Position numbers and translations under genes: made by a program. DNA of 64,000 nucleotides from Raja brachyura (Eukaryota): NCBI GenBank assembly GCA_963514005.1, contig OY740820.1, forward strand, positions 22,506,001 through 22,570,000, in the 5' to 3' direction. This document shows, one piece after another, positions 1-64,000 of this stretch. The notes beneath the pieces are model-generated. The model saw only the letters and a program-made list of their open reading frames with translations, was not told the origin of the DNA and made no database searches. The first letter of the stretch is position 1. Each line of letters opens with the position of its first letter.

Positions 1-564
1 ATATGAGGTGCTGCTCCTCCTGGTTGGCCAGTGTGGGCAAGTTGGGCTGAAGGGCCTGTTTGTATCTAGATGCCTCTAGTCCCTGCACTTTGCTCTCTCT
101 GACTAGAACATCCAAATATAACAAATCTTCGCTTTTTGTTGTTTGCTGATTGTAAGAACACAAAACTCTTCGAACAGATGGGTTATTCAATGTAACACGC
201 GGGAGGAAAGCTGTCGCTATCTATTTATCTCTTTTGAAGAAAACAACAAACGTTATTTTTCAGGGAGCAATCAAAATATTGCGGCTTTTCCAACAAGATG
301 GCGTACAAACCATCCCAATGGGAAATGTCCACCTCTTCTGTGGGCCAGTGTAAGTCCTGTTCAACAATACGGAAACAGGCCCGTAGGCTCAACTTGCCCA
401 CTGCCACAAGGAGAACGTGCAAACTCCGTAAAGACAGCAGCCGCAGTCAGGATCGAACCCGGGTCTCTGGCGCTGTACGTCCGTGCCACCCCCCTTTGTA
501 TTTGAATCACTGGAGCAAAGTTTGAAACTAATGTTTCTGATCTGACGTAACCATCTCGCACATT

Positions 565-1115
565 GGGATGAGTGGGTTAGCATATGGTGAGCATTTGACA
601 GCACCAGGCCTCCACTCGCTCGAGTTTACAAGGTTGAGGGGGGACCTCATTGAAACTTACAGAATAATGAAAGGCATACTGTAGATAGAGTGGACGTGGA
701 GAGGATGTTCCCACTGGTGGGAGAGTCTGGGACCAGAGGGCGCAGCCTCAGAATTAAAGGGCGCTCTTTTAGAGAGGAGGTGAGGAGGAACTTATTTAGT
801 CAGAGGGAAGTTAATCTGTGGAACTCATTGCCACAGAGGGCTGTGGAGGCCAAGTCAGTGGATATTTTGAAGGCAGGGTTAGACAAATTCTTGCGTTACA
901 CAAAAAGCTGGAGAAACTCAGCGGGTGCAGCAGCATCTAAGGAGCGAAGGAGATAGGCGACGTTTCGGGTCGAGACCCTTCTTCAGACAAATTCTTGATG
1001 AGAACGGGTGTCGAGGGTTATGGGGAGAAGGCAGGAAAAAGAGATCAGCCATGATTGAATGGTGGAATGATGACTCGATGGGCCGAATGGCCTCATTCTA
1101 CTATAACTTGTGAAC
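565..1115 (+). mobile_element. CR1 LINE 3' fragment interrupted by a pLTR
   Basis: MFPLVGESGTRG..FSQREVNLWNSLP is the CR1 ORF2 C-terminus. Confidence 0.85.
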
Positions 1116-1636
1116 AAGATCGATAAGAAGTTTCAGTTCCAGTTTAGTTTATTGTCACATGTACCGAGGTACAGTGAAAAGCATTTGTTTTTAACAATAC
1201 AATTATAATGAGAGGTACACAGTCAGAATCTTTTCCCTGGGTGGAAAAATATCAGGCTTTAAGGTGAGAGGGGCAAAGTTTAAAGGAGATGTGCGGGGCA
1301 AGTGTTTTTTTTAACACAGAGGGTGGTGGGTGCCTGGATCGCGCTGCTGGAGTAACTTAGTGTCTCGGGCATGAATGGGGGCCTGATGGTCTGCTCAGAC
1401 ACGATGGGCTGAAGGGACTGCGTAGGAAGGAACTGCAGATGCTGGTCTAAACTGAAAAAAAGACTGAAAAAGCTGGAGTAACTCAGCGGGACGGACAGCA
1501 TCATTGGCGAAAAGGAATGGGTGACATTTCGGGTCGAGACCCTTCTTCAGACCTCAGACAGGGTCGACAGAAGGGTCTCGACCCTGAACGTTATCTATCC
1601 ACGTTCTCCAGAGATGCTGGCTGACCCGTTGAGTAA

Positions 1637-1838
1637 AGGGCCTGTCCCACTTGAACGTCATTTGTGCGTAATTTACGCTACATAATTTACGCGTCCCAAC
1701 GCACGACGCGCGCATGGTGCGTGGTGACATAGACAGTGACACGCGGCCACGTGCAGCGCCCCAGGGTTTTGGGATGTTCAAAATCTTTGCGCGCCATCTG
1801 CTTGATGCACAAATGACTCCCAAGTGGGACAGGCCCGT
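1637..1838. mobile_element. PIF/Harbinger-type MITE (family A, internally deleted)
   Basis: TIR gggcctgtcccactt/aagtgggacaggccc, TAA TSD, inserted in a pLTR repeat. Confidence 0.75.
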
Positions 1839-2827
1839 TAATCCAGCACTTTGTGTCTTTGTTTGTGAGGGGGGTGATTGTCCGGTGGGTGGAGCAAGTG
1901 ACAAAGGGGACAAAAGGCTGTCAGATTAGAGAAAATGAGGAGTGAAATGCCAGGCCGGAGAGGGAGGGATGTGGGCGGAAGGGATCTCTCTGTTCCTCCT
2001 CCTGAACATTCACACAAAGATTATATCAACATGCCACCGATCCTGGCAGCTTCCTGTCAGGAATCCGTTGCGATGTTTCCTACATTTGTACTTCAAAGCT
2101 CAGTTGTGAAACACATTGGAATAGTTGAAGCCATAAAGGATGCTACTTGGTTCGGTTTAGTTTAGAGATCCAGCTCTAAACAGGCCCTTCGGCCCACTGA
2201 GTCCGTGCCGACCAGCGATCACCCCGTGCATTAGCACCATCCTACACACACTAGGGACAATTTCTACATTTACACCAAGCCAATTAACCTACATACCTGT
2301 ACGTCTTTGGAGTGTGGGAGGAAACCGAAGATCTCGGAGAAAACCCACGCAGTTAATGGGGAGAACGTGCAAACTCCGTACAGACAGCACCCATAGTCGG
2401 GATCGAACCTGGGTCTCTGGCGCTGTGAGGCAACAGGTCTACCGCTGCGACACCGTCTCGCCCCAATTTTTATACATTTATATTTCATTCCCTCTCTCTC
2501 TCTCCGTCCCTCCCCCACCGTAGACATCCTGCTAGTTCCACCCTTCATTATCACCCACAGCCAACAATGGACCATTGTGGGCTCCACCCTTCCTGACGCA
2601 TCGGTGCCTGCTTCGATTTATGCTGAATATTTTCATAAAAAGTTCATAAGGTCAGAGGTTATAGGTGCACAATTAGACCATTCGGCCCATCAAGTCTACT
2701 CCGCCATTCGATCATGGCTGATCTATCTCTACCCCCTAACCCCATTCTCTGCAGTTCCTTCCTGCACGAGTTATATACAAGTCTTTCTGTTTCCGCCTTC
2801 AATGCAAATCACTGCATTATTGCGTGA

Positions 2828-3145
2828 CACGGTGGCGCAGCGGTAGAGTTGCTGCCTCACAGCGCCAGAGACCCGGGTTCGATCCCAACTATGGGTGCTG
2901 TCTGTACGGAGTTTGCACGTTCTCCCCGTGACCTGCGTGGGTTTTCGCCGGGTGCTCCAGTTTCCTCCCACACTCCAAAGACGTACAGGCTTGTAGGTTA
3001 ATCGGCTTGGTAAAAATTGTACAAGTGTAAAAATTGTCCCTAGAGTGTGCAGGGTAGTGTGTTAGTGTGCGGGGGGTCGCTGGTCGGCGCGGACTCGGTG
3101 GGCCGAAGGGACTGTTTCCGTGCTGTATCCCTGAAACTAAAAACT
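2828..3145 (+). mobile_element. tRNA-derived V-SINE (HE1-like), representative full copy; roughly 25-30 copies or fragments in the window (e.g. 2185, 3606, 5440, 6686, 9103, 13438, 20275, 26285, 34986, 36680, 37460, 45655, 46815, 58322, 62700, 63730)
   Basis: A box tggcgcagcgg, B box ggttcgatcc, central V-domain gagtttgcacgttctccccgtg..., CR1-like tail gggccgaagggcctgtttcc...(taaac)n. Confidence 0.85.
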
Positions 3146-4922
3146 ATTGCGAGTACTTCAATGTTTGCAAATTTATTCTGTAGATTCATGGAGCACGTCA
3201 ACTTCACATCCACCTCTAATAGGCAAGTGCTTTGATGTGAGCTCTCTGATAATTAATAATTTGTTAATTCGGGAGAAGCTCCAGTTCCTGAGCAGTCAGG
3301 CCTGTGGGATTTTCATCAAAGGACTCTTTGCTTTCTAAGTGTGTACAAGATATGTACATATATAAGCATTATGCATGCATGGAGGGCATACACATATTTA
3401 CACCATCAACCCAATTTTTGAAGTAAAATAATTTTAAAACATTAAATGAAATAATGCAAATTAATATGTCAGACGTTTTCTTGTGAAGATTTGCATCTTT
3501 AAAATGATTTAAAAATAGAATGTGTCTGTACACATGCGAATGCCAGTTCCAAGTCTTTCTCTTTCTGTCTGTAATAATATTCAATGCAAATCACGCCATT
3601 ATTGGGCGGCACGGTGGCGCAGCGGTAGAGTTGCTGCCTCACAGCGCCAGAGACCCGGGTTCGATCCTGGCCACGGGTGCTGTCTGTACCGAGTTTGCAC
3701 GTTCTCCCCGTGACTGCGTGGGTTTTCTCCGGATGCTCCGGTTTCCTCCCATACTCCGCACAGACGTACAGGTTTGAGGAAGGGTCTTTACCCGGAACGG
3801 CACCCGTACATTCTCTCCAGAGATGCTGCCTGTCCCGCTGAGTTACTGCAGATTCTTGTGTCTATTTCAGTTTAAAGTGCTTGCAGGAGGAACTTGTTCA
3901 TTCTAAACTTCATTACCACTGGGTAATAAATCGCAGCTGATGAGTTCTGCGATCCATGCCATGCGATGTCAATCTGATATGTAGTTTAGAGACACAGCAC
4001 GGAAACAGGCCCTTCTGCCCACCGAGCCCGCGCCAATCAGTGATCCCCCCCGTACACGAGCATTATTCTACACGCGAGGGACAATTTACAATTGTTACTG
4101 AATTAACCTACAAACCTGCACGTCTTTGGAGTGTGGGAGGAAACTGGAGAAAACCCACGCAGGTTGCAGTGAGAACGTGCAAACTCCGTACAGACAGTAG
4201 CCGGCTCAAACCCGGGTCTCTGGCGCTGTGAGGCAGCAACTCTACCGCTGCACCACCCAGCCACCAATTTACTGATAACTAATAAGCCAATACTATTGCT
4301 TAAGGTGAGCTTCAAACATGGTGTCACTCTATGGTGTGTTTATTAATCGGCGTCAATTTTTGTTGATTAATTTTGTGAAGTAATTTTATAAAAGCATTCG
4401 GTTGCTACCGTGTGATTGATTAGCGCTACATCTATAAGCAATCACGTTTACTGGTGGCCCGAAGTTAGATTCATGAACTGCATCACTTTCCGCCACTATT
4501 AAAACTATTAGTTTTAAAAACAACCATATTGATCAAACTAAGGAAGCTGAAGAATGGCTTAATCTAGTTATTTATTGATATTCCAATATCTCGAGGGGGG
4601 GGGGGGGTGAACAAAGGGGGAGCTGGTGTGGATAATGTACACTTTGTGACTTTGTCCTTTATGTGGCGACTATTCGCATACCTTGGGTAGGCAAGCAAAG
4701 AATTTCATTGTGAATTGTCATCAGTTCATTCATTCTGGAGGAGGAAACGTTAGTCTCAGAGCTGGGGACTTTCATCAGACTTACCTGCCAGAGGTAACGG
4801 AGAGAAGGCAGGAGAATGGGGTTGAGAGTTTGAGAGTAGATCAGCCATGATTGAATGGCGGAGTAGACTTGGTGGACCGAAGGGCCCAATTGCGCTCACG
4901 TCACCTACAAACGTGGACTCAC

Positions 4923-5054
4923 CTCCCTCGTCCTTGCAGCTCTGCTGAATCTTCCTCCTGCACACGTAGCCCAGGGCAGCCAGCAACGCCAGCAGGCAGA
5001 TGGACAGGCCGACTGTCAGCCACAACGCCACGGCTGGGAACCGCAGGTGCTGAC
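4923..5054 (-). CDS. CD276: CD276/B7-H3 transmembrane exon (132 bp)
   Basis: GQHLRFPAVALWLTVGLSICLLALLAALGYVCRRKIQQSCKDEG matches the B7-H3 TM/juxtamembrane region (human GQPMTFPPEALWVTVGLSVCL...CWRKIKQSCEEE). Acceptor ctttccaccacag|GT, donor GGAG|GTGAGT. Confidence 0.95.
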
Positions 5055-5979
5055 CTGTGGTGGAAAGAGACAGAGAACAGGTGGGTCAAACCGCTGGGAA
5101 GATTCACAGGAGCACATCAGATCATGGAAGAGTTCAGTCTGAAGAAGGGTCTCGACCCGGAAATGTCGCCCCATTCCTTCTCGCCAGAGACGCTGCCTGT
5201 CCCACTGAGTTACTCCAGCGTTCTGTGTCTATCTTCAGTGTAAACCAGCATCTGCAGTTCCTTATGTTTAAGAAAGAAGTGCAGATGCTGGTAAAATCGA
5301 AGGTAGACACAAAATGCTGGAGAAATGCAGCGGGTGAGGCAACATCTATGCGAAGTTTCTCACCCGCTGGGTTTTTCCAGCATTTTGTGTCTACCATCTG
5401 CAGTATCTGCCCACACACTTTGTGAATTTAGTTTTGTTTACAGATAAAGCGTGGCTGCAGAACCCTTGGCCCACAGTGCCCGCGCCGCCCAGCGATCACC
5501 CATACACTCGATCTATCCTACACACACTTGTGGCGATCTACGGAAGATAATCAACCTGCAAACCTGCGCAACTTTGGAGTGTGGGAGGAAACCGGAGCAC
5601 CCGGAGAAATCCCCACACAGGTCACGGGGAGAACGTACAAACTCCGTACAGACAGCACCCGTGGGCGGGATCGAACCGGGGTCTCTGGCACTATGAGGCA
5701 GCGACTCTACCGCTGTGCCACTGTGCCGCACTATAGGTTAGCCCGAGCTGACAGACTTCTGGACATCCTTGTCTGTGAGTCGGCAGGGTCTGAGTACATG
5801 AGCCAGTCCAGGGATGGGGGAGGGGGGGGGACCGTGTTCCCCATGGAGTTCCTGGTCGGATCGGAGCACCGTGTGAACGCAGGCATTTCACTGAGCTCAC
5901 TCACAGCCGCTCCCTAAGGTGGGGTCCTTCGTGAAGACAGGCTTGGTAGTCCTGCACAACACACACTTCCCTCAACCAA

Positions 5980-6191
5980 TGTGCAGCGATCGCTGGTCGG
6001 CACGGGCTCGGTGGGCCGAAGGGCCTGTTTCCGCACTGTAGCTCGAAACTAAACTAATTAAAGCAGCATCTGCGGTGTGCAGCGATCGCTGGTCGGCACG
6101 GGCTCGATGGGCCGAAGGGCCTGTTTCCGCACTGTAGCTCAAAACTAAACTAATTAAAGCAGCATCTGCGGTGTGCAACGGTCGCTGGTCG
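5980..6191 (+). repeat. 96-bp tandem repeat (2.2 copies) of a SINE 3' tail
   Basis: Unit restarts at 5980, 6076 and 6172. Confidence 0.85.
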
Positions 6192-6910
6192 AGAGGAATG
6201 TGAAAACAACAGACTCCAATAGCAATGAAGGACAGTCTATATTTCAACAGATCCATCTGGTTACAATCAGAAATTGACAATAAATACATTTATTATTGAT
6301 TATTTAACTAGGTCCCTGAATGATTTTGTTGCACTAAGAAACCGCTTTATTTTACACATCAGGATTGATGTGGTCGGGCTACTAATCTATTCCCGGGACA
6401 CTCGAGCCACATTGGTCCTCGGAGCACGATTATCCGATTAAAGGCAATTTGGAGCCAGTGTTTACTGCACCACAGGCTCTCATCTGGTAGGAATTGGACA
6501 GGAATTTATTGCAACAGAACGTCAGAAGGAAGAGAACCAAGACAGGCGCAAAGAGACGGAGTAACTCAGCGGGACAGGCAGCATCTCTGGAGAGAAGGAA
6601 TGGGTGACGTTTCGGGTCGAGACCCTTCTTCAGAAGAGGTGTGTTGATAGTTGATAGTTGAAGGTTCAATGATAGAAACGATAGGCACGGTGGCGCAGCG
6701 GTAGACTTGCTGCCTCACAGCACCAGAGGCCCGAGTTCGACCCTGACTGCGGGTGCTGTCTGTACAGAGTTTCTACGCTCTCTCTCTGTGACCGAGCGAG
6801 TTTTCTCCGGGTGCTCCGGCTTCCTCCCACACTCCAAAGACGGGTGGGTTTGTAGGTTAATTGGCTTCTGTACACTGTCCCAAGTGTGTGTGGGACACAG
6901 ACCCAGTGTA

Positions 6911-7049
6911 GGGGGTGGGAGATTGCAACCTTCACGTGGTCCGCCCCGTTTCGACTAATGCAATCAACTCGACGTGCACAAACGGAAGATCAAATGGAAC
7001 AAGTTGTCCAACAACTTTAGGCCATGCACGCCACACGAAAGACGAAGAA
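6911..7049 (+). mobile_element. HDV-ribozyme-capped short retroelement, copy 1, nested in a V-SINE
   Basis: TSD ccagtgta at 6903-6910 and 7050-7057, GAA-rich tail, homologous to three other copies. Confidence 0.85.
6912..6965 (+). ncRNA. Minimal HDV-like (CPEB3-type) self-cleaving ribozyme, copy 1
   Basis: P1 GGGGTGG/CCGCCCC, J1/2 GA, P2 GATTGCA/TGCAATC, P3 ACC/GGT, L3 TTCACGT, GT, tiny P4 (TTCGA), J4/2 CTAA containing the catalytic-position C. Confidence 0.85.
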
Positions 7050-7564
7050 CCAGTGTACGGGGTGATCGATGGTCGGCGCGATCTTGTTAGGCCCGTTTCC
7101 ACCCTATAACACGAAACTAAACTGAACAAAACTACTTGAAAATGGCTGAAATGACTAAAGAAAACTCAATCGGTGAATCAGTCAGACATCTTTATCGGGA
7201 AACCTTGCAGCAAATCACCACGGCAACAGAATACGGAATAAAAGCATTCAGAAACAAATGGAGGTTTTTCTTATAAAACTATGCAAGGCTCAGTCATTGC
7301 CCCTCAATTGGAAAAGATAAACAATCAGTAGAAGGCCACAGATGGAGGCCGATTGTACGGAGAATCTTCCCCTGCAGCCACTGGAGATGCAACACCTGTC
7401 CTCACACCTCCTCTTCTACTCCTTCCACAGCTATCAGTTATGACTTTATGAATTCTGTGCAGACAGCACCTGCAGTCAGGATCAACCCAGGTCTGTGGCG
7501 CTGTGAGGCAGCAACTCTACCGCTGCACCACCCATGTGTTGTTTTACACACCATGTGTGGTCAC

Positions 7565-8540
7565 GTCGAGTCACTTTTATTTCTATAGCACATTTAAAAA
7601 ACAACTCTCCTTGGCCAAAGTGCTTTACATTGGTGGAGGTACTAACGTTATACAACAGTGGTTCATAGATTAAATACAAACATCACTACATACATGTAGC
7701 CCTCGCTCAGAGGATGCCAAGAAAAGCTTAGAAACATAGAAATTAGGTGCAGGAGTAGGCCATTCGGCCCTTCGAGCCTGCACCGCCATTCAATATGATC
7801 ATGGCTGATCATCCAACTCAGTATCCTGTACCTGCCTTCTCTCCATACCCCCTGATCCCTTTAGCCACAAGGGCCACATCTAACTCTCTCTTAAATATAG
7901 CCAATGAACTGGCCTCAACTACCTTCTGTGGCAGAGAATTCCACAGATTCACCACACTCTATGTGAAAAATGTTTTCCTCATCTCGGTCCTAAAGACTTC
8001 CCCCTTATCCTTAAACTGTGACCCCTTGTTCTGGACTTCCCCAACATCAGGAACAATCTTCCTGCATCTAGCCTGTCCAACCCCTTAAGAATTTTGTGAA
8101 TCTCTATAAGATCCCCCCTCAATCTTCTAAATTCCAGCGAGTACAAGCCGAGTCTATCCAGTCTTTCCTCATATGAAAGTCCTGACATCCCTGGAATCAG
8201 TCTGGTGAATCTTCTCTGTACCCCCTCTATGGCAAGAATGTCTTTCCTCAGATTAGGAGACCAGAACTGTACGCAATACTCCAGGTGTAGCCTCACCAAG
8301 ACCCTGCACAACTGCAGTAGAACCTCCCTGCTCATGTACTGAAATCCTTTTTCAATGAATGCCAACACACCTTGGGAGTAGAGATGAGTTTTAAGTCTCA
8401 ACTTAAAGGAGTCGATGGAGGGGGCAGTTCTGATGGGAAGAGGGACGCTGTTCCACAGTCTAGGAGCTGCAACCGCAAAGGCGCGGTCGGTCGCCCCTGA
8501 GCGTACGCCTAGACCGCGGGATGGTCAGTAACCCTGTCGG
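7565..8540 (-). mobile_element. L2-like LINE 3' end (7565-7728 plus 8371-8540), split by CR1
   Basis: Typical L2 3' end tttatttctatagcac...aaagtgctttaca and ORF-end motif gttccacagtctaggagctgc (minus strand AFAVAAPRLWNSVP). Confidence 0.6.
7729..8370 (-). mobile_element. CR1 LINE 3' fragment inserted within an L2 fragment
   Basis: HLEYCVQFWSP...LGLYSLEFRRLRGDLIE; (ctatgttt) tail. Confidence 0.9.
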
Positions 8541-10534
8541 CCATGTTGGAGTAAGCTTCTGCACCGATCCCAGCGTGGAATTACCAGCCGTGACTTTAGA
8601 TGGGTCAATGCCCCTTTAAGACCAAGTCAATGTGTGAACAAGCTAATTAAATGAAATAAAAGACAAGGAATGATTCAATCGCTCAAAGAACGGAAAATAA
8701 ATTAATTTCAACGGCTGGTAATCAAAATTATTCATATCTGAAATCCCAGATAAAACATTTATTAACACTGCAGATATTGAACCTGTAAATGTCTGGAATG
8801 AACAGAAACCTTCCCTGCTTTGTGACTCCAATAATTAACTTGTTACCATGGTTACGGCAAAATTTGAAGGCTTGTAAATCAACGTTTAACGGCACGGTCA
8901 TGCCGTCAATAACTCTCCTCCACAGAAGCAGCGACTTATAATCTGCCATTCCCGTTATTTTGAGAAATAGGTTGCACTGTTAAGGCCGCATTCTACGATG
9001 ACCTTGTGGAGGTGAGGCGGTCTCATGTGTAAACTCTGCTATTATCAAATCGCTGATCTACTCTTTCACCGATTTCTGGAGTTTACAGATACCTTTTGGT
9101 TGGCACGTGGCGCAGCGGTAGAGTTGCTGCCTCACGGCGCCAGAGACCCGGGTTCGATCCTGACCGCGGGTGCTGTCTGTACGGAGTTTGCACGTTCTCC
9201 CAGTGACAGCGTGGGTTTTCTCCGGGTGCTCCGGTTTCCCCCCCACACTCCAATGACGTGCAGGTCTGTTGGTTAATCGGCTCATGTAAAGTTGTAAATA
9301 GTCCCTAGTGTGTAGCATGGTGCTGGCGTACAGGTAGATCAGTGGTCAGTGCGGACTCAGTGGGCCGAAGGGCCTGTTACCATGCTGTATGTCCACAGAC
9401 TCAAGTCTAGAAACAAGTCCACTCTTCCATTCAGTCATGGCTCATCTATCTCTCCCTCTCAACCCCATTCTCCTGCCTTCTCCCCATAACCCCTGACACC
9501 CGTACTAATAAAATATCATTCAATCTCCACCTTAATAATACCCAATGACTTGGCCTCCACAGCTGTCTGTGGAAATGAAACCCACAGATTCACCACCCAC
9601 TGGCTGAAGAAATTCCTCCTCATCTCCAGGTATGTCCTTGAAAATACCCATTGACTTGGCCTCTACTGTAATGAGAGTCTTGAACGGACCAGAGATGCAT
9701 CTCAGTTTGTTTGTATCAGAGATCTGCTGTAATTAGTTCAAGCATTCTGATCATGCAGAATCTTTCCACTGGAGAACATACACAAGTAATTAAAAATGTT
9801 AAGATTGAGTAAGAATTTATTCATACGAAATGCAAGGAGTCTAAGTGGCTTGAGTTATATTTTTATGCCATTTTTGGGAAGCATTAATGTTTTACCTATT
9901 TTCTTGTTTATTAAAATGTTTTATAATGCTCTGGTGAGTTTTTTGGGAATTTTTCAGCTGCTGTCATATAGTTGTTAATGTTTTACAACCCATTGACAAA
10001 CTATAAGAGTATGAATAAATCATTCATAACCCAATATTACGGGCAATCACAGAATATTAGTTTCAGCATTAGTTCAGGTCATTAACATTATAAGGATTGG
10101 ATATTGTGACCAAAATTGGATTGATATTCTAGGAGCGAATTCTGGCAATTTTACCAATAATCTCCCATCCAAGCAGACATGCAAACAATGTTTTAAACTA
10201 CACTGAATGGTCTAACTCGTGAAAGAAACTGCGTTATATTCAAAACTAAATTTAGTTTAGTTTAGAGCTACACCATAGAAACAGGCTCTTTGGTCCACCA
10301 GGCCCATCGATCACCCATTCACATTAGTTCTATGTTATCCCAATTTCTTATCCACTCCCTGCACACGAGAGGCAATTTAGAGAGGTCATTGAACTTACGT
10401 CTTTGAGGATTTGTAAGGAAACCGGAATACCCAGAGGAAACCCACACAGTCACAGGGAGAACGTGCAAACTCCACTCAGCCAGCACCTGTTTGACAAAAA
10501 ATGTCCCCTAGTGCGTGTAGGGTAGTGTTGATGT

Positions 10535-10826
10535 AAGTAAGTAAGTTTATTGGCCAAGTATTCACATACAAGGAATTTGCCTTGGTGCTCCGCCCACAAG
10601 TAACAACGTGACGTACAGTGACAGTTACGAATGACTCAGAAAACATTAAAAATAATAAGACATTAATGATAAAACACCATTGATCAAGGATGTGGACCAA
10701 CAAAATACCAGATCAAAGGGAGGTTACAGATTTTTGGCTGTTGAGTAGAGCAACTACTCGTGGATAAAAACTGTTTTTATGTCTGGCTGTGGCGGCTTTG
10801 ACAGTCCCGAGTCGCCTTCCAGAGGG
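10535..10826 (-). mobile_element. Rex1/Babar-like LINE 3' fragment
   Basis: Near-identical to 22326-22620; minus strand encodes PSGRRLGTVKAATARHKNSFYP, followed by 3'UTR and (ctta)n tail. Confidence 0.65.
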
Positions 10827-11839
10827 TCAGTTAACTGTGCAGGGATCGCTGGTTGACGTGGACACAGTGGGCAGAAGGGCCTGTTTCCCCGCTGTATATC
10901 TAGAATAAACAAGATCCTTCCCTTCATAAACTATTCCCTTCATACACACTGCGCATTGTACAAGAAGAAGAACAAAGTCCCCTTAGTTTTGCAGTATTGA
11001 TTAAGGCCAACCAACTGGAACGTGAAGATAGCAGCAACATACGCCGTCCCCATGTTTCCAGTGAGTGGGGACCTTAAGCATACGAATCAGTGTCATCCAG
11101 AAATGGGAATTATTCCAATGAGCTGTAGTGCGGGAGCAGAGAGAATTAACGGATGATATGCAGCAGAACCAACACTGTCAGCTGTAGTAATGACTTCCAT
11201 TAAACTGCCGTGTGAAGCTCATCGCAAACAAAACAATTGGCATGTTTCTTAAACCCTTCATACTTTACTCTTCTTCATCGATGAAATGTGGGAGTTTCTG
11301 GCACCAATTGGTGTCATTACTAGAACCCATCAAAATGGAGATAATTGGGCAAATTCCCCCTTCAATCCAGCTGCAAATAAATAATGACCTTGGCCTCATG
11401 CAAACATCCTCTATTCTCTACATTTTTATGAAGATATTATTTTTGCTCCTCCTATGAAATGTTGCTCCACTCCTGTATCATCTGCTCATTTAGTTTAGTG
11501 AATCGTAGAGTAATTGGACTCTGCCGCGATTTAAAATATTTCATTTACTTTAGAGGCATACAACATGGAAACAGGCCCTTCGGCCCAACTTGCCAGTGCC
11601 GACCAAGATGCCCCATCTATACTAGTCCCACTTGCCTGCATTTGGCCCATATCCCACTAAACCGTACCGAAGGGAGACAGGGGTTACAGGGAGAAGACTT
11701 GATGGGCCGAATGGCCTAATTCTGCTCCTTTCACTTATGACCTTGTGAACTTCTGAAGTGTCAAAGTATCACAGTTCAAAGTGGTGCATCGCATAGCCTA
11801 GACAAAACAAAGGACATCCCCTCAATCTAATGAAGATAG

Positions 11840-12395
11840 ACCTTGGTCAGACGCCATTTAGAGTATTGGGTTCAGTTCTGGGCACCGTGTTATAGGAAAG
11901 ATATTGAAAAGCTTGAAAGGGTTCAGAGAAGATTTACGAGGATATTGCCAAGACTAGAGGGCGTGAGCTATAGGGTCAGGTTGAGTAGGCTGGGTCTCTA
12001 TTCCATGGAGCGCAGGAGGATGAGGGGTGATCTTGTAGAGGTGTACAAAATCTTGACAGGAATAGATTGGGTAGATGCACAGAGTCTCTTGCCCAGAGCA
12101 GGGGAATCGAGGACCTGAAGTTCAAGGTGAAGGGGAAAAGATTTAATAGGAATCTGAGGGGTAACGTTTTCACACAAAGGGCGGTGGTGGTGGGTGTATG
12201 GAACGAGCTGCCAGAGGAGGTAGTTGAGGCTGGGACTATCCCAACGTTTAAGAAACAGTTAGATGGGTACATGGATAGGATAAGTTTGGATGGGATATGG
12301 ACCAAACGTAGGCAGGTGAGACTAGCGTAGTGGGGGATGTTGGCTAGTGTGGGTAAGTTGGGCCGAAGGGCCTGTTGCCATGCTGTATCACTATA
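11840..12395 (+). mobile_element. CR1 LINE 3' fragment
   Basis: HLEYWVQFWAP...RRRMRGDL...VWNELP. Confidence 0.9.
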
Positions 12396-12534
12396 TGACT
12401 ATAAAGGCAAAATGCTGGAGTAACTCAACGGGACAGGCAGCATCTCCAGCGAGATGGAATGGCAGACGTTTCGGGTCAAGACCCTTCTTCAGACCCCTCA
12501 ATCTATCCAGCTGACAATGGTTCCTTTGATGATC

Positions 12535-12975
12535 ACAATAGACAATAGACAATAGGTGGAGGAGTAGGCCATTCGGCCCTTCGAGCCACCACCACCATTC
12601 AATGTGATCATGGCTGATTATCCCCAATCAGTACCTTCCTTGTTCCTGCCTTCTCCCCATATCCCCTGACTCCGCTATCTTTAAGAGCCCTATCTACCTC
12701 TCTCTTTAAAGCATCCAGAGAACCTGCCTCCACCGCCCTCTGAGGCAGAGAATTCCACAGACTCACAACTCTCTGTGAGAAAAAGTGTTTCATCGTCTCC
12801 GTTCTAAATGGCTCACCCCTTATTCTTAAACTGTGTGTGTGGCCCCTGGTTCTGGACTCCCCAACATGTTTCCTGTCTCTAGCGTGTCCAAACCCTTGAC
12901 AATCTTTCATTAAGATCCCCTCTCATCCTTCTAATCTCCAGAGTGTACAAGCCCAGCCGCTCCATTCTCTCAGCA
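12535..12975 (-). mobile_element. CR1 LINE 3' fragment
   Basis: HFFSQRVVSLWNSLPQ plus tail. Confidence 0.85.
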
Positions 12976-13619
12976 CGTGACATAAACTATGTGCCAGAGA
13001 CTCCACGCTGGGTGCAACTCATTCATCTCCAGACTGGGTAAATCTTCAATCAGTTATATAATACAAGTATTCTATAAATGACAGCATGCTCATAAAGCAG
13101 TGACAAGATCATAATATAAAGTGGATAATGAAGCCAAGGAATTCATCAAGTACTGATGGAATAATCCCTGTTCCTTCAAACCAATTGAGGAGATGGGGTA
13201 GCTGGCTGAGATTATGAATCCCATTTTGTAAACCACATTCTAGGATCACTTGACCAGCCTAATATTAGCATTTCTACTAAGCTTCATTTATTTAATAGCT
13301 TCCAAAAATATGCACTGCAGGAATTTATTTGCAGGGCACTTTATTGAATGTGGCTGCTGTATAGTTCAAGAGAAAATCTTGCGTTTGGTTTAGTGGGTTT
13401 CATCGGGTATTTTTAAAGCAGAGAATTGGGGTTGGTGGGGCACGGTGGCGCAACGGTAGAGTTGCTGCCTCACAGGGCCAGAGACCTGGGTTTGATCTAC
13501 GGAGTTTGTACGTTCTCCTCCTGTCCAGCGTGGGTTTTCCACAAGATCTTCGGTTTCCTCCCACACTCCAAAGACGTGCAGGTTTGTAGGTCAATTGGCT
13601 TGGTGTCATTGGAAAATTG

Positions 13620-13621
<2 letters not shown>

Positions 13622-13684
<63 letters not shown>
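13622..13684. repeat. (GT)n microsatellite within a SINE
   Basis: Direct observation. Confidence 0.95.
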
Positions 13685-13685
<1 letters not shown>

Positions 13686-14384
13686 AATGCTGGTCGGCGC
13701 GGACTCGGTGGGCCGTGGGGCCTGTTTCCACGCTGTACCTCAAAACTAAACTGAGGTTCTAGATTAGCACGGGTGTCAAAGATTATGGGGAGAAGGCAGT
13801 AGAATGGAAGGATAGTTCAGCCATGAATGACTCGATGGTCCATGGTCAGAATCAGAGCCAGGTCTCTGGCGCTGTGAGGCAGCAACTCTACCGCTGCGCC
13901 ACCATGATGCTTCAGTCTCTGCTCCCAAGCAGGGAGATGGAGCATGGGTTGGTTTTCCCAAACTCGGGCGCGTGATGAAACATTAGCCAGTTTGATGGGA
14001 CCAGGTGTGGGAATAATTCATCATTGATGAAGACTAGAGGTTTGCCTCAGGGTTCGTTGCTGGGCCATTACTGTTTGTCACCAAACGCAGGCAGGTGGGA
14101 CTAGAGTTGCTGGAACATGTTGGCCGGTGTGGGCAAGTTGGGCCGAAGGGCCTGTTTCCGCGCTGTATCACTCTGTATATGTAAAACTCTAATTATCTTT
14201 GAAACCATTGACACTCGATGGCACTTGATCGAACAACTGGCAGGGATGAGCAAGAACTTGGGCCTTGGGGGATGAGAGTCGTAAAGCACGGAAACAGGCC
14301 CTTCGGCCCAACATATCCATGCCGACCAAGATGCCCCATCTAAGATAGTCTACCTAGCATGCAATTTGGCCCCTGCACCTCTGT

Positions 14385-15362
14385 AAGGTTGCAACCACTC
14401 ACGGGCCTGCTCTAAACCTTCCTGATCTATGCACTGCCACAAATGTCTTTTAGACGAGGCGTTGGTACTTTATTTGTCCTTTGTGGGACAGTTTGTGTGC
14501 AGAGTTTGGTGGCCAAGTTGGATGATAGTGACTGTAACTCGATCGTCGAGCAGGGTTAACAAAGTGATAAAGGACTTGATGTTTGGAAGGGCTGTGTTAC
14601 AGACATGTGTAGGCAAGGCAGGCATGGACTAAAATTATAAAAAGGTGATTATTAAATATAAATAGTAAAGATTTCCAATCCATTTACTAAATTCAGTATT
14701 TATTATTAAATGGTTATTAAAAAAATATTTCGGTAGGCATAATTTTCACATCTGCAGTACGCGACGATATTGAACTCGCGTGCTGTGGGCGCTGCTTCTA
14801 GCCTTCACTTGCAGCTGAAATCCTGCCTTTGCACGTGGGCTGCATGCAAGGTGCAGCGCATGTCTGCAGGACAGGAGACCAATCCACGCATGCATGGTTT
14901 TTTTAAAGGTGTTTTAAGAGTCGACTGGCTGCCAACAGGACCGATCTGCATATGTGCGTTTTTTTTACGATGTTTAAAGGTCGACTGTCTGCCCGGTGCC
15001 TAGACCAAGTAATTACTCACGGCACATCTTCTTCTTGTGTATGGCGTGCACAGCCTAAAGTTGTAGGACAACTTGTTCTATATGATCTTATTTGATTGTG
15101 CACGGCCTGGTTGATTGCATTCGTCGAAACAGGGCGGACCACGTGAAGGTTGCAACCACTCACGGGCCTGCTCTAAACCTTCCTGATCTATGCACTGCCA
15201 CAAATGTCTTTTAGACGAGGCGTTGGTACTTTATTTGTCCTTTGTGGGACAGTTTGTGTGCAGAGTTTGGTGGCCAAGTTGGATGATAGTGACTGTAACT
15301 CGATCGTCGAGCAGGGTTAACAAAGTGATAAAGGACTTGATGTTTGGAAGGGCTGTGTTACA
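14385..15362. repeat. 217-bp direct duplication (14385-14601 = 15146-15362)
   Basis: Apparently identical copies 761 bp apart; both give the same MHCHKCLL... ORF. Confidence 0.92.
15027..15155 (-). mobile_element. HDV-ribozyme-capped short retroelement, copy 2 (5' damaged, divergent subfamily)
   Basis: Reverse complement reads ttgcaaccttcacgtggtccgccctgtttcgacgaatgcaatc...gccatacacaagaagaaga. Flanking direct repeat actcacgg at 15015-15022 and 15158-15165. Confidence 0.8.
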
Positions 15363-15787
15363 CACAATCAATGTTCTAATTGATTTGTGGGGACGTGGAT
15401 GTCAGTGTGAGGTGCGGTATCTGTGGACGTCCAGAAAGTGCATTGAAGATGTGGAGCTGACCTGCCTCCAGTGTGCTCGCTGGATCCACCGGGACATTGA
15501 GTAATTGCACAGCGCGGCTGACTGATCGCTTGGCCATTAACATCGCTGCTTCACTCCCATTCAATTCTATCTGCGCCGGGCAAAACAGAATGATAACTCC
15601 TCTCCTCATGTTGAAGTGGTGCAGCGATAACATGTGGTCGAAGATAGACACAAAAAGGCTGGACTAACTCAGCGGGACAGGTGACCCGAAACGTCACCCA
15701 CATTCCTTCTCTCCAGAGATGCTGCCTGCCCCGCTGAGTTACTCCAGAATTTTGTGCCTATCTTCAGTGTAAAACAGCATAGAAACA

Positions 15788-15841
15788 GGGGTGGAAGATT
15801 GCAGCCTTCACGTGGTCCACCCTGTTTCGACTAATGCAATC
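15788..15841 (+). ncRNA. Minimal HDV-like ribozyme, copy 3
   Basis: P1 GGGGTGG/CCACCCT (G1-U wobble; T-A replaces T-G), P2 GATTGCA/TGCAATC, P3 GCC/GGT, L3 TTCACGT, J4/2 CTAA. Confidence 0.85.
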
Positions 15842-15917
15842 AACTCGACGTGCACAAACGGAAGATCAAATAGAACAAGTTGTCGTCAACTTTAGGCCGT
15901 GCACGCCACACCAAAGA
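15788..15917 (+). mobile_element. HDV-ribozyme-capped short retroelement, copy 3
   Basis: Perfect 12-bp TSD agcatagaaaca (15776-15787, 15918-15929); the element starts exactly at ribozyme G1. Confidence 0.9.
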
Positions 15918-16191
15918 AGCATAGAAACATAGAAAAATAGGTGCAGGAGTAGGCCATTCGGCCCTTCGAGCCTGCACCGCCATTCAATATGATCATGGCT
16001 GATCATCCAACTCAGTATCCCGTACCTGCCTTCTCTCCATACCCCCTGATCCCTTTACCCACAAGAGCCACATCTAACGCCCTCTTGAATATAGCCAACG
16101 AACTGGCCTCAACGACCTTCTGTGGCAGAGAATTCCAGAGACTCACCACTCTCTGTGTAAAGAATGTTTTCCTCATCTCGGTCTCAAAGGA

Positions 16192-16598
16192 AGCATCTGC
16201 AGTTCCTTCCTGCACAATAAAATGAGGCCATTGAGTCTTCTGAGGAAACTATCCCTGGACTGTTCCATTGCCAGGCTCTCTAACTCCACATAGACTCTAC
16301 GACCTTTAAAAAAAAATCAACGTGCATTCATTAAAGAATGTGTCTTTAATGGATGCAACTGAACGTGTCTTTAATGAGTTTAGAGATCTAGCACGGAAAC
16401 AGGCCCTTCGGCCCGCCATGCCCGCACCAAGGATAAGTATCTCCCCAACATTCTGCATGGGAGCCCATGCACAGAATTGTGTTGCATTCCCCCAGTCGAT
16501 GTAGAGTTATGCAGTCTGTCAACGGAACAGTCCAGAGATAGTTCCTTCAGAAGACCGAACGGCCTCATTCTATTGTGTGGGAAGGAACTGCAGATGCT
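16192..16598. repeat. Imperfect 105-bp inverted repeat (16192-16296 / 16494-16598)
   Basis: Arms align as reverse complements at roughly 80% identity by eye. Confidence 0.85.
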
Positions 16599-17055
16599 GG
16601 TTTACACCAAAGATAGACAGAAAATGCTGGAGTAACTCAGCGGGTCAGGCAGCGTCTTTGGAGGGAAGTAATATGGGTGACGTTTCGGGTCGAGACCCGG
16701 TCTGAAGCCTGAAGAAGGGTCTCGACCCGAGACGTCGCCCAGATTCCTTCTCTCCAGAGACGCTGCCTGCCCCGCTGAGTTACTCCGGCATTTTCTGTGT
16801 CTACCTTCGGTGGAATGCAGCATCTACAGCTCCTCCCACAGAGCACAGAGACAATTCCAGGGGGAGGGCTCCGTGATTAGCATCGGGCTCTTCAGCAGTT
16901 AGTGAAGGCTGCCGCTGGGAATGTGAGATGAGTCAGGGAGGAGACAAGTCTCGAGTGTAATAGCAGTGCTAATTTAACTGAGAAGTCAGTGTAATTACAA
17001 AGCCCAGCCATGTCTTATCGGCAAAGAATGAATCTTGCTTTTGCTGGCTTCCTTA

Positions 17056-17374
17056 TAGCCCTGTCCCACTGTACAAGTTCATTCCAAGAGCTCCCCCGAG
17101 TTTAAAAAAAATCAAATCGTGGTAAGCACGGAGAATGAACGTAGCGGGTATGTCGGAGCTCGGGGAAGTCTCTTAGCGCTTACGGCAGGTACTCGGGAAG
17201 AATCGCTAACGGCAGGTAAGCTCGGGAAGACTCGTGAAGATTTTTCAACATGTTGAAAAATGTCCACGAGAGCCCCGAGTACCGACGAGTGGCCGTTACC
17301 GTAAATCTCCGAGTTCGATTCGGGGCAAACTCGGGAGAGCTCTTGGAATTAACTCGTACCGTGGGACAGGGCTT
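17056..17374. mobile_element. PIF/Harbinger-type MITE (family B)
   Basis: TIR agccctgtcccac, TTA TSD; reverse-complement homolog of 24933-25242 and 59350-59667. Confidence 0.8.
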
Positions 17375-17584
17375 TTACTGATCACACTGCTGCAAAGCTT
17401 CACATTGAATTTGATTGGTACGGGTGTCAGAGGTTACGGGGAGAAAGCAGGAGAATGGGGTTAGGAGGGAGAGAGATGGATCAGCAATGATTGAATGGCG
17501 GAGTGGACTTGATGGGCCGAATGGCCTAATTCTGCTCCCATCACCAATCACATCCTATGACGTATAATGAAAGAATGGGTCGAC

Positions 17585-18957
17585 TGGGAATTTAGAAGGA
17601 TGAGAGGGGATCTTACAGAAACATATAAAATTCTTAAGGGATTGGATAGGCTGGATATAGGAAAAATGTTCCCGATGTTGGGGGAGTCTAGAACCAGGGG
17701 TCACACAGTTTAAGAATAAGGGGTAGGCTATTTAGGACTGAGATGAGGAAAAAGAAAAATAGAAACATAGAAAATAGGTGCAGGAGTAGGCCATTCGGCC
17801 CTTCGAGCCAGCACCGCCATTCAATATGATCATGGCTGATCGTTCAAAATCAGTACCCCGTTCCTGCTTTTCCCCCATATCCCTTGATTCCGTTAGCCCT
17901 GAAAGCTAAATCTAACTCTCTCTTGAAAACATCCAATGAATTGGCCTCCACTGCCTTCTGTGGCAGAGAATTCCACAGATTCGCAACTCTCTGGGTGAAA
18001 ACGTTTTTTCATCTCAGTCCTAAATGACCTGCCCCTTATTCTTAAACTGTGTGACCCCTGGTTCTGGACTCCCCCAAAATGGGAAATATTTTTCCTGCAT
18101 CTAGCCTGCCCAATCCTTTAAGAATCTTATATGTTTCTATAAGATCCCCTCTCATCCTTCTAAATTCCAGTGAATATAATAAGCCCAGTCGACCCTTTGT
18201 CAGCGTTCCTTCTACCTCAATAACGCAAGCAGGGTTACTAACGTCCGTTACTAGGCAACCTAAAAGACCATCTAAATTAGATGTACAATCATAACTGGGT
18301 AGGTCAGAGATTTATTACTTGGGGTTTAACAGTGACAGTATCATCAGAAAGGTGTGTCACGCTTCAGTCACCAGTGATTACATCAAATGATAGCGTTGTG
18401 AACCTGGAGTATTGTGTGCAGTTTTGGTCCCCTAATTTGAGCAAGGACATTCGTGCTATTGAGGGAGTGCAGCGTAGGTTGACCAGGTTAATTCCCGGCA
18501 TGGCGGGACTGTCATATGCTGAGAGAATGGAGCGGCTGGGCTTGTACACTCTGGAATTTTGAAGGATGAGAGGGGATCTTATTGAAACATATAAGATTAT
18601 TAAAGGTTTGGACGCGCTAGAGGCAGGAAACATGTTCCCGATGTTGGGGGAGTCCAGAACCAGGGGCCACAGTTTAAGTATAAGGGGTAAGCCATTTAGA
18701 ATGGAGACGAGGAAACACTTTTTCACCCAGAGAGTTGTGATTCTGTGGAATTCTCTGCCTCAGAGGGCAGTGGAGGCCGGTTCACTGGATACTTTAAAGA
18801 GAGAGCTAGATAGGGCTCTTAAAGAGAGCGGAGTCAGGGGATATGGGGAGAAGGCAGGAACGTGGTACTGATTGTGGATGAGCAGCCATGATCACATTGA
18901 ATGGCGGTGCTGGCTCGAAGGGCCGAATGGCCTACTCCTGCACCTATTGTCTATTGT
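17585..18957. mobile_element. Cluster of CR1 3' fragments (+17585-17750, -17760-18195, +18398-18957)
   Basis: CR1 ORF2 C-terminal motifs in both orientations. Confidence 0.85.
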
Positions 18958-19599
18958 GAAAAGATCGGAGGTTCCCCGTCAACGCTCTTGGTGTTTCCCA
19001 GTACTTCAATCCAAACTTCTCATATGCATTTCTTATTTGCATCGAAGATAGACACTAAATGCTGGAGTAACTCAGCGGGACAGGCAGCATCTCTGGAGAG
19101 AAGGAATTGGTAATGTCTCTCAACCCGAAACGTCACCCATTCCTTCTCTCCAGAGATGCTGCCCGTCCCGCTGAGTTACTCCAGCATTTAATGTCTATCT
19201 TTGGTGTAAACCAGCATCTGCAGTTCCTTCCTACACAACCTTCTTGCATCATAATGTCCACTCTCAGCGTGGAGCTCGACACAAAAGAAACTAGTAGTGT
19301 TGCTGCCTCACCACCCCAGTCATCCCCGGTTCGAGCCTGGCCTCGGCCGCTGTCTGTACGGTGTTTGCACGTCCCCCGCCCGCGAGTGCTCCGGCTTCCT
19401 CCCACATGCTGGTTTGTAGATTAATTGGCCTCTGTAAAATGCCCTTCATGTGACCGAGAACCGTTTACTAGTTTAGTTGATGTGGCCATTCAGTCCATTG
19501 GAATCATGCCAGCTCACTGGGGGCAAATCCCTCCAGGACCATCCCCCTGATCCTTATTTCCCAGTTCGCCAGCCACTTATTCTCTCTCTGCCCTCCCCC

Positions 19600-19835
19600 T
19601 ATCCATCTATATCTATATCTCTTTCTATATCTCTTTCTATCTATCGATCTCTATAACTCTATCAATCTATCTATCTCTATATATATCTATCTATATCTCT
19701 ATCTATCTATATATCTATGTCCTCTCTCTTCCTCTCCATGTCTATATTTCTCTCCCCCTCCCTCCCACACAATCCTTCCCTCTCCCTCCCCGACCCCCTT
19801 CCCCTACTTCTCTCTCCCCCCCCCCCCCCCCCTCT
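19600..19835. repeat. (ATCT)/(AT)/(CT) low-complexity pyrimidine-rich tract
   Basis: Direct observation. Confidence 0.85.
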
Positions 19836-22325
19836 TGTCTCATGCCTATCAAATCTCCTTTGCTTTTAGTACTGAGATATTGAACGTTGAAAGGCATGAA
19901 ACCAACTCACGTGCCAGCGACTGTTTAATGTCCATGGACTATTATCCTGGGGAGATGCTGGGGAGAAGGTAGTTGAAGAGCTGGCAGATGTCCAAATCCC
20001 AGCTTGGACGAGCTGGGCTTGAAATCAAGAGATCTGTATGTTCTTTCTCATTCCTTTAAAAGCCCATCATAATTTAAAAGCACCCCTTCATTTTGAATTA
20101 TGTACATTTGACACTCATAAAACATGTCATAACTAAATCACACAAATGAGATTGCTCCTACATGTAACACATATTAATTCATCCTAAAATAATAAATCTT
20201 TACTCGACCATTTCACTCAGAGAATATTCCCAGACATGAGTGAACTTGTGCAAAAGTTTGGGTTAGTTTTTTACTTTCGAGATGCAGCTCGGAAAAGTCC
20301 CTTCGGCCCACCGAGTCTGTTCCGACCTGCAACACTAACACTATCCAACACACACTAGGGACAATTTACAAATCTACCAATCCAGTTAGCCTACAAGCCT
20401 GTATGTCTTTGGAGTGTGGGAGGAAACCTGAGCTCCCGGAGACAACACACTTGGTTACGGGGAGAACGTACAAACTCCGCACAGACAGCGCCTGAGGTCA
20501 GGATTGAACCGCGGTCTCTGGCGCTGTGAGGCAGCAACTCTATCGCTGCGCCACCGTGCTGCCGATTGGCTTGGTATTGGCACATGTACCGTGACACAGT
20601 GAAAATGTTTGCCCGCCACCCATCAACGCACGGGTACAATGATCCCAAGTACACGAGTCCCGAGGACCCGGTTTAAAATATTTGCAGGTCAGATGGAGGA
20701 TGTGTGAAATCCACACAGTAACGAGGTCAGGACTCCAAGCCCAAGGCCCTGGAGCTGCGAGGCAGCAGCACTAACTGATGCACCACCAAACTACCAGCTG
20801 AAATAATGAAAGAAAGCAAAAACAATATTCATTTGTCTTCCCGAGACCTTCAAATGTGATGATTGGGAAATTACAAACTGTTCAGGCAGCGGAAAAATAC
20901 GGTGTCGGAAGCTGGTTATACACCGAGGATAGACACTAAATGCTGGAGTAACTCAGCGGGACAGGCAGCATCTCTGGAGAGAAGGAATGGGTGACGTTTT
21001 CGGGACGAGACCCTTCTTCAGACAAGAGTCACCAGAAGAAAATGGTCCAAATAATGAGGCGTTTCAGATTTAGGGTCAAACTGGAGAAGCTAGATGTAGA
21101 GTCATACAACATGCAAGCAGGCCCTTCAGCCCAATTATGTAGGTTGGAACTGCAGATGCTGGTTTAAACCGAAGATAGACACAAAAGGCTGGAGTAACTC
21201 AGTCGAGACCCGAAACGTCTCCCTCTCCTTCTGACGTCTGACCTCTCCAGAGATGCTGCCTGTCCCGCTGAGTTACACAAAAATCTGGAGCTACTCAGCA
21301 GGTCAGGCAGCAGCTCTGGAGAGAAGGAATGGGTGACGTTTTGGGACAAGACAGACCAAGGAGAAAGGAGAAAGAGAGATATAGACGGTATTTAGAACAA
21401 ATGAAAGAAAAAAAATGTAAAAAGCAAACAAGGAAATGTACAGCCCCGTCGGGCTCTCTCTCTCTCTCTCTCTCACGCCACCCACATGAGCATTCCACAC
21501 GCACATGGCTGAGCATTTCTGACCTTCCCTCTTTCTATTTTTAGATTTCCAGCATCTGCTTTTCCTTCCCCTGCAAAGTACTTCAGCAAAAATGACTGGA
21601 GTGAAGGAAGATAAAGGTGCAAAACGTCAATTTTCTGTCAGAACCTGCGGGCAGGTTTGACCGGGTCACGCAAGCCTATTTTTAGTCTTTGTCTACTGAC
21701 CTCTGACGAGGGTTCTGGGTCGAGGCAGCGGGCGGCAGTGGATTGAGAAGAGGTGACGTTTGTCACTTTTTGCAGAAGGCTCTGATAAATCACAGTTTAG
21801 TGCTGGTTTGCCAAGTTAAGAGAATTTAGAATTTATCTCAACTAAGATATAGAAAAGCCGAAAATGGAAACAGTCAAATTAAAGGATTGGATCCCACTTA
21901 ATCCTCTAACACAGCTTCAATAACCAGGGCCACTGTGCTTCCAAGGTATGGTTTATCAGTCGGCAAACAAAGACTTTGCACTCCATGTTGACCAAGGCAG
22001 AGACCCATTGCTTGAAAGATAGGCTGACTGAGCTGCAGATTAACCTAGCACAGCACTGACTGCAATGAATTCTCTGCCTCAGAATCCAATTCAATCCAAT
22101 TCTCTGGATGCTTTCAAGAGAGAGCTAGATAGAGCTCTTAAAGATTGTATTGTGTACAGTTTTGGTCTCCTAATTTGAGGAAGGACATCCTTGTGATTGA
22201 GGCAGTGCAGCGTAGGTTCACGAGATTGATCCCTGGGATGGCGGGACTGTCATATGAGGAAAGATTGAAAAGTCCAGGCGTATTCACTGGAGTTTAGAAG
22301 GATGAGGGGATATCTTTTTTTTTTT

Positions 22326-22683
22326 AAGTAAGTTTATTGGCCAAGTATTCACATACAAGGAATTTGCCTTGGTGCTCCGCCCACAAGTAACAACATGACA
22401 TACAGTGACAGTTACGAATGACTCAGAAAACACTAAACATTAATAATAATAAGACATTAATGATAAAACACCATTGATCAAGCACGTGAACCAACAAAAT
22501 ACCAGATCAAAGGGAGGCTACAGATTTTTGGCTGTTGAGTAGAGCAACTACTCGTGGATAAAAACTGTTTTTATGTCCGGCTGTGGCAGCTTTGACAGTC
22601 CGGAGTCGCCTTCCCAGAGGGAAGTGATTCAAAGAGTTTGTGGCCAGGGTGAGAGGGGTCAGAGATGATCTTGCCCGCTCGTT
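22326..22683 (-). mobile_element. Rex1/Babar-like LINE 3' fragment nested in a CR1
   Basis: RAGKIISDPSHPGHKLFESLPSG motif; CR1 sequence continues on both sides (22145-22312, 22685-23070). Confidence 0.7.
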
Positions 22684-24210
22684 TCTTATAGAAGCATATT
22701 AAAATTATAAAAGGACTGGACAAGCTAGATGCAGGAAAAATGTTCCCAATGTTGGGCAAGTCTAGAACCAGGGGCGTTAGTCTTAGAATAAAGGGGAGGC
22801 CATTTAAGACTGAGGTGAGAAAAAACTTTTTCACCCAGAGAGTTGTGAATTTGTGGAATTAATTCCCTGCCACAGAGGGCAGTGGAGGCCAAATCACTGG
22901 ATGGATTTAAGAGAGTCAGATAGAGCTCTAGGAGCTAGTGGAGTCAAGGGATATGGGGAGAAGGCAGGCACGGGTTATTGATTGGGGACGATTAGCCATG
23001 ATCACAATGAATGGCGGTGCTGGCTTGAAGGGCCGAATGGCCTCCTCCTGCACCTATTTTCTATGTTTCTAAAGATAGCGGAGTCAGGGGATATGGGGAG
23101 AAGGCAGGAACGGGGTACAGATTGTGGATGATCAACCGTGATCACAATGAATGGCGGTACTGGCTCGAAGGGCCGAATGGCCTCCTCCTGCACCTATTGT
23201 CTATTGTACTCAAACAACACTTCCCTGAAAAGAAGACAGACACGAAAAGCTGGAGTAACTCAGCTGGATCTTTGCGGAGAAGGAATGGGCGACGTTTCGG
23301 GTCCAGACCCTTCTCTCCAGAGATGCTGCCAGTCCCGCTGAGTTACTCCAGCATTTTGTGCCTATCTTCGGTGCAAACCAGCATCTGTAGTTCCTTCCTA
23401 ACACATTCTTCGCGGAAAGGGTGGGTTAAGAAAAGCCAATAAACTCTGACCCTCTCGATGATACGAACATGAACGTCAACAAATACTCAGTGACAGGACA
23501 AAGCCTTCCTTCCAATATGACAGATTACCCAGTAGTTTTCTCCACAATATGAAATCCATCAATGATCCCCGCTGATCAAAAGGAACAATGCCATATTTCA
23601 AGGCAAACAAAAAATCATTGACAGCTTGAAAAGTGAATGCACAAAAGCTGCACCGACTCTCGGTGATAAATATCCTTTAGCTCCCCCTCAGTCCCCCAGA
23701 GCCCAGCCGATGAATGTGGAGCAGAACAACACACAGCCAACCATGGCATCTCTGGGTGCCCGCTCTACCACCCACCAAATGGAGCTCTGTCAGGGCCTGG
23801 CAGACATTGACGCCAACAGAGACAACAACCTGGCTGCTCAACGCCCGGCACGAGATCGAACTATTCCATTGGTTTAGGTTTCTTTGGCAAGAAGAAGAAT
23901 AAGCCCAGCTGGACCATCACACTAGACAGAACAATTATCTACCTCAATCTAGTCATTGGTGACCCTCGGACTATCCCTGATCGGACGTTGCGGGCTTTAC
24001 CTTGCACTAAACGTTATTGCCTTATCATGCATGGATACACTGTAGACGGCTCGATTGTAATCATGTATTGTCTTTCTGCTGGCTAGTTAGCACGCTGCAA
24101 AAGCTTTTCACTGTACCTTGGTACACGTGACAGACAATAAAGTAAACTTGCACGTAGACTCCCTGCACACTAATGGCAATGCACAGTGGACAATTAACCT
24201 ACAAACGTGA

Positions 24211-24642
24211 AGGGCTTGTCCCACTTGCCCGTCATTTGCGCCTCATTTACACGTCATATGTAAAATAGATTGGCGCGTTGTGACACACGGGTAGCGTGTG
24301 AGTAGCGAGGAGTGTGGAGTTGCACACGGTATCGCGCGGCGCACTAGGATTTCGTCCTGTGTGAAATCCTCGCACGCCACTTGCGTGACGTACCATGTAC
24401 GTACGCTGACACATTGGCGTCGCACACTGGCGTCCAAACGTCTCACGTGCATCGCGTGGTGACGCGTGATTACGTCACCGTGCGTAACCATGCGTCGCCG
24501 CGCGGTATTCTAATGACATCATGCGCACCAGACGGCATGATGACGGTGATTTGCGCGCGATATCGAGCGTAACGACGCGCTGACCTATTTTACATATGAC
24601 ACGTAAATGAGGTGCAAATGACGCCCAAGTGGGACAGCCCCT
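24211..24642. mobile_element. PIF/Harbinger-type MITE (family A)
   Basis: ~60-bp imperfect TIRs, 3-bp TGA TSD, CpG-rich palindromic interior. Confidence 0.8.
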
Positions 24643-24932
24643 TGAGTAAGAATAACCCGTACAGCCAGGTATATTCCAGTTCAATATCCATCCAGTCTTT
24701 GTTTGTTTATTCATTCATTGCATATGGCGATGTCTATTATCCATCCCTGATCCAGTTACCTTCAGCGCGCCACGGTGTCTCACATCACCATAGACCTGGA
24801 TTCACTCCCGACCTCGAGTGCTGTTGAGAATACAGACATTCAGCCCTTTGATCCGGCACCCCCATTCAATATGATCATGACTGATCATCCAAAGTCAGTT
24901 CCCCGTTCCTGCTTTTTCCCCACTTCCCTTAA

Positions 24933-25242
24933 TGGGGCTGTCCCACTGTACGTGCTAATTCAAGAGTTCTCCCAAGTTTCCCCTGATTCTAATTCGGAGA
25001 ATTACGGTAATGGCCGCTCGTCGGTACTTGGGGCTCTCGTGGACATTTTTCAACATGTTCACGAGTCTTCCTGAGTTTACCGCGTTTCCCCGAGTACCCA
25101 CCGTTAGCGTTACGAGCCGCTAAGAGACGTACCGAGCTCCAACGTACCCGCTACGTACATTCTACGTGCTTACCACGAGTTTGATTTTTTTTTTAAAACT
25201 CGGGAGAGCTCTTGAATTAGCTCGTACAGTGGGACAGCCCCA
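24933..25242. mobile_element. PIF/Harbinger-type MITE (family B) nested in a CR1 3' end
   Basis: TIR tggggctgtcccactgtacg; 3-bp TAA/TTA flanks. Confidence 0.8.
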
Positions 25243-25539
25243 TTATTCCGTTATCCCCAAGAGCTAAATTGAATTCTCTCTTGAAAACATCCAGTGAATT
25301 GGCCTCTACTGCCTTCTGTGGCAGAGAATTCCACAGATTCACAACTCTCTTTTCCTTTCTACATATCTATAGAGGCTTTTAGAGTCTGTTTTTATATTCA
25401 CCACTGGTTTTCTTTCATGCTCTTTTTTCCCCCTCTTAATGAACCCCTTTGTCATCCTCTGTTGAGTTCTAAATTTCTCCCAGTCCTCTGGTTTGCTGCT
25501 TCCTCTGGTCAATTTATATGACTTTTCCTTGGATTTAGA

Positions 25540-25765
25540 CGGGGATGAAGAGAGATATGCAAAATGAATGAAAGATGATAAAGGCAACAGGCCATTATTA
25601 GCCATTGTGCTGGGTGAGAACGAGAAGCTGGTGCGACTTGGGTGGGGGAGGGATGGGGAGAGAGGGAATGCAGGGGTTACTTGAAGTTAGAGAAATCAAT
25701 ATTCATACCACTGGGTTGTGAGCTCTCCCGCTGAGTTACTCCAGCATTTTGTGTCTATCTTCGAT
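25540..25765 (-). mobile_element. Penelope-like element 3' fragment
   Basis: Minus strand encodes SSQPSGMNIDFSNFK* like the 27.9-kb copy, adjacent to a pLTR piece. Confidence 0.75.
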
Positions 25766-26719
25766 GCATTGTGTGAACTCAGGAATGCAATGTGCATGGG
25801 CGAGGGAACGTGTTGATAAGGTACCTGTTTCTCAGTGATACGGAGATGTTTGCAACAGTGATTCTAACATCACACTGACAGGAGAAACAGATGGCTCCAA
25901 CTGAAACGGTTCCAAATATTTACACCGAAGCAACTTAACTGCAATAATTAGTCGGTCGGTATTAGATCTCCGAGTGACGATTAAAAGAAATATTTGGACA
26001 GGAAGATGGATCGGACAGGTTAAGAGGGATATGGGCCAAATGCAGGCAGGTGGGACTAGTGCAGCAGGGGCATGCTGGTCGACATGGGCAAGGAGTAGCT
26101 AATCAGGTCAAGCAGCATTTGTGAAGACAGGACCCAACTTAAAATCTCTCCATTTCCCTCCACAGATGCTGCCCGACCCACTGAGCTCCTCCAGCAGTTG
26201 GTTTTTTGCTGAAAGGTTGTTGTTCTGGGGAGCGGCGAGCAAGGTGAAAAGCAAAGGTTGTGCAGAAGGAGAAAATTGGAGGGTTTAGTTTAGTTTGGTT
26301 TAGAGCTACAGCGTGGAAACAGGCCCTTCGGCCCACCGAGTCCGTGCCGACCAGCCCGCCAACACTGTCCTACACACACTAGGGACAATTTACAATGTTA
26401 CCAAAGCCAATTAACCTACAAACGGGAAGAACGTACAAACGCCGTACAGACAGCACCCATAGTCAGCATTGAACACGAATCTCTGGCGCTGTGAGGCAGC
26501 AACTCTACCGCTGCGCCACCATGCCGCCATTTGTCGTGTGAAGAACGCACGCACAATTGACCTCTTTGAAGAAGATTAAAGCAATTCAGAGCTGCGAGAA
26601 CATAAAAGGATTTCAAGAAAGGATAAGAATGGGAAAATGTTACTTTGTAGTGCCAGAACTGAAAACTCACACTGTTCGGTCTAGGCCAATGAATCAGTGG
26701 GACTCACACATCCAACACT

Positions 26720-27190
26720 AACATATGGTGAGCGTTGGTCGGCACTGGGCCTGTACTCGCTGGAGTTTAGAACAATGGGGGGGGGGGGGGGGGGGGGGGA
26801 AGAACCTCATTGAAACGTAAGAATAATGAAATGCTTGTATAGAGTGGATGTGGAGAGCATGTTTCCACTAGTGGGAGAGTCTAGGACTAGAGGTCACAGC
26901 AAAATAATTAAAGGACGTTCTTTTAGGAAGAAGACGAGGAGGAATTTATTTAGTCAGAGGGTGGTGAATTTATGGAATTCTTTGCCACAGACGGCTGCGG
27001 AGGCCAAGTCAGTGGAGATTTTTAAGGCAGAGATAGACAGGTTCTTGATTAGAACGGGCGTCAAGGGTTATGGGGAGAAGGCAGAAAAATGGGATTAGGA
27101 GGCAGCGATCAGCCATGATTGAATGGCGGAGTGGACTCGATGGGCCGAATGGCCTAATTCTACTCCCATCACTTTTGATCTTATGATCCA
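26720..27190 (+). mobile_element. CR1 LINE 3' fragment
   Basis: MFPLVGESRTRGH...QRVVNLWNSLP. Confidence 0.85.
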
Positions 27191-27444
27191 ATGAATAGGC
27201 TTATACCCAACACTGGACTGGAAGGGATTCAACGCCCAAGGTATGATGTGGCACTGACATCTACTGTCAATGATCAATACTGCAGCTGTCTTCATGTTTC
27301 CTCAGAAAGAAAGTGACCGCTCTTTGACAAAACCCCACACATGAACGACATGAAACATAGAACAGCTTCGGCCCACAATGTCCGTACCGAACACGAAGGC
27401 CGAACCAACTCTTTTCTGTCTGTACAAAATCCATATGTGCCTCC

Positions 27445-28123
27445 TAGACACAAAATGCTGGAGTAACTCAGCAGGACAGGCAGCATCTCTGGAGAGAAGG
27501 AATGGGTGATGTTTCGGGTCGAGACCGTTCTTCAGACCCGAAACGTCACCCATTCCTTCTCTCCAGAGATGTTGCCTGTCCCGTTGAGTTACTCCAGCAT
27601 TGTGTGTCTATCTTCAGTTTAAACCAGCATCTGTAGCATCCTCCAACCTCATCTGCTGCATCCACTGTTCCAGGTGTCAACTTCGCTACATCGGCGAGAC
27701 CAAGCGCAGGCTCGCCGATCGTTTCACTGAACGCCTCCGCTCAGTCCATCCTAACCAAGCTGATCTCCCGGTGGCTCAGCACTTTAACTCCCCCTCCCAT
27801 TCCCAATCTGACCTTTCTGTCCTGGGCCTCCTCCATTGTCAGAGTGAGGCCCAGCCCAAATTGGAGGAGCAGCACCTCATATTTCGCTTGGGCAGCTCAC
27901 ACCCCAGCGGTATGAACATTGACTTCTCCAACTACAAATAGCCCTTGCTTTCTCTCTTTCTCCATCCCCTCCCCATTCCCAGTTTTCCCACTAGTCTTCT
28001 GTCTCCACCTACATTCCTTCCTCATCCCGCCCCCCTCCCCCGACATCAGTCTGAGGAAGGGTCTCAACCCGAAACGTCGCCCATTCCTTCTCTCCGCCTC
28101 ACCCGCTGAGTTACTCCAGCATT
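27445..28123 (+). mobile_element. 5'-truncated Penelope-like element: inverted pLTR pieces + GIY-YIG endonuclease C-terminus + 3' pLTR
   Basis: ORF segment SNLICCIHCSRCQLRYIGETKRRLADRF...VAQHFN...LEEQHLIFRLGSSHPSGMN is a PLE GIY-YIG domain, flanked by the window's most common hairpin repeat. Confidence 0.88.
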
Positions 28124-29234
28124 TAAAAAAATATATCCATTGACACGGCCTCCACAGCCTTCTGTGGCAATGAATTCCACAGATTCACCACCCTCTGACA
28201 AAAGATAGTCCTCCTCATCTTCCTAAAGGAACGCCCTTTAATTCTGAGGCTATGACCTATGGTCTAGACTCTCCCACTGGTGGAAAAAACCTCTCCACAA
28301 CTAATCTATCCGATCATAAGTGATAGGAGCAGAATTAGGCCATTCGGCCCATTGTGTCTACTCCGCCATTCAATCATGGCTGATCTATCTATCTCTCCCT
28401 GCTAACCCCATTCTCCTGCTTGCTCCCCATAACCCCTGACACCCGTACTAATCAAGAATCTATCGATCTCTGCCTTAAATATATCCTTTCATTCCATTAA
28501 CGTGTTAAAACCAGAGGGAATCCAATTGGAGATAGACAAAAATGCTGGAGAAACTCAGCGGGTGCAGCAGCATCTATGGAGCGAAGGAAATAGGCACCGT
28601 TTCGGGCCGAAACCCTTCTTCAGTTGGAACGTTTCCGCTGTATGGTTCTATATCCTTCAAACACGTTGCTCTTCCAACTTGCTTTATATGTCTAGTATTT
28701 AGTTAATAATTCCCTCCGTACATTAATAGAACTAAAGGCTGACTTCTGGGATGGTCTCAGGTGGATATTTGCATCTTGTTGAAGGCCAGATTCCTTTGTC
28801 TACAGTTTCCCCATCAGCTTAGATCACTTAATATTTGGCAAGTCAGTGGCATTTAATACCAGCGAGATTACACACTTGGCCAATAATGGGCACATGCAAG
28901 CCTTTATCTCACTAAATAACGGACAAGATGGATGACTGCGGAATGAACCTGAAGGTTGCATCAGTCAATCCTTTGATCCAATGTCAATGTGACAGGGCCC
29001 AGGACCGGAGCATTCCACATCAATCACAAAGTGGCAATCATGCCTTTTAAAACCATTTTGCATGTGTGCTTGTAAATACAGATTCAAACAGCCCTCCTTG
29101 AACTTACACGGCATCAAGTGTAGATTATCAAATCCAATAAGCTTATGAAAATCACAATTTTCACCATACATTACTCTTGTCTCATTACGGGTTTCGTTAA
29201 TGGCATCTGATCTCAGGCGAAAGATAGTGTCTCA

Positions 29235-29465
29235 GAGTGATACAGTGTGGAAACAGGCCCTTCGGCCCAACTTGCCCGTACCGGCCAACATGTCCCAGCT
29301 ACACCAGTCATGGAGTGATACAGCATGGAAACAGGCCCTTCGGCCCAACTTGCCCACACTGGCCAACATGTCCCAGCTACACTAGTCATAGAGTGATACA
29401 GCATGGAAACAGGCCCTTCGGCCCAACTTGCCCACACTGGCCAACATGTCCCAGCTACACTAGTC
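29235..29465 (-). repeat. 78-bp tandem repeat x3 of a CR1 3' tail
   Basis: gagtgatacag restarts at 29235, 29313 and 29391. Confidence 0.85.
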
Positions 29466-29678
29466 CCACCTGCCTGTGCTTGGTCCATATCCCTCCAAAC
29501 CTGTTCTATCCATGTACCTGTCTAAATGTTGGGATAGTCCCAGCCTCAACTACCTGCTCTGGCAGATTGTTCCATACACCCACCACCCTCTGTGTGAGAT
29601 GTGCATGCTAGCATTGGTGGATAGTTGTCCCTCCAGAGGAGAGGAGGATGTTGGGCCTAGCGGTGAGGTGGGACTGAC

Positions 29679-29975
29679 CTGTGATGGTGGCGGCAGCGTG
29701 GGTCTCCTCCCCCAGTAGCTCGTTCCTCACCGTGCAGCTGTACGAGCTGTTGGGCTCCAGGGTGACGCGCATCACACTGCGCACCTCGAACAGGCCCCGC
29801 TCGTTGGCCACCTGCGAGGTGCTGACGTTCTCCGTGACGTTGCCCCCCTTCCCGTCGAACCACAGCACCGTTGCCTGCGGGTAGCCCCCCGAGGAATGGC
29901 AGGCAATGCTCACCTCATCTCCAGGCTTCAGGTTCTTGTTGGGCTCCAGGTGCAGGTTGGGCTTGGAGTAAGAAG
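29679..29975 (-). CDS. CD276: CD276/B7-H3 IgC exon (297 bp)
   Basis: SYSKPNLHLEPNKNLKPGDEVSIACHSSGGYPQA...SQVANERGLFEVRSVMRV...YSCTVRN...TITG matches B7-H3 IgC. Acceptor cttctttcag|CT, donor ACAG|GTCAGT, phase 1/1. Confidence 0.96.
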
Positions 29976-30049
29976 CTGAAAGAAGAGGTACGGGCATCAG
30001 CATGGTGCACCCACATCTGAGGGAGGGTGCCCCGTCAACAGACAGTTAG

Positions 30050-31815
30050 ATTTAGCTCCTGGGGCTAATGGAATCAAGGGATATGGGGAGAAAGCAGGAA
30101 CGTAGCACTGATTCTGGATGATCAGCAATGATCATATTGAATGGCGGTGCTGGCTGGGAGGGCCAAATGGCCTACTGCACCCATTTTCTATGTCTCTATG
30201 TTTCTATGAGGAAGGATCCCATATCCCTGGAGAAGGTCCAGATGAGGTTTACAAGAATGATCCCAGGAATGAGTGGGTTAACGTATGATGAGAGTTTGAC
30301 GGCACTGGGCCTGTACTCGCTGGAGCTTAGAAGAATGAGGGGGGACCTCATTGAAACATACAGAATAGTAAAAGGGCTGGATAGAGTGGATGTGGAGAGG
30401 TTGTGTCCACTAGTGGGAGAGTCTAGGACTAGAGGACACAGCCTCAGAATTAAAGGACCTTTTTTTAGGAAGAATTTCTTCAGTCAGAGGGTGGTGAATC
30501 TGTGGAATTCTTTGCAACAGAAGGCTTTGGAGGGCGTCAGTGGATATTTTTAAGGCAGAGTTAGATAGATTCTTGATTAGTGCGAGTGTGAGGGGTTACG
30601 GGGAGAAGCCATGATTGAATGGCGGAGTAGACGTGATGGGCCGAATGGCCTAAATCTGCTCCTATCACAAACAAACATAAAATGTTGAAAAAGATTGAAG
30701 GGAGACTTGATAGTAATATATAAAATAATAAGAGGTGTAGATAGGGTAGACAGTCAGAGCCTTTTCCCCTACGATGGAATAATCAAATAGTAAGAGATAG
30801 TACACAGTTTTTACACAGAGAGTGATGAATACCAGGAGTTCGCTGCCAGAGGTGGTGGTGGAGCCAGATGTGATGCCAGCATTTAAGAGGCTTTTGGATT
30901 GACACACTTGCAGGGAATGGAGGGATATGTATCTCAGACAGGCAGATAAAACATGGTCTTGAAATCATGTTCGCCACAAACATTGTGGGCCGAAGGGCAA
31001 GTTCTTGTGTCAGAGTGATACAGTGTGGAAACAGTCCCTTCGGCCCAACTCGCCAACACCGACCAACAAGTCCAAGCTACACACACTTAAACATAGAAAC
31101 ATAGACAATAGGTGCAGGAGGAGGCCATTCGGCCCTTCGAGCCAGCACTTCCATTCATTGTGATCATGGCTGATCGTCCGCTATCAATAACCCGTGTCTG
31201 ACTTCTCCCCATATTCCTTGACTCCACTAGCCCCTAGAGCTCTATCTAACTCTCTCTTAAATCCATCCAGTGACTTGGCCTCCACTGCCCTCTGTGGCAG
31301 GGAATTCCAACTCTCTGGGGAAAAAATATTTTCTCACCTCAGTCTTAAATGATCTCCCCTTTATTCTAAGATTCTTTATTCTAAGCACTTGCCTGCACTC
31401 GGTCCATATCCCTCCAAACCTGTCCTATCCATGTGCCTGTCTAACTGTTTCTTAAACGTTGGGATAGTCCCAGCCTCAACTACCTCCTCTGGCAGCTTGT
31501 TCCATACACCCACCACCCATTGTGTGGAAAAGGTTACCCCTCAGATTCCTATTAAATATTTTCCCAATCACCTTGAACCAGTTGTCCTCTGGTCCTCGAT
31601 TCCCCCACTCTGGGCAAGAGACTCTGTGCATCTACCCGATCTATTCCTCTCATCATTTTGTACACCTCTACAAGATCACCCCTCATTCTACTGCACTCCA
31701 TGGAATAGAGACCCAGCCTACTCAACCTCTCCCTACAGCTCACACCCTCTAGTCCTGGCAACATCCTCATAAATCTTTTCTGAACCCTTTGAAGCTTGAC
31801 AATATCTTTCCTATA
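30050..31815. mobile_element. CR1 fragment cluster filling the IgV-IgC intron
   Basis: Multiple CR1 ORF2 C-terminal peptides and tails on both strands. Confidence 0.85.
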
Positions 31816-31891
31816 TCTTTGTGCTGTAGCGTTCTATGTTCCACGTCAGATTTGGAAGTATGTTTAGGATAGTATACGGTCGATGTTGTAC

Positions 31892-32242
31892 CTGCTAGTT
31901 GGAGCATGATGGGGGCACTGTTGTGGTCTTTGATGCGGACGAAGCAAGTGAAGCTGCCTTCATCTTCAATCTTCGCCTTCCTCAACAGCAGCGAGGCGTT
32001 GCCCTTGCCCAGCTGGTCCAGGAACAGGGCGGTCCGGTTGACGAAGCTCTCCGCCTGCACGCTTTGCACGTCCCACTGCCGGGAGTAGCTGTGCACCATG
32101 GTCTTGGTCTCAGTCAGCTGCCAGATCACGCTCACGTCCCCCAGAGAGAAGTTGCCCTCCAGGGTGAACGAGCAGTTCAGCGTCACGTCCTTCCCGTAGC
32201 GGGCGATCACTGGGTCAACTGGAACCTGGATGTCCAGAGCTC
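31892..32242 (-). CDS. CD276: CD276/B7-H3 IgV exon (351 bp)
   Basis: ALDIQVPVDPVIARYGKDVTLNCSF...IWQLTETKTMVHSY...NRTALFLDQLGKGNASLLL...DEGSFTCFVRI closely matches the B7-H3 IgV domain. Acceptor ttgcttgcag|GA, donor GCAG|GTACAA, phase 1/1. Confidence 0.96.
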
Positions 32243-32262
32243 CTGCAAGCAATCAAAGAGAA

Positions 32263-32489
32263 GGTCGACAAAAGTGCTGGAGAAACTCAGCGGGTGCAGC
32301 AGCATCTATGGAGCGAAGGAAATGGGCAACGTTTCGGCCGAATAGGAACCATTTCAGGAAATAGACAACGTTTCGGGACGAAACCCTAAAGGGTTTCGTC
32401 CCGAAACGTTGCCTATTTCCTTCGCTCCATAGATGCTGCTGCACCCGCTGAGTATCTCCAGCACTTTTGTCTACCTTCGATTTTCCAGC
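32263..32489. mobile_element. Palindromic (inverted) Penelope pLTR pair with 11-bp flanking direct repeat
   Basis: Arms are reverse complements; atcaaagagaa at 32252-32262 and 32490-32500. Confidence 0.75.
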
Positions 32490-33239
32490 ATCAAAGAGAA
32501 TTCATCTGTCAGGTCAGCCAGCAGCACAAACCAGAAACATGGAAAATAGGTGCAGGAGTCGGCCATTCCGCCCTTCGAGCCAGCACCCCCATTCAATATG
32601 ATCATGGCTGCTCATCCAAAATCAGTACCCCGCTCCTGCTTTCTCCCCATATCCCTCGATTCCTTTAGCTATCCCAAGAGCTCCAACTCTCTCTTGAATA
32701 CATGAACGTTTTACACGTAGAGACAAGGAGAACGCACAAACTCTATACAGATTCTATACCGTCTGTACGGAGTTTGCACGTTCTCCCCGTGACCTGCGTG
32801 GGTTTTCTCCGAGATCTTCGGTTTCCTCCCACACTCCAAACACGTGCAGGTTTGTAGGTTAATTGGCTTGGTGTAAGTGTAAATTGTCCCTAGTGTGTGT
32901 AGGATAGTGTTAGTGTGCGGGGATCGCTGGTCGGCGCGGACTCGGTGGGCCGAAGGGCCTGTTTCCGCACTGTATCTCCAAACTGAACTAAAAAGCTGGA
33001 GTAGTTCCGGAGATCTCTGGAGAAAAGGAATGGGTGGCTTTTCAGGTTCGAGACCCTTCTGACCAGCCTGAGGAAGGGTCTCGCCCCGAAACGTCACCCA
33101 TTCCTTCTCTCCAGAGACGCTGCCTGTCCTGCCGAGTTACTCCGGATCTTTGCGTCTATCCTCGGTGTAAACCAGCATCTGCAGTTCCTTCCTACAAACC
33201 GATCGGTAAAGTTGGACTGATCGCACGCGCTGCATCACG

Positions 33240-33880
33240 GGTGTCATGGTACACCAGTCATTGAAAGTAGGCATGCAGGTGCAGCAGGCAGTGAAGAAAG
33301 CGAATGGTATGTTAGCTTTCATAGCAAAAGGATTTGAGTATAGGAGCAGGGAGGTTCTACTGCAGTTGTACAGGGTTTTGGTGAGGCCACACCTGGAGTA
33401 TTGCGTACAGTTTTGGTCTCCAAATCTGAGGAAAGACATCCTTGCCATAGAGGGGGTACAGAGAAGATTCACCAGACTGATTCCAGGGATGTCAGGACTT
33501 TCATATGAGGAAAGACTGGATAGACTCGGCTTGTACTCGCTGGAATTTAGAAGATTGAGGGGGGATCTTATAGAGATTCACAAAATCACAGTTTAAGGAT
33601 AAGGGGGAATTCCTTTAGGACCGAGATGAGGAAAACATTCTTTACACAGAGAGTGGTGAGTCTCTGGAATTCTCTGCCACAGAAGGTAGTTGAGGCCAGT
33701 TCATTGGCTATATTTAAGAGGGCATTAGATGTGGCACTTGTGGCTAAAGGGATCAGGGGGTATGGAGAGAAGGCAGGTACGGGATACTGAGTTGGATGAT
33801 CAGCCATGATCACATTGAATGGCGGTGCAGGATCGAAGGGCCGAATGGCCTACTCCTGCACCTATTTTTCTATGTTTCTA
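33240..33880 (+). mobile_element. CR1 LINE 3' fragment (internal deletion)
   Basis: QQAVKKANGMLAFI...LVRPHLEYCVQFWSP. Confidence 0.9.
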
Positions 33881-34399
33881 TCACAGGAGAGTAAAGCTAA
33901 CAAGCATCACGCACGGCTTGAGACGGGAGTGAATTATTCCCTGCGGACGGCAAGGTGTGCATGAGATAGACAGCCGGTAAACTCCAGTGAATCAGCGCTA
34001 AGACAACAGCTGGAATAACATCTGCTGAGGAGAAAGCATTTGATACCTTGAAAGATAAAGAGACACAGATCCCTTCACCGAACAGCAAATACAACGAGAC
34101 ACACAAAAACCTTCAGATGCTGGTGTACGAAAAAAAGTGCTGGAGTAACTCAGCGGGTCAGGTAGTTGTGCAGGAAGGAATGGTGCTGGGTTAAAGCACC
34201 ATCAAGGCAGATGCAGTGTTAAAAAACGAAGATAGACACAAACTGCTGGAGTAACTCAGTGGGTCAGGCAGCACGTGGGATGCTGTGTTACTCCAGCTTT
34301 TTGGGTCAGGTAGATTGATGTCGGGCAGGAGGGGTGTGGAACAAAACAATTTATAAAAGTTAGAGGTGATTTGCGCCGTACATGTATAGACAACAGGCT

Positions 34400-34436
34400 C
34401 AGTCTGAAGAAGGGTCTCGACCCGAAACGTCACCCA
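34400..34436 (+). ncRNA. Minimal hammerhead ribozyme core in Penelope pLTR (representative of many copies)
   Basis: CTGAAGA-A-GGGT(CTCG)ACCC-GAAA-C-GTC. Stem III is reduced to palindromic ACGT and stem I is weak. Other copies near 960, 1520, 5140, 6605, 12465, 20990, 28050, 33070, 36540, 43890, 47570-47680. Confidence 0.65.
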
Positions 34437-35532
34437 TTCCTTCTCTCCAGAGATGCTGCCTGTCCCGCCGAGTTACCCCAGCATTTTGTGTCTATCTTTG
34501 GTTTAAACCAACATCTGCAGTTCCTGGTTACACACACTTGATTAACAAACATGTCTATGATTACAAAAGGCACAAAATGCTGGAGTAATTCAAGGGGTGA
34601 GTCAGCATCCCTGAGGAGAATGTGGATAGGTGATATACTGGGTCTGGACCTTTCTCAAGGGCCCCAACCAAAACGTCAACAATCTGCAGGGTCCCGGCCC
34701 AAAACGTCACCTATCTGCGTTCTCCAGCGATGCTGCCCGGCCCGCTGAGGTACTCCAGCACGTGGCAGCATGTTTGGCATGGACACTAATAAATGACAGA
34801 GAATGGGCCACCCCGAGAGCCGTCATAGACTCAATGGGCCTAACGTCTCCTCCAATAAGCAAATGGGAACATGTATGGGTTATCTGGGCAAGGAGTAGAG
34901 TTGGATGGGCCAAATGGCCTTTATCATATCAAGATTCCCAAACACTCATACCGCATATTCTGAATCAACTTCACAACTAGTTAAGCGGCACGGTGGCGCA
35001 GCGGTAGAGTTGCTGCCTCACAGCGCCAGAGTCCCAGGTTCGGTCCCGACTACAAGTGCTGTCTGTACGGAGTTTGTACGTCCTCCCTGTGACCGCGTGG
35101 GTTTTCTCCAGGTGCTCCAGTTTCTCAAAGAAGTGCTGGCTTGTAGGTTCATTGGCCCTCTGTAAATTGTCTCAAGTGTATAGGTAGTTGATGAGAAAGT
35201 GGGATAATATAGAACCGGTGTGAATGGGTGATCGCTGGTCAGCATGGACTCGGTGGGCCGAAGGGCCTAATTCCATTCTGTATCTCTAAACTAAACCAGT
35301 TTAAAGAAGGGTCTCGACCCGTCTATAGAAGCATAGAAAATAAGCGCAGGAGTAGGCCATTCAGCCCATGGAGCCAGCACCGCCATTCAACATGATCATG
35401 GGTGATCATCCAGAATCAGTACCCCATTCCTGCTTTCTCCCCATATCCCTTGATCACATATAAGAGTAATATATCCAACTTTTTTTTGAATACATCCAGT
35501 GAATTTGCCTCCACTGTCTTCTGTGGCAGGGG

Positions 35533-35714
35533 TATGTTCTCCACAGATGCTGCCTGACCCGCTGAGTTATTCCAGCACTATGTGAAACGTCACCTATCCA
35601 TGTTCTCCACAGATGCTGCCTGACCCGCTGAGTTACTCCAGCACTCTGTGAAACGTCACCTATCCATGTTCTCCACAGATGCTGCCTGACCCGCTGAGTT
35701 ACTCCAGCACTCTG
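35533..35714 (+). repeat. 66-bp tandem repeat (~2.7 copies) derived from the Penelope pLTR
   Basis: ccacagatgc at 35541, 35607 and 35673. Confidence 0.88.
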
Positions 35715-38312
35715 CGTTCTTTTACAAAATTAACTAAACACTGACCGAAACTAAAATGTCAAGAGACGTTGGGGCTGTTGTCAAACATGGCTTTTGACTC
35801 ATTCCCAAAGAATAGCTAGATTAAAATTCCACACATTATGCCAAACACTTCGGAAACTAAAAACCTTGGCAAATATTCCTTCCTCAGAAGCTGCCCGAAC
35901 TTCTGAATCTTTAATGTTGATCCCCAGTTTTTATTTCAAATCCCATGCACTTTGCAGTTCAGCAGGAACTTGGAGCCCAGAGGGGAAGCTGTCGAATGAT
36001 TGCACGACACTGTATGGAGTAATCCCACACAAACTGGGACTCTATCTTAATTTATTCATGGATTGTGAGCCTGTATTATTCATCACATGAATTATACAAT
36101 GAAGCCTTATGGAACCGTCATGATCAATGAGGAATATCAGACTAACTGGGAAGTCTTGCAGATATCTGGAATAAATCAGCAGCTTCATTGCATTTTACCG
36201 GGCTGCATCACAGCATGGTTTGGGATGTGGGAGGAATCTGGAGCTCCCGAAAGACCTTTGCTATCACAGGGAGAACGTGCAAACTCCACACAGACAGCAC
36301 CCAGGTGCTCTGAAGCAAGGATGTAATAAGTGGCAGGATGATACACAATGCATGATCTACTTCAAATAATTAATATCATATTGATATTCGCCATGAGAGA
36401 GGGGAGGGGGTCTTCAAAAAGGACCCAACATGGGATACTTTGTTGATGCCCTTTATGTAGCGACTGTTTGCATACAAAGATAGACACAAAAAGCTGGAAT
36501 AACTCAGCGGGATCGGCAGCATCTCTGGAGAGAAGGAACAGGTGATGTTTCGGGTCGAGGCCCTTCTTCAGACTCTTGACATACCTCGGACAAAGAATTC
36601 CACCGGGACTTGTATGAAATAAAGTTTTCATCCATTCATCATTCATCTCATCTCCACCCTTCCCTCACATTCTAAGCTTAGTTTAGAGATACAGCGCAGA
36701 AACAGGCCCTTCGGCCCACCGAGTCCGCGCCGACCAGCGATCCCCGCACATTAACACTATCTTACACACACTAGGGACAATTTATATTTACACCAAGCCA
36801 AATAACCTTATGCATCTTTGGAGTGTGAGAGGAAACCGAAGATCTCGGAGAAAGCCCAGGCAGGATTTGTGGAAGTATAAAATCCGTACAGACAGCACCC
36901 GTAGACGGGATCGAACCTGGGTCCCCAGCGCTGTAACCCAGGTTCAATCCCGAGTACGGGTGCTGTCTGTACACGCTGCAAGGCAGCAACACTGCCGCTG
37001 CACCATTGTGTTATTACATTCACCGCCGGTGTTAACTTAATGGATAGCCTCATGCAACGACTGCAGCACTTGCGACAATCTTGCAACACTCCCTGGCCTG
37101 TGTCCCATCTGCCAACAAGCCCGTCGCATCCTGCTTCACTCTCTATTCAGTCAATAACGCATTAACGCTTCTCATCTAGAGCACGATAAGAGGTTGGACA
37201 TGGAGCGGTGAGTAACAGTGTGGAGATGGTGCAGATAATCCTTGTGCTGTTACAGTTGTGTCTGTTACTCTGGTAATGAGCTGCCAGCGCCGGCGATAGC
37301 TTCCATTTGTTACAGCAGGTTGGCTGGCAGGACTGGGAGCAGCACCAGCCTACAAATTGCAAAGTGTCGAACCAATGTGTGAATCAAGCTTGGTGCAAGC
37401 ACAAAATACTTTCTCTTCTGAAGGCCATTCCAGCACAAAGGGAGAGACTACTTTAGGGTGTCACGGTGGCGCAGCGGTAGAGTTGCTGCCTTACAGCGCC
37501 GGAGACCCGGGTTCGATCCCGACTACGGGCGCCTGTCTGTACGGAGTTTGTACGTTCTCCCCGTGACCTGCGTGGGTTTTCTCCGAGGTCTTTGCGTTTC
37601 CTCCCACACTCCAAAGACGTGCATGTTTGGAGGTCCATTGGCTTGGTGTAAAAGTCAATTATCCGTAGTGTGTGTAGCAAGGGTTCCCCACCTGGAGGAA
37701 ATTTACCCCCAGGGGTAATTCTGGATTTGTACATATTGTTTTTCATTGATCAGTTCTGGTATACCGGTATCTGTCTATCATTAGTTGTTCATAAATAAGT
37801 GAAAATAACATTGTTAAAAACTGAAGCTATTTAAGAAATCAGTAACTAAATTGTCGCTCACTATTATTTGTATCGATGCTTCTAATAAATATACTTTAAA
37901 AAATAATAACATTGTTATGCGCTATTAAAGTTGCCTGGGATAAATGGGACGGGAAAGGTTGGGAGCCCCTGGTGTGTAGGATAGTGTTAATGTGTGGGGA
38001 TCACGGGCCGGCACAGACTCAGTGGGCCGAAGGGCCTGTTTCCACGCTTTATCTCTAAAACCTAACAATAAAGATACCAGCTTTCCATCTGAGCTACTGA
38101 TAAATATATATGAATAATAGTAATGTGTTGACTACCAGCAGGGCTGCAGGCCAGTGGGTGATCAAACACACCTCATCACCTGCTCAAGTGGGTGATTATT
38201 AGAAATATTTCACTGCAAATTAAAAAGAAAGCTGCTATCACTGAGATATCCTCGATTGAAGTTAGATGGAGGAAACCCTAACCCATTCCTTCTCTCCAGA
38301 GATGCTGCCTGG

Positions 38313-38815
38313 TCATAAGGTCAGTGATAGGAGTAGAATTAGGCCATTCAGCCCATCAAGTCTACTCTGCCATTCAATCATGGCTGATTTATCTCCTGCC
38401 TTCTCCCCATAACCTCTGACACCCGTACAAATCAAGAATCTATCTATCTCTGCCTTAAAAATATCCACTGACTTGGCCTCCACAGCCGTCTGTGGCAAAG
38501 AATTCCACAGATTCACCGCCCTGACTAAAGAAATTCCTCCTCACCTCCTTCCTAAAAGAACGTCCTTTAGCTCTGAGGCTGTGACCTCTGGTCCTAGACT
38601 CTCCCACTAGTGGAAACATCCTCTCCACATCCACTCTATCCAAGCCTTTCACTATTCTATACGTTTCAATCAGGACCCCTTCATTCTTCTAAACTCCAGC
38701 GAGTACAGGCCCGGTGCCGGCAAAAGCTCATCATAGGTAAACCCTCTGATTCCTGGGATCATTCTTGTAAACCTCCTCTGGACCCTCTCCAGGGCCAGCA
38801 CATCCTTCCTCAGAC
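38313..38815 (-). mobile_element. CR1 LINE 3' fragment
   Basis: KGLDRVDVERMFPLVGESRTRGH. Confidence 0.85.
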
Positions 38816-40667
38816 CATCTATCTACTGGTACTCATTTGGCACCATCACGGGCAAACCCGCAGCTCAAAATGTCGCCTATCCATGTTCTCCAGAGATGCT
38901 GCCTGACCCGCTGAGTTACTCCAGCCATTTGAAATATAAAGCAAATTTAAATATAAAGCAACATCTGCAGTTCCTGGGGCCTACATATACTTTTCTTGCT
39001 TGCCTACAGATCACAAATTCCAATGCTTTTTTGTTTTAATGCAATTTAAGCCCCACACAAAAAAATATTCAAAGCCTGTATTTTCTCAACGCTGTGTCTA
39101 TCTCCTCCCCAGGGTTAATTACCATGCGACAGAATGTAGAGATCAAAATTAATTTGGAATCTATTGAACATAGTCATCAGACCAGGCAGCATCTGTGGAG
39201 ACAGACACTTGTGAAGTCATCGTTTGGAACCTTAAAGATAGACACAAAATGCTGGAGTAACTCAGTAGCACACACTAGGGACAATTTACACTTATACCAA
39301 GCCAATTAACCCACAAACATCTTTGAAGTGTGGGAGGAAACCGAAGATCTCTGTAGTAAATCTGCGGAATTCTCTGCCACAGAAAGTAGTTGAGGCCAGT
39401 TCATTGGCTATATTTAAGAGGGAGTTAGATGTGGCACTTGTGGCTAAGGGGATCAGAGGGTATGGAGAGAAAGCAGGTACGGGATACTGAGTTGGATGAT
39501 CAGCCACGATCATATTGAATGGCCGGATGGCCTACTCCAGCACCTATTTTCTATGTTTCTATCTCGGAGAAACCCCTATGCAGGTCACGGGGAGAACGTA
39601 CAAACTCCATTCAGACAGCACCCGTGGTTGGGATCGAACCTGGGTCTCCGAGGCTGCACACGCTGCAAGGCAGCAACTCTACCGCTGCGCCACCGTGACC
39701 GCCCTTGATAGGATTTAAGGCCGGCGTGGGACTTGAACCAGCGAACTTCTACCTCAAGAGTAAGTGTCACAAGCCTGGGCGGTTAAAATAAGTAATTTAA
39801 GAGTTATTTGATGGAGGGTTTTTAGAAATGCCATAAACCGGAGAAGAAAAGCCAGCCTGCAATATTATTACTGCTGCAAGATAGAATTATAGTCTCTCAC
39901 TCACTCTTTCACAGGGACTATATTTTACGTCAGACAGTCCCTGCAGGACGGTTTACATTATTGTTTTAAGGCTAAGGTCAGGAAAGCAAAGACACCATGG
40001 ATTGTGGATATGGAATGTGGCAGTGATGGTATATTATAGTTGTGGATAACTGGGTCAGAGGATGGATGGCGACTGTAATCACGGCATGGGAACCATCTTT
40101 AAAATGCATTTCCCAAACACCACATCATCCTTGCCTTTGACAGTGACAGGGCTGCAGCAGAGGAGCAGATACTGCCGTGTGAGCAGTCACCCACACCTCG
40201 CTTACATTACCCACTGCGACACACACTCATTCAACCTGCACCAGCATCCAATCCCTCTCCGTCACGCTCCTCTCACTCATCTGTGCCCTTGCACACTCGC
40301 CTACACACACCCTCTCCTGTGCACGCTCACACACGCACACACCCTCTCACTCACACTCCCCCTCACACGCACACCCTCACACACTCTCGTCCACTCTTAC
40401 ATACTTGCCTGCGTCCTCTCACACGGTTTGTGTGTTGCTTTTGATTGTTTGTGCCAAGCAAGTACTGAGAGAGTGTGTGTGTGTGTGTGTGTGTGCCAAG
40501 CAAGTATAAGTTTGTAGATCAACAGTTCGACCATTTCCTTAGATTATTAGCTAGGGTGTTGTCCCAATCTTCCACCCTACCTCACTGTGGTACTTGCATT
40601 TTTTTCTTGCACTTCCTCTGTATCTGTAAAGCAATAGTTCTGTAACACTATATTCTGAACTCTAGCT

Positions 40668-41335
40668 CGTGTGTGTGTATATATAATGTCTGTGTGTGCC
40701 CGTGTGTGTGTGCCCGTGTGTGTGTCCGTGTGTGTGTCCGTGTGTGTGTGTCCGTGTGTGTGCGTCCGTGTGTGTGCGTCCGTGTGTGTGCGTCCGAGTG
40801 TGTGTGCCCGTGTGTGTGCGTCCGTGTGTGTGTGTCCGTGTGTGTGTGCCCGTGTGTGTGTGCCCGTGTGTGCGTCCGTGTGTGTGCCCGTGTGTGTGCG
40901 TCCGTGTGTGTGTGTCCGTGTGTGTGTGCCCGTGTGTGTGTGTCCGTGTGTGTGTATATATAATGTCTGTGTGTGCCCGTGTGTGTGTGTCCGTGTGTGT
41001 GCGTCCGTGTGTGTGCGTCCGTGTGTGTGCGTCCGAGTGTGTGTGCCCGTGTGTGTGTGCCCGTGTGTGTGTGTCCGTGTGTGTGTATATATAATNNNNN
41101 NNNNNNNNNNNNNNNNNNNNNNNNNNNNNNNNNNNNNNNNNNNNNNNNNNNNNNNNNNNNNNNNNNNNNNNNNNNNNNNNNNNNNNNNNNNNNNNNNNNN
41201 NNNNNNNNNNNNNNNNNNNNNNNNNNNNNNNNNNNNNNNNNNNNNCCGAGTGTGCGTCCGAGTGTGCGTCCGAGTGTGCGTCCGAGTGTGCGTCCGAGTG
41301 TGCGTCCGAGTGTGCGTCCGAGTGTGCGTGTGCGC
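40668..41335. repeat. Complex GT-derived satellite containing a 150-N assembly gap (41096-41245)
   Basis: (gt)n-ccgt variants with a higher-order unit ending gtatatataat; (ccgagtgtgcgt)n after the gap. Confidence 0.95.
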
Positions 41336-41921
41336 GCTGCAGATGCTGGTTTGCACCAGAGAAAGACACAAAAAGCTGGAGTAACTCAGCGGGACGGGCA
41401 GCATCTCTGGAGAGAAGGAATGGGTGACGGTTCGGGTCCAGACCCTTCTTCACGCCCTACTTTGATTATTCTCGTGTACAGTATGATTTGACAGGATAGC
41501 ACACAAAGTTTTATCATTTTTTTCTCGGTTCACCTGGAAACAACATGAAGGAGCCAGCCTGGTCATGACCGACACTTGCATACATGCACCAGGGAAATTG
41601 CAGGAAAGTTTGTTTAGCTAACCCATCGATCGTTTGGAAAGTAGTAAGACTGGATCGGTTTAGAAAGGAGATGAGGAGGAATTTCTTAAGCCAGAGGGTG
41701 GTGAATCTGTGGGATTCATTGCCGCAGACGGCTGCGGAGGCCAAATTGGGCATTTTCAAGCGGAGAATGATAGGTACTTGATTAGGAAGGACGTCAAAGA
41801 TTATGGGGGAAGGCAGGAGAATGGAGTTCCATGGGCAAATAGATCAGCCATGATTTAATAGCAGAAGAGACTCAATGGGTTGAATGGCCTCATTCTGTTC
41901 CTCCGTCTTACGGAAAGCTTC

Positions 41922-41975
41922 AGGGTGGAAGATTGCAACCTTCACGTGGCCCGCCCTGTTTCGACTAATGCAATC
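41922..41975 (+). ncRNA. Minimal HDV-like ribozyme, copy 4 (one P3 mismatch)
   Basis: P1 AGGGTGG/CCGCCCT, P2 GATTGCA/TGCAATC, P3 ACC/GGC, L3 TTCACGT, J4/2 CTAA. Confidence 0.75.
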
Positions 41976-42061
41976 AACTCGACGTGCACAAACGGAAGAT
42001 CAAATAGAACAAGTTGTCCAACAACTTTAGGCTGTGCACGCCACACGGAAGAAGGAGAGAT
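41923..42061 (+). mobile_element. HDV-ribozyme-capped short retroelement, copy 4
   Basis: Perfect 11-bp TSD ggaaagcttca (41912-41922, 42062-42072); purine tail ggaagaaggagaga. Confidence 0.9.
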
Positions 42062-42219
42062 GGAAAGCTTCAAGGGCCAAAATGGGCCTATCGTAAATGG
42101 GGCATTTTGGTCAGTATGGACCAGTTGGGCCAAAGGGCCAGCTTTTGTGCTGCATGACTGTGTCTGCCTTGTGCCTTTGAGGGTGAGCAGGCGAATGCTT
42201 TGCAACGTTGGCGTCTTAC

Positions 42220-42280
42220 CTCTGCAAAGTCCCAGCAGTAGAGGCATTGCGAAACACACCGGGAAGGTGGCGAAGGGCAT
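42220..42280 (-). CDS. CD276: CD276/B7-H3 coding exon 1 (signal peptide MPFATFPVCFAMPLLLGLCR-G); whole exon approx. 42220-42397 including 5'UTR
   Basis: ATG at 42280 and a hydrophobic 20-aa peptide ending at strong donor AGAG|GTAAGA (phase 1), which joins the IgV exon in frame (...LCRG-ALDIQV). Upstream acceptor ttgtttgtcaaccctgcag| at 42397. Confidence 0.8.
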
Positions 42281-42989
42281 CGCTGAGGATGGTGGCGAGT
42301 GTTGGTGAGGAAGGCAGAACGAGGATAGGCCAGAAGTTCCGCCTCGTCAGACGACGCACTGCCCTTCACGACCCCGACAACAACATCAACGACGTGTCTG
42401 CAGGGTTGACAAACAAGCAAGTGTTGATCAGGGGTTAAAAAATCCACATACAATACGATAGCACTTTATCGATCCCAGGAGGGAAATTTATCTGCCAGCA
42501 GTCATAAAAACACAAGCTGCATGAAACACTACATTAAAGTGACGAGTGGAAAGGATTGGAGATGTGCACAGATTGAGGAGGTGGGGGGGGGGGGGGGGGA
42601 GGGGAGTCAGTATCAGTCTACCCCACAACAGATACAGCTTGATAGCCACAGGGAAGAAGGATCTCCTGTGGCGTTCTGTGCTGCAACTTGGGAAACATAA
42701 GCAAAGTGATGGGATTATACAGGGAAACATTGTGCTCAAACAGACCACTCAGCCTTCCGAGGCCGTTCCTCATTCATCAAGATCATTGGTTGACCAGCAC
42801 TGTGAATCAACTTGCCTGCCTTTTCTATACCGCTAAAAAAACCTCCTCATCTCGAGGATCTGACAAAGGGTATAACAGTGTCTCACGGCACCAGAGACCC
42901 GTGTTCGATCCTGACCTCGGGTGCTGTCTGTACAGAGTTTGTAGGTTTCCCCTGTGGCCGCGTGGGTTTTCTCCAGGTGCTCCAGTTTA

Positions 42990-43700
42990 ACATAGAAACA
43001 TAGACAATAGATGCAAGAGTAGGCCATTCGGCCCTTCGAGCCTGCACCGCCTTTCAATATGATCATGGCTGATCATCCAACTCAGTATCCTGTACCTGCC
43101 TTCTCTCCATACCCCCTGATCCATTTAGCCACAAGGGCCACATCTAACTCCCTCTTAAATATAGCCAATGAACTGGCCTCAACTACCTTCTGTGGCAGAG
43201 AATTCCACAGATTCACCATTCTCTGTGTGAAAAATGATTTTCTCATCTCGGTCCTAAAAGACTTCCCCTTTATCCTTAAACTGTGACCCCATGTTCTGGA
43301 CTTCCCCAACATCGGGAACAATCTTCCTGCAGCCAGCCTGTCCAACCCCTTAAGAATTTTGTATGTTTCTACAAGATCCCCCCTCAATCTTCTAAATTCT
43401 AGCGAGTACAAGCCGAGCCTATCTAGTCTTTCTTCATATGGAAGTCCTGCCATCCCAGGAATCAATCTGGTGAACCTTCTCTGTACTCCCTCTATGACAA
43501 GAATGTCTTTCCTTAGATTAGGAGACCAGAACTGTACGCAATACTCCAGGTGTGGTCTCACCAAGACCCTGTACAACTGCAGTAGAACCTCCCTGCTCTG
43601 TCCAACCCCTTAAGAATTTTGTAAGTTTCTACAAGATCCCCCCTCAATCTTCTAAATTCCAGCGAGTACAAGCCGAGTCTATCCTCATATGAAGACTGGA
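42990..43700 (-). mobile_element. CR1 LINE 3' fragment with short internal duplication at its 5' end
   Basis: 164-aa open CR1 ORF2 C-terminus at 43082-43576. Confidence 0.9.
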
Positions 43701-45147
43701 TGGACGCGGCTTGTACTTCCACACTTCCACGGTTACCTTTCACACTCCAAAGACGCACAGGTTTGTGGGTTAATTGGTTAAAATTGTAAATTCTTCCCTA
43801 GTGTGTGTAGGATGGCGATCGCTGGTCGGCACGAAGGGCCTGTTTCCGCGCTGTATCTCCAAACTAAAGTAAATCTTCCAGCAATGTCTGAAGAAGGGTC
43901 TCGACCCGAAACGTCGCCCGTCTCCTTCGCTCCTTAAATGATGCTGCACCCACTGAGTTTCTCCAGCTTTTTGTGTAACCTTCCAGCAATTATCATTAGG
44001 TGGCGATAGGGAGCAGGATCTTGGATGGCTAATACACTTCCAGCATTGTCATCTCGTCAGCAACAAGACACCAAAACTGTGGCTCCATTTATTAGAATCA
44101 CTGAAATGAAACACTAAAATAGACCCTGGTGCCCCTGTTCATGGAGAAAAATCTGCCAGTGCTACACCTCAGCACTTCTCGCACAAACCTACTGTACATT
44201 CAGCACTCTGTATCTTCCCCTTTGAGCTACTGAACTTACTCTTGTGGAGTCTGGCTGGATTATATTCATGAATAATATTATCTGGTCAAATTCTGTTTTG
44301 CAGCTGGCAGGAAAACCAAAACATAGAAACATAAAAATATAGACAATAGGTGCAGGAGTAGGCCATTCGGCCCTTCGAGCCTGCACCGCCATTCAATATG
44401 ATCATGGCTGATCATCCAACTTAGTATCCCGTACCTGCCTTCTCTCCATACCCCCTGATCCCTTTAGCCACAAGGGCCACATCTAACTTCCTCTTAAATA
44501 TAGCCAATGAACTGGCCTCAACTACCATCTGTGGCAGAGAGTTCCACAGATTCACCACTCTCTGTGTGAAAAAAGTTTTTCTCAATATTAGAGACAGATA
44601 GAGTAATACAGAGACCAGGTTCGATCCTCGCTACGTGTGCTGTCTGTGCGGAGTTTACATGTTCTCCCTGTAGCCGTGTGGGTTTCCTCAGGTGCTCCGG
44701 TTTCCTCCTACATCACAAAGACGTGCGGGTTTGTAGGTTAACTGGCCCCGGTAAAATTGTCCCTGGTGTGTGCAGGACAGAACGAGTGTGAATGGGCGAT
44801 CGTTGGTCGGTGCGGACTCGGTGGGGCGAAGGACCTATTTCCACGCTGAATCTCTGGAAGAAACTAAACTACAGTGAAGACAGCTCCTACATCCTAGCAA
44901 CAGATTCAATAAAAGTATATCCTTCACATAGAGTTAAGCCGCACAAAATGCCATCCTGAGCTCAACTTATGGGGCTACCCTCAACCTCGAACGTGACAAT
45001 AGGTGGAAGTAGGTCCAAGGGCACCATTTCCTCCATCTGTGTCCATGTCACAGGCCAGGCCTCCCCCCTGAGCCGCTCAGAGACCCCAACATCAGTCTAA
45101 CAGCTTTGAAAGGAAGGATGTGACAGATAATGACAAACACCTTCCTT

Positions 45148-45256
45148 TGGCAGCTTACAACCCAGCCCTATGAATATTGATTTCTCTAACTTCAAGTAAC
45201 CCTCAGATAGACACAAAATGCTAGAGTAACTCAGCGGGACAGACGGCATCTCTACA

Positions 45257-45295
<39 letters not shown>

Positions 45296-45400
45296 AACGG
45301 GTGACGTTTCGGGTCGAGACCCTTCTCCAGGCCTGGCTGTCAAATAACCCTTTCTTTCCCTCTCTCCGTCCCCCCCCCACCCTAGTTCTCTGACTAGTTT
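45148..45400 (+). mobile_element. Penelope-like element 3' fragment with nested inverted pLTR and (GA)n
   Basis: ggcagcttacaaccc...atgaatattgatttctctaacttcaagtaaccc matches the PLE ORF end. Confidence 0.7.
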
Positions 45401-48400
45401 CACTGACCGGGTGCTCCGGATTCCTCCCACATCCCAAAGCGGTGCAGGTTTGTCAGTTAGTTGGCTTCTGTAAATTGTCCCTTGTGTGTAGGATAGAACT
45501 AGTGTGCGGGTGATCGCTGCTCGGAGTGATCTGGGTATCTGTGCAAATAAACTAAAACCATCTTCTTCACAGTTCCGATGTAAAGGTCTCCCTTGAAACG
45601 CCAACTCCATTTCTCAAACCCATTGATGTTATTAGACCTGGTGAGTAGTTTAGGTTAGAGATACAGTGCAGAAACAGTCCCTTCGGCCCACCAAGTCCGC
45701 ACCGACCAGCGATCCCCGCACACTAACACTATCCTACACACACTGGGGACAATGTCTAATTATACCAAGCCAATTCACCTACAAACAAGTACGTCTTTGG
45801 AGTGTGGGAGGAAACCGGAGCACTCGGAGAAATCCCACGCAGGTCACGGTGAGAACGTACAAACTCCATACAGACAGCACCCGTAGTTAGGATCGAACCC
45901 GGGTGTTCGGCACTGTAAGGTTTTAGTTTTGGGAAAAGGCCCTTCGGCCCATTGAATCCATGCCAACCTTCAATCACTCGTCATCACTAGTTCTATGTTA
46001 TCCCATTAGGGACAATTGGCAGAGGCCAATTAATCTACAAACCCGCACGTCTGTGTGATGTGGGAGGAAACCGGAGGTCCCGGAGGAAACCCACGGGGTC
46101 ACAGGGAAAACGTGCCAACTCCACACAGACAGCGCCCGAGGTCAGGATGGAACCCGGGTCTCATGGCGCTGTGACGCAGTGGCTCTACCCGCTGCACCAT
46201 TGTACCCCCTCGTCATACGTATCGAGCCCAGAAGAATGAAATCCTTATGGGCAGCAGTTACACGGGCCCATTGCAACAAACCACAAATAATTACCATCAA
46301 TTATCACTAAGATCTCATTCAATTCCCACAAATGATCCTTTAGGGTTAATTTTAACCTAACTTTCTCGATGCAAGTACAGAAATTAACAGGCATGATGAG
46401 TTGCCTGTGCTTCAAAGTTTAAATCAGCTTAACATAGAATTATGTTTATAGCTGCAGAAAGGAACTGCAGATGCAGGAAAAATGATGGGTGACTTTACGG
46501 GTTTGAACCCTTCTTCAGTCCTGGTTTGAACCCGAAACATCACCAATCCTTTTTCTCCAGAGATGCTGCCTTACCCGCTGAGTTACTCCAGCACTTTGTG
46601 TCCATCTACGGTATAAACTACCATCGGAAGTTGCTTCCTGCACATTGAACCACACTCCTAGATCTCTCTGCTCTCCAACAGTCCCCAAATGAAAGAAGGG
46701 TGGGGATTGCTCCCGCTGGCCTTGCCAACATTCTTTCCGTAGCCAGGAAAACTGATCAACAGTGAGGAATGCTGGCCTGTTGAATGGGAGATATCACTGC
46801 CGGCTATACTGGGTGGCACGGTGGCGCAGCAGTAGAGTTGCTGCCTTACAGCGCTTGCAGCGCCAGAGACCCGGGTTCGATCCCGACTAGGGGCGCTGTC
46901 TGTACGGAGTTTGCACGTTCTCCCCGTGACCGCCTGGGTTTTCTCAGAGATCTTCGGTTGCCTCCCGTACTCCAAAGACGTACAGCTATGTAGGTAAATT
47001 GGCTTGGTAAATGTAAAAAAAAAAGTTCTCACTAGTGTGTGCAGGGTGGTGTTAATATGCGGGGGTCGCTGGTGAGTGCGGACCCGAAGGGCCTGTTTCC
47101 GTGCTGTATCTCTAAACTAGAGTCCATGGACGTCCACTGCAGTGGCCTGGCTTCAGTGCCACATGTACAGCATTGACATCTGCTATCATACTTAGGAATA
47201 TCTAATTGATGACAGCACTTACTCACTCGCCAATATCCTCTAGTTGTTCCAGTGTTTTCATAAAACTCGCACTCAGTCAAAGTACCTTACTGCGTTCCAG
47301 ATGTCGATCGTAAGCAGTCAGCGATGAAGGCAGACACAGAACAAAATACAGAACTAACTGAGAGCAAGAACTCATGGAATGAAAGGAAGGCTCGCATCTG
47401 GATGTGCCGTCATTTCTGGAATCCCCCCCGCAATATTTTACAGTCCAGGAGTTCTTATGATTGAGACACAAGAGGCTGCAGATGCTGGACTTGCGGGTTA
47501 AAAAGAAGACAAACATGCAGGGCAACTCAGCGGGTCGGGCAGCGTCTGTGGAGGGAATTGGACAGACGACGTTTCGGGTCGGGACCCTTCTTCAGGCCAA
47601 TGGAGAAAAGAGAAAAAAAAATGGATTGCCAGCAAGTGATGGGCAAATGAAGAAGGGTTTCGACCCGAAACGTCACCCATTCCTCCTCCCCAGAGATGCA
47701 ATAGATAATAGGTGCAGAAATAGGCCATTCGGCCCTTTGAGGCAGCACCATCATTCACTGTGATCATGGCTGATCATCCACAATCAGTACCCCGTTCCTG
47801 CCTTCTCCCCATATCCCTTGACTGTTGCTGCCTGTCCCGTTGAGTTACTCCAGTATTTTGTGTTAATCCTAAGTGATGGCAAGTTGGGCCGAAGGTCCTG
47901 TTTCCACGCTGCAAGACTCTATGATAGGTAGATCCAGGTGAGAGGTGGGGTAGGGGGGTGATTGGTAGATGGGTCACGTTGGGGAGAAAAGAATGGAGAC
48001 AGTAACCAAGCCTGCAGTTTATAGATACACCATAGATACACCATGTCTGCACCGAGGGGCAATCACCCACACACTATCCTACAAACTAGGGACAATCCAT
48101 TGATGCCAATTAACCTACAAACCCGCACATCTTTGGAATGCGGGAGGAAGCACCCAGAGAATCGTGCAAACTCCGTACAGACAGCACCCATAGTCAGGAT
48201 CGACCTACAACACGAGTTTGGCATTTACTTGAGTGCGGAGAGAATGGATGAGAAAATGGGATAACATAAAACTAGTGTGAATGGGTGATGTGGTCTGCAT
48301 GGACTTGATGGGCCAAATGGCCAGTTTCCCTGCTGTAGTTCTAATCAGACTCTCCAATAAAGTTAGTGACATAGAAACGTAGAAAATAGGTGCAGGAGGA

Positions 48401-49944
48401 GGTGGTTTGGCCTTTTGAGCCAGCACCGCCATTCAATATGATCATGGTTGATCAACCAAAATCAGTACCCCGTCCCTGCTTTCTCCCTATGTCCCTTGAT
48501 TCCATTAAATGACAACACCTGAAATGGCCTTTATTCTTGGGTGAAGTTGCACCAATGAAAGGGTATAGAAATGTAGAACTGAGAGACAGTCCTTCAGACC
48601 AACAAGACTGTTCCAACATTCTACTGGGCAATAAATTAAACAAACTTCTGAGGCTCGGCACAAAATGCTGGAGTAACTCAGCGGATCAGGCAGCATTACT
48701 GGATAGAAGGAATAGGTGACGTTTCAGGTCGAGACACTTCTGCAGACTCTGAAGAATTGCTCTTCAGTGCAAACCAGCATCTGCAGTTCCTCTTTGACAC
48801 ATCAATTCCGAGTCCTAGACTCTCCCACAAGTGGCAGCATCCTCTCCACATCCACTCTATCTACGCCCAAAAGGATGGAAACCAAAGCTGGCAATGAATA
48901 TTTGTGATAAAACAGTTTTGATTGCCCCTCGATATCGGATCTGAAGAAGCTCTAGGCTTTGGCATAAGTAATGTGCGTGCATTCTCGTGGTTCATGTTCC
49001 CAATGACACTATCCAAATACTGCGCTGTTTTTTCTCTCTCGACACTCCCGACAAAGTGCAAATGTATTTGAGCACAAGGCACACAGAGATAATCACCACT
49101 TAGAGAGACGTAAAACTAATATAACACGCAGATGTCAGCTGGTGGGCAAAGCTTTGTGGGATGTATGGGGCATGATTCACTGAGATGCTGCCCGTGAGGT
49201 TCAATTAGTGTCAGCAGTAGATGCAGGTGTAAAGGTGAGGCAGTCGCACTAATTCCTTGTACTTCCTTCCTTCAAACTGAATTATCAAAGAGAGAGCATA
49301 GAAACAATTTCAGTTTACGTTAGAGATAAAGCGGAAACAGGCCCTTCGGCCCACCGAGTCCCACCCACACACCAAACACTATCCTACACACACACACTAG
49401 GGATAATTTACATTCATACCAAGCCAATTAACCCACAAACCTGTACGTCTTTGGAGTGTGGGAGGAAACCGAAGATCTCGGAGAAAACTCACGCAGGTCG
49501 CACAGAGAAGGCACAAACATTGTTGAACCCTCGGTTAAATTTGGTGGAACTTGGGGAAGATTTATTCAACATTTTCATACGACATAAACTGTCCCCTCTC
49601 CAACTGTTATAATATTTTTTTTACTGGTATACGGTGGAACGGACTTGACGACAAACAAAGACTTTAATTGTTGAAACTCTTTGCAGCCCAGATTCTCTTT
49701 TCCTTTTTTCCCCTTTTTCTTCTTTATTTAGTTTTTTTGTTTTTTCTCTTCTTTTCTCTCATCTTTTTGTTTTTATACATGTACGTTCTCTTTTAAACAC
49801 TTAACTATATTTACATAGAGACCGGGAGGTCTATATTCAATGTGTATGTTGAGACTGGACTCATATTTAGGTTATACCTGCCACTAATGTAACCCCGATC
49901 CCTATGTATCAATATCAATGTTATGTTTATCATTAACCACATAA

Positions 49945-50356
49945 CCATATAACAATTACAGCACGGAAACAGGCCCTCTCGGCCCTTCCAGTCCGTGCCG
50001 ACCATTTATTTTCCCCTAGTCCCATCTACCTGCACTCAGACCGTACCCCTCAGTTCCCTTCCCGTCCATATACCTATCCGCTTTACTTTTAAATGTTAAA
50101 ATCGATCCTGCCTCCACCACTTCTGCTGGAAGATCATTCCACACAGCCACCACTCTCTGAGTAAAGAAGTTCCCCCTCATGTTACCCCTAAACTTCTGTC
50201 CCTTAATTCTCATGTCATACCCTCTTGTTTGAATCTTCCCTACCCTCAATGGGAAAAGCTTATCCACGTCAACTCTGTCTATCCCTTTCATCATTTTAAA
50301 GACTTCAATCAAGTCCCCCCTTAACCTTCTGCGCTCCAAAGAATAAAGACCTAACT
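49945..50356 (-). mobile_element. CR1 LINE 3' fragment (different subfamily)
   Basis: ERRRLRGDLIEVFK...FFTQRVVAVWNDLP; tail (tatgg/ttatg). Confidence 0.85.
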
Positions 50357-50827
50357 TTTACTTTTTTGTCTTTTTGTTTTTGCTTTTGAAAAAAGCGAAT
50401 AAAAAGATTTTGAAAGAAAAAAGAGAATGCACAAACTGTGTACAGACAGCACCCATGGACAGGATCGAACCCGGGTCTCTGGTGCTGTGAGGCAGCAACT
50501 CTACTGCTGCACCACTGTGCCACTCTTCAACTTTCTTCAAAGCAACGGTTTTCTTATCCTGCCAACAACTCTACCATGCAATTACTTTTTGAAAGCATGC
50601 GAGGAAGGAAAGGCAAGGTTGGATTCTCAAGAAACAGGCAGCTTTTTTTTTTCCAGATGCAAGATCTAAAAATAACAGGATGAGATCACTGTCCGTCCTT
50701 AATCTGAACCCATGCTGACCACAGGGTAGGAAGGAAGGTGTCAAACCAGACAGGGAAAGCAAGTACCACTGAGGTCAGCTCTTCATCAAAGCACAACTGC
50801 CAAGCTTCATCTTATAGAGACTTTATA

Positions 50828-51210
50828 GGGATCTTATAGAAACGTACAAAATTCTTAAGGGGTTGGACAGGCTAGACGCAGGAAGATTGTTCCTGATGTT
50901 GGGAAAGTCCAGAACAAGGGGTCACAGTTTAGGGATAAGGGGGAAGTCTTTTAGAACCGAGATGAGAAAAACATTTTTCACACAGAGAGTGGTGAGTCTG
51001 TGGAATTCTCTGCCACCGAAGGTAGTTGAGGCCAGTTCATTGGCTATATTTAAGAGGGAGTTAGATGTGGTCCTTGTGGCTAAAGGGATCAGGGGGTATG
51101 GAGAGAAGGCAGGTACAGGATACTGAGTTGGATGATCAGCCAAGATCATATTGAATGGCGGTGCAGGCTCGAAGGGCCGAATGGCCTACTCCTGCACCTA
51201 TTTTCTATGA
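50828..51210 (+). mobile_element. CR1 LINE 3' fragment
   Basis: ORF 50863-51126 and tail. Confidence 0.85.
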
Positions 51211-52224
51211 TTCTATGGCCTTGGCTTTTGATGCCTCAGATACAGTAAAGAAATTGGAAGAGAGACGCAAAATGCTGGAGTAACTCAGCGGGACAGGCAG
51301 CATCTCCAGAGAGAAGGAATGGGAGATGTTTTGGGTCGAGAACCGAAGAAGGGTCTCGACCTGAAACGTCACCCATTCCTTCTCTCCAGACATGCTGCCT
51401 GTCCCGCTGAGTTACCCCAGCATTTTGAGTCTATCCATGTTGACCAGGCTACTGATTAAAACCACAAGCAGTTGCCTGTGCTGTTTGTTTCACCTGTTCA
51501 TCTTTAATCTGCTAAAAATCAGAGAGTCTGCATGTAATCAGTAGCAGCTGGAGAAAGGTTCAGGCCTGGTGAATTCATAATTCTTTGCCAAGATAAATGA
51601 TCACACGGTGATGTCTCGGTACAAAAGGCGGCGTCTAATCGAGTCCACCTTCCAAGATGGTCCCAACGCAGGCGACTGACTATCTGTGTGCTAGCATCAC
51701 AATCAGATCTACAAACTCACATTACAATCGCTCTCCAATCTTAAATCTCTCTATACCCTGTAAATGGTTCGATTGTAATCATGTATTGTCTTTCCGCTGA
51801 CTGGTTAGCACGCAACAACAAAAACTGGAGTCCAGGACTGGATGAATAATTACACCTTGTAATCTACGGACCCATCTCCCCCCCCCCCCCCCCCCCCCCT
51901 CTCTATTACTTTATAGTTTAATTCTTTTTCCACTTGTTTCCTTTTCTCTCTACAGCTCTATCTTTCAAAAAAATGTTATTTAAAAAAAAGTTTTGTATAT
52001 ATGTAATTGGTAAACAAATCGTGTTCTGCTATTATATGTATATGCTTCTGATAAAAATATTACAATTAAAACTTTCACTGTACCTCAGTACACGCGACAA
52101 TAATCTAAACTATGGACAATAGGAGGCCAATAGGAGGTGCAGGAGGAGGCCATTCGGCCCTTCGAGCCAGCACCACCATTCAATGTGATCATGGCTGACC
52201 AACTGCACTGAGCTTTTATTTTGC

Positions 52225-64000: not shown

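What the first reader, a model, noticed from the sequence alone, without database searches (positions are those of the whole stretch)
15776..15929. ~130-bp mobile element capped by a minimal HDV-like ribozyme (candidate promoter-less 'ribozyme SINE' family)
Seen in the sequence: four homologous copies (6911-7049+, 15027-15155-, 15788-15917+, 41923-42061+), each with its own 8-12 bp flanking direct repeat and a GAA-rich tail, with no tRNA A/B boxes and no coding capacity. The first 54 nt form a complete nested double pseudoknot (P1 7 bp, P2 7 bp, P3 3 bp, L3 UUCACGU, GU, J4/2 CUAA/CGAA). In the three intact copies the 5' TSD ends within 1 nt of ribozyme position 1, the predicted cleavage site. 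Established: HDV-like ribozymes process the 5' ends of R2, RTE and L1Tc retrotransposon RNAs; R2-derived SIDEs are short ribozyme-headed non-autonomous elements; UUCACGU is the L3 of the mammalian CPEB3 ribozyme. Inference: this element excises its own 5' end from host read-through transcripts and is copied by a LINE (RTE-like tail). At 4 copies per 64 kb it could be very abundant genome-wide. I do not know of a description in cartilaginous fish but cannot search to confirm novelty.
Basis: partly seen in the sequence, partly recalled or inferred. Interest (0 to 1): 0.93.

Follow-up and report, generated by a model that had tools for sequence, protein, structure and literature searches.

The report
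Short retroposon headed by minimal HDV-like ribozyme
A very abundant ~130-base mobile element in this (reportedly cartilaginous-fish) genome begins, to the nucleotide, with a stripped-down HDV/CPEB3-type self-cleaving RNA fold and ends in an RTE/Rex3-type LINE tail, so it most likely trims its own 5' end out of host transcripts, a known strategy seen here in an unusually small form and not yet tested at the bench.

Summary
Four homologous copies exist, each with its own 8-11 bp target-site duplication (TSD) and a purine-rich tail. The first 54 nt form a complete HDV-type nested double pseudoknot: P1 7 bp, P2 7 bp, P3 3 bp, L3 UUCACGU, a one-pair P1.1 and a J4/2 cytosine. There is no P4 helix. 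In the three full-length copies the element starts within 1 nt of the predicted cleavage site.

A generic HDV descriptor hits only these copies; about 8e-4 hits per 64 kb are expected by chance. Rfam scores stay below gathering. Contigs from at least three organisms show an abundant family whose similarity starts at the same G.

The layout matches drz-Mtgn-1, a metagenomic minimal drz (HDV-like ribozyme); other minimal drzs of that set cleave in vitro. The tails carry (GAA)2 and GATG, the published Rex3 (RTE clade) signature.

Best reading: a non-autonomous, probably RTE-dependent retroposon whose 5' end is made by ribozyme self-cleavage. Not shown: cleavage, RNA 5' ends, or the partner LINE (long interspersed element). 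Ribozyme-headed LINEs and their short derivatives are already known, so I class this as a new variant of a known kind. The same scan noted the family once more on another piece of this genome.

The parts
15777..15787 (+). 5' target-site duplication of copy c3 (GCATAGAAACA)
   Evidence: Identical 11-mer at 15919-15929
15788..15841 (+). Minimal HDV-like ribozyme of c3. P1 15788-15794/15817-15823, P2 15797-15803/15835-15841, P3 15804-15806/15814-15816, L3 15807-15813, P1.1 G 15824, linker replacing P4 15826-15830, J4/2 15831-15834.
   Evidence: Pairing table. The MFE of the isolated 54 nt is exactly P1+P3, with both P2 strands free. Descriptor hit. Rfam CPEB3 24.9 bits and HDV-F-prausnitzii 14.7 bits, both below gathering.
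15831..15831 (+). Candidate catalytic cytosine (equivalent of HDV C75 / CPEB3 C57), four nt before the 3' strand of P2
   Evidence: Position relative to P2, as in the CPEB3 consensus CGAA and in drz-Mtgn-1 CUAA (sequence printed in PMC10879173). Inferred, not tested.
15842..15911 (+). 3' domain of c3: long-range stem CGUGCAC (15849-15855) / GUGCACG (15899-15905) enclosing a hairpin (about 15877-15893), then CCACAC
   Evidence: Folds. Both helices are kept in the diverged copy c2 while the linkers changed.
15912..15918 (+). Short purine-rich tail of c3 (CAAAGAA)
15919..15929 (+). 3' target-site duplication of c3
6911..7049 (+). Copy c1: ribozyme 6912-6965 preceded by one extra G, G1-C instead of G.U at the base of P1, tail ...CGAAGAA. 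TSD CCAGTGTA at 6903-6910 and 7050-7057.
15023..15157 (-). Copy c2: 5'-truncated by ~9-11 nt, diverged subfamily, J4/2 CGAA, tail AAGAAGAAGATGTG. TSD CCGTGAGT at 15158-15165 and 15015-15022.
41923..42061 (+). Copy c4: starts at ribozyme position 2, has an A.C mismatch in P3, tail CGGAAGAAGGAGAGAT(G). TSD GGAAAGCTTCA at 41912-41922 and 42062-42072.

Best explanation
This is a family of ~130-140-nt non-autonomous non-LTR retroposons built from two modules.

Module 1 (nt 1-54) is a minimal, P4-less HDV-like (CPEB3-type) self-cleaving ribozyme. When a copy is transcribed as part of a longer host or neighbouring-element transcript, the ribozyme is inferred to cut immediately 5' of G1. That would give the element RNA a defined 5'-OH end with no flanking sequence and no need for its own promoter.

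Module 2 (nt 55 to the end) is a long-range stem plus a hairpin, followed by CCACAC and a (GAA)2..GATG-type tail. This is inferred to be the 3' recognition end of an RTE/Rex3-like LINE. That LINE's reverse transcriptase would copy the RNA by target-primed reverse transcription, producing the 8-11 bp TSDs.

Shown here: the family, its TSDs, the fold, the coincidence of the element start with G1, the abundance in several organisms, and the tail motif.

Inferred: catalytic activity, co-transcription, and the identity of the partner LINE.
For: - Four copies, each with its own TSD.
- A complete double pseudoknot with G1.U36, L3 UUCACGU, a G-C/U.U P1.1 as described for CPEB3, and a J4/2 cytosine (PMC4836649).
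- The MFE of the 54-mer is P1+P3 and leaves the P2 strands free.
- The generic descriptor hits 0 of 200 controls, with about 8e-4 hits per 64 kb expected.
- The element starts at G1 within 1 nt in 3 of 3 full-length copies.
- In contigs of other runs, summed depth jumps about 8-fold at 15788-15790. Of the 10 listed pieces that cover the 5' part, 5 start exactly at 15788 and 3 more within 4 nt, in three organisms.
- The only family polymorphisms of 10% or more inside the ribozyme are U5-A/U5.G in P1 and the free second position of J4/2. Both preserve the structure.
- The diverged copy c2 differs at 2 of 43 ribozyme positions against 12-15 of 72 in the 3' domain.
- P4-less HDV-like ribozymes exist and cleave in vitro. 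The printed drz-Mtgn-1 sequence has the same layout: 8 versus 7 nt between P1 and the cytosine, and J4/2 CUAA (PMC10879173).
- The Rex3 (RTE) tail is GCG(GAA)2(GATG)n (PMC6274825). c2 has (GAA)2GATG and c4 has CG(GAA)2...GATG.
- RTE and baggins LINEs are known to lack promoters and to carry 5' HDV-like ribozymes (PMC6765202).
Against: - There is no experimental or RNA-level evidence. All public runs were available only as contigs, which cannot show RNA ends.
- Rfam hits are below gathering.
- No compensatory double changes were seen. P2 is invariant, so covariation is untested.
- Individual copies carry defects: c1 has G-C instead of G.U at the cleavage site, c4 lacks G1 and has an A.C in P3, and c2 is truncated.
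- The 5-nt linker that replaces P4 could also close a GU-UUCG-AC mini-hairpin that hides the candidate catalytic C.
- The 5' G-run can alternatively pair with the 3' CCACAC.
- No partner LINE is present in the window.
- The conservation contrast for c2 rests on one copy (p 0.03-0.08).
Confidence: 0.65

Rival explanations
1. The HDV-like fold is genuine descent from a LINE 5' ribozyme, but it is catalytically dead or irrelevant in this short derivative. The common 5' end at G1 would then be inherited from a master copy, or set by a transcription start or by the end of the RT template, not by self-cleavage of each transcript.
For: No cleavage data exist. P4 is absent. Rfam scores are below gathering. 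Several copies carry lesions in P1 or P3. There is no compensatory covariation.
Against: The core is complete down to L3, P1.1, G.U and the J4/2 C. Common polymorphisms inside it preserve the structure. It stays conserved in the diverged subfamily copy. Minimal P4-less HDV-like ribozymes of this architecture cleave in vitro (PMC10879173).
Confidence: 0.2
2. It is a conventional SINE or a retropseudogene family of a small non-coding RNA, transcribed by RNA polymerase III (internal or upstream promoter). In that case the pseudoknot resemblance is incidental.
For: The size (~130 nt), the high copy number, the TSDs and the absence of internal T4 terminators all fit a Pol III product.
Against: ARAGORN finds no tRNA. 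No tRNA, 5S, 7SL or snRNA family matches in Rfam even at E up to 10. A-box and B-box matches equal the mode of random sequence. A chance full HDV descriptor match, an L3 identical to CPEB3, and a start at nt 1 of the element are jointly very improbable.
Confidence: 0.07
3. The copies are not a separate family. They are fragments of, or recombination products between, the two ends of a longer LINE, so the '130-bp element' would be an artefact of looking at one window.
For: No autonomous element was available for comparison. R2 SIDEs arise exactly by internal deletion (PMC3414825).
Against: Three independent insertions have the same head-to-tail junction at nt 54/55, with individual TSDs at both ends. 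Contigs from other organisms span the same junction (pieces 15788-15884, 15792-15908 and 15788-15904). This makes it a propagating unit, even if it was born by internal deletion.
Confidence: 0.05

Closest known systems
HDV-like ribozymes at the 5' ends of promoter-less RTE and baggins LINEs (Ruminski et al. 2011, as summarised in PMC6765202)
   Same: A double-pseudoknot ribozyme at the element's 5' terminus. A dispersed, non-site-specific retroelement. Liberation from co-transcripts is the proposed role. The tail here matches the Rex3/RTE (GAA)2(GATG)n signature (PMC6274825).
   Different: There is no ORF: the ribozyme is fused directly to ~75 nt of 3' end. The ribozyme lacks P4. The partner LINE was not found here. 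The primary paper is not held in the library, so I could not check whether it lists a similar short element.
R2 SIDEs (short internally deleted elements; PMC3414825) and T. cruzi NARTc (PMC3383444, PMC3185411)
   Same: Non-autonomous derivatives that keep the 5' HDV-like ribozyme and the 3' end needed by the LINE reverse transcriptase.
   Different: SIDEs insert in 28S rDNA and use R2. NARTc's first 77 nt double as an internal promoter (Pr77). This element is dispersed with variable TSDs, is smaller, has an RTE-type tail, and occurs in a vertebrate.
Minimal (P4-less) HDV-like ribozymes drz-Mtgn and phage theta ribozymes (PMC10879173)
   Same: The same reduced architecture: P1, P2, P3 and L3, a few nucleotides in place of P4, and J4/2 CUAA. 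The printed drz-Mtgn-1 sequence has 8 nt between P1 and the catalytic C, against 7 nt here.
   Different: Those occur in bacteriophage genomes next to tRNA genes. This one heads a vertebrate retroposon. There is no sequence homology outside the constrained core.
Mammalian CPEB3 ribozyme (Rfam RF00622)
   Same: L3 UUCACGU is identical. P1 is G-rich with a G.U at the cleavage site. GU follows P1 (P1.1 of one G-C plus U.U). J4/2 is CGAA in copy c2.
   Different: CPEB3 is a single-copy intronic ribozyme with an ~18-nt P4, known only from mammals. The score here is below gathering and is absent for c1. P1 and P2 sequences are unrelated.
Schistosoma Sm-alpha SINEs and animal or plant retrozymes (hammerhead-bearing non-autonomous retroelements; PMC6765202)
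   Same: A short non-coding retroelement that carries a self-cleaving ribozyme.
   Different: A different ribozyme class (hammerhead). Sm-alpha has a Pol III promoter, and retrozymes circularise. Nothing here suggests circles.

Membership tests
HDV-like (delta) self-cleaving ribozymes | Nested double pseudoknot: P1 and P2 interleaved with P3 and P1.1 | tested here: met
   P1 7 bp, P2 7 bp, P3 3 bp, and C22-G37 in c1 and c3. Descriptor scan. The MFE equals P1+P3 with the P2 strands free.
HDV-like (delta) self-cleaving ribozymes | Catalytic cytosine in J4/2 just before the 3' strand of P2, and a G.U wobble at the cleavage site | tested here: met
   C15831 in CUAA (CGAA in c2). G1.U36 in c3, with the U also present in c2 and c4. 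c1 has G-C.
HDV-like (delta) self-cleaving ribozymes | P4 helix | tested here: not met
   Only UUCGA lies between P1.1 and J4/2. P4 is not required in the recognised minimal subclass (PMC10879173).
HDV-like (delta) self-cleaving ribozymes | Site-specific self-cleavage giving 5'-OH at G1 | not testable with these tools
   Only Logan contigs were available, no raw RNA reads.
Rfam HDV-type families (RF00622 CPEB3_ribozyme, RF02682 HDV-F-prausnitzii) | Score at or above the curated gathering threshold | tested here: not met
   c3: 24.9 bits against 35, and 14.7 against 44. c1: 18.5 against 44 and no CPEB3 hit. No gathering hit anywhere in the window. The models penalise the missing P4 and do not score P2.
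Mammalian CPEB3 ribozyme (orthologous locus) | Single-copy element in a CPEB3 intron | tested here: not met
   Multi-copy dispersed repeat with TSDs.
Ribozyme-terminated non-autonomous non-LTR retroelements (SIDE / NARTc type) | Independent insertions with TSDs, no coding capacity, and the ribozyme cleavage site at the element's first nucleotide | tested here: met
   TSDs of 8, 8, 11 and 11 bp. The start is at G1 within 1 nt in three full-length copies. Contig pieces from other organisms start at 15788.
Ribozyme-terminated non-autonomous non-LTR retroelements (SIDE / NARTc type) | 3' end shared with an autonomous LINE that supplies the reverse transcriptase | tested here: inconclusive
   No related LINE in the window. 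The only RT fragment (61994-62524, minus strand) lies beside a CATAGAAA-repeat tail. The tail motif (GAA)2/GATG matches published Rex3.
R2 SIDEs sensu stricto | Insertion at the R2 site of 28S rDNA | tested here: not met
   Four different, unrelated target sites. No rRNA hit in the window.
Classical Pol III SINEs (tRNA, 7SL or 5S head) | Head homologous to a Pol III gene, with internal A and B boxes | tested here: not met
   No tRNA. No Rfam tRNA, 7SL or 5S hit at E up to 10. A and B boxes have 3 mismatches each, the mode of random pieces.

The most novel reading that the evidence does not exclude
The CPEB3-type catalytic core may be an ancient vertebrate retrotransposon ribozyme. That core is L3 UUCACGU, a one-pair P1.1 and J4/2 CGAA. 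On this reading, the single-copy mammalian CPEB3 intronic ribozyme is an exapted insertion of a relative of this RTE-associated family, and this element is its first identified non-mammalian kin. It would also be the first P4-less HDV-like ribozyme assigned to a vertebrate, and one of the most numerous ribozyme motifs in any vertebrate genome.
Probability: 0.12. Interest if true: 0.85.

Novelty: new variant of a known kind. Interest (0 to 1): 0.6.

Why it matters
If it is active, this would be about the smallest retroposon known to define its own 5' end by RNA catalysis: 54 nt of ribozyme plus ~75 nt of LINE-recognition tail. It is present at about 60 copies per Mb in this window and abundant in several related organisms.

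It would move P4-less HDV-like ribozymes, so far assigned to phages and metagenomes, into vertebrate genomes. It would show how a promoter-less SINE-like element can spread by hitch-hiking on host transcription. Each intronic sense copy would also place a potential RNA cleavage site inside a host transcript.

Its core is identical in L3 and P1.1 to the mammalian CPEB3 ribozyme. That gives a concrete, searchable candidate lineage for the unexplained origin of CPEB3.

None of this changes the general picture that HDV-like ribozymes serve non-LTR retrotransposons. That picture has been established since 2010-2012.

Tried and rejected
- Rfam at gathering thresholds gave nothing in the window.
- Rfam at permissive E-values gave only sub-threshold CPEB3 and HDV-F-prausnitzii hits. 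The CPEB3 hit on c3 is helped by a chance match of the TSD to the model's 5' flank, and c1 gets no CPEB3 hit.
- RNA 5'-end mapping was not possible. The look-up of sequencing runs returned only Logan contigs and no run on record as RNA. Read laying therefore reported no molecule starts, and its loose-end table was swamped by the far more abundant flanking repeats.
- I looked for more copies or the parent LINE with the ribozyme core pattern in metagenome, prokaryotic-genome and viral contigs. There were 0 hits in each. These collections hold no vertebrate genomes, so this says nothing about distribution.
- The partner LINE was not found in the window. blastn at word size 7 finds only the four copies. 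There is no long ORF. The single RVT_1 fragment lies beside a CATAGAAA-repeat tail.
- Nested folding of the whole element is not better than shuffles (z -0.11). This is uninformative for a pseudoknot.
- Covariation could not be tested. Four copies give only one-sided changes.
- Literature searches for HDV-like or self-cleaving ribozymes in sharks, skates or cartilaginous fish found nothing relevant. Ruminski et al. 2011 is not held. Repbase and Dfam cannot be searched here, so prior annotation of this repeat cannot be excluded.
- I did not verify the host taxon. 'Cartilaginous fish' comes from first-stage notes on Ig loci.

Full report

Yes. Reading the four loci and aligning them (alignment A1) shows one family. 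Identity is 92-93% among c1, c3 and c4, and 83-87% to c2. A 27-nt core pattern matches exactly these four places, against 0 expected in shuffles.

Each copy has its own direct repeat:
- c1: CCAGTGTA at 6903-6910 and 7050-7057.
- c2 (minus strand): CCGTGAGT at 15158-15165 and 15015-15022.
- c3: GCATAGAAACA at 15777-15787 and 15919-15929.
- c4: GGAAAGCTTCA at 41912-41922 and 42062-42072.

My element borders are 6911-7049, 15023-15157 (-), 15788-15918 and 41923-42061.

**2. The 5' module.**

- P1: 1-7 GGGGUGG with 30-36 CCRCCCU. The pair G1.U36 is a wobble in c3; the U is also present in c2 and c4; c1 has G-C.
- P2: 10-16 GAUUGCA with 48-54 UGCAAUC. Seven Watson-Crick pairs, invariant.
- P3: 17-19 RCC with 27-29 GGU.
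- L3: UUCACGU.
- G37 U38, then UUCGA.
- J4/2: C44 (U/G) A A.

The minimum-free-energy fold of the isolated 54-mer is exactly P1+P3 in c1 and c3 and leaves both P2 strands unpaired. The second pseudoknot can therefore form.

L3, the following GU and the CGAA variant match the Rfam CPEB3 consensus. They also match the published description of the CPEB3 P1.1 as one G-C plus one U.U pair (PMC4836649).

There is no P4. Five nucleotides stand where CPEB3 has about 18.

**3. Is it more than chance?**

Rfam gives nothing at gathering thresholds. At permissive E-values:
- c3 scores 24.9 bits on CPEB3_ribozyme (gathering 35) and 14.7 on HDV-F-prausnitzii.
- c1 scores 18.5 on HDV-F-prausnitzii and nothing on CPEB3.

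The alignment shows that part of the c3 CPEB3 score comes from a fortuitous match of its TSD to the model's upstream flank. These models also penalise the missing P4 and ignore P2.

I therefore wrote a generic descriptor. It requires:
- a 7-bp P1 beginning with G;
- a 6-7-bp P2 and a 3-bp P3;
- a 7-nt L3 with C at position 3;
- a G after P1, then 3-40 nt, then C-N-A-A, then the 3' strand of P2.

It hits only c1 and c3 in the window and none of 200 first-order Markov windows. A staged estimate gives about 8e-4 chance hits per 64 kb.

That figure alone would allow tens of chance hits in a whole vertebrate genome. Three independent extras make chance untenable:
- the L3 is identical to CPEB3;
- the motif starts at nucleotide 1 (within 1 nt) of a TSD-bounded repeat;
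- the motif is conserved across the family.

**4. Element start and abundance beyond the window.**

No raw reads were available. All 23 runs offered are Logan contigs, and none is on record as RNA. I laid four runs from three coded organisms on 15650-16050 at 80% likeness.

Depth. The summed contig depth falls to a minimum in bin 15776-15789 and rises about 8-fold in the next bin.

Piece starts. Of the 10 listed pieces that cover the 5' part, five begin exactly at 15788, and one each at 15787, 15785 and 15784. This is so even though the contigs continue upstream. That list is a selection made by the tool, so it is supportive rather than a census.

Relative abundance. Depth over the element is about 7% of that of the flanking repeats. 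In the window those repeats have 53 and 38 copies against 4 of this element. The window's density of about 60 per Mb therefore looks typical.

Variants. Those reaching 10% within the ribozyme are:
- 15804 G>A: private to c3; the family has A, giving an A-U pair.
- 15819 A>G: U5-A against U5.G; both pair.
- 15832 U>G: the unconstrained second position of J4/2, giving CGAA as in CPEB3.

The diverged copy c2. It differs from the others at 2-3 of 43 ribozyme positions but at 12-15 of 72 positions in the 3' domain (Fisher p 0.03-0.08). The changes spare the two 3' helices. This suggests selection on master copies, but it rests on one copy.

**5. The 3' module and the likely partner.**

Nucleotides 55 to about 124 fold into a 7-bp long-range stem (CGUGCAC/GUGCACG). 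The stem encloses a 6-7-bp hairpin (AAGUUGU...ACAACUU). CCACAC and a purine-rich tail follow.

The four tails are:
- c1: GAAAGACGAAGAA
- c2: AAGAAGAAGATGTG
- c3: CAAAGAA
- c4: GGAAGAAGGAGAGAT(G)

A review of Rex elements gives the Rex3 (RTE clade) tail as GCG(GAA)2(GATG)n (PMC6274825). c2 carries (GAA)2GATG and c4 carries CG(GAA)2...GATG.

This fits established knowledge. RTE and baggins LINEs lack promoters, are co-transcribed with host or neighbouring sequences, and carry 5' HDV-like ribozymes (PMC6765202).

No such LINE is in the window. blastn finds only the four copies. There is no long ORF. The only RVT_1 fragment (61994-62524, minus strand) lies next to a CATAGAAA-repeat tail.

**6. What it is not.**

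It does not look like a Pol III SINE:
- ARAGORN finds no tRNA.
- Rfam finds no tRNA, 7SL, 5S or snRNA similarity even at E up to 10.
- The best A-box and B-box matches have three mismatches each, the mode for random 130-nt pieces of the window.

It is not an R2 SIDE in the strict sense. The targets are four unrelated sites, not 28S rDNA.

It is not the CPEB3 locus. It is multi-copy and flanked by TSDs.

**7. Can a ribozyme without P4 work?**

Established knowledge says yes. Minimal HDV-like ribozymes that lack P4 were found in metagenomes and later assigned to phages, and several cleave in vitro (PMC10879173).

I compared the 51-nt drz-Mtgn-1 sequence printed in that paper by eye. It has the same order of parts:
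- a 6-bp P1 with a G.U pair;
- a 2-nt J1/2;
- a 6-bp P2 and a 3-bp P3;
- L3 UUCCCGU;
- 8 nt between P1 and the cytosine, against 7 here;
- J4/2 CUAA, identical to c1, c3 and c4.

This supports catalytic plausibility but does not replace an assay.

Three caveats remain:
- G37-U38/A43-C44 could close a UUCG mini-hairpin that sequesters the candidate catalytic C.
- In the nested fold of the whole element, the 5' G-run pairs with the 3' CCACAC.
- No compensatory double substitutions were observed.

**8. Mechanism and odds.**

The most likely mechanism (about 0.65) runs in four steps:
1. Copies lying in transcribed DNA are read through.
2. The ribozyme cuts 5' of G1.
3. An RTE/Rex3-like LINE protein binds the 3' stem, hairpin and tail.
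4. It copies the RNA by target-primed reverse transcription to the very 5' end.

This would give insertions that begin at G1, give or take a base, with 8-11-bp TSDs.

The shown steps are the anatomy, the TSDs, the coincidence of the 5' end with G1, the abundance and the tail motif. The inferred steps are cleavage, co-transcription and the partner.

The rivals are:
- a conserved but inactive fold, with the 5' end set otherwise (about 0.2);
- a Pol III SINE or a small-RNA retropseudogene (about 0.07);
- a mere LINE-end fragment rather than a propagating unit (about 0.05).

**9. Novelty.**

The principle is known from R2, RTE, baggins and L1Tc, and from the short derivatives SIDE and NARTc (PMC3414825, PMC3383444, PMC3185411, PMC6765202).

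What I could not find described in the held literature is:
- an HDV-like ribozyme in cartilaginous fish;
- a P4-less one in any vertebrate;
- a dispersed ~130-nt element that consists only of such a ribozyme plus a LINE tail.

Repbase, Dfam and the key 2011 paper could not be consulted. Prior annotation therefore remains possible. I rate it a new variant of a known kind, with interest about 0.6.

Host identity as a cartilaginous fish is taken from first-stage notes and was not verified here. The same scan noted the family again on another piece of this genome (s1-880667) and noted the structure-preserving variation on this window (s1-880740). These are unchecked AI notes and are not independent evidence.

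Noticed in passing
window 15690-15765 and 15930-16050: Copy c3 sits between two much more abundant repeats, with 53 and 38 blastn matches in the window. Their summed contig depth is over 10-fold higher than the element's. The right-hand repeat begins with CATAGAAA repeats, the reverse complement of a CR1-type (TTTCTATG)n tail.
   Followed up: partly
window 61994-62524 (-), with 61128-61163 and 60876-60904: An ORF fragment with a Pfam RVT_1 match (E 1.4e-8) lies upstream of a (CATAGAAA)n array. A (TTTCTATG)n array lies nearby. It looks like the 3' part of a CR1-like LINE, probably the partner of the abundant flanking SINEs and not of the ribozyme element.
   Followed up: partly
window 31767-32252 (-): A mechanical ORF with an immunoglobulin V-set domain match (E 7.9e-8). 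It is probably an exon of an Ig-superfamily receptor gene, in line with first-stage notes on Ig-like receptor clusters in this genome.
   Followed up: no
window 15788-15794 versus 15906-15912 (and equivalents in the other copies): The 5' strand of P1 (GGGGUGG) is also complementary to the conserved CCACAC(C/G) just before the tail. The nested MFE of the whole element therefore draws a 5'-3' panhandle. It could be chance, or an alternative conformer competing with the ribozyme.
   Followed up: no
window 56811-57035, 40691-41086, 29234-29465, 35534-35714: Several young tandem arrays: a 25-mer x9 at 98% identity, a 14-mer x28, a 78-mer x3 and a 66-mer x2.7. The last two are built from pieces of the common SINE-like repeats.
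   Followed up: no
run X17 record 21: A 151-nt contig of a run guessed to be RNA aligns to 15788-15884 starting at its own third base, so the contig begins 2 nt upstream of G1. Contigs cannot show RNA ends, so this is only a pointer for a raw-read check.
   Followed up: no
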